A DNA stretch of 57,525 bases from Clostridia bacterium (lineage in GTDB: Bacteria; Bacillota; Clostridia; TANB77; CAG-465). Position numbers and translations under genes: made by a program. Positions within the stretch are counted from its first letter, which is position 1. Each line of letters opens with the position of its first letter. The stretch covers positions 1 through 57,525 of the forward strand of contig JAZSRF010000082.1 in assembly GCA_045538335.1 (NCBI GenBank), given 5' to 3'. This document shows, one piece after another, positions 1 through 57,525 of the stretch. The notes under the pieces were generated by a model. That model worked only from the letters and a program-made list of their open reading frames with translations, was not told the DNA's origin and ran no database searches.

Positions 1-7
1 TTTGCTC

Positions 8-55
8 AAAAAAAGACAAGACAGCATACATATTTTGTATGCTTATCTTGTCTTT
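8..55 (-). terminator. Intrinsic terminator-like hairpin downstream (minus strand) of element copy 1
   Basis: Stems AAAGACAAG(12..20)/CTTGTCTTT(47..55) and GCATACA(24..30)/TGTATGC(36..42). On the minus strand a U7 run follows (complement of the A-run 8..14). Confidence 0.55.
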
Positions 56-101
56 ATTTTTGCTATTTTTTGAGTACGAAAAACGCCACTACTTTGTAGT
101 G

Positions 102-173
102 TTAATTTACATAAAAGTTGTGTGTGTGTGTGTGTGTGTGTGTTACAGCCTCAAGGCTTCTAGCGTTTCTCAT
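102..173 (-). CDS. Candidate leader mini-ORF, 23 codons: MRNARSLEAV(TH)4NFYVN
   Basis: AAGGAG-N9-ATG(173). The frame passes through (CA)12 and stops at TAA 102..104. Hypothetical, with no homology support. Confidence 0.3.
   Translation of the reverse strand: MRNARSLEAVTHTHTHTHNFYVN
119..142. repeat. (TG)12 dinucleotide microsatellite
   Basis: Counted directly: 12 uninterrupted TG units. Confidence 0.97.
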
Positions 174-242
174 TTGTTTTTGCTCCTTCTTTATACAATT
201 ATATTACATTAAGTCTCATTAAAAATCAACTGTATTTATCTT

Positions 243-896
243 TTATTTTAATACTTTTTCTACACATTTATATATGATTTCAGAAGATATATCTGCTGCT
301 TGTTTTTCTTTATAATCATTTCCATCAGCAAAATCTGAAATAGTCCTTATTGTAATAAATGGAATGTTGTTTTTTCTTGCCACATGTGCAATTGATGCAC
401 TTTCCATATCTACTACTGTAGCACCTGTTCTATCTACTATATTTTTTGCAGTTTCAGCATCTGTTACATAGCAGTCTCCACTACAAATTGGTGTTTCTAC
501 ATAATGTACATTTTCTATACTACCTGCAGTCTCTTTAAATAATTTTCTTAGTCTTTCATCTACAATTATATTCCCTTCATCTGGTACACTATATCTCATT
601 ACTCTTTCTGGCAAAAAGTCGTGATAAGTAACATGTGGTGGAATTATAACATCCAAGACATTTAAATCATTTGTTAGGCTTCCTGCACAGCCAGAGCTTA
701 TTATTACATCCACATTATATTTATCTGTTAAATGCTGTGTAAGCATAGCAGAATTAACTTTACCTATTCCACTTCCTGCAATAACAACATTACCTTTAAC
801 ATATATTTTTCTCTTATCATCTACAAGCTCCGGATTATATAATTCCAAGTACCTTTCTATTTCTTTATCCATTGCTCCAATTATTGCTACTTTCAT
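243..896 (-). CDS. mtnN: 5'-methylthioadenosine/S-adenosylhomocysteine nucleosidase
   Basis: 217-aa ORF with PNP/UDP-phosphorylase-fold motifs (GSGIGKVNSA, SSGCAGSL, VDMESASIAHV, IRTISDFAD). ATGA start/stop overlap with the upstream ORF. Confidence 0.85.
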   Translation of the reverse strand: MKVAIIGAMDKEIERYLELYNPELVDDKRKIYVKGNVVIAGSGIGKVNSAMLTQHLTDKYNVDVIISSGCAGSLTNDLNVLDVIIPPHVTYHDFLPERVMRYSVPDEGNIIVDERLRKLFKETAGSIENVHYVETPICSGDCYVTDAETAKNIVDRTGATVVDMESASIAHVARKNNIPFITIRTISDFADGNDYKEKQAADISSEIIYKCVEKVLK

Positions 897-1234
897 TCTT
901 CCTCCTTAAATGTTACAAATACATCTCCGTTTTCTACTGTTATATCGTATTTATTAAGTTCCTGTTCATCTGATCCGTTTTTTATCATACGCGCCCTTAC
1001 TTCCTCGGCAGTAATTTCTCTTCTTATACCTTGAGATAAATTATCTAAATATATATTAGCATAAGCTATATTTGCTAGTTGTTCAAAATTTTTCAAATTC
1101 ATATCCTGTACAACAGTTTCTGCTTTATCTATTATTCCTGTGTTTTCTATACTTGCAATTGTAACACCAGTAACAATTATTAATACTACAACTGTAATTA
1201 CCAGCGTTATTAAACTCATTCCTTCTTTTTTCAT
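893..1234 (-). CDS. Small membrane-anchored protein with a pilin-like N-terminus; stand-alone paralog of the N-terminal module of the 7022..8503 product
   Basis: KKEG-MSLITLVITVVVLIIV hydrophobic segment. About 110 aa align with residues 6-110 of the 493-aa protein (NTGIIDKAE/NSGIINRAGE, ANIAYANIY/AQLGWANAY, KYDITV/KYEIKV). Confidence 0.55.
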   Translation of the reverse strand: MKKEGMSLITLVITVVVLIIVTGVTIASIENTGIIDKAETVVQDMNLKNFEQLANIAYANIYLDNLSQGIRREITAEEVRARMIKNGSDEQELNKYDITVENGDVFVTFKEEE

Positions 1235-1304
1235 AAACTACCTCTTTATTATATAAATAGTTTATATAATTTAAGTATAAAATGCAAGTAATTTATAAAA
1301 AAGG

Positions 1305-1338
1305 CATAGAAAAAGCACCTCAAATTTGAAGTGCTTTT
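1305..1338 (-). terminator. Intrinsic terminator after the Cys-rich gene pair
   Basis: Stem 1311..1321/1328..1338. The single + strand mismatch is a G.U pair on the minus-strand RNA. A U-rich tail follows on the minus strand. Confidence 0.6.
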
Positions 1339-1345
1339 TTCCTTG

Positions 1346-1678
1346 TTATTTGTCTTCTTCTATATAATGAGGACAAATTTTAGTTCCTGTACTAAATGTA
1401 TGTTGTCTGTACAAGCAATTCGGATTCGGAGCTCTTACGCAATCTGTTTCGCAGTACCAAAGCTCTACTTTTGTATCTGTACCAGTTTCTGCATAAGCAA
1501 TCAGCTTGCGAACAGCATCTAAAAAATCTTCAGCATCTACGCCACTTCTACCTAAAAGTAAAATGTTTTCGTTTGCCATCGAGATGTTTTTCAAAACCGC
1601 ACGTGCTTTAATTGCTGCTTCTTTGCTTCCACCTTCAATACAGTTACTTTCCTTAATAATCTGATTGATATTTTCCAT
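1346..1678 (-). CDS. Cys-rich small protein (110 aa), paralog B, unknown function
   Basis: Start moved to MENINQ (GAGGAG SD upstream). Shares C-[IV]-EGG, Y-C-x-x-x-C, C-P-[FH]-Y and a Glu-rich tail with the upstream ORF. Confidence 0.6.
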   Translation of the reverse strand: MENINQIIKESNCIEGGSKEAAIKARAVLKNISMANENILLLGRSGVDAEDFLDAVRKLIAYAETGTDTKVELWYCETDCVRAPNPNCLYRQHTFSTGTKICPHYIEEDK

Positions 1679-1694
1679 AAAACTACTCCTCAAA

Positions 1695-2021
1695 TTACTC
1701 TTCATAAAATGGACAACGTTTGGTCGCTTTATCTGAAACCATACAGTCACCTGGACAAGGCTTCATTTTGAAATGTTTACAACTCATATCACAGTCATAA
1801 AGTTCTACATGCTCATCCGGACGTTTACTTGCAAATGTCATAAGAACCTTTACTGCTTCTACAAACTCCGAAACATTTACTCCATCTGTTAAGATAATTA
1901 ACTTGTGCCCACCATCGAAGGAGTTCAAAATTACTTCCCGGGCTTTGAGGTATGCTTCATATGTGCCGCCCTCAACGCAGCCGTTATTTTTAATAACGTC
2001 ATAAATATTGTTGGTTTCCAT
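1695..2021 (-). CDS. Cys-rich small protein (108 aa), paralog A, unknown function
   Basis: AGGAGG SD. NGCVEGG...YDCDMSC...KPCPGDC...RCPFYEE. GC-richer than its neighbours. Confidence 0.6.
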   Translation of the reverse strand: METNNIYDVIKNNGCVEGGTYEAYLKAREVILNSFDGGHKLIILTDGVNVSEFVEAVKVLMTFASKRPDEHVELYDCDMSCKHFKMKPCPGDCMVSDKATKRCPFYEE

Positions 2022-2071
2022 ATTATCCTCCTATAATAATTACTAATGGATTGGTTTTTATTCGCAAAGAT

Positions 2072-2100
2072 ATTATACCACAGTTACAATATTATGTCAA
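2072..2100 (-). promoter_or_regulatory. Consensus sigma-A-type promoter for the Cys-rich pair
   Basis: Minus strand TTGACA(2100..2095)-17 nt-TATAAT(2077..2072), with TGg extended -10. Confidence 0.6.
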
Positions 2101-2127
2101 TTCGTCGTTTTAATACCCAATGTTTAA

Positions 2128-2165
2128 AGGTAAAAAGCACAGGTCTACAGAAATCCTATGCTTTT
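2128..2165 (-). terminator. Terminator after spoIVB
   Basis: Hairpin 2133..2143/2155..2165. It has one G.U pair only on the minus-strand RNA and is flanked by a U-run. Confidence 0.5.
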
Positions 2166-2193
2166 ATATTATATTTTATTTATACATAATTAA

Positions 2194-3255
2194 TTATTCA
2201 ATAGTCATCATATCTTGTATCATATTTTCTATAAATACTGCATAGCCTTTTGTTGGGTCATTTAAGAATACGTGAGTTACAGCTCCTACTAGTTTCCCAT
2301 CTTGTACTATAGGGCTACCACTCATTCCTTGAACTATACCACCTGTTTTTTCAAGCAGCTCTTTATCTGTCACCTCTATTATCATATTCTTGTTTGTACT
2401 CACTGTATCTAATACATTTTTAATTTCAATATCATATGCTTTAGTTTCATTATCTTCTAAAGTACAATATATCTTAGCTTCACCTGTTTTTATTTCATTT
2501 TTATATGCTGCTTTTATTACATTCTTCTGGTTTAATATTTGTGTGTTTTCCAAACTACCATATATACCATTTATTGTGTTTTTTCTAATCTGCCCATACA
2601 CATCTTTATATATTGTTCCTCTAATATCTCCTGGTTCTTTAGGAAGACCTTTGTTTATAGAAGTAATTTTAGATTTAACTATCGCCCCACTTTGTATTGG
2701 AAGTACTATATTTTTACTAGTTTCTGTTATTCCATGACCAAGAGCAGCAAAATACTTTTTAGTTAATTCATAAAATGTAACCATGCCAACCCCAGCACTA
2801 CTGTCTTTTACCCAAAGTCCTAATTCATATTTTCCACTTTCATCATTTAATTTAGGAATAACTTTTACCTTTTTTGTTTTATTATTACTTTGTACAGTAA
2901 GTGTAATTTCTTTTCCTTTTACATCTTCTTTATTTATATACTCTATAAGCTCCCTATTACTATCTATAGGTACACCGTCTACCTCAAGTATTATGTCTGA
3001 AACATTTAAATCTATGTCTTTGTTATCCACTTCCACTACTAAAACACCTGTGGCAAGAAGCTTTATTCCACAGGCTTCACCGCCTAGCACAAACTCTAAA
3101 TCCTTAATATCTTTTTCAAATATAACTTTATTTGCTAACACTTCGCTTGACTCAATATACTGTAATCCTATATATATTACTATGAGAAGTATTAATATTA
3201 CAAAAAGTAGTTTAGTTCTTTTTTTGTCTCTAAATTTTATATACTTAACATCCAC
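2194..3255 (-). CDS. spoIVB: Stage IV sporulation protein B (SpoIVB, S55 serine peptidase with PDZ domain)
   Basis: N-terminal TM, PDZ-like region, and C-terminal GIVQGMSGSPIVQDGKLVGAVTHVF catalytic block. Confidence 0.85.
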   Translation of the reverse strand: MDVKYIKFRDKKRTKLLFVILILLIVIYIGLQYIESSEVLANKVIFEKDIKDLEFVLGGEACGIKLLATGVLVVEVDNKDIDLNVSDIILEVDGVPIDSNRELIEYINKEDVKGKEITLTVQSNNKTKKVKVIPKLNDESGKYELGLWVKDSSAGVGMVTFYELTKKYFAALGHGITETSKNIVLPIQSGAIVKSKITSINKGLPKEPGDIRGTIYKDVYGQIRKNTINGIYGSLENTQILNQKNVIKAAYKNEIKTGEAKIYCTLEDNETKAYDIEIKNVLDTVSTNKNMIIEVTDKELLEKTGGIVQGMSGSPIVQDGKLVGAVTHVFLNDPTKGYAVFIENMIQDMMTIE

Positions 3256-3262
3256 TGTTATC

Positions 3263-3628
3263 TCACCTAATATTTACTCCGATAACTCCACCAACCATAC
3301 CACTTACAGTTGTCATTAAAAGGTATAATCCTACTGCTTTATTTACAAAAAAACCAGTATAAAGTATTGCTGTAAGTAAATATATTATTAAGAAATAGAT
3401 TATGCCAAATATTAAGCCTACAAGCAGCCCTCTTCTTTTAAGTTTTCTACTTGTTAATGTACTTCCTATTAGATTTGTAATCACTATTATTACAAACACA
3501 AATATATTTATTAAGCTATCGTTTATGTTAGTATATGCAAAAATAACAGAGCTTACACCAAGAAGTACAATTGCAATTATATATGACAAAATTAGAAATT
3601 TTGTATATTGTTTTATATTTTCCATCAA
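3263..3628 (-). CDS. Small integral membrane protein (4 predicted TM segments)
   Basis: 121-aa hydrophobic ORF immediately upstream of spoIVB on the same strand. Confidence 0.5.
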   Translation of the reverse strand: MMENIKQYTKFLILSYIIAIVLLGVSSVIFAYTNINDSLINIFVFVIIVITNLIGSTLTSRKLKRRGLLVGLIFGIIYFLIIYLLTAILYTGFFVNKAVGLYLLMTTVSGMVGGVIGVNIR

Positions 3629-3746
3629 ACCACACTCCTATTTAATAAATAATATGAGATGATAAAAATATTATTACAATTGTTTTATTCTGATTTATAA
3701 ATAAGGTAACTTTAAGATTACTATTTGATTAAAAAATTAGAACTTA

Positions 3747-4037
3747 TTAAAATAATTTTGCTTTCCGATTAAAAATATGTAAAAGAAAAACTTGAAGTGA
3801 TGTTTTATCTACATCATATACAATTACATAATTTGCAACAGTTAATTTACATAAATTACTATTTTCAAATTTAGAATGTCTTTCAGGAAAATAAGATAAA
3901 GAAAATGCTGATTTAATGATTAAATTATATGTATTGAATGCTACTATAGGAGATTTGAGGAAGAAAAATATATGATAGAAAATATTTAATAGTTCTTCCT
4001 CAAATTTTTTAGATATATTTATTTTGTATTTTTCCAT
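3747..4037 (-). CDS. Type II toxin, RelE/ParE superfamily
   Basis: 96 aa. FPERH...KLTVANYVIVYDVD...VFLLHIFNRK pattern. Overlaps the upstream antitoxin ORF by 29 nt. Confidence 0.6.
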   Translation of the reverse strand: MEKYKINISKKFEEELLNIFYHIFFFLKSPIVAFNTYNLIIKSAFSLSYFPERHSKFENSNLCKLTVANYVIVYDVDKTSLQVFLLHIFNRKAKLF

Positions 4038-4380
4038 TTATATTATATTTTTCCTCCATTTCTGCGCAAAAGTCCTCAAGCGGACGATAACGTCCCTTTT
4101 CAATATCTTTTAATGCTTGGTCTATTTTTTCAAATACTGCTTTTTGAAAATCTTCAAAATTTTCATAACGCGCGTTAAAATGTTTAGCAACCAACCTATC
4201 TATTCTCACATCATCTGTTTCTCCATTATTAATCAACTCGTCATATGCTTCATTGCTTAATATAACCAAGTCATTTGCACCATTTTTAGTTATGTACATT
4301 GCTTCTTTTGTTTCGTGACAAATTTTAGAAATTTCGTTATAATTATTTCTTAAATCTGCACAAGGCCTTATTAATGCCAT
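4009..4380 (-). CDS. Type II antitoxin, Phd/YefM family
   Basis: N-terminal RPCADLRNNYNEISKICHETKEAMYITKNGANDLVILSNEAYDEL is typical of Phd/YefM. Confidence 0.65.
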   Translation of the reverse strand: MALIRPCADLRNNYNEISKICHETKEAMYITKNGANDLVILSNEAYDELINNGETDDVRIDRLVAKHFNARYENFEDFQKAVFEKIDQALKDIEKGRYRPLEDFCAEMEEKYNINGKIQNKYI

Positions 4381-4477
4381 AAAAACACCTCCAACTTTAC
4401 ATAGTCAAATTATATCATAATTACAATATGCCTGTAAGAAAATTCTTATAATTACATATTTTCCCACAGACATATTC

Positions 4478-6535
4478 TTACGTTCCAATATTTAATAATT
4501 GTTCGTTATATCTTCCAAACAATTCTTGTTTTAGTACTTTATTTTCAGCTAGTTTAAATTCAGGGTCGCTATTTATTATTTCTTTTGCAGCATCATTAGA
4601 AAGTTTTAATAGTTTAACATCAGTAAGTAAATTAGCAAGCTTAAATTCTGGTAGGCCATGTTGTCTTATTCCAAAGAAATCTCCCGGTCCACGAAGCTCT
4701 AGATCTTTTTCTGCTATTTCAAATCCATTATTAGATTTAACCATTATACCCAAACGTTCTCTGCATTTCTGAGACATGTTTTTTGTCTTAAGTATACAGA
4801 AAGATTCAAATGTACTTCTTCCAACTCTTCCTCTTAACTGATGAAGTGTAGCAAGACCAAATCTGTCTGCATCTTCTATTATCATAAGAGTTGCATTTGG
4901 AACATTCACCCCTACTTCTATTACAGTTGTGGATACAATAATTTGTGTTTTACCAGCTTTAAACGATTCCATTACCTCTTCTTTTTCTTTTTTCTTCATT
5001 TTGCCGTGTAAGAAACCAACCTCATATTCTGGAAATATCTCATTTTTGTATTTTTCATAAAGATTTGTTGCATCTGTTAAATCTAATTCTTCATTTTCTT
5101 CTATTAAAGGACATACAATATATGCTTGCCTGCCTTTATCTATTTCTTTACGAATAAAGTTATCTACTCTTTCCTCAAGTTTCTCATTTACCACATATGT
5201 TTTTATTGGTATTCTTCCTTTTGGAAGTTCATCAATAATACTCATGTCTAAGTCAGAATATACCATTAATGCAAGAGTTCTTGGGATTGGCGTTGCAGTC
5301 ATAACAAGCACATCCGTATTTTCACCTTTTGCGTTTAACTTCATTCTTTGTTTTACACCAAACCTATGTTGCTCGTCTGTTATAATTAAGCCCGCATTTT
5401 TAAATTCTACATTGTCTGTAACCAAAGCATTAGTTCCTATTAAAACATCAATTTCTCCCGTCTTTAATTTTTCTAAAATAATCTCCTTATTCTTTTTAGT
5501 AGTGCTACCCGTTAAAAGTTCTACTGTCATATTGAATTTAGAGAAATATTTTTTCAATTCTTCATAATGCTGTTTTGCAAGTATTGTTGTTGGTGCCATA
5601 AGTGCTGTTTGGTATCCGTTTTTTACAGCTACATACATAGCGGTTGCAGCAACTATGGTTTTACCACTACCAACGTCTCCTTGAACAAGTCTATTCATAG
5701 ACCTTGACGATGCCATATCTTTCATTATTTCATCAAGTACCTTTGCTTGGGCAGAAGTTAATTCAAAAGGAAGTATTTCTAAAAATTCATCATAACACGT
5801 ATCTTTAAATTCTATTCCTTTCTTTTCAGAAAAGTTTTGGTTACGCATAACAAGAAGTGCTAGTTGAAGCATAAATAGTTCTTCAAATATTAGTCTTTTA
5901 CGTGCCTCACTTATTGCTTCTAAACTAGAAGGTCTATGTATTTGTTCTAGTGCATAATTTATCTCACACAAACCATATTTTTTTCTGAGCTCTGTAGATA
6001 ATACCTCTGGCAAGGCATATTTTTTATCTAGCAGTTCAGATATAATTTTTGCAATATTGCCATTCTTAAGTCCTGCTGTTAAAGGATAAATTGGATACAG
6101 ACCTTTTATCTTGTCTATTTTTTCAACTTCAATAATTACTGGATTTACAATTTCAAAGTGCCCTTTGTTATCCTCCACTTTACCATAAAAAGCAAATTCT
6201 TTATCTATTTCTAATTTATCATTCATATACGCTTGGTTAAAAATGCTTACTTGTACCCTTGCTGTATTATCCGTAACGTAGAAATATGTTAAACTAAAAC
6301 CTCTACCTTTTCTTCTTGTTTGTGGTCTTGTACATATCTTAGCTACAAATACCACATTTTCACCAGCTATAAAATCTTGTATTTTCTTAATATTATTTCT
6401 ATCTTCATATTCTCTAGGAAAATGTGTTAGCAAATCATAGATAGTATGTATTCCTAGCTTTTCAAAGTGTTTTGCCCTAGTAGGACCAACACCTTTTAAA
6501 TATTGTACATTCTCATCTAACATTAATGATTTCAT
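4478..6535 (-). CDS. recG: ATP-dependent DNA helicase RecG
   Basis: 685 aa. Wedge/OB N-domain, SF2 helicase motifs (GDVGSGKT, DEQHRFG, TATPIPRT) and QLRGRVGR. Confidence 0.95.
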   Translation of the reverse strand: MKSLMLDENVQYLKGVGPTRAKHFEKLGIHTIYDLLTHFPREYEDRNNIKKIQDFIAGENVVFVAKICTRPQTRRKGRGFSLTYFYVTDNTARVQVSIFNQAYMNDKLEIDKEFAFYGKVEDNKGHFEIVNPVIIEVEKIDKIKGLYPIYPLTAGLKNGNIAKIISELLDKKYALPEVLSTELRKKYGLCEINYALEQIHRPSSLEAISEARKRLIFEELFMLQLALLVMRNQNFSEKKGIEFKDTCYDEFLEILPFELTSAQAKVLDEIMKDMASSRSMNRLVQGDVGSGKTIVAATAMYVAVKNGYQTALMAPTTILAKQHYEELKKYFSKFNMTVELLTGSTTKKNKEIILEKLKTGEIDVLIGTNALVTDNVEFKNAGLIITDEQHRFGVKQRMKLNAKGENTDVLVMTATPIPRTLALMVYSDLDMSIIDELPKGRIPIKTYVVNEKLEERVDNFIRKEIDKGRQAYIVCPLIEENEELDLTDATNLYEKYKNEIFPEYEVGFLHGKMKKKEKEEVMESFKAGKTQIIVSTTVIEVGVNVPNATLMIIEDADRFGLATLHQLRGRVGRSTFESFCILKTKNMSQKCRERLGIMVKSNNGFEIAEKDLELRGPGDFFGIRQHGLPEFKLANLLTDVKLLKLSNDAAKEIINSDPEFKLAENKVLKQELFGRYNEQLLNIGT

Positions 6536-6633
6536 ATAATCACCAGTGAAAGTATATCACGAAGATAATATGTTGTCAAGAAATATATAAACATTTGTTT
6601 GCTTTTTGTGCGGATAAAATATATCTTTACCAC

Positions 6634-6858
6634 TTAACTCATGTTATATATTTTAAATGTAACAAATACTAATACTATTCCACAATTATGCAAATCTTTC
6701 ATTACTTCTGTTTTCTTAAATCCTTTTTGTTTGTGCGTATAATCTACAGTTGTGTCTAAATTATAGGACGTTAATACAATATAAAATGCTCCTATTTCAA
6801 ATATACATATTGTGTTTTCATTATCTTCAAATACTTTATTAAACAATTCATAATACAT
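6634..6858 (-). CDS. Hypothetical 74-aa protein
   Basis: AGGAG-N7-ATG. No recognisable motif. Confidence 0.4.
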   Translation of the reverse strand: MYYELFNKVFEDNENTICIFEIGAFYIVLTSYNLDTTVDYTHKQKGFKKTEVMKDLHNCGIVLVFVTFKIYNMS

Positions 6859-7021
6859 AAAAAAACTCCTAGTAGAAGTACAGTAAACATAAAACTAAAT
6901 GTTTTTATGTATCACCATACTCTACTAAGAGTATACTCCTCTCCGTAATACGCTTTATCCTAAGCTTACCTCGCTACCATCTGCGCATACGTCCATTTAC
7001 TTGCACCGCTAGTGGCCAACG

Positions 7022-8503
7022 CTACTTCTTTATGTAAAGTGAGAAGCGGAAACCACAAGCGCTGTACGCGTAGTTAGAATTGTTAATGTGACGGTTCGAA
7101 ACTGGAGTCCAAGCACCAATTCCAGCGAATTGGCCTCCGCGAGGCACACGCTGGTTAGCGTGGCTGCCCTCCATTGTCCATTCATGCATATTTCCTGCCA
7201 TGTCATATATATTATTTACACTTGCTGCTTTTAGCGCACCTGTGGATAACGCCCAATACGTTCCGCTTGCTATTGCCGAACTCGATGTTGCTTCTTGGTA
7301 CGAACCTAGTGTTGAATTAGAATCAACTGCGTACTTTGCATCTTTATTTAAATCTCCTGCTGCTATTGCATGATCACTATAATTTCCATAACTTGTACTA
7401 TCTGCTACACTTGTTACCACATTTCCATTTCCATCTTTTGCTCCTACTTCTAACCACCATGCTAGTGTTCTATCCCACTGCACTCCATATGTGAGCGTTG
7501 ATACTACTCCATAATTTGTATTTGTTTTTGGATACATTCTTCTTGCTACTTCTACTGCTCCATTTGTATCTTCTGCCATAGTATTATTCCATGTCCATGG
7601 TATATATGTGTATGGTATTTTACCCATTACAGAATATACTTTTGTTCCTTCTTTTATTCCTGGTAAATCTGCAGCATTTCCTGCTTCTGTTCTTTGCGTA
7701 TCAATTCCGGCTTCATATCTTGCTATATAAAACCCTTCATATTCTTTTACACTTTCATACATTGCTTGTACTTCTGCTAGTGTTGTACTTGTCATATAAT
7801 TTTCATCTTGGGTAGCTAGCGGCATATTATTTGTATCCACCATTACTTCCCAGTATACGTTTTTTGTTCCTAGTGCATTGTAATTCCCATTTGCATCTAA
7901 AACTTCTGATGTTGTATTTTGAAAGTCTTTTCTTACAAACTTTGTTACAAACTCTTCTCTTGCCACTGGCCCCCATACATATTGATTTCTCGTTGTCATT
8001 GATGTATGATGTGTTTCACTACTTGGTATTTCTGTTTCATTTACATCTAATTCATATATTACAAGTCCACCATCTTTTGTATTTTCTCCCTCATATGGTG
8101 ATACTACAAATCCTTTTGGTATTGGCGCTCCATCTACTATAGCTACTACGTTTGCTTGCCAAGCCTCTGGTATTTTTGCTTTTAATTCTACTGTTACTCC
8201 ACTTGTTGTTACTTTTATTTCGTATTTCGTTACATCTACCTTGTTATCTTCTAATGCCTCATCTACTCTAGCTTTCAACTCTTCTTCTGTTCTTGCACCA
8301 CTCGTATAAGCATTTGCCCAACCTAGTTGTGCTAATTCTTTTACTGTAGCTAAATTTGTTTGTTCTACCGCTTCACCTGCTCTATTTATTATTCCACTAT
8401 TATTTAACGTTAAAACAATTGCTCCTGCTAGTATTACCATTACTATAATTGTTATTACTAGCACTATTAATGATATACCTCTTTTCTTTTGCATTTTATC
8501 CAC
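7022..8503 (-). CDS. Surface protein: pilin-like N-terminal anchor plus FGE-sulfatase/SUMF1 (C-type lectin fold) domain
   Basis: KKRG-ISLIVLVITIIVMVILAG N-terminus. C-terminal half has YIARYEAG, TYGVQWDRTLAWW, YDMAGNMHEWT, RGG...GFRF, all hallmarks of the FGE-sulfatase fold. The 3' end is much GC-richer than its surroundings. Confidence 0.8.
   Translation of the reverse strand: MDKMQKKRGISLIVLVITIIVMVILAGAIVLTLNNSGIINRAGEAVEQTNLATVKELAQLGWANAYTSGARTEEELKARVDEALEDNKVDVTKYEIKVTTSGVTVELKAKIPEAWQANVVAIVDGAPIPKGFVVSPYEGENTKDGGLVIYELDVNETEIPSSETHHTSMTTRNQYVWGPVAREEFVTKFVRKDFQNTTSEVLDANGNYNALGTKNVYWEVMVDTNNMPLATQDENYMTSTTLAEVQAMYESVKEYEGFYIARYEAGIDTQRTEAGNAADLPGIKEGTKVYSVMGKIPYTYIPWTWNNTMAEDTNGAVEVARRMYPKTNTNYGVVSTLTYGVQWDRTLAWWLEVGAKDGNGNVVTSVADSTSYGNYSDHAIAAGDLNKDAKYAVDSNSTLGSYQEATSSSAIASGTYWALSTGALKAASVNNIYDMAGNMHEWTMEGSHANQRVPRGGQFAGIGAWTPVSNRHINNSNYAYSACGFRFSLYIKK
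7025..7175 (-). other. Candidate DGR variable region (VR) at the 3' end of the CLec gene
   Basis: Encodes RGG-QFAGIGAWTPV-SNR-HINNSNYAYSAC-GFR. In the stretch cac att aac aat tct aac tac gcg tac agc gct tgt, 11 of 12 codons are NNY. Local GC spike. No TR or RT in the window. Confidence 0.45.
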
Positions 8504-8520
8504 TCCTTCCTTTTTTACGC

Positions 8521-8567
8521 AAAAGAAAGCAAAGCCAACATAGATTTTACTCTATGTTAACCTTGCT
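8521..8567 (-). terminator. Intrinsic terminator between element copy 2 and the RBS of the CLec gene
   Basis: 16-bp stem 8552..8567/8528..8543 with an 8-nt loop. The three + strand mismatches are all G.U pairs on the minus RNA. Followed by UUCUUUUG, then AAGGAAGGAG and ATG(8503). Confidence 0.65.
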
Positions 8568-8619
8568 TTTTTAACTTATTTTAAGGACGCAAAAAACGCC
8601 ACAACTCTGTAGTGTTAAT

Positions 8620-8682
8620 TTACATAAAAGTTGTGTGTGTGTGTGTGTGTGTTACAGTCCCAAGGCTTCTAGCGTTTTTCAT
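8620..8682 (-). CDS. Candidate leader mini-ORF, 20 codons: MKNARSLGTV(TH)3T-TFM
   Basis: GAGGGAG-N10-ATG(8682). Reads through (CA)10 and stops at TAA 8620..8622. Hypothetical. Confidence 0.3.
   Translation of the reverse strand: MKNARSLGTVTHTHTHTTFM
8632..8651. repeat. (TG)10 dinucleotide microsatellite
   Basis: Counted directly: 10 uninterrupted TG units. Confidence 0.97.
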
Positions 8683-8832
8683 TTATCTTTTACTCCCTCT
8701 TTATACATTTAGTTTATATCAAACAAAAAATAAAATCAATATTTTTTATTAATTTTATTTAGTTTTTCTAACGATACTACCCGGATAAATTATCCGGGTA
8801 GTACTTTGTATTTAGTTGCTAACGTCTTTGAC

Positions 8833-10842
8833 TTACTCAGCTAAGAACTTATCCAGTTCATCCGAAGTAGCAATCTTTTTCTTTATAAGGTACTTCGCCA
8901 TTTGGTCTATTTCTCTCCAATGGGCATCTACAAATTCCTCTGTCTTGTTATATACCTTGGTGATTAGGTTGTTTACTTTTTCTTGAACTAAATTTGCCAT
9001 TTTTTCAGTTAACATACCATCATCAAGATATACATGCCTAAATGTTCCTTCGTCTAAGCCCAGTTGAATAATCGCCTTTGTAGCAACCTCTTTAGCACGC
9101 TTCAAATCACTTCTTGCACCACTGTCAAGAGCTTTGGTTACTTTAAATTGTGCTACTCTTCCTGCAAGCAAAGACATAATATTTGCTTCTATATATTCCA
9201 TATCCAACAGTACAAAAGAATCTTTTTCTTCGAGCATATTTGCTCCTAAAGAATGCTCTGTAGGAATTATAGAAACAGCGGTAACATTAACTGCTTTGTT
9301 TTCCTTAGTAAGCCTTGTTGCAACATAATGACCTATTTCATGATAGGCAATTCCCACAACGTCTTGTTTGCTAAATTTATCGAACTTTTCGAAGAATTCC
9401 TCATACACTTTGTGAACATGAGCTTTTGTAACTTTCTTACCTCCCAGGCGTTTTGTCATCGCCATGCTTCTGTCACACAAGTCAAGGGTTTTATCAGGAT
9501 TTGCGTTTTCCCAACTAAAGCATGCAGAACACACGATTATATAATCCACCAAATTATTTGGCATCTTTACTTCGTGATACTTTTCTAATGCTTTAAGCTT
9601 GGCTTTTATCATAGGTTTAACTTCTGTAATCTTAGGCTCGTTTACAAAAACCACTTCAAAACGTCTTTTGAAAGCTCCATCACTAGAAACGATAGTATCA
9701 TATTCCTTAACTGTGGTAGCACCCAAAAATGTGGCATCATCTCTAGAAAGAATAGGTTTAAGCGAACCACTAAGGTCATTCGCGTTGCCCTCCGAACTAC
9801 CTGCACCAAGCATCTGATGCATTTCATCTACAAAGAGAATAATCTTGTGAGTTCCTTCTAAAAACTTCTTTAAGACAGATACCTTCGCCTCAAATTCACC
9901 ACGATACTTTGTACCAGCTACCATAGAGGTAACATCCAAAGACAAAACTGTATATCCAATAAATTCTTTTGGACAAGTTTCATTTACAATTTCTTGAGTA
10001 ATTGCCTCTGCAATAGCGGTTTTACCAGCACCTGCAGGTCCAATCAAAACGCAGTTTCTTTTTGTTTTCTTAGAGAAAACATTAAATACTTTGTCCTTTT
10101 CTTTATCTCTTCCAAGAATTGCAATCTCTTGCCCCTTAGTGTACTTGTTATTTAAAATTTCTAAGCAATTTTCAAGAGCGGCAGGAATAACTATAGGCAT
10201 ATTATCATCAGAAATATCATCTACAATATTTGCAGTAAATTTCAAGCTTTGCAAGAAATTATCCATGTCTATTTCAAAGGCTTGCATAAGATTACTAATA
10301 AATCTATATGCACTCGTTTCTTTATTTTGCAAAATACTATAGACGATAACATCCAAGTCAATATAATCTAGCTTCATCGCCTTGCATCTAAGATATGCCT
10401 CTTGACAAGCAAGTTCAAGCTTGTCCGAATAAGCGGGAACCATAATCTCTAAGTTGCCTTCGACATCTTCAGCCCACCCCATAACATCTGCAAGCACATC
10501 TATAACTTTTGCTGCGAACTCATCTTCAGCATCTTCTTCGGAAGTTTCACCTACGTCTTCTTGTTCATCTACTTGCTCTTCAAAAACTTTTTCCGCCGCT
10601 TTCTCACCAAAGATACTAGCAAACACTTCTTTATCTTCAAGCATACTGTCTATACTAGGAAGAAGTTGCATACCCATGTCTCCAATTGCTTTAAATATTC
10701 CAGAATCCGGAATATTCATTGCCGCAAAAAGGACATATGCACTTCTTACTTTTTCATCATCAAACCGCCACGCAATATTGGTAGCAAGTTCGAATGCCTT
10801 TCTCGCATTCGCGTTAACATTTGCGTTTTTCCATTCATTCAT
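8833..10842 (-). CDS. Soluble fusion protein: Clp N-domain repeats, Clp-type AAA+ (D1-like) ATPase and FtsH-type M41 zinc protease domain
   Basis: N-terminal Clp_N-like repeats split by an acidic insert (EEQVDEQEDVGETSEEDAEDE). Walker A GPAGAGKT, Walker B ILFVDEMH, AGTKYRGEFE and FKRRFE as in ClpA/B/C D1. C-terminal HEIGH, LLAGRVAQ and GARSDLKRA as in peptidase M41. No TM segment. AAGGAG SD. Confidence 0.8.
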   Translation of the reverse strand: MNEWKNANVNANARKAFELATNIAWRFDDEKVRSAYVLFAAMNIPDSGIFKAIGDMGMQLLPSIDSMLEDKEVFASIFGEKAAEKVFEEQVDEQEDVGETSEEDAEDEFAAKVIDVLADVMGWAEDVEGNLEIMVPAYSDKLELACQEAYLRCKAMKLDYIDLDVIVYSILQNKETSAYRFISNLMQAFEIDMDNFLQSLKFTANIVDDISDDNMPIVIPAALENCLEILNNKYTKGQEIAILGRDKEKDKVFNVFSKKTKRNCVLIGPAGAGKTAIAEAITQEIVNETCPKEFIGYTVLSLDVTSMVAGTKYRGEFEAKVSVLKKFLEGTHKIILFVDEMHQMLGAGSSEGNANDLSGSLKPILSRDDATFLGATTVKEYDTIVSSDGAFKRRFEVVFVNEPKITEVKPMIKAKLKALEKYHEVKMPNNLVDYIIVCSACFSWENANPDKTLDLCDRSMAMTKRLGGKKVTKAHVHKVYEEFFEKFDKFSKQDVVGIAYHEIGHYVATRLTKENKAVNVTAVSIIPTEHSLGANMLEEKDSFVLLDMEYIEANIMSLLAGRVAQFKVTKALDSGARSDLKRAKEVATKAIIQLGLDEGTFRHVYLDDGMLTEKMANLVQEKVNNLITKVYNKTEEFVDAHWREIDQMAKYLIKKKIATSDELDKFLAE

Positions 10843-10922
10843 AGTCTTACACTCCTTTTATTAGTTAATAATGGGCAATGCTTGTTATGGCACAAATTAT
10901 ATAACGCGAACGCCTAAAAGTC

Positions 10923-10956
10923 AAGAAAAGAAGCTGTTTTTGTCGTTTACAGCTTC
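10923..10956 (-). terminator. Terminator after the metallophosphoesterase gene
   Basis: GAAGCTGT(10930..10937)/ACAGCTTC(10949..10956), then UUUUCUU on the minus strand. Confidence 0.6.
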
Positions 10957-10969
10957 ATTTTATTTATTA

Positions 10970-11944
10970 TTATTTCGGTTTGCTTTGTAAAGTTGCTATT
11001 ATTATTTCAGGTTTATTGTTTATTCTAAATGGGAATTTACTATTACCTATTCCCCTACTTAAAATCATTTGCGTTTTTCCCTGTTTATATATTCCCGTAG
11101 TATATTTAGGAAATATTCCCTGACCCGGTGCAAGCATACCACCTATTAATGGCAAACGTATTTGACCACCATGTGCATGACCCGTAAAAACTAAATCAAA
11201 ATTATACTTTGCATATATATCTAATAGTTCTGGTCTATGTATTAACAGTACTTTAAAATTGTTGCTATCCCTTACAATACTTTTTAATGCATCATCTGCC
11301 TTTTGTCTAATCTCATCTTTGCTTTCCAGTTGTGTATAAAAAGCTGGGTCATCAAGGCCAAAAAGCTCTATAAATTTACCTTGCCTCTCAATTTTAGTAT
11401 TAATATTTCTTAGAACAATTACTCCTACACTTTGCACTTCGTCTATTAAACTTTGTACATCATAAAGTCTTGATTCGTGATTTCCTAGTACATAATATAC
11501 AGGTGCTATTTTCACAACATTTTTTAAAAATTCTTTTGCATTTTGTATGTTAGTTCTTCTCGAATCTACTAAATCTCCCGTAATTACTACAATGTCTGGT
11601 TTGTTGCCTTCAAGTGTTTCTAATATTTTTCTTTTTACTTTTTTAGAATTTGTATTATGCAAATCTGAAACATGTGCTATCTTATATCCGCTAAAAGCTT
11701 TCGGTAATTTGCCACTTTGTATTAAATATTCCGTTTCTTTTAAATTAGTATTTTGATTATATAAATAAATTAGCATTGCACTAGGCAACCAAAATTCAAT
11801 AACACGTACTAGTATTACTGCTGAAAATGGCGCGGAATTAAATATACTATATGAGTTATAATCTATGATTAATACTATGCAAAATACGATTATAAGTAAC
11901 ACACCTATAACACACATTATCTTGTTATAATCTAAATTTTTCAT
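10970..11944 (-). CDS. Membrane-anchored metallophosphoesterase (calcineurin-like)
   Basis: N-terminal TMs. SDLH, GDLVD, GNHE and GHAHGGQ metal-binding motifs. Confidence 0.8.
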   Translation of the reverse strand: MKNLDYNKIMCVIGVLLIIVFCIVLIIDYNSYSIFNSAPFSAVILVRVIEFWLPSAMLIYLYNQNTNLKETEYLIQSGKLPKAFSGYKIAHVSDLHNTNSKKVKRKILETLEGNKPDIVVITGDLVDSRRTNIQNAKEFLKNVVKIAPVYYVLGNHESRLYDVQSLIDEVQSVGVIVLRNINTKIERQGKFIELFGLDDPAFYTQLESKDEIRQKADDALKSIVRDSNNFKVLLIHRPELLDIYAKYNFDLVFTGHAHGGQIRLPLIGGMLAPGQGIFPKYTTGIYKQGKTQMILSRGIGNSKFPFRINNKPEIIIATLQSKPK

Positions 11945-12642
11945 TATACACCATACTTTCTATTTCTTTTTGCATACTCTTCTATTGCTATATCTAAGTC
12001 TTTTTCGGTAAAGTCCGGCCAATGTTTATCTATAAACAAAAACTCCGCATATGCTAACTGCCATAATAAAAAGTTGCTAAGCCTTTGCTGTCCACTAGTT
12101 CTAATAACCAAATCCGGTTCAGGACAATGAGCAGTATATAGCGCATTTGTTATACTTTGTTCATTAATATCTTGTACACTAATTTTTCCTTGTTTAACAT
12201 CTTTTACTATAGTTACTACTGCATTTGTTATTTCTTCTCTTGAGCCATAGTTAAGCGCAATATTAATATTAAGTCCTGTACATTCTTTTGTTATAGATTC
12301 ACATTTGTCTATTTTTTCTACAAGACTTTTGCTCAAGTTTTCTCTACTTCCTATTACATTTACTTTTATATTTTCCTTCAAAGCCTCTTTAGAATAATTA
12401 TCTAAATAACTTTCAAAAAGAGCCATTAAAAGATTTACTTCTTGCTTAGAACGTTTCCAATTTTCTGTTGAAAAAGCATATACAGTTAAATATTTTATAC
12501 CAATTTTGTTTGCATATTTAGATATATTCTCTAGCACCTTCGCTCCATATTTGTGTCCATCTGTTGCAGGCATTCCTTTTGTTTTTGCCCAACTTCTATT
12601 ACCATCTAATATAATAGCTATATGTTTTGGTTTATTTTCCAT
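11944..12642 (-). CDS. uppS: Isoprenyl transferase (undecaprenyl-diphosphate synthase family)
   Basis: HIAIILDGNRSWA, YAFSTENWKR, IRTSGQQRLSNFLLWQLAYAEF. Confidence 0.9.
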   Translation of the reverse strand: MENKPKHIAIILDGNRSWAKTKGMPATDGHKYGAKVLENISKYANKIGIKYLTVYAFSTENWKRSKQEVNLLMALFESYLDNYSKEALKENIKVNVIGSRENLSKSLVEKIDKCESITKECTGLNINIALNYGSREEITNAVVTIVKDVKQGKISVQDINEQSITNALYTAHCPEPDLVIRTSGQQRLSNFLLWQLAYAEFLFIDKHWPDFTEKDLDIAIEEYAKRNRKYGV

Positions 12643-12807
12643 TTTATATGTTCTCCTTTTATATAATTTATTATTATTATTTTTCCCATTAACTAAATTA
12701 TATACTAACTAGCATTAAAAGAAAATAAATATGCATACATTTATTGAATTTAAGATTAAAAGTTATATAATATATACAAAATAAAAATTAATTTAAGGAG
12801 AAAAAGT

Positions 12808-13305
12808 ATGAAATTAAATATTGTACTAGTAGAACCAGAAATACCACAGAATACAGGAAATATAGCAAGAACATGTGCAGCAATAGGAGCAAAGCTCCAC
12901 CTTGTTCACCCACTAGGTTTTGATATATCTGAAAAAAGTGTTAAAAGAGCCGGTTTAGATTATTGGGATAAATTAGAAATAGAAGAACATAAAAGTTTAA
13001 CTGAATTTCTAAATAAATACGATATACATACAAATGCTATGTTTTTAGTATCTACTAAAGCTACTCACGTATATAGCGATGTAAATTATTCTAAATACAA
13101 TGACGTTTATTTACTTTTTGGAAAAGAAACAAAAGGTCTTCCGGAAGATTTACTTAAGGATAACTTAGATAAAACTATCCGCATCCCTATGGGCTTTGAT
13201 ATACGCTCATTAAATCTTTCTAATGCTGTTGCAATTGTTGCTTATGAAGTAGAAAAGCAGTGTAATTTCGAAGGATTAAAAGAAACTAGTGAGTATTTAT
13301 TGTAG
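12808..13305 (+). CDS. trmL: tRNA (cytidine/uridine-2'-O)-methyltransferase TrmL (SpoU/TrmH family)
   Basis: IVLVEPEIPQNTGNIARTCAA, LLFGKETKGLPE, RIPM...RSLNLSNAVAI. Confidence 0.85.
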   Translation: MKLNIVLVEPEIPQNTGNIARTCAAIGAKLHLVHPLGFDISEKSVKRAGLDYWDKLEIEEHKSLTEFLNKYDIHTNAMFLVSTKATHVYSDVNYSKYNDVYLLFGKETKGLPEDLLKDNLDKTIRIPMGFDIRSLNLSNAVAIVAYEVEKQCNFEGLKETSEYLL

Positions 13306-13360
13306 TCAACTTTTATTCTATTAATAACGCAAATATATGCATAAAAAGATAGAGATAACT

Positions 13361-14170
13361 CTATCTTTTATCCATATCTATACCTTTTACATATACGTTT
13401 ATACTAAGAATGTTTATTCCTGTGATATAATCTATTTTACCTGCTATTGTTGTTTGAAGCTTTGTGGTAGCTTGTGGTATGTTGTGTCCAAATTTAATGT
13501 ATATATCTAAATTAATATTTACACCATCAGCATATTTATCTATATCCACCTTAGATATTCTAGTTATCCCCTCCATAACTTTACCTTCATGTAAAATTAT
13601 TTCCTTTAACACTTTATCTGAAATGGTAAAATTTCCAAGATAACTAAAAGTTGGACGAATAACACTCTTTTCTCTATATACTTTGTCTTTCTTTTCAAAC
13701 ATTTTTAGTGGGTCTACAAAGTATCCTGAAAATTGCTCCTTTATTTCAAATGTTGGAACTGGAACAACGTGTTTTCCCTGCTCTTTTCTAATCTTTTTAG
13801 CTTCTTCTATTTGTTCCGGGCTCGAGACTTCCTCTATATATATCTTTTTTTCTATTTCAGGAAGTCCTAAATTTTCTGCAATTTTTTCAACCATTTCATC
13901 AGAAGTTCCAAGTATTAAAATTGACTCTATCTTTTCTGCTTTTATAGCTTTACGCATTGCATCACGTCTTGACTCATCAGTAAACAAAGCAGCCTTAACA
14001 GAACCTATTTTTGTAGGTTCTGTTTTAGCAGAGCGTCCTGCTACTACCTTATTTTCTTTTATTAAAAGTGCATCATCAATAATATAATCTATGTTATTTA
14101 CAAATGCTACATTTTGTGAATTGTGACTTTTTCCTGTTCCCGAAGGTCCAACAAAAGCATAAACTTTCAT
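13361..14170 (-). CDS. P-loop NTPase domain fused to an Asp23/Gls24-like domain; function unknown
   Basis: GPSGTGKSH Walker A at the N-terminus. The C-terminal ~100 aa (ISDKVLKEII...GITRISKVDID...VNINLDIYIKFGHNIPQ...INVYVKGID) follow the Asp23 pattern. Confidence 0.6.
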   Translation of the reverse strand: MKVYAFVGPSGTGKSHNSQNVAFVNNIDYIIDDALLIKENKVVAGRSAKTEPTKIGSVKAALFTDESRRDAMRKAIKAEKIESILILGTSDEMVEKIAENLGLPEIEKKIYIEEVSSPEQIEEAKKIRKEQGKHVVPVPTFEIKEQFSGYFVDPLKMFEKKDKVYREKSVIRPTFSYLGNFTISDKVLKEIILHEGKVMEGITRISKVDIDKYADGVNINLDIYIKFGHNIPQATTKLQTTIAGKIDYITGINILSINVYVKGIDMDKR

Positions 14171-14196
14171 AATTTCACTTATCCTTTAACTTTGTA

Positions 14197-16293
14197 TTAA
14201 ACGTCTTTAGCAGATAATTTGAAACGTCCTTGTTCTTTATCTACTTCTATAACTTTTACCATTATCTCTTGTCCAACAGAAAGCTTATCTTCTATTTTAG
14301 CTATTCTTTCTTTAGATATTTGAGATATGTGTAATAGTCCTTCTTTGTTAGGTAATACTTCAACTATTGCAAATGCTGGCATAATTTTTGTAACTTTACC
14401 CATGTAAACAGCACCTTGTTCAACTTCTTCAGTTAATCCTACGATTATAGTTAAAGCTTTCATTATCATTTCTTCATCCATGCCATATACAAATACTGTA
14501 CCGTCATCTTCGATATCAATTTTAACACCAGTTTCTTCAATAATTTTGTTTATTGTTTTACCACCAGAACCTATAACATCTTTTATCTTTTCTGGATCTA
14601 TTTTTATTGTCTTAATCTTAGGAGCATATGCTGATACGTGTTCTCTTGGTTCAGGGATTGCTTTTAACATAACTTCGTCTAGTATATATTGTCTAGCTTT
14701 GTTTGTTCTTGCAAAAGCTTCCTCTATTATTTCATATGACAGACCATCAACTTTAATGTCTACTTGAATTGCAGTAATACCTTTTTTAGTACCACCAACT
14801 TTAAAGTCCATATCGCCAAAGAAGTCTTCTATTCCTTGAATATCTGTTACCATTATATAATCTTCAGAATCTTCTTTAGTGAATAATCCTGTAGAAATAC
14901 CAGCAACTGGAGCTTTAATTGGAACACCTGCTGCCATAAGGGCCATAGTTGAACCACAAATGCTTCCTTGTGAAGTTGAACCATTTGAACTTAATACTTC
15001 AGACACAACTCTTATTGCATAAGGGAATTCTTCTACTGATGGTATAACTGGTTCTAATGCACGTTCTGCAAGTGCACCGTGACCAATTTCACGTCTTCCT
15101 GGTCCTCTTGTTGGTCTTGCTTCACCTACACTGTATGGTGGGAAGTTATAATGATGAATATATCTCTTTGTTTCTTCTTCATCCAAACCATCTAATGTTT
15201 GTTCATCAGATTTAGGTCCAAGAGTTACTATAGATAATACTTGAGTTTGTCCTCTTGAGAAAAGTGCACTTCCATGTGTTCTTGGAAGTAGATCTACTTC
15301 TGCAGATAATGGACGTATTTCATCAAATGTTCTTCCATCTGGACGTTTTGATTCGTTAATTATCATATTACGAACATTTTTCTTTTCTAGTCTGTAAACA
15401 ATTTCAGCTATATCTTTTTTAGCTTCGTTATATGCTTCTTCACCATGCGCTTCAATATAGTATGCTTTAATTTCTTCATTAACGTTAGCCATATTCTCAT
15501 CACGAACTACTTTATCTGTAGTTTGAAGTGCTGCATATACTTTATCATTAAATCTTTCTTTTAATTCTTCAAACATTTCTGCCGGTACATCAAAAGATTT
15601 GTAAGAAGCTTTTGGTTTACCAATTTCTTTCTTTATACCTTCAATAAATTCAACAACTTTTTTAATTTCTTCATGTGCTAGTTTTATAGCTTCAAGCATA
15701 ACGTCGTCTGGTACTTCGTTTGCTCCTGCTTCTATCATACAAACTTTTTCCTTAGTTGCTGCAACTGTTAAATCTAGGTCAGATTTTTCTCTATCTGCAA
15801 GACCTGGGTTAACAATTAGTTTGCCATCAACTAAACCAACTTTAGCTGCACCTACTACTCTATCGAATGGTATGTCAGAAATGTTAAGTGCTATAGATGC
15901 CCCAAGCATTGCTGGTACTTCTGGAAGTACATCTGGATCCATACACATAGCAACTGCATTAATTGCTGTGTCATTTCTGTAATCTTTAGGGAATAGTGGT
16001 CTCATAGGTCTGTCTATAACCCTTGATACAAGGATAGCCTTGTCTGTTGGCCTTCCTTCTCTTTTAATAAAGCCACCTGGTATTTTACCTACTGCATATA
16101 GTCTTTCTTCATAGTCTACAGATAAAGGTAAAAAATCTATACCATCTCTTGGCTCTTTTGACATTGTAGCGTTAACTAAAACGCAAGTGTCTCCGTATCT
16201 TACTAGACACGAACCGTTTGCAAGTCCTGCCATTTTTCCTGTTTCAATAACAAGTGGTCTGCCTGCAAATTCTGTTTCAAATTTTCTAAACAT
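14197..16293 (-). CDS. pnp: Polyribonucleotide nucleotidyltransferase (PNPase)
   Basis: 698 aa. Two RNase PH domains, KH (GSGGKTINKI) and S1 C-terminal domain. Confidence 0.97.
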   Translation of the reverse strand: MFRKFETEFAGRPLVIETGKMAGLANGSCLVRYGDTCVLVNATMSKEPRDGIDFLPLSVDYEERLYAVGKIPGGFIKREGRPTDKAILVSRVIDRPMRPLFPKDYRNDTAINAVAMCMDPDVLPEVPAMLGASIALNISDIPFDRVVGAAKVGLVDGKLIVNPGLADREKSDLDLTVAATKEKVCMIEAGANEVPDDVMLEAIKLAHEEIKKVVEFIEGIKKEIGKPKASYKSFDVPAEMFEELKERFNDKVYAALQTTDKVVRDENMANVNEEIKAYYIEAHGEEAYNEAKKDIAEIVYRLEKKNVRNMIINESKRPDGRTFDEIRPLSAEVDLLPRTHGSALFSRGQTQVLSIVTLGPKSDEQTLDGLDEEETKRYIHHYNFPPYSVGEARPTRGPGRREIGHGALAERALEPVIPSVEEFPYAIRVVSEVLSSNGSTSQGSICGSTMALMAAGVPIKAPVAGISTGLFTKEDSEDYIMVTDIQGIEDFFGDMDFKVGGTKKGITAIQVDIKVDGLSYEIIEEAFARTNKARQYILDEVMLKAIPEPREHVSAYAPKIKTIKIDPEKIKDVIGSGGKTINKIIEETGVKIDIEDDGTVFVYGMDEEMIMKALTIIVGLTEEVEQGAVYMGKVTKIMPAFAIVEVLPNKEGLLHISQISKERIAKIEDKLSVGQEIMVKVIEVDKEQGRFKLSAKDV

Positions 16294-16321
16294 AAAATGT
16301 TCCTCCTTCTAGCTTCTTTTT

Positions 16322-16386
16322 AAGGAAGTAATAATTTCTAAAGCCTGTACTTTAAAGCCTCACAAATTATTACTACCTCTTCCTAA
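16322..16386 (-). promoter_or_regulatory. Long hairpin in the pnp 5' leader
   Basis: GTAATAATTT/AAATTATTAC core stem extended by GGAAG/CTTCC. Lies between the promoter and the GGAGG SD. Confidence 0.35.
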
Positions 16387-16398
16387 AAAGCTACGTAT

Positions 16399-16427
16399 AT
16401 TATACTATACTAATACGTACTTTGCAA
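16399..16427 (-). promoter_or_regulatory. pnp promoter
   Basis: Minus strand TTGCAA(16427..16422)-17 nt-TATAAT(16404..16399). Confidence 0.55.
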
Positions 16428-16529
16428 GAAATTTAAAGCTATATTTTTATGACTACAAAACCAAATAGTTATCTATATATAAATCTAACGTAAAAAGTTA
16501 GCAAAGACTTTATCCTTGCTAACTTTTAA

Positions 16530-17639
16530 TTACATATCTAATGTGTTTATCACATTACCTATTCCAGAAACAATCTCATTTATACTTTGTAATATAACGA
16601 AAGGTTCATAAATCTGCTGCTTATCCAAAATTTCCTTTTCCAAATCAATTTTAAATATATGATGTGCAGGGAATCTTATATATGTTGTACTATTTTTTAT
16701 TACTATGTCAAAACGCATCCCATACTCTTTATATAGATTTAATATCACATTTGTTACATCATGTGTTAATATTCTTGTTGCTAGTATTCTATCTTCAGCT
16801 TTTATAGAAAAATATTTTTCAAATTCATTATTATCTACTTGGTATTCAGCTTCAAAATCGTCTAAAACATTTAAAGTATTTAAAACTTCTATTCGTGAAT
16901 TTATATTTAATTTATTACAAATTATCGCAAAGACACCACCAAACGTAATAGCTCCTTTATGATATGTTACAATATCGCACATTTCTACATATGTGTTACC
17001 CATTCTTCCTACTATATAGTCTTCTGAATTTATAGCTTCTAAAGTCTCATTATCAAAACTGGCCATATCATACTGTTCTTTTGCTTTTACACCAAACGTG
17101 TCATTCGGACTATATTCTAAATTAGAATTAAATGCGCTTATAACATACCTCATTATTTCTTGTTTATATTGCAACTTATAATGTTTCTTTAGTTTATTCT
17201 GTTTATATTTAAAATATATACACATAACAAATAGAGCCAAACAAATTACCAATATTATTATTAATCTACTAATTATAAAATTTACCGGAATCATAGCGAT
17301 AATAAATAACAACGCATTGGCTATTATAAGGCATGAAGTTATTGTATCATAGATCTTTATTTGTTTACGTATTATTTCTAAAGCTTCAAAATCTTGTTTA
17401 CATAATATATTATAAGACTCTTCAAATTTAGTAGTATACTGCTGACTTTTAATTTTCTTTTTATATTTTATATAACAATTATATATAATAATCCATACAA
17501 ATAAAATCGCTATAATAGTGCCTGTCATAACGCCATAATACTCACCTATGCTTTGTAAGTCAAAGATAGGTTTTAAAAGAGCAATTACGATAATTATAGC
17601 GAAATATGATATTACTAAAATTTTAATTATTTTTTTCAT
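16530..17639 (-). CDS. Membrane protein with N-terminal TM pairs and a C-terminal globular domain (DUF3137-like architecture, tentative)
   Basis: Start moved to MKKIIK (AAGGAG-N8-ATG at 17639). Several TM helices followed by a ~200-aa soluble domain. Confidence 0.5.
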   Translation of the reverse strand: MKKIIKILVISYFAIIIVIALLKPIFDLQSIGEYYGVMTGTIIAILFVWIIIYNCYIKYKKKIKSQQYTTKFEESYNILCKQDFEALEIIRKQIKIYDTITSCLIIANALLFIIAMIPVNFIISRLIIILVICLALFVMCIYFKYKQNKLKKHYKLQYKQEIMRYVISAFNSNLEYSPNDTFGVKAKEQYDMASFDNETLEAINSEDYIVGRMGNTYVEMCDIVTYHKGAITFGGVFAIICNKLNINSRIEVLNTLNVLDDFEAEYQVDNNEFEKYFSIKAEDRILATRILTHDVTNVILNLYKEYGMRFDIVIKNSTTYIRFPAHHIFKIDLEKEILDKQQIYEPFVILQSINEIVSGIGNVINTLDM

Positions 17640-17777
17640 TAAACTAACTCCTTTAGTTTCTAATGGTATGATATTATCACATTGATATATCTTTTTCAAC
17701 TTATCCATCTTATAATTTATAATTACTTATTGAACTTAAAAGACAACCATTCACTTTAACGAATAGTTGTCTTATTG

Positions 17778-18626
17778 CTATTTAAGTTCTAATATTTTTT
17801 CTACAGTAAGCCCTGTTGCTTTAGATATAATCTCTACATCTAGTCCCATATCTAGCATATTTTTAGCAGTTTGTATATTTGCTTTTTCTTCACCTTGTTT
17901 CTGGCCTTTCTCTAAAGCAAAATCTAGTGCTGCAGCTTCATCTCTTATGTATTTTTCTTTTAGTTCTGCTATTCTTCTTAATTTATAATCACCACTTACT
18001 TGCTTTAGTTCTTCACGTGCGTTTTTTATATTCTCATTTTTATCCATAATATTACAAACCTCCTTGCTATTCGGATTATCCAAAAACATCATCCATTGGC
18101 TTATTGTATTATTATTGTTCTTTTCATATATTCTTTTTGCTTTTGGTAATTCTATTATAACAAGTTCAAATCTATCTGTCAATATTTTACCACCAGTTGT
18201 GTTATCTCTCATCTGCCATCTTACATTTAAATCCTCTACTCCTTTTAATGCTTCTACTTCATGGTCAACTATAACTATACTTATTGTTTTATGTATTTTC
18301 TTGTATTTATCACCCCTTTCTAATTGCCTTGAATATGCGTCTGAAAGATAATATAAAAATCTTTCATTTTCATATTGATACTGTTTTAATTGTATTTCCA
18401 CATTACAATATGTTCCGTCTTCAAATCTTACTCTTAAATCCATTACACCTAGTTTTTCATTTGCTGCTACAATATCTAAGTGTCTATCTAAGTTTTCTAT
18501 TATTTTCACTTTTGTTTCTAAAATGTCACTTAACATCGCTTCTAAAAGTGTATTGTTTGCTCTTCTAAACAATGCATGAAATACGACATCTATCTTTGGC
18601 CTTAATAACAACTCATTTCGACTCAT
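17778..18626 (-). CDS. Rpn/YhgA-like PD-(D/E)XK nuclease (putative transposase family)
   Basis: LRPKIDVVFHALF, GVMDLRVRFEDGTYCNVEIQ (D...E.Q nuclease core), FLYYLSDAYSRQL. Start at MSRNEL with AAGGAG SD. Confidence 0.7.
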   Translation of the reverse strand: MSRNELLLRPKIDVVFHALFRRANNTLLEAMLSDILETKVKIIENLDRHLDIVAANEKLGVMDLRVRFEDGTYCNVEIQLKQYQYENERFLYYLSDAYSRQLERGDKYKKIHKTISIVIVDHEVEALKGVEDLNVRWQMRDNTTGGKILTDRFELVIIELPKAKRIYEKNNNNTISQWMMFLDNPNSKEVCNIMDKNENIKNAREELKQVSGDYKLRRIAELKEKYIRDEAAALDFALEKGQKQGEEKANIQTAKNMLDMGLDVEIISKATGLTVEKILELK

Positions 18627-18871
18627 AAAAAATCTCTCCTTATTACTTTGTAACAAGGCCTTGTATATATTTGTTTATTAATTTCTTTTGGGTAAATTAG
18701 ACAAATAATACGAGTGCATTATTTACTAATAAGAAATAAAAATCTAGATTGAATGTAATTAATTACTTCTGTTTTTGAAAAAATTCATATTAATATGTTA
18801 CATATAAAATATCACGGAAAACAAGCAATGTCAAGAAAAATCTTACGACAGACTTCGACAAAAATGAGTGT

Positions 18872-18911
18872 TTTCAAAAAAAGAGATAGCAAAGATTAAA
18901 TCTTCACTATC
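18872..18911 (-). terminator. Terminator after the P-type ATPase gene
   Basis: Stem 18885..18895/18901..18911. Two + strand mismatches become G.U pairs on the minus RNA. Followed by CUCUUUUUUUG. Confidence 0.65.
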
Positions 18912-18919
18912 CCTTTTTA

Positions 18920-20992
18920 TTATTTCTTCTTCAAAATTCTAACACTATTTAAAATCGTAATTAGTGTTACTCCTACGTCAGCAAACACAGCAATTAGCAT
19001 ATTAGTTAAGCCAAACAAGCTAAGTGTTAAGAAGGTAATTTTCATTCCCAATGCAAATACTAGATTTTGTTTTATAATCCTATTTGTATATTTAGAAATG
19101 TCTATAGCCTCTTTAACCTTTGAAATTTCATCTGTCATAATTACTACATCAGACGCTTCAATACTGCTACTTACCCCAACACCACCCATTGAAATTCCAA
19201 TGTCTGCTCTTGCTATAACGGGCGAGTCGTTGATTCCATCGCCTACAAATGCAACTTTATCCTGTTCATTAGTTTTAGCAGTAATTAAAGCTTCCAATTT
19301 TTCATACTTATCTTGTGGCAAAAGTTCAGCTGAAACATTTTCTATTCCAACTTCACTAGCTACATTTTGTGCAACAGATATATTGTCTCCAGTAAACATA
19401 TGAATATTTATGTTTTGCTTCTTGAGGTTATTTAATGTTTCTTTTACACCAACTTTAACCTTATCCTTAAGCTCAACACTACCTATAGTTTTGCCGTCTA
19501 CAGAAACGTATATTACAGTCACGCCAGCAGCTTGGTTAGTACCATCTGCACCTACTAATTTTTCGTTACCAATAAGCACAGTTTTTCCTTCAAACTTAAA
19601 GTTAATTCCAAGTCCCGCAATTTCTTTATGTTCAGTAACTTGTTTGGTATCTAGTTTTTCTTCATTTCCTTCAAGAATAGCTTTAGCTATTGGATGGTTA
19701 GAAAAACTTTCTCCCAGTTTACAAAGTGTTAATACTTGTTCTTTAGTGTAAGCATCATCCAAAACATTTACTTTATCTATTCCAAACTTACCAGTAGTAA
19801 TTGTTCCTGTCTTATCCATTACAAGTGTTTTAATTCCTCTTAAGGCATCTAAATAGTCACTACCCTTAATAAGAATACCACTTGATGACGCTTTTCCTAT
19901 TCCACAAAAATAACTAAGTGGTACAGAGATTGCTATGGCACAAGGACAAGATATTACTAGAAACATTAATGCTCTATATATACTTTCACTATACGTTACA
20001 CTTGTTACAAGTGGCATAAAAGCACCAACTGTAATAGATAGTATCATAACTATTGGAACATATACTTTTGCCAAACGAGCAACAAAGTTTTCTGTTTTTG
20101 CTTTTCTGTCTGTTGCATTTTCTGTAAGCTCTAAAATTCTACTCACAGTACTGTTTACATAGGTGCTTGTTGCTTCTATCTCAATTGTACTACCAACATT
20201 TACACTGCCAGATAAAATCTCATCACCTACACCTACAGAAACATACATTGATTCACCTGTAAGAACAGATTTGTCTAGTTTAGTTTTACCCCTAACTACT
20301 TTTCCATCTACAGGCACTTTTTCTCCTGCTTTGATGACCAAGATATCCCCAATTTCAACTTCTTCTGGTGAAATTGTTACAACACTATTAAAGTCACGTA
20401 CATTAGCATATTCTGGTCTAATGTTCATAAGCTCTTTAATACTTTTTCTTGTGTTGTTTACAGCACGTGCTTCAAGAATTTTACCTATATCATAAAGTGC
20501 TAAAACCATCATACCTTCCATAGGTTTAGAAATTAAATATGCACCTATTGCAGAGATACAAATTAATGCACTCTCGTCTATAGTTTTATTCTTTAACTTT
20601 TTAATTGCTGTAATAAACGTCTTATACATTAAAAGAACATATGAAATAATAATACATATTGTACTTACTAAACTTATCTTTATTGCAAAAGACAGTCCTG
20701 CAAAAACAATTCCTATAACAAGTACAATTAAATCAATGTTTATTTTATTTGACTTTTCCTCATTTTCTTTCTTACTACTAACCTCAACGGCTCCCACTCC
20801 AGGTATCACTCTAGATACTAGTGCATTTACATTAGGCTTCTCGTCTTCATTTTCTACTTCAAAAGAAAGTGTTGATGTACCAAAGTTTACTACTACATTT
20901 TTGAGCGAGTTACTTCTTTTTAATGCATCCTCTATTTTTCTTGCACAGTTTGCACAATCTAAGTTAGTTAACTCATATCTATACTTCTTCAT
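18920..20992 (-). CDS. Heavy-metal (Cd/Zn/Co-type) translocating P1B-type ATPase
   Basis: N-terminal HMA motif CANCARKIE, CPC motif (SCPCAIAIS), DKTGTIT phosphorylation site, GDGINDSP. Confidence 0.92.
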   Translation of the reverse strand: MKKYRYELTNLDCANCARKIEDALKRSNSLKNVVVNFGTSTLSFEVENEDEKPNVNALVSRVIPGVGAVEVSSKKENEEKSNKINIDLIVLVIGIVFAGLSFAIKISLVSTICIIISYVLLMYKTFITAIKKLKNKTIDESALICISAIGAYLISKPMEGMMVLALYDIGKILEARAVNNTRKSIKELMNIRPEYANVRDFNSVVTISPEEVEIGDILVIKAGEKVPVDGKVVRGKTKLDKSVLTGESMYVSVGVGDEILSGSVNVGSTIEIEATSTYVNSTVSRILELTENATDRKAKTENFVARLAKVYVPIVMILSITVGAFMPLVTSVTYSESIYRALMFLVISCPCAIAISVPLSYFCGIGKASSSGILIKGSDYLDALRGIKTLVMDKTGTITTGKFGIDKVNVLDDAYTKEQVLTLCKLGESFSNHPIAKAILEGNEEKLDTKQVTEHKEIAGLGINFKFEGKTVLIGNEKLVGADGTNQAAGVTVIYVSVDGKTIGSVELKDKVKVGVKETLNNLKKQNINIHMFTGDNISVAQNVASEVGIENVSAELLPQDKYEKLEALITAKTNEQDKVAFVGDGINDSPVIARADIGISMGGVGVSSSIEASDVVIMTDEISKVKEAIDISKYTNRIIKQNLVFALGMKITFLTLSLFGLTNMLIAVFADVGVTLITILNSVRILKKK

Positions 20993-21112
20993 AAAAGTCT
21001 CCTTTCAAAGCAAATATATTTTATGAAAATATATTAACACCCAAAAGTACTATTTGTCAAGAATAGACATATCTTATTAAACAAATTTCATATATTAATT
21101 TAGGTGAAAATT

Positions 21113-22624
21113 GTGAAAATTTTAACTACTGCAACTCTTAAAAAATCCAAATTATTTGTTATAAACAGCGCTATAATTATGCTAAGTGCACTAATAATTA
21201 AAATAATCTCTTCTACTTTTGATATTTTCCTAGCTAACAAAATAGGAGCTGAAGCCATAGGCGTTTATTCCCTTATAATGTCTATATATATGTTTGCTGT
21301 AACTATTGCAACTTCAGGAGTAAACTTAGCTGCTACTAAAGTAATATCCGAAGAATTAGAAAAAAATAACAGTGGTAACGTACCAAGAATTGTTAAACGT
21401 TGTTTTTTGTATAGCTTTTTAATGGGAGTTTTTGCATGCATACTACTTATAACATTTGCTCCATATATATGTGAGCATTGGCTAATGGATAAAGTATCTT
21501 GTACTGTTATTTACGCACTAGCTATATCCCTTCCATTTGTTTCTATGACATCTGCAATTTCAGGATATTTTTTAGCCGTCCGTAATGTACTTAGAACATC
21601 CATATCTCAAATTGCAGGGCAACTTATGCGTATTGGGATAGTATTTATACTTGTTATGTATATATTTCCAAATAGCATTAATAACTCTGCCCTAGCTCTT
21701 GTTATAGGGGGAACTGTAAGCGAAATTATTTCTTTTATATTTTTATACATTACATATGCAAAAGATAAGAAAAAGCATAACATGTTAAAAGATAAAAACG
21801 CTAAACTTACAAAACGCATCCTTAAGATTTCTCTACCTATTGCAATTACTTCATATATACGTTCTGGACTTAATACATTAAAACAAATAATTATACCTAT
21901 TAGGCTTAAACTGTCCGGTATGTCTTATACAAAAGCAATTGCTGAATATGGCATTATATGCGGTATGGCTATTCCAATAATAATGTTTCCAAGTGTTATT
22001 GTGTATTCATATAGTTCTTTACTTGTTCCGGAATTTTCTAGATTCAGTGTACATGAAGATAAATCTGTTATGCGAAGAAATATTAGTAAAATGTTTAAGA
22101 TAACATTATACTTTTCTATTGCTATAGCTGGAATTTTAATGTACTTTGGAAAAGATATTGGAAACCTTTTATACAACACACAAGATGTTGGTTGGTATAT
22201 AAAAATAATGGCACCACTTATTGTTCTTATGTATTTAGATAATGTCATAGATAACATTTTAAAAGGACTTGGAAAACAAATTAGCGTTATGTGTTGTAAT
22301 ATCTTAGACCTAGTAATATCTGTATCTTTTATATATTTTCTTCTCCCTATATTTGGAAGCACAGGATATATTATAGTAATGTACATAAGTGAAATACTAA
22401 ATTATACGATTAGTGTTGTTACACTCTTTAAAGAAACCGAGCTTAAATTTAAATATTTTGAATGGGTTATACTTCCTGTTATATCTATAGGCATTTCCTT
22501 AATTATATCTAGCATATTTAGTTTTTCATATTTAGGAACCCTATCCGCTTTAATACTAAAAATTCTAATATGTATATTGTTCTATGTTTGTTTACTACTA
22601 CTTTTTAAAACTACAAAACATTGA
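21113..22624 (+). CDS. spoVB: MOP-superfamily flippase, SpoVB-like (stage V sporulation protein B / polysaccharide biosynthesis protein)
   Basis: About 14 TM helices, with N-terminal region typical of SpoVB/MurJ-like proteins. Start placed at the second GTG (AGGTGA SD at 21102..21107). The ORF track starts at 21104. Confidence 0.7.
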   Translation: MKILTTATLKKSKLFVINSAIIMLSALIIKIISSTFDIFLANKIGAEAIGVYSLIMSIYMFAVTIATSGVNLAATKVISEELEKNNSGNVPRIVKRCFLYSFLMGVFACILLITFAPYICEHWLMDKVSCTVIYALAISLPFVSMTSAISGYFLAVRNVLRTSISQIAGQLMRIGIVFILVMYIFPNSINNSALALVIGGTVSEIISFIFLYITYAKDKKKHNMLKDKNAKLTKRILKISLPIAITSYIRSGLNTLKQIIIPIRLKLSGMSYTKAIAEYGIICGMAIPIIMFPSVIVYSYSSLLVPEFSRFSVHEDKSVMRRNISKMFKITLYFSIAIAGILMYFGKDIGNLLYNTQDVGWYIKIMAPLIVLMYLDNVIDNILKGLGKQISVMCCNILDLVISVSFIYFLLPIFGSTGYIIVMYISEILNYTISVVTLFKETELKFKYFEWVILPVISIGISLIISSIFSFSYLGTLSALILKILICILFYVCLLLLFKTTKH

Positions 22625-22649
22625 CAATATCTATACCTTGTGATATAAT
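22621..22649 (+). promoter_or_regulatory. Perfect consensus promoter for the 22716 orphan
   Basis: TTGACA(22621..22626)-17 nt-TATAAT(22644..22649), with TGa extended -10. Confidence 0.6.
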
Positions 22650-22715
22650 TAGTACGTATAAAAATTTAAGAGTAACAATAATTAATGTTACTTACTAAAA
22701 GGAGGAAACACATCT

Positions 22716-23153
22716 ATGGAAACTACTTATGAATGTGCTTCGTGCAAACGTACAAATGTTAAACTTTGGCGTCCCTATGGTTATTCTTCCCCTCTTGTAT
22801 GTGCCTGTTGTTTAGAAACTCGGCAATCACCATTCGAATATGACGAAGTAACCTGGGAAAAATCTGATAATGGAAATTACATAGGAAACCCCACTGGTAG
22901 AAAAATTCAAGGCAAAAGATGGGTTGTAGATAACCTTGGCAGAGTTCCCTCATACCACGGGCCTGTTCCTGAAGGAGTAACACAATTTATGACAGACCAG
23001 TTACTCGCAAACATCGAAGATATTGACAAGGCTTGGTCGTCAGAAAACACTACAATGATACCAGCAATTCCTAGTGACGATGGACTTTTCTGGTGTTATA
23101 ACTCGGTTCCTAAAGACAAAGTTACTTGGTGGGAATCGTTACCGACTAGATAA
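22716..23153 (+). CDS. Hypothetical protein, 145 aa, Cys/Trp-rich, GC-richer orphan
   Basis: AAAGGAGG SD. N-terminal CxxC...CxxC pattern (CASCKR...CACC). No family recognised. Confidence 0.55.
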   Translation: METTYECASCKRTNVKLWRPYGYSSPLVCACCLETRQSPFEYDEVTWEKSDNGNYIGNPTGRKIQGKRWVVDNLGRVPSYHGPVPEGVTQFMTDQLLANIEDIDKAWSSENTTMIPAIPSDDGLFWCYNSVPKDKVTWWESLPTR

Positions 23154-23170
23154 AAATACAATTTACTATA

Positions 23171-23205
23171 AATAGCGTATAAGCAAATGCTTATACGCTA
23201 TTTAT
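23171..23205 (+). terminator. Hairpin after the 22716 orphan
   Basis: AATAGCGTATAAGC/GCTTATACGCTATT 14-bp stem with loop AAAT. Weak T tail. Confidence 0.5.
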
Positions 23206-23241
23206 ATACAAAAAAGAACTAACAAAATGTTAGCTCCAATT

Positions 23242-23326
23242 TGGTGCGAGTGATAGGACTTGAACCTACACACCGGTTGGTACCAGATTCTAAGTCTGGC
23301 GCGTCTGCCAATTCCGCCACACTCGC
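23242..23326 (-). tRNA. tRNA-Leu (anticodon UAG), CCA encoded
   Basis: Minus strand GCGAGTG...GCGGAATTGGCAGACGCG...CCAGA-CTTAGAA-TCTGG, a long variable arm, GGTTCAAGTCC, then CACTCGC-A-CCA. Class II tRNA cloverleaf. Confidence 0.88.
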
Positions 23327-23558
23327 GACCGTACATATATATTAACATAGCATAAAAAAAAAGTCAACAAAGATTTTTAATTTTTCTAAAAAAACTATCA
23401 ATTTTATATAAATATTATCCCACTATTCACTTCTTTGTCTAAAAATGTCCTTTTCTGTTGTATTTTTATTTACATTGTGTTAGAATTCTTTAGAAATCCA
23501 ATTTAGTATGCTTAATAATTAAAGCATAAAACTACAACTTTTGAAGGGAGCTATATTT

Positions 23559-25940
23559 ATGCGTTACGATTACCCCACTTTAAAGAAGCAGTATATTGAA
23601 ACTGCTAAAACCCTTTTTGGCAAGGAACTCTCCAAGCTTAGTCCGCATGAACTAAACGCCGTAATAGCAAGCGTTGTGAAGAAAGACATTGTAGCTACTA
23701 ATTTTAATAACTCCTTAAGTCTTTACTCTGAAAAGAAAATTGCTATTTATTTTTCCATAGAATTTTTACTTGGCCGTATTGTTCTTGATACTCTTGTTAA
23801 CACTGGTTTAATGGAAATGACAAGAAGTATTTTCAAAGAACAAGGTATAGACATTAACTCACTTGAGGAAGTCCCAGACACTGCCCTTGGCAATGGTGGT
23901 TTGGGTAGACTTGCAGCTTGCTTTATTGAATCTGCTGCAACTACTGGTTATCCTCTATTTGGTGCAGGACTTTATTATAACTATGGTCTATTCAAACAAA
24001 GTTTTGATGAAAATGGAAACCAAGTAGAGCTTAGAGATGATTGGACAAGTCATGGTGAACCTTGGTTTGAACCAAATCCAGATGATGCTGTAATTGTTGA
24101 ATTTCAAGATACTAAAGTAAAAGCTGTTCCATATATTTTACCTATTATAGGGTATAGTAAAAAAGATGATGAGTATCTTGGAAACAGCTTTCCGCTTACC
24201 TTATGGAAAGCAGAAGAAATAGATGGAACCAATGAATCCGCAAAGAAAATATCTGACTTTCTGTATCCTAAAGATGATACTGATGAAGGTAAAAAATTGC
24301 GCCTCAGACAAGAATACTTCTTTACAAGTGCAATGATGCAATATATTTTCAATATTCATTTGAAAAAGCATGGTAATTTAGATAATATCGAAGACTACTA
24401 TTGTTTTCAAATGAATGATACGCATCCTGTTCTTGCCTCTTTAGAGTTCATAAGACTTTTAAAACTTAATGGGTACTCATTTGAAGAAGCATCGGCAAAG
24501 GCAAAAAAATGTTTTGCCTATACCAATCATACCATTATGAGTGAAGCCTTGGAAAAGTGGCCTATCCTTATCTTTAAAGATATTCTTCCTAATATTTTTA
24601 AAGTAGTTGAAGAGCTTAACCAGCAGCTTATAAACGAACTCATTAGTAAGCCAGAATTCAATTTTACTAATATTATTGATGGTAAAACCATATATTATCC
24701 GAACTGGGAAAAAGTACGTGAGTATGAATTGTTCTCATATGGTTTAATTCATATGGCAAACATAGCAAGCTATGTAGCTATGAAAATCAACGGTGTTGCT
24801 GAAATTCATTCTGAAATTATAAAAAAATCTACACTTGCTAAGTGGTATAGATTGTATCCCGAAAAGTTTACAAACGTAACCAACGGTATTACTCCTCGCA
24901 GATGGTTAAAACTTGCTAATCCTACTCTTGCGAACTACTTAAATAGATATATTGGTCAGTATTGGCCTAGTGATTTGGCTAAGCTTAAACTTATGGAAGA
25001 CTCAATGGATATGAAGTATGTCCTTCCTGAATTTGCCATGGTAAAACAAGCTGCCAAACGCGACCTTGCCGACTATATCTTAAAGCAAGAAGGAATCGCT
25101 ATTGATCCGTTAAGCATAATCGATTGTCAAGTAAAAAGAATTCATGAATACAAACGTCAACTCATGAATGCCTTAAGAATTCTGTATATTTATGACGGTC
25201 TTAAAAAAGGTACTATCACTGACTTCTACAGTACTACATTCATTATTGGTGGTAAAGCAGCTTCTGGATATTCTGCTGCCAAGCAAATTATTGCTCTTAT
25301 TAAGGATATTCAAGAGTTAGTAAATAATGATCCAGATATGAATGGTAAAATGAAGGTGGTATTCTTAACCAATTTCAATGTAAGCTATGCTGAAAAAGTA
25401 TATGCAGGCGCTAACTTCTCTGAACAAATTAGTACAGCGGGTACTGAAGCGTCTGGAACTGGCAATATGAAATTCATGTTAAACGGTGCTCCTACCATTG
25501 GTACCTTAGATGGTGCAAACATTGAAATTGTCGAAGAAGCTGGTTCTAAAAACAACTATATCTTTGGCGCATCGGTTGAAGAAATCGGTCGTATTAGTCC
25601 TATCTACAACCACCGTTCTTTCCTTGATGCAAATAAAGACTTGGTTGAACTTCTATCCTACCTTAAGGGAGAACGTAATCTCAAGCGTTCCTATTGGGAT
25701 CTTGTTAATACTCTTCTTTACGATGATAGATACTTTGTAATGTATGACCTTCGCTCGTATATCGACACGACATTACGTGCCATCAAAGATTATGCTAAGG
25801 AACAAGCAACTGGTAATTTTTCTTATTACACTCGTAAAGCTTTCAAAAATGCAATTCGCGCAAGTAAGTTTTCTTCTGACAGGTCAATCGCAGACTATGT
25901 ATCCTTAATCTGGCATATTCAAAACGTATCAGATATGTAA
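23559..25940 (+). CDS. glgP: Glycogen/maltodextrin phosphorylase (GT35)
   Basis: GNGGLGRLAAC, TNHT, EASGTGNMKFMLNG (PLP lysine region). Start at ATG 23559 with GAAGGGAG SD. Confidence 0.93.
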   Translation: MRYDYPTLKKQYIETAKTLFGKELSKLSPHELNAVIASVVKKDIVATNFNNSLSLYSEKKIAIYFSIEFLLGRIVLDTLVNTGLMEMTRSIFKEQGIDINSLEEVPDTALGNGGLGRLAACFIESAATTGYPLFGAGLYYNYGLFKQSFDENGNQVELRDDWTSHGEPWFEPNPDDAVIVEFQDTKVKAVPYILPIIGYSKKDDEYLGNSFPLTLWKAEEIDGTNESAKKISDFLYPKDDTDEGKKLRLRQEYFFTSAMMQYIFNIHLKKHGNLDNIEDYYCFQMNDTHPVLASLEFIRLLKLNGYSFEEASAKAKKCFAYTNHTIMSEALEKWPILIFKDILPNIFKVVEELNQQLINELISKPEFNFTNIIDGKTIYYPNWEKVREYELFSYGLIHMANIASYVAMKINGVAEIHSEIIKKSTLAKWYRLYPEKFTNVTNGITPRRWLKLANPTLANYLNRYIGQYWPSDLAKLKLMEDSMDMKYVLPEFAMVKQAAKRDLADYILKQEGIAIDPLSIIDCQVKRIHEYKRQLMNALRILYIYDGLKKGTITDFYSTTFIIGGKAASGYSAAKQIIALIKDIQELVNNDPDMNGKMKVVFLTNFNVSYAEKVYAGANFSEQISTAGTEASGTGNMKFMLNGAPTIGTLDGANIEIVEEAGSKNNYIFGASVEEIGRISPIYNHRSFLDANKDLVELLSYLKGERNLKRSYWDLVNTLLYDDRYFVMYDLRSYIDTTLRAIKDYAKEQATGNFSYYTRKAFKNAIRASKFSSDRSIADYVSLIWHIQNVSDM

Positions 25941-25947
25941 CACTTAA

Positions 25948-25985
25948 CCTCCTTGGAATTAAAATTCCAAGGAGGCCTTTTATAT
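25948..25985 (+). terminator. glgP terminator
   Basis: CCTCCTTGGAAT/ATTCCAAGGAGG 12-bp stem followed by a T-rich tail. Confidence 0.65.
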
Positions 25986-26017
25986 TTTATTATCTCTTGT
26001 TTATATATTTACACATT

Positions 26018-26530
26018 CTATAGTCCCAAATATTCTTCTAATGTAAGATTATTACAACATATTTTCTTTGAGTGTTTTCTTCCAATATAACGCAAATGCC
26101 ATGGTTCATATTTATACCCTGTTATATCTTCTTTTCCTTTTGGATAGCGAATTATAAAGCCAAATTTATATGCATTTTTTTGTAACCATTTATCTTCTTT
26201 AGTCCCTATAAATTTATCACTATCTTCACAAATGTCTATTGCAAGTCCCGTTTGATGCTCTGAATGCCCTGGCTTTGCTGAAAATGTATTTGTCTTCTCT
26301 TCTCCAAATTCTTTCACATATATATTGTATATTTTCTCTTGGTAATCATAACTCCTAAAGCCTGATATAATCCTTAATTTTGCTCCATCTTTTAGTGCAC
26401 ATATCTTCATTAAGTAATATGCTATAAGAAGCTTTTTACTGAGTCCTGGATTATAATCTTTAGGTAATCCTATATCCTTATTTACAATTAATATTCCATT
26501 TACATATGTTGGTTTTACCACTATTATCAC
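26018..26530 (-). CDS. M15B (VanY-type) D-alanyl-D-alanine carboxypeptidase family protein
   Basis: SGFRSYDYQ, HSEHQTGLAIDI, YEPWHLRY. Confidence 0.8.
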   Translation of the reverse strand: MIIVVKPTYVNGILIVNKDIGLPKDYNPGLSKKLLIAYYLMKICALKDGAKLRIISGFRSYDYQEKIYNIYVKEFGEEKTNTFSAKPGHSEHQTGLAIDICEDSDKFIGTKEDKWLQKNAYKFGFIIRYPKGKEDITGYKYEPWHLRYIGRKHSKKICCNNLTLEEYLGL

Positions 26531-26613
26531 CCATATAATTTTATGATTATATAAAGCAACTTATCACATAAAGAATACGTTTATCATAAGATAAAGTATT
26601 AAGGAGGATAAAA

Positions 26614-27261
26614 ATGGCTACTATACTAGTATATAACCAAGATACAAACAAAATAGAAAGATATAACCGTGGACCAAATGAAGCTATGCCATATGTTACA
26701 GGCAATACACTAACAGTAAAGGAATTTAGAGGAAGTTCTGGTTCAGATATAATGTGGACAACTAAAGCATTTATGGAAGCTTGGAATTCTCTTAGAAGAC
26801 AATGGGGCAAACCAATTTATGTGGGTTATGCATTTAAAAGAATATGGCAAGGCGGACATTCTGGAATGTCTCAACATTATGCTGGTCTTGCAATGGATAT
26901 GGCTCAAACTTTTTCAAATAGTGAAAGAAATAGATTAAGAGAACTTGCAATAGATTCGAGACTTTTTACTTATGTTGAACCTAAAGCTTTAACACCGACA
27001 TGGGTACATATAGACAAAAGATATGGTACACCCGCCTGCCCTACTGGTGGTTATCCTGTAATACGCCAAGGAACACGTGGAGTATATGTTATGGTTCTTC
27101 AAGATGCTCTAAATTATTTAGGCTACAATACTGGAAGTATTGATGGAATATTTGGACCTAATACAAGAGCTGCTGTAGTCAGATTCCAACGTGCTAACAA
27201 CCTATCCGCTGACGGTATTGTTGGCTGTAATACTTGGAGACGACTTACAAATAAGTTTTAA
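26614..27261 (+). CDS. M15-like zinc peptidase domain fused to a peptidoglycan-binding (PG_binding_1) domain
   Basis: HSGMSQHYAGLAMDM...WVHID. C-terminal VMVLQDALNYLGYNTGSIDGIFGPNTRAAVVRFQRANNLSADGIVGCNTW. Confidence 0.7.
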   Translation: MATILVYNQDTNKIERYNRGPNEAMPYVTGNTLTVKEFRGSSGSDIMWTTKAFMEAWNSLRRQWGKPIYVGYAFKRIWQGGHSGMSQHYAGLAMDMAQTFSNSERNRLRELAIDSRLFTYVEPKALTPTWVHIDKRYGTPACPTGGYPVIRQGTRGVYVMVLQDALNYLGYNTGSIDGIFGPNTRAAVVRFQRANNLSADGIVGCNTWRRLTNKF

Positions 27262-27304
27262 CAAAAAAAGTGTGCATCCATTCGGATACACACCTTTTTT
27301 GTTA

Positions 27305-27979
27305 TTAGACATCAGGTTCAAGATACATTGCATTAATGTACTGGTTCCAGAAATCATAGAACGTAGCTACTGTACTATCGTACCATTGCATAAGGCCATC
27401 TTCTCCCGCCTGGTACTCATACTTAAATTCACTACTAAAAAGCCTATCTGTATAGATGTTATGCGCATTACAATTAGAAAGCGCCATAGCAAAACCGTAT
27501 TTTGTATAGCCATCGCCCCAAGCAATCGTTCTAATTTCTACACGATATGCACCCAAGACGATTTCTACACCCTTATTTTTCTGTTTCCATTCTTCGAATG
27601 TAGGTAAATTAAAACGTCTTACTTTGTAAGTAACCTTTTCTGCTTTTGAAGTATTTTTACATACCTTAATATTCGGATTATACCAATAAACCAAATAGCA
27701 AGGATTTTTTACATCGTAAAAATACGGTACAAGTACCAATGCTGGTTTGGAACTATCTACAAATTCCTTTCCAAGAGCTATTTTTTCATCTTGAACAAAG
27801 AATATTCCTTTGTGAGTATATTTATTTGTCCATTCCAACTCATTGCATACGCACTCTTCTACGCAAACTCGAATATTTTTTCGAACAACATTTTCGAAGA
27901 GCCACAGTTTATATACTCTGGGGAGCTCCTCTTTTGCGCTTTCGGATAAAGCCTTAATTACCCATTCCCACCGTGTCAT
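27305..27979 (-). CDS. Hypothetical protein, 224 aa, Trp/Tyr-rich orphan
   Basis: AGGAGG-N7-ATG at 27979. Own TTGATT-17-TATAAT promoter overlapping the ABC-operon terminator hairpin. No motif recognised. Confidence 0.55.
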   Translation of the reverse strand: MTRWEWVIKALSESAKEELPRVYKLWLFENVVRKNIRVCVEECVCNELEWTNKYTHKGIFFVQDEKIALGKEFVDSSKPALVLVPYFYDVKNPCYLVYWYNPNIKVCKNTSKAEKVTYKVRRFNLPTFEEWKQKNKGVEIVLGAYRVEIRTIAWGDGYTKYGFAMALSNCNAHNIYTDRLFSSEFKYEYQAGEDGLMQWYDSTVATFYDFWNQYINAMYLEPDV

Positions 27980-28086
27980 ATTACATCCTCCTAAAATAAT
28001 TATTTTTTGGTAATGTTTATTTGCTAGAAATATTATACCACAGCAGTTCACATAAATCAAGAAATGCTGTGGTATTCACTATTTTA

Positions 28087-28848
28087 TTAAGAACCCGTAC
28101 TTTTATATTTTTTCATTCCAGCATTAAATATTAAACAAGCTGGTATTAGAGTTAGTACACTAAGTAGTGGTAAGAATATGTACCATAAGTTATTTGATGC
28201 TCCTGTTATATATAGCATAGGGAAATATGACGTAAGTCCTATTGGCACTAGATATGTAAAGAATATTCTTACTGCTTTATTATATATTCCTATTGGGTAT
28301 TGTGCAAAGTCTCTTGTGCCATATATAAATATATTAACTACCTCTAATCCTTCTATAGTAACAAAGCATAATGCCGCTCCCATTATTAATACAGAACCAA
28401 ATACTATACTACTTCCTAAAAGCATTATTATAATCGTTCCTATATGTACTACACTTATTTGTAGTTTAATATATGCATAAACTAATAGTATTAGAGATAT
28501 TATACATTTAACAAATTTTGAAAGTTCTACCTTGTATCCTATAACCTGCAGATATATATTTTGTGGTCTTACTAAAAGTTGGTCTAAATGTCCGTGCTTT
28601 ATTATTTCTGAGAATTTATCAAAACCTCGTAGAAGACCTTCAGCAAAACTTTCTCCAAATTGTACAACTGAAAAACAGAGTATTACTTGGTATATATTGA
28701 AAGATTTTACTATTCCAAATTTATCGAACAAGGAGTAAAATACTACACAATATACAAAGAATGCTATTAGTTGTGCAATTACTAGAAATATAAACGAGCT
28801 TTTATATTCTAGTTGTGATTTAATATGCATAGATATATATTTTAACAT
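28087..28848 (-). CDS. ABC-2-type permease (uncharacterised ABC system, permease 2)
   Basis: 253 aa, about 6 TM. Last gene of a 3-gene ATPase-permease-permease unit with 1-4 nt junctions. Confidence 0.7.
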   Translation of the reverse strand: MLKYISMHIKSQLEYKSSFIFLVIAQLIAFFVYCVVFYSLFDKFGIVKSFNIYQVILCFSVVQFGESFAEGLLRGFDKFSEIIKHGHLDQLLVRPQNIYLQVIGYKVELSKFVKCIISLILLVYAYIKLQISVVHIGTIIIMLLGSSIVFGSVLIMGAALCFVTIEGLEVVNIFIYGTRDFAQYPIGIYNKAVRIFFTYLVPIGLTSYFPMLYITGASNNLWYIFLPLLSVLTLIPACLIFNAGMKKYKSTGS

Positions 28849-28849
28849 T

Positions 28850-29653
28850 CTAACCTCCTTGTATATACACTTTTTTCATAGCATACTTTAGTATTAACAT
28901 TCCTATTATTACTAAAGCTACTATCCAAAATATTTGTAGTCCTAAAAATTTATAACTAGCCATAAGGGTTATATCCCCAGAGTATATTCTAAATGGCAAA
29001 TCACCTATTAGCCAGAACGGGAAAAAGTGACATATTGTTTGTACTATCTTAGGTAGTAATGGTAGTGGCAAACTTGTACCACTTAAAAGTTCAGCAAAGT
29101 TAAATATTATATTACTTATTCCTTTATCTTCATAGGTAAAGAATGTTATTGTTTGTATTATCATCATAATGCTTGTTATAATTAAAGCCCCAAGCAATAA
29201 GTTAATTGCAAACATTGCAAATGTTCCAAAAGATGATGGTAATATTAGATTGTATGGTGCTGGTAAAACTACCGCTATTAAAAGTATTGGCATACATCTT
29301 AAAGAAACTGCTGCAAACTTTTGTGCAATACACTTTACAAACCACCATACATATATGTTATATGGTCTAACTAGTTCGTAGGCTACCGTTCCGTTTTTTA
29401 TGCTTTTTGCTACACTATCATCTTTATTTCGTATATATACTAGCGCTAAGAAGGCTTGTTGAAGCCATACGTAAGCAACTAACTTTTCAAAATCCATTGG
29501 CGTGTCTTGTCCAACACCAGTATAGAAAGCCTGGTAGATAAATATCTGTAAAAACCCCCAGAAAAATTGTGTAAATATTCCAGCTAGTGCCGCTGTTTTG
29601 TACTGTAAACTTGAAGTCAAAACTGTTTTAAAATAACTTAAATATCCCTTCAT
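28850..29653 (-). CDS. ABC-2-type permease (uncharacterised ABC system, permease 1)
   Basis: 267 aa, about 6 TM. Overlaps the ATPase stop by 4 nt. Confidence 0.7.
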   Translation of the reverse strand: MKGYLSYFKTVLTSSLQYKTAALAGIFTQFFWGFLQIFIYQAFYTGVGQDTPMDFEKLVAYVWLQQAFLALVYIRNKDDSVAKSIKNGTVAYELVRPYNIYVWWFVKCIAQKFAAVSLRCMPILLIAVVLPAPYNLILPSSFGTFAMFAINLLLGALIITSIMMIIQTITFFTYEDKGISNIIFNFAELLSGTSLPLPLLPKIVQTICHFFPFWLIGDLPFRIYSGDITLMASYKFLGLQIFWIVALVIIGMLILKYAMKKVYIQGG

Positions 29654-30630
29654 ATCTCATACTCCTTATACATTTGAAGTATAATATTATCTATGTTGTT
29701 TTCGTGAATATTTACATCTTGTATTTGACACACTCTACTATACTTTTCTATTATGTTAGATATGCTTTCACACTCGCTATTTCCTACTTCTATTAATGCT
29801 TTACTATCGTCTTGCTCTAATATTTTAGACTGTATTTCCGGTCTCATTTTTAAATTAGTATATACTATCTCTAGTTTTTTTGTTGATTGGAATTTTGATT
29901 TAATTTTTCTTAAGTCTCCATCATATAGCAATTTGCCTTTCCCTATAACGACTACTCTTTTAGCTAATTCTTCAATGTCTGTCATATCGTGTGTTGTTAA
30001 AATAATAGTTGTCTTTTTCTCTTTATTTAAATCTTTTACAAATTGTCTAAGCTGAACTTTTGAAACTGCATCTAACCCTATCGTGGGTTCATCTAAGAAT
30101 AAAATATCTGGATTATGTAACAGTGCTGCGGCGAGTTCACATCTCATTCTCTGCCCCAGACTTAATTGTCTTACTGGTACATCTAATAAATTTTGTAGAT
30201 TTAATTTGTCTATTAACTCTTCCTTTGTTTTTTCGTACTCATCTTGTGGTACTTTGTATATTGCCTTTAGTAATTCGAATGATTCAATTACTGGTATGTC
30301 CCACCATAGTTGCGATTTTTGACCAAATACAACACCAATTCTAGATACATATTCCTTTCTGTTTTTAAAAGGATTTATGCCATCAATACTAATGTCACCA
30401 CTGTCCGGTTGTAATATTCCACATAACATCTTAATTGTTGTAGACTTACCGGCTCCGTTTGGTCCAATGAATCCAAGGATTTCTCCCTTGTCTATACCGA
30501 ACGAGATATCGTCTACCGCTTTAACTATTCGGTACTTTGGTTTAACAAATGCTTTAATTGCACTTAATAAACCTTTGTCTCTTACCTTAATTTTAAAGTG
30601 TTTGGTAAGATTATGCACATTAATATACAT
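29650..30630 (-). CDS. ABC transporter ATP-binding protein
   Basis: Walker A GPNGAGKST, signature LSLGQRMR, Walker B ILFLDEPT, H-loop TTHDM. Start at MYINVH. Confidence 0.9.
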   Translation of the reverse strand: MYINVHNLTKHFKIKVRDKGLLSAIKAFVKPKYRIVKAVDDISFGIDKGEILGFIGPNGAGKSTTIKMLCGILQPDSGDISIDGINPFKNRKEYVSRIGVVFGQKSQLWWDIPVIESFELLKAIYKVPQDEYEKTKEELIDKLNLQNLLDVPVRQLSLGQRMRCELAAALLHNPDILFLDEPTIGLDAVSKVQLRQFVKDLNKEKKTTIILTTHDMTDIEELAKRVVVIGKGKLLYDGDLRKIKSKFQSTKKLEIVYTNLKMRPEIQSKILEQDDSKALIEVGNSECESISNIIEKYSRVCQIQDVNIHENNIDNIILQMYKEYEI

Positions 30631-30907
30631 TAAAACACCTTCTTTCCCACGCAAAAAACACATTACCTAAAGGTAACTATTAGATTTAATCTCTTTCGTT
30701 CTCTATAAGTAATGTGTTTAACAACGTAAAAATAATGTTATCACAAATAAAAATAAAAGTAAATAGTTTTATGAAAAATTATTAAAATTTCTTGTTGAAT
30801 TTGTATTTGCATAAATTATAGCTTGTTATATGCAACAAACAAGCACCAGAAATTTTCTGATGCTTGTTAATATATTACTTCTTTCTACTTACTTTGTTTA
30901 CAGTGAG

Positions 30908-31540
30908 TTACTTTTTCTTCTTGGTTTTTAAGGACTGACGAATATATCTCCATGCATCATAAGTTACATCAGAAATAATAATACCTTCACCCTCTATAAA
31001 ATCAATAAAAGGATGTAATACCATAAATGTAACAAGAATTACAAATTTAATCCACAACTTTATGGGGAGTAGAAAATCTATTACAACAAATGCAGCAAAC
31101 ATTATTGTATTGAACAAAAGCGGCATATTATTTCTAACATTAGGTTTACGCAAGAAGATGTTGTTTCCTGTACAGTCAGGTGCAATAAGGACTGCTACCG
31201 TGGTTATAGCGGATGTAATTATAGCCCACTTAATATTTACAATAGCTGCAATAATAAACATTACCACGTGTCCGCCAAAATATAAACACGCACGAATATA
31301 TGCCTCAGTTGGATTATTATATGCAATATCATCAATGTAGCAAGCCCCTTGATATACAACCGTCAAATAATGTATTGTTCCTAATATAGAAAAAATAGTT
31401 CCTATCTCAGGGCACAACCACCACACAAGCATAATGTTAATTGCATATGCTAATGTATAATACCACTGTTCATTTCCTTCACCTGTGAAACCGTACTTAC
31501 CTCCAACAATAAATTGGTAGAAATAAAGTAATTTCCTCAT
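30908..31540 (-). CDS. Hypothetical integral membrane protein (5-6 TM), third gene of the orphan cluster
   Basis: 210-aa hydrophobic ORF with a Lys-rich tail. Starts 25 nt after the upstream ORF. Confidence 0.5.
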   Translation of the reverse strand: MRKLLYFYQFIVGGKYGFTGEGNEQWYYTLAYAINIMLVWWLCPEIGTIFSILGTIHYLTVVYQGACYIDDIAYNNPTEAYIRACLYFGGHVVMFIIAAIVNIKWAIITSAITTVAVLIAPDCTGNNIFLRKPNVRNNMPLLFNTIMFAAFVVIDFLLPIKLWIKFVILVTFMVLHPFIDFIEGEGIIISDVTYDAWRYIRQSLKTKKKK

Positions 31541-31565
31541 ATTACTGTTGCCTCCTTATATTGGT

Positions 31566-32522
31566 TTAGTTCTCAAAACACGCCATTCTTTTTTCCATAA
31601 TTTCAACTTCATTTTCAGATATTACCCATTCTTTATACTCATAGGCATCATCTCCATCATATTCATCCTGGAAGGTACACCTTCTAGAAAAACATCTTGC
31701 CTCGCTATCAGATACACTACACCTAATACCCAAATCGCGTATTTCATCTGCATTATGCTTTAAAGGAAGAAGAAATTTAAATTCTTCTAATTCAAAAAAC
31801 TTTAAATAGTTTGCAAATGCCAATGTATTAACGTCCCAATTAGAAATTTGAAAGCCACCTTTGTTTTCTCTAATAAGGTTACACACCACCTGTATTGCAT
31901 GATTATACAATTTACAGAATATTTCAGCTGTACCTTGTTCATCAATACATTTTGCAATGTTTCTCTTAAATACATATTCATCTATATCTCTACATTGTCC
32001 TGGCCATCTGTTTTGTTTTATTTCCCTATTTACATACTTTTTAATAAGTTCATCTACAAATACAGCTGCCACTTTCTTTGCAACACTTAACTGTTCTTGT
32101 GAAACAGGTTTTGTTTGTAATTTATTAGGTGAATTTTTCTGAAACTTTGCATCAATAACTCTGTGAAAAACATTTTGTTGCATGGTATACCAATTTAATT
32201 GTACCTCTGAACAAACTGAAGGTTTAGACAAATTATATGTAGGTCTTGCTACCGAACCGTCTCTATACATGTATCCTTCTATACTATTTCTAGTACAACT
32301 AGCTAATGCATTTGCTTTTGCAATTATATCTTCAAAACTTTCATCTTCTACTACATACTCGTAAGAAAGCACTTTGAGTTCATCCACGTTTATCTTCTTT
32401 AACGTTTCATTTATAATTGCAAAATACTGCTTTTCTGTTACAGGTTTAGTAATACCTTTCGACAACAAGTGATAAAAAAGATTTACTAACAACCGTTCAT
32501 GTTTCAATACAACTTTTTGCAT
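31566..32522 (-). CDS. Hypothetical protein, 318 aa, Cys-rich, second gene of the orphan cluster
   Basis: AAGGAG-N8-ATG at 32522. No motif recognised. Confidence 0.55.
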   Translation of the reverse strand: MQKVVLKHERLLVNLFYHLLSKGITKPVTEKQYFAIINETLKKINVDELKVLSYEYVVEDESFEDIIAKANALASCTRNSIEGYMYRDGSVARPTYNLSKPSVCSEVQLNWYTMQQNVFHRVIDAKFQKNSPNKLQTKPVSQEQLSVAKKVAAVFVDELIKKYVNREIKQNRWPGQCRDIDEYVFKRNIAKCIDEQGTAEIFCKLYNHAIQVVCNLIRENKGGFQISNWDVNTLAFANYLKFFELEEFKFLLPLKHNADEIRDLGIRCSVSDSEARCFSRRCTFQDEYDGDDAYEYKEWVISENEVEIMEKRMACFEN

Positions 32523-32590
32523 AACATACACTCCTTGCACACAAATATTATTAAGATATATTTTGTATTGCTTTTAAGTAATGCTAATAC

Positions 32591-32782
32591 TTATTTCTTC
32601 TTGGACCTATAGATTGGTCCTCTAGGCCTACCAGGGTCTTTTTCGGTAATAACACGATACTTTCTTGCGTCTGCAAAGCAGTTGTTTTGGTATTTTTCAG
32701 CATCTGAACTTATCTCAATTATACGTGGTTGCTCCCAGCTTCTATCCTTAATTCCTCTTGCCAATTTTTCTATCGAATCCAT
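32591..32782 (-). CDS. Hypothetical small basic protein, 63 aa, first gene of the orphan cluster
   Basis: AAGGAGAG SD. Arg/Lys-rich C-terminus (GRPRGPIYRSKKK). Confidence 0.4.
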   Translation of the reverse strand: MDSIEKLARGIKDRSWEQPRIIEISSDAEKYQNNCFADARKYRVITEKDPGRPRGPIYRSKKK

Positions 32783-32861
32783 AAATTACACTCTCCTTAA
32801 ATAATTATTTTTAGAATTAATCTAGTATCGAGTATAATTATATCATATTTGTCAATATCAT

Positions 32862-32890
32862 TTGACAAACATTTGTTTATGTGCTATACT
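32862..32890 (+). promoter_or_regulatory. rmuC promoter
   Basis: TTGACA(32862..32867)-17 nt-TATACT(32885..32890), with TGc extended -10. The -35 lies inside a 22-bp palindrome. Confidence 0.55.
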
Positions 32891-32912
32891 AGTTTTACTT
32901 GAGGTGAAATAT

Positions 32913-34139
32913 ATGGAAACAACATTAATTATAATAATAGGTGTGCTTTTAGTTATTGTGTTTATACTAGCTATTGCAGTATCTAAGAAAGGTAAGAAAA
33001 TAGACTTAGAAGATATTAGAAAGGAACTTGCCTTCCAACTAAAAAACAACCGTGAGGAAATAACAAATAATATTGGAAGTAAAATTGTAGATAATACTAC
33101 AATACAACAAAATAGCATTGCATCACTTACAAATTTAAATGAAACAAAACTTGAAAATATACGTAAATCTGTCGAAGAAAAACTTTTAGCTATACAAAAA
33201 GATAATGGTGAAAAGTTAGAAAAAATGAGACTTACAGTAGATGAAAAATTACAATCTACATTAGAAAAAAGACTTAGCGAATCTTTTAAAATTGTAAGTA
33301 ACAACCTTGAATCTGTGCAAAAAGGCTTGGGTGAAATGCAAAGCTTAGCTAAAGGAGTTGGAGATTTAAAAAATGTATTTACAAATGTTAAAGCTCGTGG
33401 TTACTGGGGTGAAATACAACTTGGAAATATCCTAGAACAATTCTTAACACCTGAACAATATTTAACATCTGTAAAAACAAAGAAAAACTCAAATGACTTC
33501 GTGGAATTTGCAATTAAATTTCCAGGAAAAAACAATTTAGACTGCGTACTTCTTCCAGTGGATTCTAAGTTCCCTATAGAAGATTATTCAAGACTTGTTT
33601 CTGCTGAAGAAAGTGGAGATGTATCATCTATTAATGAATGTAGAAAAGCATTAGAAAACCAAATTAAAAAATGTGCAAAAGATATTTCAGATAAATACCT
33701 TGATCCACCATATACAACAGACTTTGGTATAATGTTTTTACCTACTGAAAGTCTTTACTCTGAAGTTTTAAGAAATACTACTTTATGCGAAACATTAAAC
33801 CAAAAATATAGAGTTGTAGTTGCTGGACCATCAACATTTATAGCTTTACTTAACAGTTTGCAAATGGGATTTAGAACACTTGCTATAGAAAAACGTTCAA
33901 GTGAAGTTTGGGAACTATTAGGAGTTGTAAAAACAGAATTTAGCAAGTTTGGTGACTTATTAGATAAAACAAATAAAAAACTTATTGAAATATCTAATAC
34001 AATGTCTGTTGCGACACGTAAAACTCGTACTATTGAAAGAAAACTAAAAAATGTAGAAGCTCTTCCAATAAGTGATGAAAATGAATTTTATGGTTTAGCA
34101 TTAGATTCAGCTATAGATTCTACAGATGCTGAAGAATAG
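32913..34139 (+). CDS. rmuC: DNA recombination protein RmuC
   Basis: N-terminal TM, long coiled coil, C-terminal RmuC nuclease-like block (RGYWGEIQL, DSKFP, MFLPTESLY). Start at METTL. Confidence 0.88.
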   Translation: METTLIIIIGVLLVIVFILAIAVSKKGKKIDLEDIRKELAFQLKNNREEITNNIGSKIVDNTTIQQNSIASLTNLNETKLENIRKSVEEKLLAIQKDNGEKLEKMRLTVDEKLQSTLEKRLSESFKIVSNNLESVQKGLGEMQSLAKGVGDLKNVFTNVKARGYWGEIQLGNILEQFLTPEQYLTSVKTKKNSNDFVEFAIKFPGKNNLDCVLLPVDSKFPIEDYSRLVSAEESGDVSSINECRKALENQIKKCAKDISDKYLDPPYTTDFGIMFLPTESLYSEVLRNTTLCETLNQKYRVVVAGPSTFIALLNSLQMGFRTLAIEKRSSEVWELLGVVKTEFSKFGDLLDKTNKKLIEISNTMSVATRKTRTIERKLKNVEALPISDENEFYGLALDSAIDSTDAEE

Positions 34140-34149
34140 ATAAATTATA

Positions 34150-34175
34150 AATAGCACTTAGGTGCTATTTTTTTA
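34150..34175 (+). terminator. rmuC terminator
   Basis: ATAGCAC-TTAG-GTGCTAT followed by T7. Confidence 0.7.
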
Positions 34176-34208
34176 TGCACTTTTACACATAATACATTCG
34201 GTGATTAT

Positions 34209-35213
34209 ATGAAAGATAAATTATTCGATGCCGTATATTATGAAGAAAATATATTAAACTATTCCCTTGGAATAGAACTTATGGAAAAGTTTAAAGACCT
34301 TCCTAAATTTAAGATAGAAAACCACAATAACATTGAGGAAATGAGAAAAAAGGAAAACAAAGAATTCCCAAGGCTTAAAAGGAATTTAATCATTGGCATT
34401 AGGCGTACTCAAAAGTTTGTACCAAATTACAAAGTTTCTAACTATCTTGTTCCCTATACCTCATCAGGTTGTACAGCAATGTGTATGTATTGCTATCTTG
34501 TTTGTCACTTTAATAAATGTGCATATTTAAGACTATTTGTAAACAGAGAAGAAATGCTAAATAAAATTATTAAAACTGCTGAAAAATCTGATGAAGATTT
34601 AGTATTTGAGATAGGTTCAAATAGTGATCTTATATTAGAAAACACTATAACAGGCAATCTCAATTGGACTATAGAAAACTTTGCTAAATGTAAAAAGGGT
34701 TATCTTACCTTCCCTACTAAATTCCATATGGTAGATGACATTTTAAACACAAATGGAAAAGATAGAGTAATAATTAGAATGAGCTTAAATCCACATTATA
34801 TAATCTCACGTGTAGAACTTGGTACTTCTAATTTAAATCAGCGACTTGAAGCTGTTATTAAACTTCTACAAGCTGGCTATAAAGTTGGTATACTAATAGC
34901 ACCAATAATACTTTTAGACAATTACAAAGAATTATACGAAGAATTGTTTATTACAATTAAACAAACTATACCAGAAAATTTATTAAAAGATGTATTCTTT
35001 GAACTAATATTTATGACATATAGTTTTGTACATAACGCTATAAATACTGATGCCTTTCCTAAAGCAATTAAGATTTATGATAAAACTAAATTTACTTCCC
35101 GAGGAATGGGTAAATATACATATAAAAAAGAAATACGTGAAGCGGCTACTATATTTTTTAAAGAACTTTTAAACAAGTATTTCCCTAACAATAAGCTATG
35201 GTATATATCCTAG
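34209..35213 (+). CDS. splB: Spore photoproduct lyase (radical SAM)
   Basis: CTAMCMYCYL radical-SAM CxxxCxxC motif. Length and overall pattern fit SPL. Confidence 0.85.
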   Translation: MKDKLFDAVYYEENILNYSLGIELMEKFKDLPKFKIENHNNIEEMRKKENKEFPRLKRNLIIGIRRTQKFVPNYKVSNYLVPYTSSGCTAMCMYCYLVCHFNKCAYLRLFVNREEMLNKIIKTAEKSDEDLVFEIGSNSDLILENTITGNLNWTIENFAKCKKGYLTFPTKFHMVDDILNTNGKDRVIIRMSLNPHYIISRVELGTSNLNQRLEAVIKLLQAGYKVGILIAPIILLDNYKELYEELFITIKQTIPENLLKDVFFELIFMTYSFVHNAINTDAFPKAIKIYDKTKFTSRGMGKYTYKKEIREAATIFFKELLNKYFPNNKLWYIS

Positions 35214-35227
35214 CTTATACTACTTAG

Positions 35228-35256
35228 TTGCTATTTCACCATTTTTGTGTTATTAT
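35228..35256 (+). promoter_or_regulatory. Promoter for the tandem orphan pair
   Basis: TTGCTA-17 nt-TATTAT with TGt extended -10. Confidence 0.45.
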
Positions 35257-35315
35257 TATACAAGCGAATACTAAAAATAATTTTCAAATTTGGATATTAG
35301 GAAAGGATATATTAC

Positions 35316-35639
35316 ATGAACTATAAAGTTAATTCTAGCTATACAAGCTGTTGGTGCGATGATTTCTTTGCAATGTGCTTTATGCCTCCCGGAGGTGCTC
35401 GGCTATATTCACTTAGCAAAAGAAAACTTTTGAGATATTTTTCTGAGCTTAATACATTAAGTGTAACACACACCTTTATCTTAGATAATTTGTCTAAGAT
35501 AAATCAGATAAACTACTATATGGCAACAAACACTTTAGTTCTTAAAATGAATAAAGACAAAGATACGCTTGAAATTTCAGTACCATTACAAACATTTGAA
35601 GACATTCTCATAAACTCTACTATTAAGCAACTATATTAA
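35316..35639 (+). CDS. Hypothetical protein, 107 aa, paralog 1 of a tandem pair
   Basis: Shares K-K-[LM]-L-[RK]-YFSE, LDN, [MR]-[NL]-[KS]-[DR]-K-[DS] and P-x-Q-x-FE-[DN]-I with the next ORF. Confidence 0.5.
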   Translation: MNYKVNSSYTSCWCDDFFAMCFMPPGGARLYSLSKRKLLRYFSELNTLSVTHTFILDNLSKINQINYYMATNTLVLKMNKDKDTLEISVPLQTFEDILINSTIKQLY

Positions 35640-35652
35640 AAGGAGACCAACT

Positions 35653-35970
35653 ATGAACATTACAATTACTGACACTTTTAACTATGGTTTGAATGATCGC
35701 ATTTGGTACAAATGTTGGTATGAAGGTGAAAATTTGAAATCACAAACAGGTTATATCAGCAAAAAGAAAATGCTCAAATATTTTTCTGAAAAAGAAGAAC
35801 TTGATGAATTTCATTTGTTGCTGTTAGATAATATCATTAAAACATTTTGTTTTGTTTACTACACTGAAGCTGGTGAGTTTACAATGCGTCTGTCTCGTGA
35901 CAAAAGCATAGTTATCCACATTCCTCAAAAAGATTTTGAAAATATAGTTACAAATTGTACTGCAGACTAA
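35653..35970 (+). CDS. Hypothetical protein, 105 aa, paralog 2 of a tandem pair
   Basis: AAGGAG SD, 13-nt gap after paralog 1. Followed by a strong hairpin. Confidence 0.5.
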   Translation: MNITITDTFNYGLNDRIWYKCWYEGENLKSQTGYISKKKMLKYFSEKEELDEFHLLLLDNIIKTFCFVYYTEAGEFTMRLSRDKSIVIHIPQKDFENIVTNCTAD

Positions 35971-35981
35971 AATTTCAACTA

Positions 35982-36012
35982 ACTACCACAGTTAATTCTG
36001 TGGTAGTTTTTA
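35982..36012 (+). terminator. Bidirectional terminator between the orphan pair and clpC
   Basis: ACTACCACAG/CTGTGGTAGT 10-bp stem, then TTTT. Confidence 0.65.
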
Positions 36013-36032
36013 CTTTTCTTTTCTATTGTTAT

Positions 36033-38363
36033 TTAACTTTGTTTCCTTGTTATAACAACATCATTTTTTTCTTTTGAAAAAGACATTATTATATCATCTT
36101 TTATGTTTATTTTTTGTTCTATTATATAATCTGCAAATTTATCCTCTATTTTGCTTTGTATTGCCCTTTTAAGAGGTCTTGCTCCTTTTTTAGAGTCATA
36201 ACCCACCTTAGATATATAATCTATTAAATCGTCTTCAAACTTAATTTTAATACCTTGTGTTTTTGCTCTTTGCTCTACATCTTTTAAAAGTATTTTTGTT
36301 ATTTTCTTTACGCTTGGCTCGTCTAACTTATTAAATACAATTACATCATCAAGTCTATTTAAAAACTCCGGACTAAACTTTTTATTAACTTGTTCCATTA
36401 CTTCTTTTTTCATTTTTTCATATTGTTCTTGCTTGTTTTCCTCTTCTTTAATAAATCCTATACTTTTGTTTTCAACTATATTTCTTGCACCTAAGTTTGA
36501 AGTCATAATGCAAATAGTATTTTTAAAATCTACCATTCTACCCTGTGAGTCTGTTAAACGTCCATCATCTAATATTTGAAGTAGTATGTTATATACATCA
36601 GTATGTGCTTTTTCAATTTCATCAAAGAGAACAATACTATATGGATTACGTCTAACTTTTTCCGTAAGATAACCACCCTCTCCAAAGCCAACATAACCTG
36701 GAGGAGAGCCTATAAGTTTTGACGTACTATGGGATTCCATATATTCTGACATATCTACTCTAATTATTGCATTTTCATCATCAAAAAGTTCTTCTGCTAA
36801 AGCCTTTACTATACCAGTCTTCCCAACTCCTGTTGGTCCAGTTAGTAAAAATGATGCTATAGGTCTTTTGGGGTCTCTAAGTCCTACCCTACTTCGTTTT
36901 ATTGCTTTAGCAAGAAGTGTTATTGCTTCATCTTGCCCAACTATTTTCTTTTTTAGTTTATTTTCTAAATCTTTAAGCTTTAGCATTTCATCTTTTTGCA
37001 GCTTTTCTACAGGTATTTTTGTAATTTTTGCTACAACTTCTTCAACGTCTTTAGGATGTATCGTTATACGCTTCATACCGTTCTTTTCACTTAATATTTT
37101 ACTTTTTATTATCTCTATTTCATCAGCACTTTCTTGCAGGTTACTTTCAGAGTGTACATATTTCACCTTTGAACAAGCTTCATCAATTATATCTATTGCT
37201 TTATCTGGTAAATTTCTATCTAATATATATCTTTTAGATAATTTTACTGCTTGCTTTATAGCATCATCTGTTATTTTAACATTGTGGTATTTTTCATACT
37301 TGAACTTTATTCCTTTAATAATCTCTATTGCTTCTTTTTCCGTTGGTTCGTTCACATTTACTATTTGAAACCTTCTATCTAAAGCACTATCTTTTTCAAT
37401 ATACTTTGTATATTCCTCTTTAGTAGTAGCTCCAATAATTCTAATACCACCACGAGATAAATATGGCTTTAGTATATTTGCTGCATCAAGTGCTCCTTCT
37501 GCACTTCCAGCTCCTACTATAGTTCTCATCTCATCTATGAACAAAATTACATTACCAACTTTTTTGGTTTCAATTATACATTTCTTAAAACGTTCCTCAA
37601 AGTCTCCTCTATACTTTGCTCCTGCTATCATAGAAGAAATATCTAAAAGTAGTATCCTTTTATCCATTAATTCTTCTGGCACATTTCCTTTTTCTATCAT
37701 ATAAGCAAGGCCCTCTACTATAGCTGTTTTGCCCACTCCGGCTTCTCCAATAATTAAAGGATTATTTTTAGTCTTTCTAGTTAGTATTTGTATTATCCTA
37801 TTTAATTCATCTTCTCTTCCTATTATTCTATCTATCTTACCATTTTTAACTAGAGTATTTAAATCTTCTGAATACATATCTAGTGTAGGTGTTGTAACAG
37901 ATGTTGTATTATATATATTAGATATAGGGCTTTCTTTACTTACTATCTTTAATATATCTGTGAACATTTTTTCTGGGTCAACATTTGCATCTATTAGTAT
38001 TCTAACGCCTATGCTGTCTGTTTCTTTCATAAGAGACAGTAATATGTGTTCTGTTCCTATATAATTATATCCTAAACGTTTAGACTCTTTCATACTATTT
38101 TCTAGTACTCTTTTAGCTCTCGGTGTAAGTTCCGGTTCTTTTACTTTTTTAGGACTCATTTTCCCATCTATTTTTATAATCTGTTCTTTCACATATTCTG
38201 CATTTATCCCTTGTTTTAAAAGTATTCTTGCAGCTATTCCTTTTGATTCTAAACAAAGCCCATAAAGTAAATGCTCTGTTCCTATATAACTATAATAATT
38301 TTCTATTGCAAACTCTCTCGTATTTTCTAATGCTATCTCTGCTCTTTTTGTAAATTCATACAT
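36033..38363 (-). CDS. clpC: ATP-dependent Clp protease ATP-binding subunit ClpC-type (two AAA+ modules)
   Basis: Two Clp_N repeats, D1 (GEAGVGKT, LFIDEM), short middle domain, D2 (GPTGVGKT, VLFDEIEKAH), C-terminal D2-small domain. Confidence 0.92.
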   Translation of the reverse strand: MYEFTKRAEIALENTREFAIENYYSYIGTEHLLYGLCLESKGIAARILLKQGINAEYVKEQIIKIDGKMSPKKVKEPELTPRAKRVLENSMKESKRLGYNYIGTEHILLSLMKETDSIGVRILIDANVDPEKMFTDILKIVSKESPISNIYNTTSVTTPTLDMYSEDLNTLVKNGKIDRIIGREDELNRIIQILTRKTKNNPLIIGEAGVGKTAIVEGLAYMIEKGNVPEELMDKRILLLDISSMIAGAKYRGDFEERFKKCIIETKKVGNVILFIDEMRTIVGAGSAEGALDAANILKPYLSRGGIRIIGATTKEEYTKYIEKDSALDRRFQIVNVNEPTEKEAIEIIKGIKFKYEKYHNVKITDDAIKQAVKLSKRYILDRNLPDKAIDIIDEACSKVKYVHSESNLQESADEIEIIKSKILSEKNGMKRITIHPKDVEEVVAKITKIPVEKLQKDEMLKLKDLENKLKKKIVGQDEAITLLAKAIKRSRVGLRDPKRPIASFLLTGPTGVGKTGIVKALAEELFDDENAIIRVDMSEYMESHSTSKLIGSPPGYVGFGEGGYLTEKVRRNPYSIVLFDEIEKAHTDVYNILLQILDDGRLTDSQGRMVDFKNTICIMTSNLGARNIVENKSIGFIKEEENKQEQYEKMKKEVMEQVNKKFSPEFLNRLDDVIVFNKLDEPSVKKITKILLKDVEQRAKTQGIKIKFEDDLIDYISKVGYDSKKGARPLKRAIQSKIEDKFADYIIEQKINIKDDIIMSFSKEKNDVVITRKQS

Positions 38364-38452
38364 AAAAAATATACCTCCGCTAACTCTTAGCTTCGGTATA
38401 ATTATATTATATTAAAAATTTACATGATATACTTTCGACTATACACGTATTT

Positions 38453-38830
38453 TTATGACATTTGTTTCTTTTCTTTTTTTCTATTTCTTATTTGCTCTAT
38501 AAATATTCTACGTATAATACTAAAGTTTGTAAATAATCTTGTACTAAACACTATTACTGCTGCAAGGTATATGTCTACATTTAGCTTTTGTCCTAGATAT
38601 ACCAAGAATATTGCTATAATGGCATTCAAGAAAAATCCAGATATAAATATTACAAAATCAAATTTGTTTTGCATATTTGATGCAACTCCACCAAATATTG
38701 AATCTAAAAAGGCGAGTATTGCAACTGCAATATATTCAGTAAATGCATAAGGAATTTCTAAACTATATCCAAATAGGAAGCCCAATGCTATTACAACTAT
38801 TAATATAAATGCTACTATTATCTTTTTCAT
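38453..38830 (-). CDS. Small basic membrane protein (Sbp/DUF1290-like) of the dcw region
   Basis: 125 aa, 4 TM, basic tail. In the position following DUF881, as in Bacillus ylxW-ylxX. Confidence 0.65.
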   Translation of the reverse strand: MKKIIVAFILIVVIALGFLFGYSLEIPYAFTEYIAVAILAFLDSIFGGVASNMQNKFDFVIFISGFFLNAIIAIFLVYLGQKLNVDIYLAAVIVFSTRLFTNFSIIRRIFIEQIRNRKKEKKQMS

Positions 38831-38840
38831 TTACTACCTC

Positions 38841-39698
38841 CTATTTCACTTCTGACGCATATCTTAATTTGAGTGCCAAATCATATTTGTCTATTGTTAT
38901 GCTATTATCTGTTTCTATTTCAACTTCTATCCCATAAGATTTTAAGCTATCTACCACACCATTTCTAATATTCAATGCACTTTCTAAATATTTAGAATTA
39001 CCAATTGCTTTTATATAAAATGGTGATGCAACTTTTACGCTATTTACTTGTATTGTTGGGCCTACACATCTTATTGCCGTTGTTGCAATTACTCTTTGTC
39101 CATTAATACTTATAGCTTCTGCCCCAGCTGCTTTTAACTCTGTTACTATAGCCGTAAGGTCTGTATCATGAACAAGTCCAGCTTCAACAGACATCTCTGT
39201 ATCTGTACTATCTTTTAATGTAATAACTACTCCCTCACCTCTAACAGTTGCAAGACCTGCTAATACATTTGCTTTTTCAAGTTCAGACTGCATCGAAGCA
39301 ATAAGTGCGTCATTTGACGAACTACTTGTTTTATACTCCTCAACTATCTCTTGACTTTCTTCATATTGTTCTTTTAGGGTTTGATAGTCTTCTTTAACAT
39401 TTTGAAGTTCTCTTAGAATTTCAGCTTCTCTCATACCTTCAGATATTATATTTGTATTTCCAACTGTGTTAAGTTGAGCTGCAATTACAAATGAAAATAT
39501 AAACAAAGCAAGAGCTATCATAACAATAGCCGTTATATTATACTTTCTAATAACATCTACTGTTTTTTGTATGTGTTGTTTTTTAGACTTAGTATTATTT
39601 GTCTTTTCTACTTGTTTCTTTTTTGGTTCTGCTTTCTTATCTAATGGCTCTGTTTTTGTTATATCTATTGTTGGTTTCGTTTCTTTTTTTGCTGCCAT
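38841..39698 (-). CDS. DUF881-family division-associated protein (YlxW-like)
   Basis: N-terminal Lys-rich region, single TM, coiled coil, conserved C-terminal domain. Start at ATG 39698 with GGAG SD. Confidence 0.65.
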   Translation of the reverse strand: MAAKKETKPTIDITKTEPLDKKAEPKKKQVEKTNNTKSKKQHIQKTVDVIRKYNITAIVMIALALFIFSFVIAAQLNTVGNTNIISEGMREAEILRELQNVKEDYQTLKEQYEESQEIVEEYKTSSSSNDALIASMQSELEKANVLAGLATVRGEGVVITLKDSTDTEMSVEAGLVHDTDLTAIVTELKAAGAEAISINGQRVIATTAIRCVGPTIQVNSVKVASPFYIKAIGNSKYLESALNIRNGVVDSLKSYGIEVEIETDNSITIDKYDLALKLRYASEVK

Positions 39699-39710
39699 AA
39701 TGCTCACTCC

Positions 39711-40523
39711 TTATCTTATACTTTCTGTAAATACAGGATTTTCTTTAGTCATATCTATCGTTCCTGCTTTACCTTCAATTTGTTCCAATATACTTTTCAA
39801 AAAGTTCATATCATAATCTAAATCTTTATCATTAAATATAACATTTACATCGTGGTTTAATGTAAGTATTATATTCTTCTGTTTGAATTCTATATTTGTT
39901 ATTTCCTTTTCAATACCAGATTTTTCGTATACCTTATTTGTTTTTTCATAAAGTTCAAGTTTATTAAGTTCGGTATCTGCTATAGTTGTTTTAAGTTTTA
40001 CATTATCGTCAAATGAAATTCCAAATACTAAAAGTTCATTATCTTTTTTTAATTCACCTTGAGTTTCTTCTAATATTATACCCGTCTGTGTTAATCTAAA
40101 ATATGTATCTGTTTCGTGATTGTATGCAAAATATTTTGAATCATATTCCTCTACTGTTATTTTAATTGTATCTGGTCTTACTCTTTTTATACTAACATCT
40201 TCTATATATGGTAATGTATCTAAATTTGTCTCAATATACTTTTTTGAAACTTTGTAAAGATTTTCCCCTATTGGTATGTTTGCAGTGTCTGTTAATGTTT
40301 GTATGTCATAAATATTGTTATTTACAAACTCGACTTTAGCCACACTATACTTAGGGCTTGTACTAAAATAATACACACCATATCCTATTAAGAACAACAA
40401 AGAAAGCATAAACATTACAAGTACTATATATACAAGTACCCTTAATATTTTCTTCTTATGCTTTCCTTTAGTTTTCTTTTTTATTTTTTCTACTGGTTTT
40501 CTTTTAATATTATTTTCTTTCAC
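39711..40523 (-). CDS. ftsQ: Cell division protein FtsQ/DivIB (POTRA domain)
   Basis: Basic N-terminus, single TM, POTRA-like segment (KVEFVNNNIYD). Position after murG. Confidence 0.75.
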   Translation of the reverse strand: MKENNIKRKPVEKIKKKTKGKHKKKILRVLVYIVLVMFMLSLLFLIGYGVYYFSTSPKYSVAKVEFVNNNIYDIQTLTDTANIPIGENLYKVSKKYIETNLDTLPYIEDVSIKRVRPDTIKITVEEYDSKYFAYNHETDTYFRLTQTGIILEETQGELKKDNELLVFGISFDDNVKLKTTIADTELNKLELYEKTNKVYEKSGIEKEITNIEFKQKNIILTLNHDVNVIFNDKDLDYDMNFLKSILEQIEGKAGTIDMTKENPVFTESIR

Positions 40524-41623
40524 TTTACCACCGATTTTATCTCATTATATATCTCTTGTTCAACATTTGGTCTGTACAGCTTAGCTGCATTTTCACCCAT
40601 AGTCTTTAAAAGTTTTTCTTTAGATATCACTTCTTTTATTTTACCATATAAAATGTCTTCATTCAATATGTTTTCTTCGATTACTATTCCTGCACCCGCA
40701 TTTTCCATAGATTTTGCATTAAATAGTTGGTGATTTTCTGCAGCTGTTGGAAGTGGTATTAGTATAGCAGGTCTGCGGCATATACTTAATTCTGTTATAG
40801 TCATTGCCCCTGCTCTTGTAATAAGTAGGTCTGCTGCTTTATACATTTTATCCATATCATAAACAAATTTTTCTACTTTTAAATATTTGTCTATGTCTTT
40901 TTGATCTTTTAGACTTTCTACTACACTATCGTAATTAGTAGGTCCAACTGCTATAACAAAATATATATCTTCTGGTCTATATTTCTTTACCATATCTATT
41001 ACTGTTTTGTTAAACTTAATAGCTCCTTGGCTTCCACCAGTTATGAATACTATTTTTCTATCGTCTGAAATTATGTTTTTTCTACATTCATCTTTATCTA
41101 AGCTCATCATGTGGTCCATATCAAATTTAGCCGGTGTTCCTGTAAATATGGCATTTGTTCCGACTGGTAGTTTAGATTTAGCATCTTCAAACCCAAGCAA
41201 AACTTTTGCGGCATCTTTTGCCACCATTTTTACTGAAAGGCCAGGATATGCATTACTTTCGTGAAGTATATAAGGTATATGTTTTTTCTTAGCTGCCTTA
41301 CATACTGTTAAACATACAAATCCACCTGTTCCAATTATTACATCCGGCTTAAACTTAGATATTATTTTCATTGTATCAAATATACCAAGTCCAGCATTTA
41401 CTATGTTTTTTATATTTTGCAAAGTAAATGTTCTATGAAGTCTTCCAGCTCTTACATGTGCTAGATTATACCCCGCTTTTTTAACTAGGTCATTTTCCAT
41501 ACCTGTTTTTGTCCCAACAAATAAAATTTCGCTATTTTTTTCATTTTTCATTATTGTGTTAGCTATTGCTATTCCTGGGTTTATGTGTCCACCACTACCA
41601 GCACATGCAATTATGGCTCTCAT
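40520..41623 (-). CDS. murG: UDP-N-acetylglucosamine--N-acetylmuramyl-(pentapeptide) pyrophosphoryl-undecaprenol GlcNAc transferase
   Basis: ACAGSGGHINPGIA, TGGSQGA, RAGAMTITEL. Confidence 0.93.
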   Translation of the reverse strand: MRAIIACAGSGGHINPGIAIANTIMKNEKNSEILFVGTKTGMENDLVKKAGYNLAHVRAGRLHRTFTLQNIKNIVNAGLGIFDTMKIISKFKPDVIIGTGGFVCLTVCKAAKKKHIPYILHESNAYPGLSVKMVAKDAAKVLLGFEDAKSKLPVGTNAIFTGTPAKFDMDHMMSLDKDECRKNIISDDRKIVFITGGSQGAIKFNKTVIDMVKKYRPEDIYFVIAVGPTNYDSVVESLKDQKDIDKYLKVEKFVYDMDKMYKAADLLITRAGAMTITELSICRRPAILIPLPTAAENHQLFNAKSMENAGAGIVIEENILNEDILYGKIKEVISKEKLLKTMGENAAKLYRPNVEQEIYNEIKSVVK

Positions 41624-41636
41624 ACTTTTTTCACCT

Positions 41637-42767
41637 CTACTTCGAACCTTGTCTAGATATATTTAAAACTATTCCCATCGCTGCTAAATTAATAACAAGT
41701 GATGTTCCTCCCGAACTAAAGAACGGAAGTGGCATACCAGTTGTTGGTATTAGCTTAGTTACAACCGCTATGTTTATTACTATTTGGAATGCAAACATTC
41801 CAATAATTCCAGCTGCTATAAGCATACCATATAAGTCTTTAGATTTTAATGCTATTGTTATTCCTCTAATTATTAAAAAAGCAAAGAGTCCCACAACAAT
41901 TATAGAACCTACAAAACCAAATTCTTCTGCATATACAGCAAATACGAAGTCGTTTTGCGCTTCTGGAAGCCAAAGATATTTTTGTCTACTTTGACCTATA
42001 CCTCTACCAAATATTCCACCTGAACCTATAGCATACAGACTTTGCGTCGGCTGCCAGTTTCCACCTTGAATATCTGATTCTGGATCTAAGAATGATTTAA
42101 CCCTGTCTAGTCTATACTCTTCTGAAAACAAGAAAGCTGCAACTAACGCTATGGCTGTAAGTCCAACAATTATTATTGTTCTTGTTTTAACTTTAAACCC
42201 TGCAGATATTATAATAATTGCACATATTGCAAGCATTACTATAGCACCACTTAAGTGTGACTGAAAGTACATAAGTACGCATACTAGACCTGCCATACAT
42301 ATTGGTACAATATAACCCTTCCAAGTTTTCATTTTTTTCTGGTTTTTAACTATGTATGTTGACATTCCAATTATTAGAGACAATTTCATTATTTCTGAAG
42401 GTTGGAATGTAAATAAGCCTAAGTTTAGCCAACGCTGTGCACCTTTTGCAGATGAACCTATTCCTGGTATAAATACCATAAGCATCAAAGCTATTCCTAT
42501 AATATATATTAAATAACCATATTTTTTGTATTCTTTGTAGTCTATTTTTGATACTATTATCATAACTATAATTCCAGCAACCGCAAATATTAGCTGCCTT
42601 ACCAGATAGTATGAACTGTCTCCATATTCTGTTAGTGCATAATACGAACTTGCAGAAGAAAGCGCTACAAGTCCAATAGCAAGTAATATTATTAATGTAA
42701 ACAAGAATGTAAAATCCAATTGTTTATTTTTGCTATCTCTAGTTAAATTCTTAAAAAACTCTAGCAT
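41637..42767 (-). CDS. ftsW: SEDS-family peptidoglycan polymerase FtsW/SpoVE
   Basis: 10-TM SEDS pattern: QPSEIMKL, LPEAQNDFVFA, PLPFFSSGGTS. Confidence 0.9.
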   Translation of the reverse strand: MLEFFKNLTRDSKNKQLDFTFLFTLIILLAIGLVALSSASSYYALTEYGDSSYYLVRQLIFAVAGIIVMIIVSKIDYKEYKKYGYLIYIIGIALMLMVFIPGIGSSAKGAQRWLNLGLFTFQPSEIMKLSLIIGMSTYIVKNQKKMKTWKGYIVPICMAGLVCVLMYFQSHLSGAIVMLAICAIIIISAGFKVKTRTIIIVGLTAIALVAAFLFSEEYRLDRVKSFLDPESDIQGGNWQPTQSLYAIGSGGIFGRGIGQSRQKYLWLPEAQNDFVFAVYAEEFGFVGSIIVVGLFAFLIIRGITIALKSKDLYGMLIAAGIIGMFAFQIVINIAVVTKLIPTTGMPLPFFSSGGTSLVINLAAMGIVLNISRQGSK

Positions 42768-42819
42768 TTTCCTCCCCCTTATAATTTATATATTATTAAT
42801 TATATTTGTTTTTATATTA

Positions 42820-43773
42820 TTATATAAAATATGCAATTACAGATAAAACTGCTGTAACTATCCAAAACATTAATACTACGTGTGTTTCCTTCATACCACA
42901 AAGTTCAAAGTGGTGATGAAGTGGTGCCATTTTAAATAACCTCTTACCTTTAGTTAGTTTAAAGTATACAACTTGTAACATAACAGATAAAGCTTCTGCC
43001 ACAGGTATAAATGCAACTATTAAAAGGTATATTGGCATTTTCATTATTATTGCAGCTGATGCAATAGCTGCACCAAGTGCTAACGACCCTGTATCTCCCA
43101 TAAATACTTTCGCAGGTTTTACATTAAATATTAAAAATCCAAGTGTTGCACCTACTGTTGTAGCTCCTAATATAATCATTGGTGTATCACCATTTTTTAC
43201 AGCTACTACCGTAAAGAATGTCATAATTATTGCTACAACACCTGATGCTAATCCATCTAGCCCATCTGTTAAATTTACTGCGTTACTTGTACCAAGCAAT
43301 ACTATTATAGTAAATAGTACAAATATTCCTACACCCAAATTAAATGGTACATTCATAAATGGTATTATTAGTTCTGTTCCCAAATCAAAAACAGTTAGAT
43401 ATAACAAAATGAATACTGCAGAAAATACAAAAAGTAATATCATTTTCATTTTAGCACTTATTCCATCACTACTTTTTTCTACTAATTTTTTTCTATCATC
43501 TATAAATCCTACTATACCAAATCCTGCTATTAAAATAATTGGTAGTATCAATATATGATGTTCAATAGCAAATATTGCAAGTATTACAATTATTGCTATT
43601 AACATCATTATTCCACCCATAGTTGGTGTTCCTTGTTTTTTCAAGTGTGTTTCAGGTCCATCTGTTCTTACCATTTGACCTACTTTAAGTTTTCTTAAAT
43701 ATGGTATAATACATAAACTTAAAATAACTGTAAGAGCAAAAGATATTCCACCTATAACCATTTGTATATTCAT
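42820..43773 (-). CDS. mraY: Phospho-N-acetylmuramoyl-pentapeptide transferase
   Basis: KQGTPTMGG, NAVNLTDGLDGLA, MGDTGSLALG, PLHHHFE. Confidence 0.95.
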   Translation of the reverse strand: MNIQMVIGGISFALTVILSLCIIPYLRKLKVGQMVRTDGPETHLKKQGTPTMGGIMMLIAIIVILAIFAIEHHILILPIILIAGFGIVGFIDDRKKLVEKSSDGISAKMKMILLFVFSAVFILLYLTVFDLGTELIIPFMNVPFNLGVGIFVLFTIIVLLGTSNAVNLTDGLDGLASGVVAIIMTFFTVVAVKNGDTPMIILGATTVGATLGFLIFNVKPAKVFMGDTGSLALGAAIASAAIIMKMPIYLLIVAFIPVAEALSVMLQVVYFKLTKGKRLFKMAPLHHHFELCGMKETHVVLMFWIVTAVLSVIAYFI

Positions 43774-43786
43774 AATTTTCCTCTTT

Positions 43787-45265
43787 CTAATACTTTATTT
43801 CGTCTTTACCAGGCATTTTTTCTGCCGCTTTCTTTACTATTTGTCTTTCGTCAAAAGGTATCTTTTTACCATCTGCAAGTTCCATATAAGTTTCGTGTCC
43901 CTTACCTGCAAGTATTACTGTATCATTCTTCCAAGCAATACGCATTGCAAATTCAATGGCATCTTTTCTTTTTTCTATAACTTTATATAATCCACGAGTT
44001 AATTTTATTCCCTCTTCTATGTCACGTGCAATTTTAGCAGGTTTCTCATCTCTTGGATTATCTGTTGTAATTATTGTAAAGTCTGCATATTTTCCTGCTA
44101 TCTCTCCCATTTTTGCTCTTTTTTCATTGTCTCTATTTCCGCCGCAACCAAATACTAATATAACTCTACCTTTTACGTATTTTTTAGTATTCATAAGTAT
44201 TGCTTCTAAGCTTGATGGGTTGTGTGCATAGTCTATTAAAACTGCAAAGCTCTTTCCTATTTCTACAATTTCACTTCTACCAGGCACTTTTACTGTAGCA
44301 AGACCTTTTAACACATCTTCCATTTGAGCTCCTAACATACTAGTTACAGCAACAGCCGCAATAGCGTTATATACTGTATATTTTCCTGGTATTGGTACTG
44401 TTATTGTTTGAAGCTGTTTGTTTATATACATTTTAAAATCTACGTAGTTATTATTTATACGTATGTCTGTAGCAGATATGTTTGCTTCATTATCTAAACC
44501 ATATTTTACATACTTGCATTTTACTTTCTTTAAAAGTTTAGGTGTATATATGTCATCCGCATTTATAACACCAAAAACAGACTGGTCAAATATTTTAGCT
44601 TTTGCTGCTAGATAATTTTCCATATCTTTGTGAAAATCCAAATGCTCACGTGCAAGATTTGTAAATACTCCTATTTCGAACTTTATTCCATATACTCTAT
44701 AAAGTTCTAATGCGTGCGAAGATACTTCCATAACAACATATTCTATACCCACATTCACCATATCTCTTAGCAACTTATGAAGTTCTAAAGATTCTGGTGA
44801 TGTTCTATATGCTTCTATTTTCTTATCTGCATACGTGTTATATATGGTACCTATCATACCAATTTTTTTACCTGCAGCTAGCATAATATCTCTTATCATA
44901 TAGGCTGTTGTTGTTTTACCTTTAGTTCCAGTTACACCAATTATTCTTAGTTTTGACGCCGGATAATCATAATATTTTGCTGAAAGCTCAGCTAAAGTTA
45001 TTCTTGTGTTTTCAGTTATAACTACTGCTACTTCTTCAGGTATAACTAGACTACTACTTTTATCTTTGCTTATAACCACGGCTGTTGCACCGTTTTCAAT
45101 TGCTTCATTTATATAATCGTGACCATCTTGTTTAAAACCCTCAATTGCCACAAACAAGTCACCTTTCTCTATTTTCTTAGAATCATATTCTATTTTATTT
45201 ATTTCTATATTAAGATTTCCTTTTGTTTCTTTTTCTATTTCCTCTACTAGATATTGTAATAACAT
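43787..45265 (-). CDS. murE: UDP-N-acetylmuramoyl-L-alanyl-D-glutamate--2,6-diaminopimelate ligase
   Basis: GVTGTKGKTTT, DNPR motif (TTDNPRDE) typical of meso-DAP-adding MurE. Start at ATG 45265 behind a GGAGGG SD. Confidence 0.88.
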   Translation of the reverse strand: MLLQYLVEEIEKETKGNLNIEINKIEYDSKKIEKGDLFVAIEGFKQDGHDYINEAIENGATAVVISKDKSSSLVIPEEVAVVITENTRITLAELSAKYYDYPASKLRIIGVTGTKGKTTTAYMIRDIMLAAGKKIGMIGTIYNTYADKKIEAYRTSPESLELHKLLRDMVNVGIEYVVMEVSSHALELYRVYGIKFEIGVFTNLAREHLDFHKDMENYLAAKAKIFDQSVFGVINADDIYTPKLLKKVKCKYVKYGLDNEANISATDIRINNNYVDFKMYINKQLQTITVPIPGKYTVYNAIAAVAVTSMLGAQMEDVLKGLATVKVPGRSEIVEIGKSFAVLIDYAHNPSSLEAILMNTKKYVKGRVILVFGCGGNRDNEKRAKMGEIAGKYADFTIITTDNPRDEKPAKIARDIEEGIKLTRGLYKVIEKRKDAIEFAMRIAWKNDTVILAGKGHETYMELADGKKIPFDERQIVKKAAEKMPGKDEIKY

Positions 45266-45324
45266 ATTATATCCCTCCAATATGCATGATAATTATATCA
45301 CATTTTAAATCAAATTTATATAGT

Positions 45325-47511
45325 TTAGTGAATATCTGTTGTATCCACAAATTTTACTGTTATAATTGAGCCTTTCGTTACTACTTCACCCGGACTAGGG
45401 TCTTGTATTATAGCATTTCCTTTTCCTATAATACGTATATTTAGTCCTGCAGTTTTAAGTTTAGATATTGCTTTTTTCTCACTATATGACCTAACATCAG
45501 GTATAGTTGTTGTTTGTTTCTTAGCTGATGCATCAGTATACACTCTAACCGTTGCACCATCTATTAAACTTGCTCCTGCTTTTGGTATTTGTTCTTTTAT
45601 AATTTCATCATCTTTTATAGTAACGTCAGATGCAATTTTAAATCCTGCATTAGTTATTATCTTTTTAGCTTCTGCATAAGTTTTTCCTGTTACATCAGAA
45701 ACTATAGTTTCTGTAGTCGTTGTTTCTTCTACTGTATAACTTGGATTTACATCCATATATCTTAATGTTTCATCAATTATATTACCAACAACCGGCGCAC
45801 AAACTGTTCCACCTTGGTGTCCTTGTGGTCCTCTTGGATTATATAAATTAAATATAACAACAACTTCCGGGTCATTCACTGGAGCAATTCCTGCAAAAGA
45901 TGCCATATACCAAAGATTCTTTCCTCTACCTTCTTCAGCCGTACCAGTTTTACCAGCAACTGTATAGCCACTAACCTTTGCTGCTTTACCAGTTCCTTTA
46001 TCTACTGTATCGTAAAGCGCAGATAATATTTTAGAAGCTGTGTCTTCAGAGATTACTTGTTTTTTTACCGTAGGCGTTGTTTCAGAAATTAAACTTCCAC
46101 TTTCAGACCTTATTTCTTTTACAACATATGGCTGCATTATTTTTCCACCATTAGCTATAGCAGAATACATTACAGCCGACTGAAGTGCCGTAATAGAAAC
46201 TGTTTGCCCAAACGATGTTGTTGCAAGGTCAAGTTCAGTCATAGTTTTTGGATCATGTATAATACCTGTTGTCTCACCAGGTAAATCTATTCCTGTTTTA
46301 TCATAAAGATTGTATGCTTTTAGATATTCTGTATATGTTTTAATTCCCAGTTTAAGTCCTGCTTGCATAAATGATGGGTTACAAGAATTCATTATGGCTT
46401 GGCGAAGACTTTGGGAACCGTGAACTCTTGGATATCTCCAACATCTAATCTTCCATCCCGCAATACTTACATATCCCTTACAATTAAACGTTCCTGCTGT
46501 GTCTATGTCTGTTATATTTTCCTCAAGAGCCGCCGATGCTGTTAAAACTTTAAATGTTGAGCCTGGTTCAAACGCATCAGATATTGCTGTATTTCTCCAC
46601 ATATCTAATAGTGCATTATTTTTTTCTTTAGAAGATAACGTATCCCATTTTTCTTTAAGTTCTGCATCGTTTATTTCAAACGGTGAGTTTAAATCAAAAT
46701 CCGGATATACTGCCATCGCTAAAACTTCACCAGTAGATGGTCTCATTACCACACAAGCACCTTTATTTGCAATATTTTCTTTCACTGCTTTTTCTAGGTT
46801 CTTTTCTACTATAGACTGTACTGTTGCATCAACTGTAAGAACTAAGCTGTTACCATTTTGTGGTGCAACATATTCTTCATCTTCATATGGTGTTTCATTT
46901 CCACCACCATCAATGCTTCCAACTATTCTGCCATCTGTTCCTGCTAGTTCTTCTTCATAATACGCTTCAAGTCCATATAATCCTTGGTCGTCTGTTCCTG
47001 TAAATCCTAAAACATGAGATAGTAATGCATTATATGGATATATTCTATTAGTAGATTCATCCACATATATTCCCTTTAATTCGTTTTCTAATATATAGTT
47101 AGTAAGCTTAGTTGCCATCTCTTCGCCTATATTTGTTTTTATTGTAACAAGCGACACTGTTTTATTTAATTTTGTTAAGACTTTATCGTAGTCTTCTCCA
47201 ATTATTTCACTTAAATCCTTAGCAACTTTTTCTTTATCTTCTTTTTTAATATTAGTAGGTGCAACTGTTAATGTATTTGTAGATACACTAAGAGCTAATT
47301 TGTTCTCATTACAGTCATATATCGTTCCCCTGCTTGCTGCAACAGTTCTATCTTTTGTTTGTTGTGTATATGCTTTTTCTTTATAATAGCTTCCCCTTAT
47401 TATTTGAACGTAAAAAAGTCTTGCTATTAACGCAAAAAAGCCCACGAGTGCTATTATTAGCATCCATGTAACTCTCTTTTTATTTTTTACTGTAGCAAAA
47501 GCCACGGGCAT
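45325..47511 (-). CDS. Class B penicillin-binding protein (FtsI/SpoVD type) with C-terminal PASTA domains
   Basis: Dimerisation and transpeptidase domains (SxxK: GSTFK; SxN: SCN; KTG: GKTGTA), two PASTA repeats. Start at MPVAF with GAGGAGGG SD. Confidence 0.9.
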   Translation of the reverse strand: MPVAFATVKNKKRVTWMLIIALVGFFALIARLFYVQIIRGSYYKEKAYTQQTKDRTVAASRGTIYDCNENKLALSVSTNTLTVAPTNIKKEDKEKVAKDLSEIIGEDYDKVLTKLNKTVSLVTIKTNIGEEMATKLTNYILENELKGIYVDESTNRIYPYNALLSHVLGFTGTDDQGLYGLEAYYEEELAGTDGRIVGSIDGGGNETPYEDEEYVAPQNGNSLVLTVDATVQSIVEKNLEKAVKENIANKGACVVMRPSTGEVLAMAVYPDFDLNSPFEINDAELKEKWDTLSSKEKNNALLDMWRNTAISDAFEPGSTFKVLTASAALEENITDIDTAGTFNCKGYVSIAGWKIRCWRYPRVHGSQSLRQAIMNSCNPSFMQAGLKLGIKTYTEYLKAYNLYDKTGIDLPGETTGIIHDPKTMTELDLATTSFGQTVSITALQSAVMYSAIANGGKIMQPYVVKEIRSESGSLISETTPTVKKQVISEDTASKILSALYDTVDKGTGKAAKVSGYTVAGKTGTAEEGRGKNLWYMASFAGIAPVNDPEVVVIFNLYNPRGPQGHQGGTVCAPVVGNIIDETLRYMDVNPSYTVEETTTTETIVSDVTGKTYAEAKKIITNAGFKIASDVTIKDDEIIKEQIPKAGASLIDGATVRVYTDASAKKQTTTIPDVRSYSEKKAISKLKTAGLNIRIIGKGNAIIQDPSPGEVVTKGSIITVKFVDTTDIH

Positions 47512-47580
47512 TCCCTCCTCTAAAAAAATAATCACAAATAAGCTATCCATTTTAACAACATTAGCTATCTTTATGATTAT

Positions 47581-48090
47581 TTACATACCTATTAAGTTTT
47601 TTAGCTTTTCTATTCCAATTTCAAATATATTTTTTGTATCAACTTTTTCTACTTTAGTTCCGTAATTTGAATTTATATACACTATTTGACTCTTTTCAGG
47701 TTTTTGCATACCTAGTTGTTGTTTTGCATAAGACTCTACAGTATCTTTATCTATTATTCTATCTGCCCAAACCTCTGTAGTTGCAAGTTCAGAATTTGCT
47801 GTTATCTGTTCTATTTTTAGTCTTTGTAGTTCTAAATTCTTCTCACTAATTAAGTTATATCTATAACTTATCATAAGCGCCATAGCAAACAATGCCACAA
47901 CAGATAAAACTAGCGATAACTTAGACTGAGGTTTAGCCTTTGCCTTTGGGGCGTTATTAACATTTGTTTTTATAACTTTTTTAGGAGTTTTAACTATTTT
48001 AAAATCCTTTTTGTTTGGCATATGTTCCGGTACAATTTCTGGTACACTTAAATCATATGCATATGCTTTGTCTACTATCACTAATTTCAC
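47581..48090 (-). CDS. ftsL: FtsL-like division protein (single TM plus coiled coil)
   Basis: Position between rsmH and pbp. TM LSLVLSVVALFAMALMI followed by a coiled coil. The start may instead be GTG 48081 (GAGGTG SD). Confidence 0.55.
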   Translation of the reverse strand: MKLVIVDKAYAYDLSVPEIVPEHMPNKKDFKIVKTPKKVIKTNVNNAPKAKAKPQSKLSLVLSVVALFAMALMISYRYNLISEKNLELQRLKIEQITANSELATTEVWADRIIDKDTVESYAKQQLGMQKPEKSQIVYINSNYGTKVEKVDTKNIFEIGIEKLKNLIGM

Positions 48091-48133
48091 CTCATTTCTT
48101 TTGTAAATCTTAATTTATTAATTAGTTTATATA

Positions 48134-49066
48134 CTAAGCTCTTTCAAAAACTCTAAGTTTTGCACTTCTTGATCTTGGATTTTGTTCTAATTCATCATCT
48201 GTAGCTATTATTGGTTTTTTAGTAATTACTTTTCCGTAAGACTTAAATCCACAAACACACTTTGGAAAATCTGGTGGACAAGTACACTTACCTTGAAGAT
48301 TTTCAAATGTCTTCTTTACTATTCTATCTTCTAATGAATGGAATGTTATTATTAGTAATCTTCCACCTGTTTTTAAGCTCATTACTGCATCACAAATCGC
48401 ATTTTCTAAATCTACAAGTTCTCCATTTACTTCAATACGTATAGCCTGGAAAACTCTTTTTGCTGGATGCTGTTTTTCGTTTCTTGCCTTAGCAGGTATT
48501 GCAGATTTAATAACATCTACTAATTCATAAGTTGTTTCTATTGCTCTTGTTTTTCTTACGTCCACTATTTTTCTTGCAATAGATTTAGAATATTTTTCCT
48601 CACCATAGTTAAAGAAAATATCCGCTAAACGTTCTTCAGAATATTTATTAACTACATCATATGCCGTAAATTCTTGGTCTTTATTCATTCTCATATCTAG
48701 AGGCGCATCATACATATAACTAAAGCCTCTTGATGGTTCATCCAACTGATATGAAGATACTCCTAAATCTAAAAGTATTCCATCAACCTCTTCTATTCCC
48801 AAATCTATTAATATATTTTTAATATTCTCGTGGTTATCTTTTACATAGACAACATTTGAATATTCTTTTAATCTTTCACTTGTATAAGCTAGTGCCTCAC
48901 TATCTCTATCTATCCCTATAAGTTTACCTGTGTTATTTAACCTTTTTAAAACGCACGAAGAATGCCCGCCACCGCCAAGGGTACCATCCACATAGATTCC
49001 ACCCTCTTTTATGTTCAGACATTCAATACATTCATTTAATAATACTGGTACATGATTAAACTCCAC
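48134..49066 (-). CDS. rsmH: 16S rRNA (cytosine1402-N4)-methyltransferase
   Basis: [37 protein letters not shown] start with AGGAGA SD. Confidence 0.95.
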
Positions 49067-49098
49067 AATTATCTTTCTCCTGTAATATAAATATAGCT

Positions 49099-49276
49099 AT
49101 CTTTTGTTTATTAAAATTTTTATCCTTTGTTTATTAATCTTTTATCCTTTGTAAATGATGTAAATCTTATCTTAAGTATGAGTAAGTAGTTTTTAATTTT
49201 TAAATCTTTTGTTTTTTATTATTTTATCTTTTGTATTTTTATTTTTCCTTTGTATATTTTTAATTTTATCTTTAGT
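49099..49276. repeat. Array of at least 6 degenerate direct repeats, ATCYTTTGT core in a ~22-bp unit, in the mraZ-rsmH spacer
   Basis: Core starts at 49099, 49122, 49144, 49204, 49226, 49245 (TTCCTTTGT) and 49268 (ATCTTTAGT). Spacings are 23, 22, 60, 22, 19 and 23 nt. Confidence 0.6.
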
Positions 49277-49286
49277 TTAATCTATA

Positions 49287-49718
49287 TCATATGCCAAACT
49301 CTGACATGTGACTAGCAATTTCATCAAGGTCAATGTTGTCTGAATTTGTATATGCGTTCCAAATATCTTTATCCCAAATTTCTGCTCTAGTTGATACACC
49401 TGTTATAACAACATCTTTTTTAAGACCTGCGTGTTCTTTTAAGTTTGATGGTATTAATACTCTACCTTGTTTGTCTACTTGGCATTCAGTAGCTCCAGCC
49501 ATAAAGTATCTTACATATTTCCTTGCATTTTCATTTGAAAGTGGTAATGCTTTAAGTTGAGATTCAAAATTTTGCCATTCCGAAATTGAGAAAGCGAATA
49601 AGCATTTATCAAAACCTTTAGTTACAACGAAAGTACTACCAAGGTCATCTCTAAATTTACTTGGTACTATAACTCTAGACTTTTCATCAATTGTGTGGTT
49701 GTACTCTCCTAATAACAA
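49287..49718 (-). CDS. mraZ: Transcriptional regulator MraZ
   Basis: Two SpoVT/AbrB-like halves (DEKSRVIVPSKFR / DKQGRVLIPSNLK). TTG start. Confidence 0.93.
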   Translation of the reverse strand: MLLGEYNHTIDEKSRVIVPSKFRDDLGSTFVVTKGFDKCLFAFSISEWQNFESQLKALPLSNENARKYVRYFMAGATECQVDKQGRVLIPSNLKEHAGLKKDVVITGVSTRAEIWDKDIWNAYTNSDNIDLDEIASHMSEFGI

Positions 49719-49731
49719 GTTTCAACACCCC

Positions 49732-49757
49732 CTCCACTTTACTCCACTTTCTACCAC
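49732..49757 (-). promoter_or_regulatory. Three MraZ-type operator boxes
   Basis: Minus strand GTGGTA(49757..49752), GTGGAG(49747..49742) and GTGGAG(49737..49732) at exact 10-nt phasing. Two are preceded by AAA (AAAGTGG). They lie between the -10 and the mraZ start. Confidence 0.6.
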
Positions 49758-49767
49758 CTGCACCCAT

Positions 49768-49796
49768 ATTATATACAAAGCTATATATAATTGCAA
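49768..49796 (-). promoter_or_regulatory. Pmra promoter of the dcw cluster
   Basis: Minus strand TTGCAA(49796..49791)-17 nt-TATAAT(49773..49768). Confidence 0.6.
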
Positions 49797-49877
49797 TAGT
49801 TTTTTATAAAAAATTTAAAAATATTCATAGGATTTTAAAGCACTATATATAACATTTCTTGTGGCGTTCGCTCACGC

Positions 49878-49906
49878 TTTACTTTTTATGTAAAGTGTGA
49901 TATAAT
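49878..49906 (+). promoter_or_regulatory. Promoter for the 49968 orphan
   Basis: TTTACT-17 nt-TATAAT with TGa extended -10. Confidence 0.45.
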
Positions 49907-49967
49907 ATACACGTTCAAAACATTATAATAAATTAAATTTAATTTTATTAATAAAGGGGCTTTAATT

Positions 49968-50333
49968 ATGCAGATTTATTCATTGATTATAACAAATAGT
50001 GTTTTCTCTAAATCTGATGACGACTTAGTACAAATTATATCGCCTAGTCTTGCAAAAGCCGGTGACTGGGAATGTAATATAGATGGCCATTCTCTTACTT
50101 GCATTTGCACTGCAACGTATGGACTTAATTCCAAATCACATCTTAAATACATCATCAGAAGCAACGGATTTAGTAGGTTAGTATTAAAAATACCCGGTAG
50201 TAATCCTATAGTCCGTAAAAAGAAATGGCTTGCAAAGCCCGGAAAATTTAACCTTGATGGAGTACTTACATTATCTAGTGGAGAGATATCCCATAGATTT
50301 GCTAACTTTAAAACAAATACTGACCCAAAATAA
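49968..50333 (+). CDS. Hypothetical protein, 121 aa
   Basis: AAAGGGG SD. Followed by two convergent hairpins. No motif recognised. Confidence 0.45.
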   Translation: MQIYSLIITNSVFSKSDDDLVQIISPSLAKAGDWECNIDGHSLTCICTATYGLNSKSHLKYIIRSNGFSRLVLKIPGSNPIVRKKKWLAKPGKFNLDGVLTLSSGEISHRFANFKTNTDPK

Positions 50334-50357
50334 ATAAAGCAGCGTTTAAAAACGCTG

Positions 50358-50394
50358 CTTTAAAAAACTCATAAGGAACATTCCTTATGAGTTT
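50358..50394 (-). terminator. Terminator after the M23 peptidase gene
   Basis: AAACTCATAAGGA/TCCTTATGAGTTT 13-bp stem. A U6 run follows on the minus strand. Confidence 0.65.
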
Positions 50395-50400
50395 AATTTA

Positions 50401-51450
50401 TTAAATATAATATGCTGGGTTATATCTTGTCATAGTCTTACCATTTAACACTCTTATTTCAAAGTGTAGGTGGACACCTGTAGATAAACCTGTAGTTCCC
50501 ATTCTACCTAAAACCGTAGACTGAGTTACTTGTTGGCCAACACTAACATTTATATTATTTAAGTGAGCATATAATGTTTGTAGCTCATTACCATTTTCAT
50601 CTTTACCATGGCTTACCACTACGTAATAACCATAACCAGTTCTACCATAAACAACTTTAACTACAGTACCAGATTTATATGGATATATGTTTGGTTTAGA
50701 ATTGTCTGCTATGTCTATACCCGTATGCATCGAATTACCATATAAAGCATAGTTATATACACCATATCCTTGAGTTACTATACCAATTGTAGGTCTTCTA
50801 CCACCAGATATGAACGTGTGTAAAGAGCCCGATGCTTTACCCTTATTACTTGTAGTTCCAGACCAAGATGTTCCGGTTGCAGTATATGTTCTTACAACTG
50901 GTTTATATCTACTTACAAGGTCGTTATATATCTTTTTAGCCGATGCTTTTTCTGTTGTTTTAACTAGCTCTTCAGTTGTAGATTTTTTAACCTTAACCGT
51001 AGACTTAACAGTAGATTTAACTGCAGATTTTATTTTTTTAGCATAATCGTTTGCTTCTTTTTCAGTAGCAAAAGTCATATATGTTTTATCTTTAACTTCT
51101 ACGTTATATACTGTATATTCTGTTTTTACAAACGCCCTAACATTTGTATATAGATTTTGTTCTTCAGTAACAGAATCCCTAACATATTTTAATTCAAACT
51201 GTGGTTCAGAAGCTAAGTATACTTCAACTTCTAATCCATCTGCTTTTTTCTCTTCAACTAATTTTTCATAGATTTCATCAAATTCAGCAGGCGATTTAAA
51301 ATATCCTACTTCTTCTCCATCTATTTTTGCTAAATACTCTGGTACATATACATTAAGTACTGTTACAATAACCGCACTAAATGATAGTACAAATAACACA
51401 ACTGTTATAAATATGAATCTTAGTGTTCTGAGGGCACTCCCTTTTTTCAC
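50401..51450 (-). CDS. M23 (LytM-type) metallopeptidase, membrane anchored
   Basis: N-terminal TM. C-terminal HTGIDI...YAHL...GLSTGVHLHFEI motifs. Short KSTV repeat linker. Confidence 0.85.
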   Translation of the reverse strand: MKKGSALRTLRFIFITVVLFVLSFSAVIVTVLNVYVPEYLAKIDGEEVGYFKSPAEFDEIYEKLVEEKKADGLEVEVYLASEPQFELKYVRDSVTEEQNLYTNVRAFVKTEYTVYNVEVKDKTYMTFATEKEANDYAKKIKSAVKSTVKSTVKVKKSTTEELVKTTEKASAKKIYNDLVSRYKPVVRTYTATGTSWSGTTSNKGKASGSLHTFISGGRRPTIGIVTQGYGVYNYALYGNSMHTGIDIADNSKPNIYPYKSGTVVKVVYGRTGYGYYVVVSHGKDENGNELQTLYAHLNNINVSVGQQVTQSTVLGRMGTTGLSTGVHLHFEIRVLNGKTMTRYNPAYYI

Positions 51451-51648
51451 TTAAAATACACCTTTCCTTTCAGTCACAATTATAATTATACCACAAAAGT
51501 ATAAAAAATGCAACTTTTTAACCTCTTATGCTGTATAATATGCGTTTTTTCACCCTATTTGCACATTATATAACTGTTTACATTCTATCACATTACTATA
51601 TTATATGTCAAATTTTAATTATACTTACTCTTAAATTTATTAAACTTG

Positions 51649-53490
51649 TTACTCTACCGTTACAGACTTAGCTAAATTTCTTGGTTTATCTACATCAAGA
51701 CCTTTGTTTTTAGCTATATAATAACTTAATAATTGCAAAGGAATTATCGCAAGAGTGGGTGAAATTAAAGGATTTACCCTAGGTATATTTACAATATAGT
51801 CATAATTATTGTTTGGTAACTTTTGATTAGATATAATTAAAGTGTTTGCTCCTCTTGTTATAACTTCTTGTACATTACTTACACACTTTTCAACAAGTTT
51901 TTCATCTGTCATAACGCATATTACAGTTACACCGTTTTCTATTAGTGCTATTGGTCCATGTTTTAACTCTCCAGCAGCATAAGCTTCGGAATGTATATAT
52001 GATATCTCTTTAAGTTTCAAAGAACCTTCTTGAGATGTAAAATAATCTACTCCTCTACCTAAAAAGAACATATCTTTTTGAGTGTATACCTTTTTAGCAA
52101 ATTCTTTTATTTCTAGAACGTTATCTAGCACTGCTTCTATTTTAGCTGGTAAATCTAGGATTTCCTGTTTCAATTCATTAAGCAATTTTATATCACAAAC
52201 TTCTAAAATCTCTGCAAAATACAGCGAAAGAATACAAACTAGTACAACTTGCGAAGTGTATGCTTTTGTTGAAGCCACTGCAATTTCTGGCCCAGCGTGA
52301 GTATATATTGTATAATCCGCTTCCCTTGTTATTGTACTTCCAATTACATTAGAAATAGCTAAAGTCTTAGCACCTTTTTCCTTAGCTAATTTTAGTGCTG
52401 CCAAAGTGTCTGCTGTTTCACCAGACTGACTTATATATATACATAGCGTATTTTCATCTATTAATGGTTCTTTATATCTAAACTCTGATGCTATATCTAC
52501 TTCTGTAGGTATCTTACATATTTTTTCAATTATATTCTTACCCACAAGACCTGCATGCATAGCAGTTCCACACGCAACAATATATATTTTTTTAACACTT
52601 TGTAAATATTCTTTATTAAAATCTAAATCTTCAAATGAGCATTTTTCATTAAGAGGTAGTCTTGAGCTTATTGTTTCTCTTACAGCAGTTGGCTGTTCAA
52701 ATATTTCTTTTAACATATAATCTTCAAAGCCATCTTTTGAAGCAGCATTTGAATTCCAATCTATTATTTTTATTGGTTTATTATGTTCTTTTAAAGTATT
52801 ATCTCTAAATTCAATTTTATCTTTATATATAACAGCAAACTCGTTATCTTCTAAAAAATAAAATTCGTTGGTGTGTTTTAATATTGCAGGTATATCTGAA
52901 GCAATATAGTTTTCATTAATTCCTTTGCCGACAACTAAAGGACTATCTTTTCTAACCACTACAATTCTATCCGGATGTAATTCTGAAATAACTTCTATAG
53001 CATAACTACCTATTAAATCATCTGCAGCAGATTTTATAGCTCGTAGATACCTGTCCTCTCCATTATCTACCCCATTATTGTAATAATAGTGTATTAAATT
53101 AGGTATCACTTCTGTGTCTGTTTCAGAAATAAAAGTATATCCTTTTTGAAATAAAAAGTTTTTCAAATTGCTATAGTTTTCAATAATTCCGTTATGAACA
53201 ACTGTAAACATTTTATATGAATCTTGATGCGGATGTGAATTTTCACAAGAAGGCTTGCCGTGAGTTGCCCATCTTGTATGTGCGATTCCAACTGTTCCTT
53301 CTAAATTATCTACTCCTTCTAATACATACAAATTATTAACTCTTCCTTTATCTTTCTTTACAACAACTCCACATTCCTCTATTGTAGCGATTCCTGCTGA
53401 ATCGTAGCCCCTATACTCCAAATTTAAAAGTCCTTCTATAAGTATATTTTTTGCTTTTTTGTCCCCTATATATCCAACTATTCCACACAT
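51649..53490 (-). CDS. glmS: Glutamine--fructose-6-phosphate aminotransferase
   Basis: N-terminal MCGIVGY glutaminase domain plus two SIS domains. C-terminal KSVTVE. Confidence 0.97.
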   Translation of the reverse strand: MCGIVGYIGDKKAKNILIEGLLNLEYRGYDSAGIATIEECGVVVKKDKGRVNNLYVLEGVDNLEGTVGIAHTRWATHGKPSCENSHPHQDSYKMFTVVHNGIIENYSNLKNFLFQKGYTFISETDTEVIPNLIHYYYNNGVDNGEDRYLRAIKSAADDLIGSYAIEVISELHPDRIVVVRKDSPLVVGKGINENYIASDIPAILKHTNEFYFLEDNEFAVIYKDKIEFRDNTLKEHNKPIKIIDWNSNAASKDGFEDYMLKEIFEQPTAVRETISSRLPLNEKCSFEDLDFNKEYLQSVKKIYIVACGTAMHAGLVGKNIIEKICKIPTEVDIASEFRYKEPLIDENTLCIYISQSGETADTLAALKLAKEKGAKTLAISNVIGSTITREADYTIYTHAGPEIAVASTKAYTSQVVLVCILSLYFAEILEVCDIKLLNELKQEILDLPAKIEAVLDNVLEIKEFAKKVYTQKDMFFLGRGVDYFTSQEGSLKLKEISYIHSEAYAAGELKHGPIALIENGVTVICVMTDEKLVEKCVSNVQEVITRGANTLIISNQKLPNNNYDYIVNIPRVNPLISPTLAIIPLQLLSYYIAKNKGLDVDKPRNLAKSVTVE

Positions 53491-53617
53491 ATATTATTCC
53501 TCCTTTACTATATTATATATTGTGATTTTATCTATTATTATTTTTATATTCCAAACTAATTCCAATGTCGAATTCGTTCTATTAATGTAATTTCCAGCAA
53601 CATACATTTACATAAAC

Positions 53618-53646
53618 TTGACATTTTGCCAATGTTTTGTTATAAT
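53618..53646 (+). promoter_or_regulatory. Perfect consensus promoter for the 53718 orphan
   Basis: TTGACA(53618..53623)-17 nt-TATAAT(53641..53646). Confidence 0.6.
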
Positions 53647-53717
53647 AATCTTTGTATTATTTTTTATGCAGCCATTTAATAATTTAGCTGTAAAACAAAT
53701 TACAATTGGAGGTTTTT

Positions 53718-54116
53718 ATGAACAATACTGTTGCTTCCCGCCGCACCAGACTAACCGATGGAAACGTAACTCGCATCCTCAATAGGTGTATTATTCCTGA
53801 AGAAGTACCTGTTGTAGGATATGCCACTGTAGAAGTCGAAGGAATCCACAAAGACTTTGTCTTTAACAGCAGCATCTTAGATTCCGAACGTCAACATATT
53901 GAAGATATGTTGAAACAACTTCCCAAAGGTTTTAAACAAGGCTGGTCATTCAGCGATATGTGTCATACCAAAACCGGCCGCATGTGGACTGGTAATATTA
54001 AGAATATGGAAGCACTTATGGTTCTTGGCGCTGCTATCGGAAAGGTAAAATATCCTGTACCCAAGAGCCTTTGGTGGTCTCTTCCTGGCGGAATGCCATA
54101 TGTAGTTGTAAAGTAA
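53718..54116 (+). CDS. Hypothetical protein, 132 aa, GC-richer orphan
   Basis: GGAGG-N5-ATG at 53718. No motif recognised. Confidence 0.5.
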   Translation: MNNTVASRRTRLTDGNVTRILNRCIIPEEVPVVGYATVEVEGIHKDFVFNSSILDSERQHIEDMLKQLPKGFKQGWSFSDMCHTKTGRMWTGNIKNMEALMVLGAAIGKVKYPVPKSLWWSLPGGMPYVVVK

Positions 54117-54132
54117 CTATCTATTAAACAAA

Positions 54133-54167
54133 TTCCCTGAATATATTGATTCAGGGAGTTTTGTTTG
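54133..54167 (+). terminator. Terminator after the 53718 orphan
   Basis: TTCCCTGAA/TTCAGGGAG stem followed by TTTTGTTT. Confidence 0.6.
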
Positions 54168-54171
54168 ATAT

Positions 54172-54807
54172 TTATTTTTCAGTTAAAAGATAATTAGTTA
54201 GTAACAATTCATTACTTTCCCCGTCTATAGCTATAGCATTTATTCCAGTATTATTTTCTGTTAGCTCGTCATTTGTTATTTGTCTAACATCTATAATTTT
54301 AGCTAATCCTTCAATTTTTGCAAATGCAAAGTTGCCACTAGTTATTATTGCTTCCTTTTCTTGTTTGTATAAAGTTCCATCTACGTCTAATAATACAATA
54401 TATTTTTTAGCCACTTTGCCATTTGATGCCTCAACTTCATAAGCCCTAATAATATTTGTTAATTCCATTTTCTTTTCTTTGTTTAGATTCTCTTTATATA
54501 TATTTACTTGTTCATTTGTTTTACTATCTGTTATTGTCATTCCAACAGTTCCATCTTTATATACAATTACGTCTAAATTTTCTGTACTTAATTTAATGTT
54601 ATATATTCTTTTTGCTAAATCGTATGCTATTTCTTTTTTTACTTGCACATCATTCTTTTGTGTCTCATTGTATATATCAACCATTTGTGCTGGCCTTTTA
54701 GCAAACCAATCTAAGTCTAAAACATAATATATGGCTATTCCTACACCAAACAATAGTATTATTACTATTAGCACAAGTAACAGCGTTGTGTAATTACTTC
54801 TTCTCAT
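54172..54807 (-). CDS. Hypothetical membrane-anchored protein, 211 aa
   Basis: N-terminal TM (TTLLLVLIVIILLFGVGIAIYYV) followed by a soluble domain. GAGGAGG SD. Confidence 0.5.
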   Translation of the reverse strand: MRRSNYTTLLLVLIVIILLFGVGIAIYYVLDLDWFAKRPAQMVDIYNETQKNDVQVKKEIAYDLAKRIYNIKLSTENLDVIVYKDGTVGMTITDSKTNEQVNIYKENLNKEKKMELTNIIRAYEVEASNGKVAKKYIVLLDVDGTLYKQEKEAIITSGNFAFAKIEGLAKIIDVRQITNDELTENNTGINAIAIDGESNELLLTNYLLTEK

Positions 54808-54943
54808 ATATATCCTCCTCTTTATTGCTATTAAGTTTCAATTTTACTATATCTTATTACAAATATTATTATTTTGCAAGTAAATTGAAAAAATATAAAA
54901 AATGAAAGTCAATATTTTTATTAACTTTCACGTTTTGTTTTAT

Positions 54944-55816
54944 TTATTCATTTTCAATTAAATACCTCTTAAGAATACCATCTTTAATTTGTCCTAGTCC
55001 TCTGTATTTATTATTCTCATATACTTTAACTAGTTTGTCCTGTTCGTTATATTCTAATTTTACACCATTAACAAATTTTGTATATTCTATTTCATCCATA
55101 TTTATTCTTTTTAAATCTGTGTAATAATCATCTATGGTGATTATTCTTTTTTTCATTTCTTCAAAATTAAGCTTTAAAAAATCATATAGTGGAATACTAT
55201 CTTTTATATCGAAGTTACCATTTTTAAGTCTTATTAATTCTACCATAGTTGCACCACAACCAAGTTTTTTACCAATATCATTTACAAGACTGCGTACATA
55301 AGTACCTTTTGTACAATATACATCAAAAGATACTTCGCGTTTTCTTAAATCTACAGCTATGTTGTTTATATCATAAATTTCTATTGTTCTAGGTTTAAGC
55401 TCTACTTCCTTACCTTCCCTTGCATATTGATAAGCTCTTTTACCTTCAACTTTTATAGCACTATATTGTGGTGGAGTTTGTTCTTGCACCCCAATAAATC
55501 TTTTTATTCTTTCACGTATATATATTTCATCTTTGTTAACAACCGAAGCATAAACTATTTTACCTGTTATATCATAGGTATTAGTTTCTACTCCAAGTAA
55601 CATTTTTACTCTATATGCTTTATTTTCAGCAGTTAAATTATCTGATAATTTTGTTGCATCTCCTATAAGTATAGGTAAAACTCCTGTAGCTACTGGGTCA
55701 AGTGTTCCAGTATGTCCTACTTTTGAACCAATAAAAAGTTTTTTTATAACATCAACAACATCATAAGATGTAATTCCTGCTGGTTTGTCTATATTAAGTA
55801 TTCCTGTTATTCTCAC
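54944..55816 (-). CDS. truB: tRNA pseudouridine(55) synthase
   Basis: NIDKPAGITSYDVV, GHTGTLDPVATGVL, PPQYSAIKV. Confidence 0.93.
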   Translation of the reverse strand: MRITGILNIDKPAGITSYDVVDVIKKLFIGSKVGHTGTLDPVATGVLPILIGDATKLSDNLTAENKAYRVKMLLGVETNTYDITGKIVYASVVNKDEIYIRERIKRFIGVQEQTPPQYSAIKVEGKRAYQYAREGKEVELKPRTIEIYDINNIAVDLRKREVSFDVYCTKGTYVRSLVNDIGKKLGCGATMVELIRLKNGNFDIKDSIPLYDFLKLNFEEMKKRIITIDDYYTDLKRINMDEIEYTKFVNGVKLEYNEQDKLVKVYENNKYRGLGQIKDGILKRYLIENE

Positions 55817-56768
55817 TTTCCAACAACCTTTCTAGTATTTTAATAAGCTTAATTTTTGTTTCATTTATATCTTTTGTCATAAAACCAGCTGCTCTTTTGT
55901 GGCCACCACCACCAAATTCAGCCGAAAGTTCCGAAGCATCTATAGGTTCTCCTGCGCGAACACTTACTTTGTATTCGCCGTCTCTCAAAGCTCTAAAATA
56001 TACTGCTACTATTGTCCCCTCAATTCCTCTTAAATAGTTTACCATATTTTCAGCATCTTGTTCTTTTGCATTAAATTGTTCCAATGTAATTTTATCTATA
56101 GTCCCAAATCTAACTTTACCATCAAAGTATGTCTCCATATTATTTATAAGTTTTGCTAACAATTTCATTTTTGTTTCAGAATATGTATGATTTAATATAT
56201 TACAAGTTCTAACGTAGTCTGCACCTGCATCTATCATTTCGCCAGCTATTTTGTGAGTTTTAGAAGTTGTTCTTTGGTAGTTAAAACTACCTGTATCTGT
56301 CATAATTCCCATATATATGTACTCTGCTATATTTCTTGAAATAGTATGATTCATATATTTTATAAAATCATATATTATCTCACAATTTGCAGGTGCCTCT
56401 GTATCTACAAATTTACTATCTGCTTCAATTGTATTATTCATATGATGATCAATTACGACAACATTTTTAGCTTTAGATTTATCCTCTGGGATTATATTTA
56501 ATCTTTCTACACTCGAAGTATCCAAACATATTAAAAGGTCATATTGTTCTATATCAACGTTTTCTACTTTCTCATCAATACTTGGCAAGAAATTAAACGT
56601 GTTTTGTAAATTAGGCAAAACCATATACACTTGTTTTCCCATTTCTTTTAGCATATGGTACATTGCACCGACACTACCTACAGCATCGCCATCTGCATGT
56701 ATATGTGATGTAAGCACTATAGTGTTAGCTTTATTTATATATCCTTTTATTTGTTCAAAAACTTCCAT
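55794..56768 (-). CDS. nrnA: DHH/DHHA1 phosphoesterase (NrnA-type oligoribonuclease/pAp phosphatase)
   Basis: HIHADGDAVGS, DHH (VIDHHMNN), GGGHKRAAG. Confidence 0.85.
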   Translation of the reverse strand: MEVFEQIKGYINKANTIVLTSHIHADGDAVGSVGAMYHMLKEMGKQVYMVLPNLQNTFNFLPSIDEKVENVDIEQYDLLICLDTSSVERLNIIPEDKSKAKNVVVIDHHMNNTIEADSKFVDTEAPANCEIIYDFIKYMNHTISRNIAEYIYMGIMTDTGSFNYQRTTSKTHKIAGEMIDAGADYVRTCNILNHTYSETKMKLLAKLINNMETYFDGKVRFGTIDKITLEQFNAKEQDAENMVNYLRGIEGTIVAVYFRALRDGEYKVSVRAGEPIDASELSAEFGGGGHKRAAGFMTKDINETKIKLIKILERLLESENNRNT

Positions 56769-56787
56769 ATATTCCCCCTGAGTTTAT

Positions 56788-57132
56788 TTATTCTTCACTT
56801 TTTATATCTAAATTATCTATAAGCTTATCCATTTTTTCGCCGTACTCCATTGAATCATCTAGCTCAAAAACTATATCTGGTATACTTCTTGCTTTAAGCA
56901 TAGAAGCCAAATTCTTTCTTACAAAACCAGAAGCATTCTTAAGTTTTTCGAAAGTTTGGTGAGTATATTTTGTACCAAATATACTCACATATACTTTAGA
57001 ATATCTTAAATCTTTTGTTGTTTTTACTCCTGTTACCGTAATAATACCAGTGCTTGTAAACTTAGATATATTTTCTCTTAAGATTTTGTCTATATAGTAT
57101 TTAATATCTTCATCTATTCTTTCTGTACGCAT
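56788..57132 (-). CDS. rbfA: 30S ribosome-binding factor RbfA
   Basis: 114 aa. VTGVKTTKDLRYSKVYVS and RSIPDIVFELD patterns. Position between infB and nrnA/truB. Confidence 0.9.
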   Translation of the reverse strand: MRTERIDEDIKYYIDKILRENISKFTSTGIITVTGVKTTKDLRYSKVYVSIFGTKYTHQTFEKLKNASGFVRKNLASMLKARSIPDIVFELDDSMEYGEKMDKLIDNLDIKSEE

Positions 57133-57134
57133 TA

Positions 57135-57525
57135 TTATTTCTCCTCAACTAGTTCGTAACATTCTAGGATATCTCCTTCTTTTACGTCACTGAACTTCTC
57201 AAGTTTAACGCCACATTCATATCCTTCTGCTACTTCTTTTACATCATCTTTTTCACGTTTTAGTGATTCAAGTTTAGTTTCCACTAGTACTTCGCCATTT
57301 CTTGAAAGTCTAACCATAGCATTTCTTGCAAGCTTACCTTTTGTTACATAGCTTCCTGCAATTACACCAGCACCAGTAATTTTGAATACGTGTCTTACCT
57401 CTGCTGTACCTAGTGGTGATTCAATGTATTTAACTTTGTGTAGTCCCTTCATCGCTGCTTCTACATCTTCTATAGCATCGTAAATTACTTTGTATAATCT
57501 TAAGTCTACTTTTTCTTTATCTGCC
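57135..57525 (-). CDS. infB: Translation initiation factor IF-2, C-terminal part (5' end lies outside the window)
   Basis: The frame is open to the window edge. LYKVIYDAIEDVEAAMKGL...AEVRHVFKITGAGVIAGSYV...GYECGVKLEKFSDVKEGDILE is the IF-2 C2 domain. Confidence 0.92.
   Translation of the reverse strand, partial: ADKEKVDLRLYKVIYDAIEDVEAAMKGLHKVKYIESPLGTAEVRHVFKITGAGVIAGSYVTKGKLARNAMVRLSRNGEVLVETKLESLKREKDDVKEVAEGYECGVKLEKFSDVKEGDILECYELVEEK

Follow-up and report, generated by a model that had tools for sequence, protein, structure and literature searches.

The C-terminal block of a gene in 57,525 nucleotides of DNA from a Clostridia bacterium (GCA_045538335.1, contig JAZSRF010000082.1; the whole stretch is called the window here) is a genuine variable region (VR) of a diversity-generating retroelement (DGR). 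This VR was written by a DGR whose cis core has since been deleted from the locus, and most likely it is now frozen and drifting by ordinary mutation. The following features are needed for the argument.

7022..8503, minus strand: target gene, an ORF of 493 aa with a hydrophobic N-terminal helix and a C-terminal FGE-sulfatase/C-type-lectin-fold domain
7022..7037, minus strand: last five codons (YIKK region) and stop, conserved in the family, yet outside the homology to template repeats
7038..7168, minus strand: VR, 131 nt (GGC ... TCA CT), in gapless alignment with the template repeats (TRs) of related DGRs
6859..7021, minus strand: conserved G+C-rich noncoding region from the target stop to the MSL start codon, common to loci L127, L125, L208 and L209
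6634..6858, minus strand: MutS-like (MSL) fragment, 74 aa (tblastn with the L127 MSL, E = 1e-16)
6602..6682, minus strand: deletion scar, about 80 nt in place of about 2.27 kb of L208
4478..6535, minus strand: recG, the synteny anchor, sharing 90% (aa) and 82.7% (nt) identity with the L208 RecG

The variable region and its protein

The block differs from the remainder of its own gene in nearly every aspect of composition. NNY codons account for 0.77 of the 43 VR codons versus 0.29 of the other 433 (Fisher p = 1.5e-9), the third-position C/(C+T) ratio within NNY codons is 0.52 versus 0.12 (p = 3e-6), and GC3 is 0.53 versus 0.16. The VR at L127, which belongs to a demonstrated TR/VR pair, has 0.86 NNY codons and a GC3 of 0.65. 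Coding-strand A makes up 24% of the last 160 nt of the gene versus 43% of the remainder, and G+C, taken in 100-nt windows, is 0.47-0.56 across 6950..7200 versus 0.31 in the whole window. The initial annotation had singled out the block by its codons, and its counts were exact on recounting: 11 of the 12 codons in the cac..tgt stretch and 7 of the 11 between GG and SNR are NNY. The G+C-rich block that it had seen by eye is also real, at about 50% G+C in a contig of 31%.

The VR aligns codon for codon, and with no gaps, with the TRs of three related loci, L127, L208 and L209. Its invariant codons (CGT, CGC GGA GGC, TTC, GGT, CCA GTT TCN, CGT, GCG and GGN TTC CGC) are the non-A codons of the TRs. 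At codon positions 1 and 2, the VR is identical at 39 of the 44 sites where the TR has no A (89%) versus 24 of the 47 sites where it has one (51%; p = 1e-4), and 118 of the 131 VR positions are either identical to at least one of the three TRs or opposite one of its adenines. The homology between TR and VR stops at ...TCACT, as seen in L127, which is 16 nt before the target stop codon. This alignment, and a predicted fold whose best match in the PDB is the variable protein TvpA, confirm the proposal that the C-terminus is a DGR variable region. Thus, homology to a demonstrated TR/VR pair, the footprint of adenine mutagenesis and a position at the C-terminal end of the fold are all found together in this protein. 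The reverse transcriptase (RT) and Avd, joined in this lineage by the MutS-like MSL, would have copied the RNA of an AAY-rich TR; misincorporation would have occurred at the TR adenines, and the resulting cDNA would have replaced the VR (mutagenic retrohoming). Such retrohoming accounts for the abundance of NNY codons in the VR, its depletion in A and its raised G+C.

More than 1,156 homologs of the target protein were found, all of them from uncultured Clostridia MAGs and metagenomes, and several paralogs occur per genome. Their C-termini have a conserved ...NNIYDMAGNxxEWTMEG, followed by about 36 hypervariable residues on a fixed scaffold, xxxxRxxRGGxFxxxGxxxPVxxRxxxxPxxAxxxx, and then by a conserved GFRxxLYIKK; the VR differs in length between members. 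The residues K, Q, E, W and M are those that NNY codons cannot encode. Family-wide, these five residues make up 5.5% of the VRs versus 20.8% of the protein bodies, and they are absent altogether from the VRs of 32 of 112 homologs. In some pairs, the bodies are 90-93% identical and the VRs just 43-49%. The 90%-identity cluster of the target protein has a single member, and its next relative, P0002, is 74% identical.

One paralog, the 489-aa P0009 (L001, L002 and L003), recurs unchanged, VR included, on 7 contigs that come from at least three JGI metagenomes. No cassette lies within 10 kb of it, its stop codon is followed by an ordinary terminator, and its VR is clearly an invariant example within the family.

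The C-terminal end of the 493-aa target protein reads RGGQFAGIGAWTPVSNRHINNSNYAYSACGFRFSLYIKK, followed by the stop. The Pfam FGE-sulfatase match to this protein is weak (E = 1e-3, under the curated cutoff). A family profile built from 60 sequences was used both for a structure-profile search and for an AF2 model. The profile matches pFGE (1y4j) across the last ~60 residues (E = 1.1e-5), and the model made from the family alignment has a pLDDT of 90.3. Its top PDB match in Foldseek is TvpA (2y3c), the DGR variable protein of Treponema (E = 7.9e-6), followed by PorK, FGE, EgtB and the Thermus DGR variable protein TaqVP. In the model, the VR forms the C-terminal end of a domain with the C-type-lectin/FGE-sulfatase fold, where it is predicted to encode the ligand-binding face of a surface protein.

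The same protein had been described as pilin-anchored, a label that finds no HMM support. The prepilin cleavage/methylation motif (G-F-T-L-x-E) is absent from the protein according to Pfam and NCBIfam, and the N-terminus reads KRG-ISLIV, with Val in the Glu5 position of that motif. The sole pointer is a pilin-like helix of about 60 residues (positions 5-64) predicted in the AF2 model. Therefore, we regard the label as describing only a resemblance to pilins.

The region upstream of the target gene contains a small leader ORF (8620..8682, minus strand) of 20 codons, MKNARSLGTVTHTHTHTTFM followed by a stop, which has its own Shine-Dalgarno and a (CA)10 repeat inside it at 8632..8651. A hairpin with a T-run (CACTACAGAGTTGTGGCGTTTTTTGCG) comes after the leader ORF and before the target start codon. 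The same leader ORF with its flanks precedes the paralog P0008 (L004), where the repeat is (AC)12 instead of (AC)10, whereas neither this leader ORF nor its flanks precede the targets of L127 and L001. From its sequence, the (CA)n leader looks like a putative repeat-length-dependent attenuator or phase switch.

Complete cassettes in relatives and the missing core

Complete DGR cassettes are present in related Clostridia MAGs, with targets that are 56-68% identical to the window protein. Their order is the target, the MutS-like MSL, Avd, RT, the TR with an RT-14 RNA and a small ORF, and such MSL-type cassettes were found at L127, L208 and L209-L211. L127, in MAG GCA_045652705.1, was found by a search with the MutS-like ORF of L125. 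There, the target P0007, which shares 68% identity with the window protein, is followed by 278 noncoding nt and then by MSL, Avd, RT and TR. Its MutS_I, bAvd and RVT_1 domains each score above the Pfam cutoff, the Avd is also recognised by NCBIfam, and the RT has the motifs IGNYTSQ (IGxxxSQ) and YMDD. An Rfam RT-14 RNA, a motif associated with RTs, lies directly 3' of the TR (61.8 bits, over the gathering score). Within the TR-homologous stretch, the L127 TR and VR have 21 differences, all of them at adenines; their alignment extends to 136 nt and includes one non-A difference, just beyond that stretch.

L208 (GCA_045604405.1) was reached through a search for RT homologs. Its gene order is target, MSL, Avd, RT, TR, ORF83, RecG, DUF3792, SpoIVB ... 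PNP. Most RT relatives among metagenome contigs are distant (35-40% identity), and further TRs of the family were obtained only from L128 and L129.

Two other aspects of these cassettes deserve mention. The VRs of L208 (1259..1398, TR 3717..3850) and L209 (6752..6891, TR 9060..9200) differ from their own adjacent TRs by a one-codon indel and several non-A mismatches; either homing is rare or the assemblies are a consensus of mixed populations. In addition, an ORF of about 83-85 aa is conserved after the TR and RT-14 RNA (L127 12379..12636, L208 4039..4290, L209 9425..9676); it is present in every complete cassette of the lineage and missing from the window. The L127 copy has a weak Pfam OB-fold match (E = 4.5e-4, under the cutoff), and the ORF could represent an additional accessory gene of DGRs, hitherto undescribed, whose product perhaps binds ssDNA or RNA.

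The initial annotation had reported that no RT, TR or Avd was nearby, and this holds for the 57.5 kb. A second copy of the block was found in the window neither by blastn (word size 7) nor by an ungapped scan in which any mismatch was allowed opposite an A in the other copy. Searches with the L127 and L125 RT and Avd (tblastn) gave no match at E<=0.3 anywhere in the window, and Pfam detected neither an RT nor an Avd among the 20 window ORFs tested. Thus, the locus lacks the TR, RT and Avd that would be expected of an active DGR target in the strict sense. The intact MSL, avd, RT and TR cassette is not at this locus either, which retains a 74-aa MSL fragment.

This fragment, which had been overlooked, adjoins the target directly downstream. 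It spans residues 1-150 of the L127 MSL with 76 gap positions, and two stretches of about 49 and 27 aa are missing from its interior; the intact MSL homologs exceed the Pfam MutS_I cutoff. Beyond it, the DUF3792, SpoIVB and PNP genes downstream of recG are collinear between the window and L208, and by gene order and sequence the window is the syntenic ortholog of this complete DGR locus. In the blastn map, window 6720..6683 corresponds to L208 2039..2076 and window 6601..4476 to L208 4346..6473. What the window does not have is L208 2077..4345, where the 3' end of MSL, Avd, RT, TR and ORF83 are located, and therefore the cis DGR core has been deleted. The locus formerly bore the whole cassette, namely the target, MSL, Avd, RT, the TR with its RT-14 RNA and the small ORF, until a deletion of about 2.3 kb, running from mid-MSL to a point shortly upstream of recG, orphaned the target. 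An intermediate state exists at L125, where a MutS_I-domain ORF and a bAvd-like ORF come after the target; target, MSL and Avd are kept there, and RT and TR are gone. The idea of a remote DGR target is therefore only partly right: the gene is a DGR target, but its orthology to L208, the deleted core and the leftover MSL fragment argue that it was not always remote. It is an orphaned cis target.

Some other features of the window lie outside this comparison. The ~800 nt between recG and DUF3792 (3680..4476) have no counterpart in L208, where the gap is about 100 nt. They contain two small, overlapping ORFs on the minus strand (3747..4037 and 4009..4380) that, by eye, look like a putative pair of a Phd/YefM-type antitoxin and a RelE/ParE-type toxin. 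A PD-(D/E)XK family transposase (17778..18656, minus strand; Pfam PDDEXK_2, E = 1.8e-37) sits among housekeeping genes.

The noncoding DNA 3' of the target had been taken, for about 80 nt past the stop codon, as part of the retrohoming cassette. The 120 nt past the stop are indeed 44% G+C. However, the TR homology ends before the stop codon, and so this G+C-rich DNA is not TR-derived; it is a separate conserved noncoding element, with 82% nucleotide identity between window 6942..6772 and L208 1589..1759. In BPP-1 and Legionella, the stop codon of the target is immediately followed by a hairpin or cruciform. At this position, no consistent covarying stem was found by RNAalifold (three loci) or by eye (six loci), and the window has the most mismatches in the candidate hairpin among the loci compared. 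A different, large hairpin with arms of 23-29 nt occurs in the spacer between the target and MSL at L127 (9831..9916), L125 (1597..1682) and L208 (1504..1587), and its arms differ compensatorily between the loci (GGTGCGTTAT/ATAACGCACC, GGCAATTGT/ACAATTGCC and GGCGTGTTAT/ATAACGCGCC). This hairpin is optional because neither the window nor L209, a complete cassette, has it. We also considered the gap of about 118 nt in the window spacer as a sign of decay; this was rejected because the complete L209 is without the same hairpin insert.

Frozen or still rewritten

Three explanations of the block need to be weighed. The least probable by far is that it is an ordinary fast-evolving lectin loop under diversifying selection, with no DGR involved and a composition that only resembles that of a VR. 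The missing TR and RT, the FGE-sulfatase match under the Pfam cutoff and the variable VR lengths in the family would all suit this explanation. However, selection on the protein would not yield a third-position C/(C+T) ratio so far from that of the gene remainder, and the block has gapless codon-level homology to real TRs, next to an MSL remnant and at a site where L208 has a complete DGR in synteny. A non-DGR origin is effectively refuted by the L127 TR/VR pair, the MSL remnant, the codon usage and the L208 synteny.

A more serious possibility, although we consider it doubtful, is that the target is a live remote one: an intact DGR elsewhere in the genome would supply the RT, Avd, MSL and a compatible TR, and the VR would still be rewritten. 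DGRs are able to work in trans and to reach targets at a distance (Wu et al. 2018, PMC5758913). The third-position C and GC3 of the VR are far off the equilibrium of the genome, and neither the VR scaffold (RGG, PV, NR, GFR) nor the 3' noncoding element shows damage, as in a site that is still recognisable. Furthermore, P0002 and a DGR RT (P0127) are each on a 9,130-nt NCBI contig, probably the same one, and the assembly of the window may thus also contain an intact paralogous DGR. If the target were live, the VR and the (CA)n leader together would give switching plus hypervariation, as the initial annotation had imagined. A more specific version, in which this second MSL-type DGR, possibly that of P0002/P0127, still rewrites the VR in trans, is slightly more doubtful again. 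It would imply a network with one engine and many lectin targets, built by cassette duplication and then loss of the redundant RT cores, in which the (CA)n leader-peptide switch additionally gates each surface lectin target.

Several results speak against a live target. There is no TR within the 57.5 kb, and at 13 positions the VR is incompatible with each of the family TRs aligned (L127, L208 and L209). Six of the 13 are third-position Y-to-R changes (CAG, GTG, CAA, GGA, TGG and TCG) where the TRs have C or T; the scaffold Pro codon in the window reads TCT. GCA_045652705.1 offers a direct comparison, in that it has four known paralogs of the family and only the one adjacent to the cassette matches the TR. 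Each of the three cassette-less paralogs has 20 non-A mismatches to the only TR detected, and one also has an indel. Nevertheless L004, the only one of the three tested for codon usage, has 0.81 NNY codons and a GC3 of 0.53; since a mismatched paralog keeps the codon signature, the VR footprint evidently outlasts the activity. The invariant VR of P0009 also points towards freezing, as do the non-A mismatches of the L208 and L209 VRs to their own TRs. With regard to P0002, its sequence after GFR is SAL versus FSL in the window, at the point where the TR/VR homology ends, and Tyr codons (TAY) of P0002 sit opposite CAG and GGA in the window. Therefore, it is unlikely that the two share an AAY-type TR.

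Hence, a frozen VR is favoured over a live trans target, and we infer the freezing from the observations above. The 13 positions are not a simple measure of drift. The 5' part of the L128 TR includes GAG, ATG and ATA codons, and because the lost TR of the window may likewise have differed from the three TRs, some of the 13 may represent TR divergence. Dating the freezing by the non-NNY codons was considered and dropped, as heterologous TRs cannot separate TR divergence from VR drift.

A TR was also sought with a degenerate pattern for the VR in which the third codon positions are fixed and each other position is the VR base or A. The scans gave 0 matches in viral, genome and metagenome contigs; as they missed the window's own VR too, they are uninformative about the TR.

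The family as a whole consists of more than 1,100 membrane-anchored lectin-fold proteins of uncultured gut or rumen-type Clostridia, and the loci read so far range from an intact cassette via partly decayed ones to a bare target. It looks like a natural series for studying the duplication and decay of DGR cassettes. The series also shows the long persistence of an NNY and G+C-rich VR footprint once hypermutation stops. The window target confirms that a DGR variable region can be recognised from its codon texture alone. At the same time, the inference that the absence of a nearby RT means a remote target is corrected here, as this target lost its RT, Avd and TR by a deletion at its own locus.

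Relation to known DGRs

The MSL is a DGR accessory gene that is present in 16 DGRs, always with avd, and defines Architecture D, which includes the DGR of Legionella (Wu et al. 2018, Nucleic Acids Res 46:11, PMC5758913). L127, L208 and L209 resemble this architecture in having a target with a CLec-type C-terminal VR, a small MutS-like gene, avd, a DGR-type RT and an AAY-rich TR. The window keeps the target with its VR scaffold and 3' noncoding DNA, as well as the 5' portion of MSL; it departs from Architecture D in that Avd, RT, TR and the RT-14 RNA are deleted. The lineage to which it belongs is also unlike Architecture D in that the TR comes after the RT, with the conserved ORF of about 83 aa behind it.

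The DGR of Treponema denticola has multiple remote targets and so provides a precedent for VRs distant from the RT (PMC5758913). The window protein resembles TvpA in its predicted FGE-type C-type-lectin fold and in having the VR at the extreme C-terminus, although the two are just 13% identical in sequence. Unlike the remote VRs of Treponema, which match their TR save for differences at A only, the cassette-less paralogs of GCA_045652705.1 have their 20 non-A mismatches each.

Bordetella phage BPP-1, with its target Mtd, is the prototype of adenine-specific mutagenic retrohoming, in which an Avd-assisted transfer from the TR diversifies AAY codons in a C-terminal CLec VR. The same mechanism would have produced the VR in the window. 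The differences are that the window system is chromosomal and not part of a phage, that it has the MSL accessory gene, that its core was lost at the locus and that its target has an N-terminal transmembrane or pilin-like helix. By analogy, the system in the window probably works, or worked, like the DGRs of BPP-1, Legionella and Treponema, and the finding leaves the known DGR mechanism unchanged. In conclusion, the target is a standard CLec-type DGR target of the MSL-type (Architecture D) lineage, caught after the loss of its own core.

Follow-up and report, generated by a model that had tools for sequence, protein, structure and literature searches.

The stretch of DNA analysed here (the window; 57,525 nucleotides from a Clostridia bacterium, contig JAZSRF010000082.1) carries on its minus strand a gene for a putative surface protein, preceded by a compact leader at positions 8,504-8,739. 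The gene encodes 490 amino acids when read from the ATG at 8494, which is a likelier start than the GTG at 8503, the mechanical start of the open reading frame (ORF) that gives a 493-aa version. The features of the locus, all on the minus strand and listed in the direction of transcription, are as follows.

8739-8711, minus strand: putative leader promoter, read from the sequence, with -35 box TTGATT (8739-8734), a 17-nt spacer and -10 box TAAACT (8716-8711)
8699-8693, minus strand: leader Shine-Dalgarno (SD) sequence GAGGGAG, 10 nt 5' of the ATG
8682-8620, minus strand: leader mini-ORF in its present, short frame, with ATG 8682-8680, 20 codons and a TAA
8676-8653, minus strand: conserved 24-nt module AACGCTAGAAGCCTTGGGACTGTA, codons 3-10 of the mini-ORF (NARSLGTV), recurring in about 20 cassettes
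8652-8632, minus strand: A(CA)10 tract detected with TRF, a putative hypermutable frame selector
8631-8571, minus strand: long-frame extension from frame reading, 19 codons and TAA 8573-8571
8614-8591, minus strand: small hairpin CACUACAGAGUUGUG followed by GCGUUUUUU, a predicted fold inside the long frame
8569-8518, minus strand: predicted intrinsic terminator, stem 8569-8526 plus tail CUUUUGCG, from folding and shuffles
8512-8503, minus strand: ribosome-binding site (RBS) of the structural gene, AAGGAAGGAG, read from the sequence
8494-7022, minus strand: regulated gene, 490 aa, likely start ATG 8494

The 490-aa protein combines an N-terminal membrane anchor with a C-terminal FGE-sulfatase/CLec-like domain, and its match to the Pfam FGE-sulfatase family stayed below threshold (E = 1e-3). 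Its family is a large one with multiple copies in uncultured gut Clostridia, and one paralogue of the protein adjoins bAvd and a reverse transcriptase. No template repeat of a diversity-generating retroelement (DGR) was detected in the window, where two leader cassettes, the one described above and a second copy at the window edge, form the sole real repeat family. Exact copies of the 490/493-aa gene or of its 217-aa neighbour were found on no further contig in the collections searched.

An earlier note on this DNA had proposed the SD, the ATG at 8682, the mini-ORF, the CA tract with its frames, the terminator and the abutting RBS, and all details that were checked were borne out. The promoter had to be revised in part. 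While the proposed -35 box TTGATT was kept, the TATAAA box at a 15-nt spacing was replaced by TAAACT with its 17-nt spacer, a layout relative to the -35 box that is common to three related loci (L005, L019 and L036). This promoter was not flagged in a consensus scan of the window.

Translation of the mini-ORF from 8682 to 8620 yields MKNARSLGTVTHTHTHTTFM. With the present repeat number (n = 10) the frame is closed by TAA 8622-8620, 3 codons past the tract, and the second frame is closed by TAA 8617-8615, 4 codons on. The long-frame extension is read only if the tract length equals 2 mod 3 nt, that is with n = 8, 11 or 14. Its stop lies 4 nt 5' of the terminator stem, whereas the stops of the short frames lie 48-53 nt 5' of the stem. 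The earlier note had given weight to both copies being one unit away from n = 11; this is true but trivial, since any state of a dinucleotide tract outside the long frame is one unit off, and it has no value as evidence. In shuffles of the window no match to a (CA)6 pattern is expected, and the pattern was found only in the tract at 8632-8652 and in that of the second copy at 119-143.

The terminator stem has 19 pairs with a predicted dG of -25 kcal/mol, and three of these pairs are G.U pairs on the minus strand only. Two terminator-like sites were observed where 0.1 would be expected from shuffles. Between the ATG of the gene and the end of the terminator tail lie just some 23 nt, so that a separate promoter cannot fit there. 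The leader as a whole was more stably folded than its shuffles, both at this locus (z = -4.1) and in the second copy (z = -5.9).

This second copy, which had been noted as a cassette with n = 12, was confirmed at 1-229. Its regulated gene lies past the window edge, and its parts are the following.

1-229, minus strand: cassette copy 1
229-201, minus strand: promoter
189-183, minus strand: SD
173, minus strand: ATG
167-144, minus strand: module
143-119, minus strand: A(CA)12 tract
101-87, minus strand: small hairpin
45-43, minus strand: long-frame stop
55-12, minus strand: terminator

Copy 1 and the cassette at 8,504-8,739 share about 90% identity over the ORF and the first 60 nt past the tract. 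The promoter and the terminator have diverged, and the hairpin is nonetheless retained. In copy 1 the long-frame stop falls 10 nt within the terminator stem.

A protein-based scan across species genomes returned 15 loci from three MAGs. Three of these (L005, L013 and L019) carry the same leader before a homologous gene, and a diverged version of the cassette precedes a further homologue (L036). No cassette was present in the upstream regions that were read for L001, L034, L035, L037, L038 and L039, and none of the other loci fetched had a match to an HMM of the module, which makes the cassette an optional feature of the protein family. A first DNA pattern that needed both conserved blocks had no match in genome or metagenome contigs. 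With a relaxed pattern of the module 14 metagenome contigs were matched, 13 of them real; the remaining one, L032, was rejected as a GC-rich chance match. No match turned up among viral contigs, phage records or plasmid records. The total stands at about 20 cassettes from gut MAGs and metagenomes, found in part with a pattern search that recovers only cassettes which keep the module, so that the apparent invariance of the module is partly by construction. An in-frame ATG lies 1-4 codons 5' of the module in all contigs but L022, and, with the same exception, every cassette has an SD-like GGAG/GGGG run 6-10 nt before this ATG. Some copies, namely L021 and L040, are clearly decayed.

The repeat that follows the module is CA in 10 cassettes, TA in five and GA in four. 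On the sense strand every repeat is an (NA)n tract of 4 to 17 units. Two of the frames are, in most cassettes, shut 0-4 codons past the tract and the third stays open for 19-37 codons, whereas L005 and L013 have two long frames instead of one. At the level of sequence, repeat number varies among otherwise identical sister cassettes: the alleles L028, L040 and L025 of one cassette, that of the fused subfamily described next, have tracts of 9, 29 and 35 nt (4, 14 and 17 units) and are identical over the module and the promoter-proximal sequence (at least 90 nt), and L029 has (GA)4 where L033 has (GA)14.

In a fused subfamily (L025 and L028) the long frame is itself an ORF of 460-490 codons that encodes a membrane anchor and an FGE-like domain. 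These fused ORFs have no other usable start, so that the ATG before the module is a genuine start codon, and the tract in L025 and L028 reads as an ordinary translational switch. No ON allele of this subfamily was found among 5.8 billion proteins; the search with the fused protein returned only alleles that are off the frame of the module's ATG and that had been called from an internal TTG. No frame links the mini-ORF to the 490-aa ORF in the window, where the repeat lies outside the ORF of the regulated protein.

In two cassettes the repeat is decayed. It is interrupted in L019, where it reads CACACACATACACACACAACA, and in L036 it reads TACACACGCGCGCATACA. Both are fixed in the long frame, which ends within the 5' arm of the terminator, and the genes behind them have no premature stop (L036 is complete, L019 is open to the contig end). 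This is the appearance expected of a switch that has become locked ON, and it argues that the long frame corresponds to ON. Among the roughly 19 alleles with a repeat at most three are in a long frame (L013, L019 and arguably L022), and most alleles would be OFF by the model developed below. Long-frame peptides are not shared between species, even over stretches in which the nucleotides can be aligned, so that the act of translation, not its product, seems to matter. The long-frame peptides of the TA and GA cassettes end alike, with xMxFRRx.

The module, AACGCTNNAAGCCTTGNNNCTGTA, is the best-conserved part of the leader. It occupies the eight codons just after the start, has an SD ahead of it in every case and always lies directly 5' of the tract, whatever the repeat unit (CA, TA or GA) or the type of output. 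Where the comparison was independent of the search pattern, species shared 79-92% identity over the module and 54-77% over the flanking leader. Its freely variable positions are first and second codon positions. In L022 the usual frame of the module lacks an ATG, and translation from the nearest SD-ATG pair would take the module in a different frame. The module of L036, a cassette with a decayed repeat, has drifted at 6 of its 24 positions. Taken together, these three observations suggest a constraint on the nucleotides rather than on the peptide. One reading, less likely than not, makes the module a cis element dedicated to a portable 'phase-variation cassette'. Such an element could promote or tune slippage or recruit a slippage factor, by analogy with the element that flanks the repeat of H. 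influenzae hmw1. Two other roles were considered and dropped. As an antiterminator partner, the module gave duplex energies with the downstream leader that were no better than those of shuffled modules at most loci. The idea that its variable NN positions turn into a third-frame stop (TGA, TAG or TAA) was judged not significant, since the variable positions are almost all purines.

The small hairpin within the long frame has a predicted dG of -5 to -7.5 kcal/mol, and pairing of its U run with the AUG region of the leader is also possible. L019 and L036 have a hairpin at the equivalent position with different stem sequences. The polymerase of Bacillus subtilis reportedly outruns the ribosome (Johnson et al. 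2020), in which case attenuation by a leader peptide in Firmicutes needs a pause. The small hairpin with its U run is a candidate for such a pause site, at which the ribosome may catch up with the polymerase, a role suggested by analogy with S. gallolyticus pil1.

Eleven cassettes are coupled to a terminator. In these the long-frame stop lies anywhere from 4 nt before the start of the stem to just past the hairpin, and the frames that close early have their stops some 30-70 nt 5' of the stem. Those hairpins that were scored have a strong dG, between -17 and -25 kcal/mol, and most tails read UUUUG. Terminators were compared through folds of each sequence, a MAFFT alignment having set copy 1 and L019 out of register. 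At the window locus, as in L005, L013, L019, L026, L030 and L036, the RBS comes directly behind the terminator and leaves no space for a promoter. A second promoter-like site is present between leader and gene in L023, in L027 and in the second copy of L031, and the cassette cannot be the sole control there. Outputs appear to vary, being terminator-coupled in some cassettes, fused in others and possibly an RBS-sequestering hairpin in L022.

How much weight the frame layout can carry was judged against dinucleotide shuffles. One frame that is open up to the terminator occurs about 0.5 times per locus in shuffles, i.e. it is not rare alone. The joint pattern, with one frame open and two closed as early as observed, had P-values of 0.03-0.16 in seven of eight loci and of 0.47 in L005. 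The post-repeat sequences of the eight loci cannot be aligned with one another; combined by Fisher's method, the loci gave P = 1.4e-3, a value that offers moderate support since the thresholds were taken from the same data. The fused subfamily, the variation in tract length and the decayed long-frame copies are stronger arguments than these shuffle statistics.

We consider it likely that the locus is a phase-variable transcription attenuator in which tract length sets the frame of the leader ORF. The mechanism put forward in the earlier note, from repeat number to frame and from frame to whether ribosomes reach the terminator, is supported by the recurrence of the cassette, the start codon of the fused subfamily, the differences in tract length and the decayed copies. 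In this model the leader's own promoter would give rise to an RNA of about 190 nt that ends in the terminator abutting the RBS of the surface-protein gene. Slippage would change (CA)n by 2 nt per step and move ribosomes among the three frames. With n = 10 (the window locus) or n = 12 (copy 1) translation would end 3-4 codons past the tract, about 50 nt short of the terminator; the hairpin would form and most transcripts would terminate, giving an OFF or basal state. With n = 8, 11 or 14 the ribosome would trail the polymerase as far as a stop codon that precedes the stem by 4 nt or, in the case of copy 1, lies 10 nt inside it. It would then cover the 5' arm, no hairpin would form, and read-through into the gene would constitute the ON state. 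The anatomy of the cassette, its recurrence, the variability of its repeat and the use of the start codon in the fused subfamily were shown by sequence comparison. The polarity of the switch, with the long frame as ON, and the coupling of ribosome to polymerase are parts of the model that we infer by analogy with S. gallolyticus pil1.

Other readings of the same features were weighed against this attenuator. One is that the tract acts as RNA, through folding, processing or stability, with expression that is graded by length and does not follow a period of three. The tract is transcribed and falls inside a long-range helix that is predicted to join the AUG region to GCGUUUUU, and a transcribed repeat that works as a cis RNA element has a precedent (PMC12721329). 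However, CA, TA and GA tracts share the same slot yet cannot form equal structures, and a length effect would leave the placement of stops in three frames just past the tract unexplained. Since, moreover, the fused subfamily shows that the region is translated and the module has no consistent pairing to the downstream leader, we regard this reading as unlikely.

It is quite improbable that the cassette is a free-standing small gene, for a phase-variable small protein or an sRNA, with the surface-protein gene expressed by leak-through or from another promoter. The window and the six loci named above in which the RBS abuts the terminator (L005, L013, L019, L026, L030 and L036) leave no room for that other promoter, even though the cassette has a promoter and a terminator of its own and three metagenome cassettes have the second promoter-like site before the gene. 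A conserved product might be seen in the xMxFRRx ending shared by the TA and GA cassettes, but this ending is located where the terminator has its conserved 5' arm, and long-frame peptides of the type found in the window are unconserved between species.

Very improbable, too, is an attenuator that responds to a ligand or a protein, either riboswitch-like or through an antiterminator protein, and in which the CA tract serves as a flexible linker. The better-than-shuffled folding of the leader (z = -4.1 and -5.9) and the conserved 24-nt block would suit such a device. Long, perfect and variable dinucleotide tracts of three kinds would be unexpected in a linker, though, and neither an Rfam family nor a conserved alternative antiterminator pairing was found; a search of the leader against Rfam 15 returned nothing at gathering score, and relaxing the threshold to E = 10 added sub-threshold noise only. 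That the cassette is a chance arrangement or relic, a decayed 5' fragment of a once-fused phase-variable gene with no present regulatory role, is scarcely credible, for although fused versions (L025 and L028) and clearly decayed copies (L021 and L040) exist, this low-GC genome has maintained perfect tracts 21 and 25 nt long, conservation is higher in the module than in its flanks, and several species have retained the terminator geometry.

The cassette is a reusable one that has been placed before many surface-protein genes. The CLec/FGE fold is a target of DGRs, and since the regulated proteins have this fold, their hosts may pair hypervariation in sequence with on/off switching of the same antigens. 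The module offers a tangible way into the question of whether cis elements that govern repeat instability are encoded by bacteria, and it provides a simple search key for phase-variable genes in metagenomes.

Several known systems share parts of this design. In classical translational phase variation, such as that of Neisseria opa (CTCTT repeats in the region of the signal peptide) and H. influenzae lic1 (CAAT repeats), a repeat near the start shifts the frame and nearby stops shut the other frames, which is exactly the layout of L025 and L028. In the window, by contrast, the repeat is outside the regulated ORF and is separated from it by a stop, a terminator and a new RBS, so that the output would be transcriptional. 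In the leader-peptide attenuation of E. coli pyrBI the ribosome directly blocks the terminator and no antiterminator is needed. There, as proposed here, the position of the leading ribosome relative to the hairpin decides read-through, and an upstream pause may synchronise ribosome and polymerase; the input differs, being a heritable change of frame here and not the supply of a nucleotide or amino acid. The Clostridia also include a surface-protein gene whose leader is subject to phase-variable premature termination, Clostridioides difficile cwpV, where an invertible element between promoter and gene creates a leader terminator. That switch works by site-specific inversion, and a switch of this type was rejected for the present locus, which has no convincing flanking inverted repeats; the inverted repeats found were the hairpins and one weak AT-rich pair only.

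In H. influenzae hmw1 a heptamer repeat in the 5'-UTR is transcribed and untranslated and forms one arm of a hairpin cleaved by RNase III; expression grades with repeat length, and a flanking cis element was reported to be needed for changes in repeat number (PMC12721329). The repeat is likewise transcribed in the leader of the window locus, and the flanking element is a possible parallel to the conserved module, but the hmw1 repeat is untranslated and hairpin-forming whereas the tract described here lies in a mini-ORF.

The closest match is provided by the pil1 and pil3 loci of S. gallolyticus, where a leader ORF with GCAGA repeats is followed by an intrinsic terminator (Danne et al. 2014, PMC3894217). 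Peptides that end 39-49 nt upstream of the hairpin go with low expression, and frameshifted peptides that end 4 bp before or inside it go with high expression (PMC3894217). Mutation of the leader ATG, stops in all frames and deletion of a terminator arm behave as the model predicts (PMC3894217). The earlier note had known of no described example of such a switch, and this claim does not hold, as the principle had already been proven in S. gallolyticus (PMC3894217). Our literature search returned no repeat-in-leader-peptide attenuator other than pil1/pil3.

The likeness between the two systems extends to a promoter (here inferred), an SD and ATG, a leader ORF with a non-triplet repeat unit and an intrinsic terminator just before a gene for a surface structure. 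The short-frame stops of either system are tens of nucleotides upstream, the long-frame stops are 4 nt before or inside the hairpin, and in both the majority state is one of low expression (here by the model). They differ in the repeat unit, which is GCAGA in S. gallolyticus, CA in the window and TA or GA in relatives, and we treat them as analogous, not homologous. One of three frames is long in the window, against two in S. gallolyticus and in L005 and L013. Furthermore, the S. gallolyticus system is experimentally proven, whereas the switch proposed here belongs to a lineage of uncultured gut Clostridia.

The principle is hence not new. What is new is the dinucleotide unit, the portability of the cassette and the conserved 24-nt module before the repeat. 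Beyond what is seen in S. gallolyticus, the cassette also has a small hairpin and U run in its long frame, and it is reused before many genes, including with a fused output. This suggests that abundant uncultured gut Clostridia make independent use of repeat-in-leader attenuation and do so with dinucleotide repeats.

The hypermutable tracts in the window and in related cassettes, which we fetched from gut MAGs and metagenomes (L-numbered loci), share one short block of sequence in the leader mini-ORF.

Window 144-167 and 8653-8676, minus strand: 24-nt module AACGCTNNAAGCCTTGNNNCTGTA
L005, L013, L019-L031, L033 and L040: 24-nt module

At all of these places the module lies immediately 5' of the tract, and it is kept among cassettes that differ in their repeat units and are otherwise unalignable. 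The changes within it fall at non-synonymous positions.

Further features may bear on how the 490-aa surface-protein gene behind the (CA)10 cassette is transcribed and translated.

Window 8775-8803: perfect 14-bp GC-rich hairpin, with a T run on the plus strand only
Window 8483-8492 with 8519-8528, minus-strand RNA: predicted pairing of the terminator tail with the gene start

The GC-rich hairpin lies between the leader promoter and the FtsH-like gene upstream of it (8833-10842). Its T run is on the strand opposite to the genes, since those listed over the window's first 12.6 kb are all minus-strand genes. Some transcription of the FtsH-like gene may continue into the leader. At the other end of the cassette, the first codons of the 490-aa gene (G CAA AAG AAA) are perfectly complementary to the U-rich terminator tail UUUCUUUUGC, and the predicted 12-bp helix between them (dG -11 kcal/mol, z = -2.3) encloses the RBS. 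Similar pairing is predicted for L005 and L019, while in L036 the SD, instead of the gene start, is the partner of the tail. The complementarity may simply reflect a U run lying opposite a Lys-rich start. Alternatively, the tail helix may hide the start site in transcripts that run past the terminator.

Several of the fetched cassettes appear to depart from this layout in their output or in the gene behind them.

L022, minus strand, about 100 nt past the module and after a short (CA)5 tract: hairpin AAGGAGGAAG / CTTCTTCCTT
L023, L027 and the second cassette of L031, in the leader-to-gene interval: promoter-like site TTGCAAAA, spacer, TGATATAA
L031, minus strand, 2793-2660 and about 1080-800: two (TA)n cassettes on a single 2.8-kb contig

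The L022 hairpin, a perfect 10-bp stem, encloses an ATG and buries an SD, and the long frame, i.e. the one that stays open past the tract, passes through it, which suggests that the output of this cassette is translational rather than transcriptional. Here the usual frame of the module lacks an ATG, and the nearest SD-ATG translates the module in another frame. The promoter-like site is conserved in its three cassettes at about 100 nt past the leader, and their genes may therefore have a second, ungated promoter that is outside cassette control. The gene behind the second L031 cassette encodes a 129-aa protein consisting of MutS domain I only (Pfam E = 6e-8); such a phase-variable mismatch-binding fragment could affect repeat stability itself.

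Two further loci in the window contain small ORFs.

Window 893-1234, minus strand: 113-aa ORF
Window 1346-2021, minus strand: two small ORFs (134 and 108 aa), adjacent and overlapping

The 113-aa product matches the anchor and stalk at the N-terminus of the 490-aa protein (37% identity, E = 1e-18) and lacks the C-terminal domain. Its ORF shares 4 nt with the start of the nucleosidase-family gene (Pfam PNP_UDP_1) that lies downstream, and its upstream region is ordinary, without a cassette. The 134- and 108-aa ORFs look like paralogues. Each has an N-x-x-C-(I/V)-EGG motif and a Cys-rich C-terminus, and neither has a Pfam match.

The MAG contigs L008, L009 and L014-L019 have many of the regulated gene's paralogues at their ends; this family breaks short-read assemblies, as expected of multi-copy variable genes. 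Behind another paralogue, P0007, from the same MAG as L005 and L013, come a 180-aa ORF, bAvd and a reverse transcriptase gene (L037, 3246-4467). This arrangement is a diversity-generating retroelement (DGR; no template/variable repeat pair was found within the window), and the protein family of the regulated gene is therefore of the DGR-target type.
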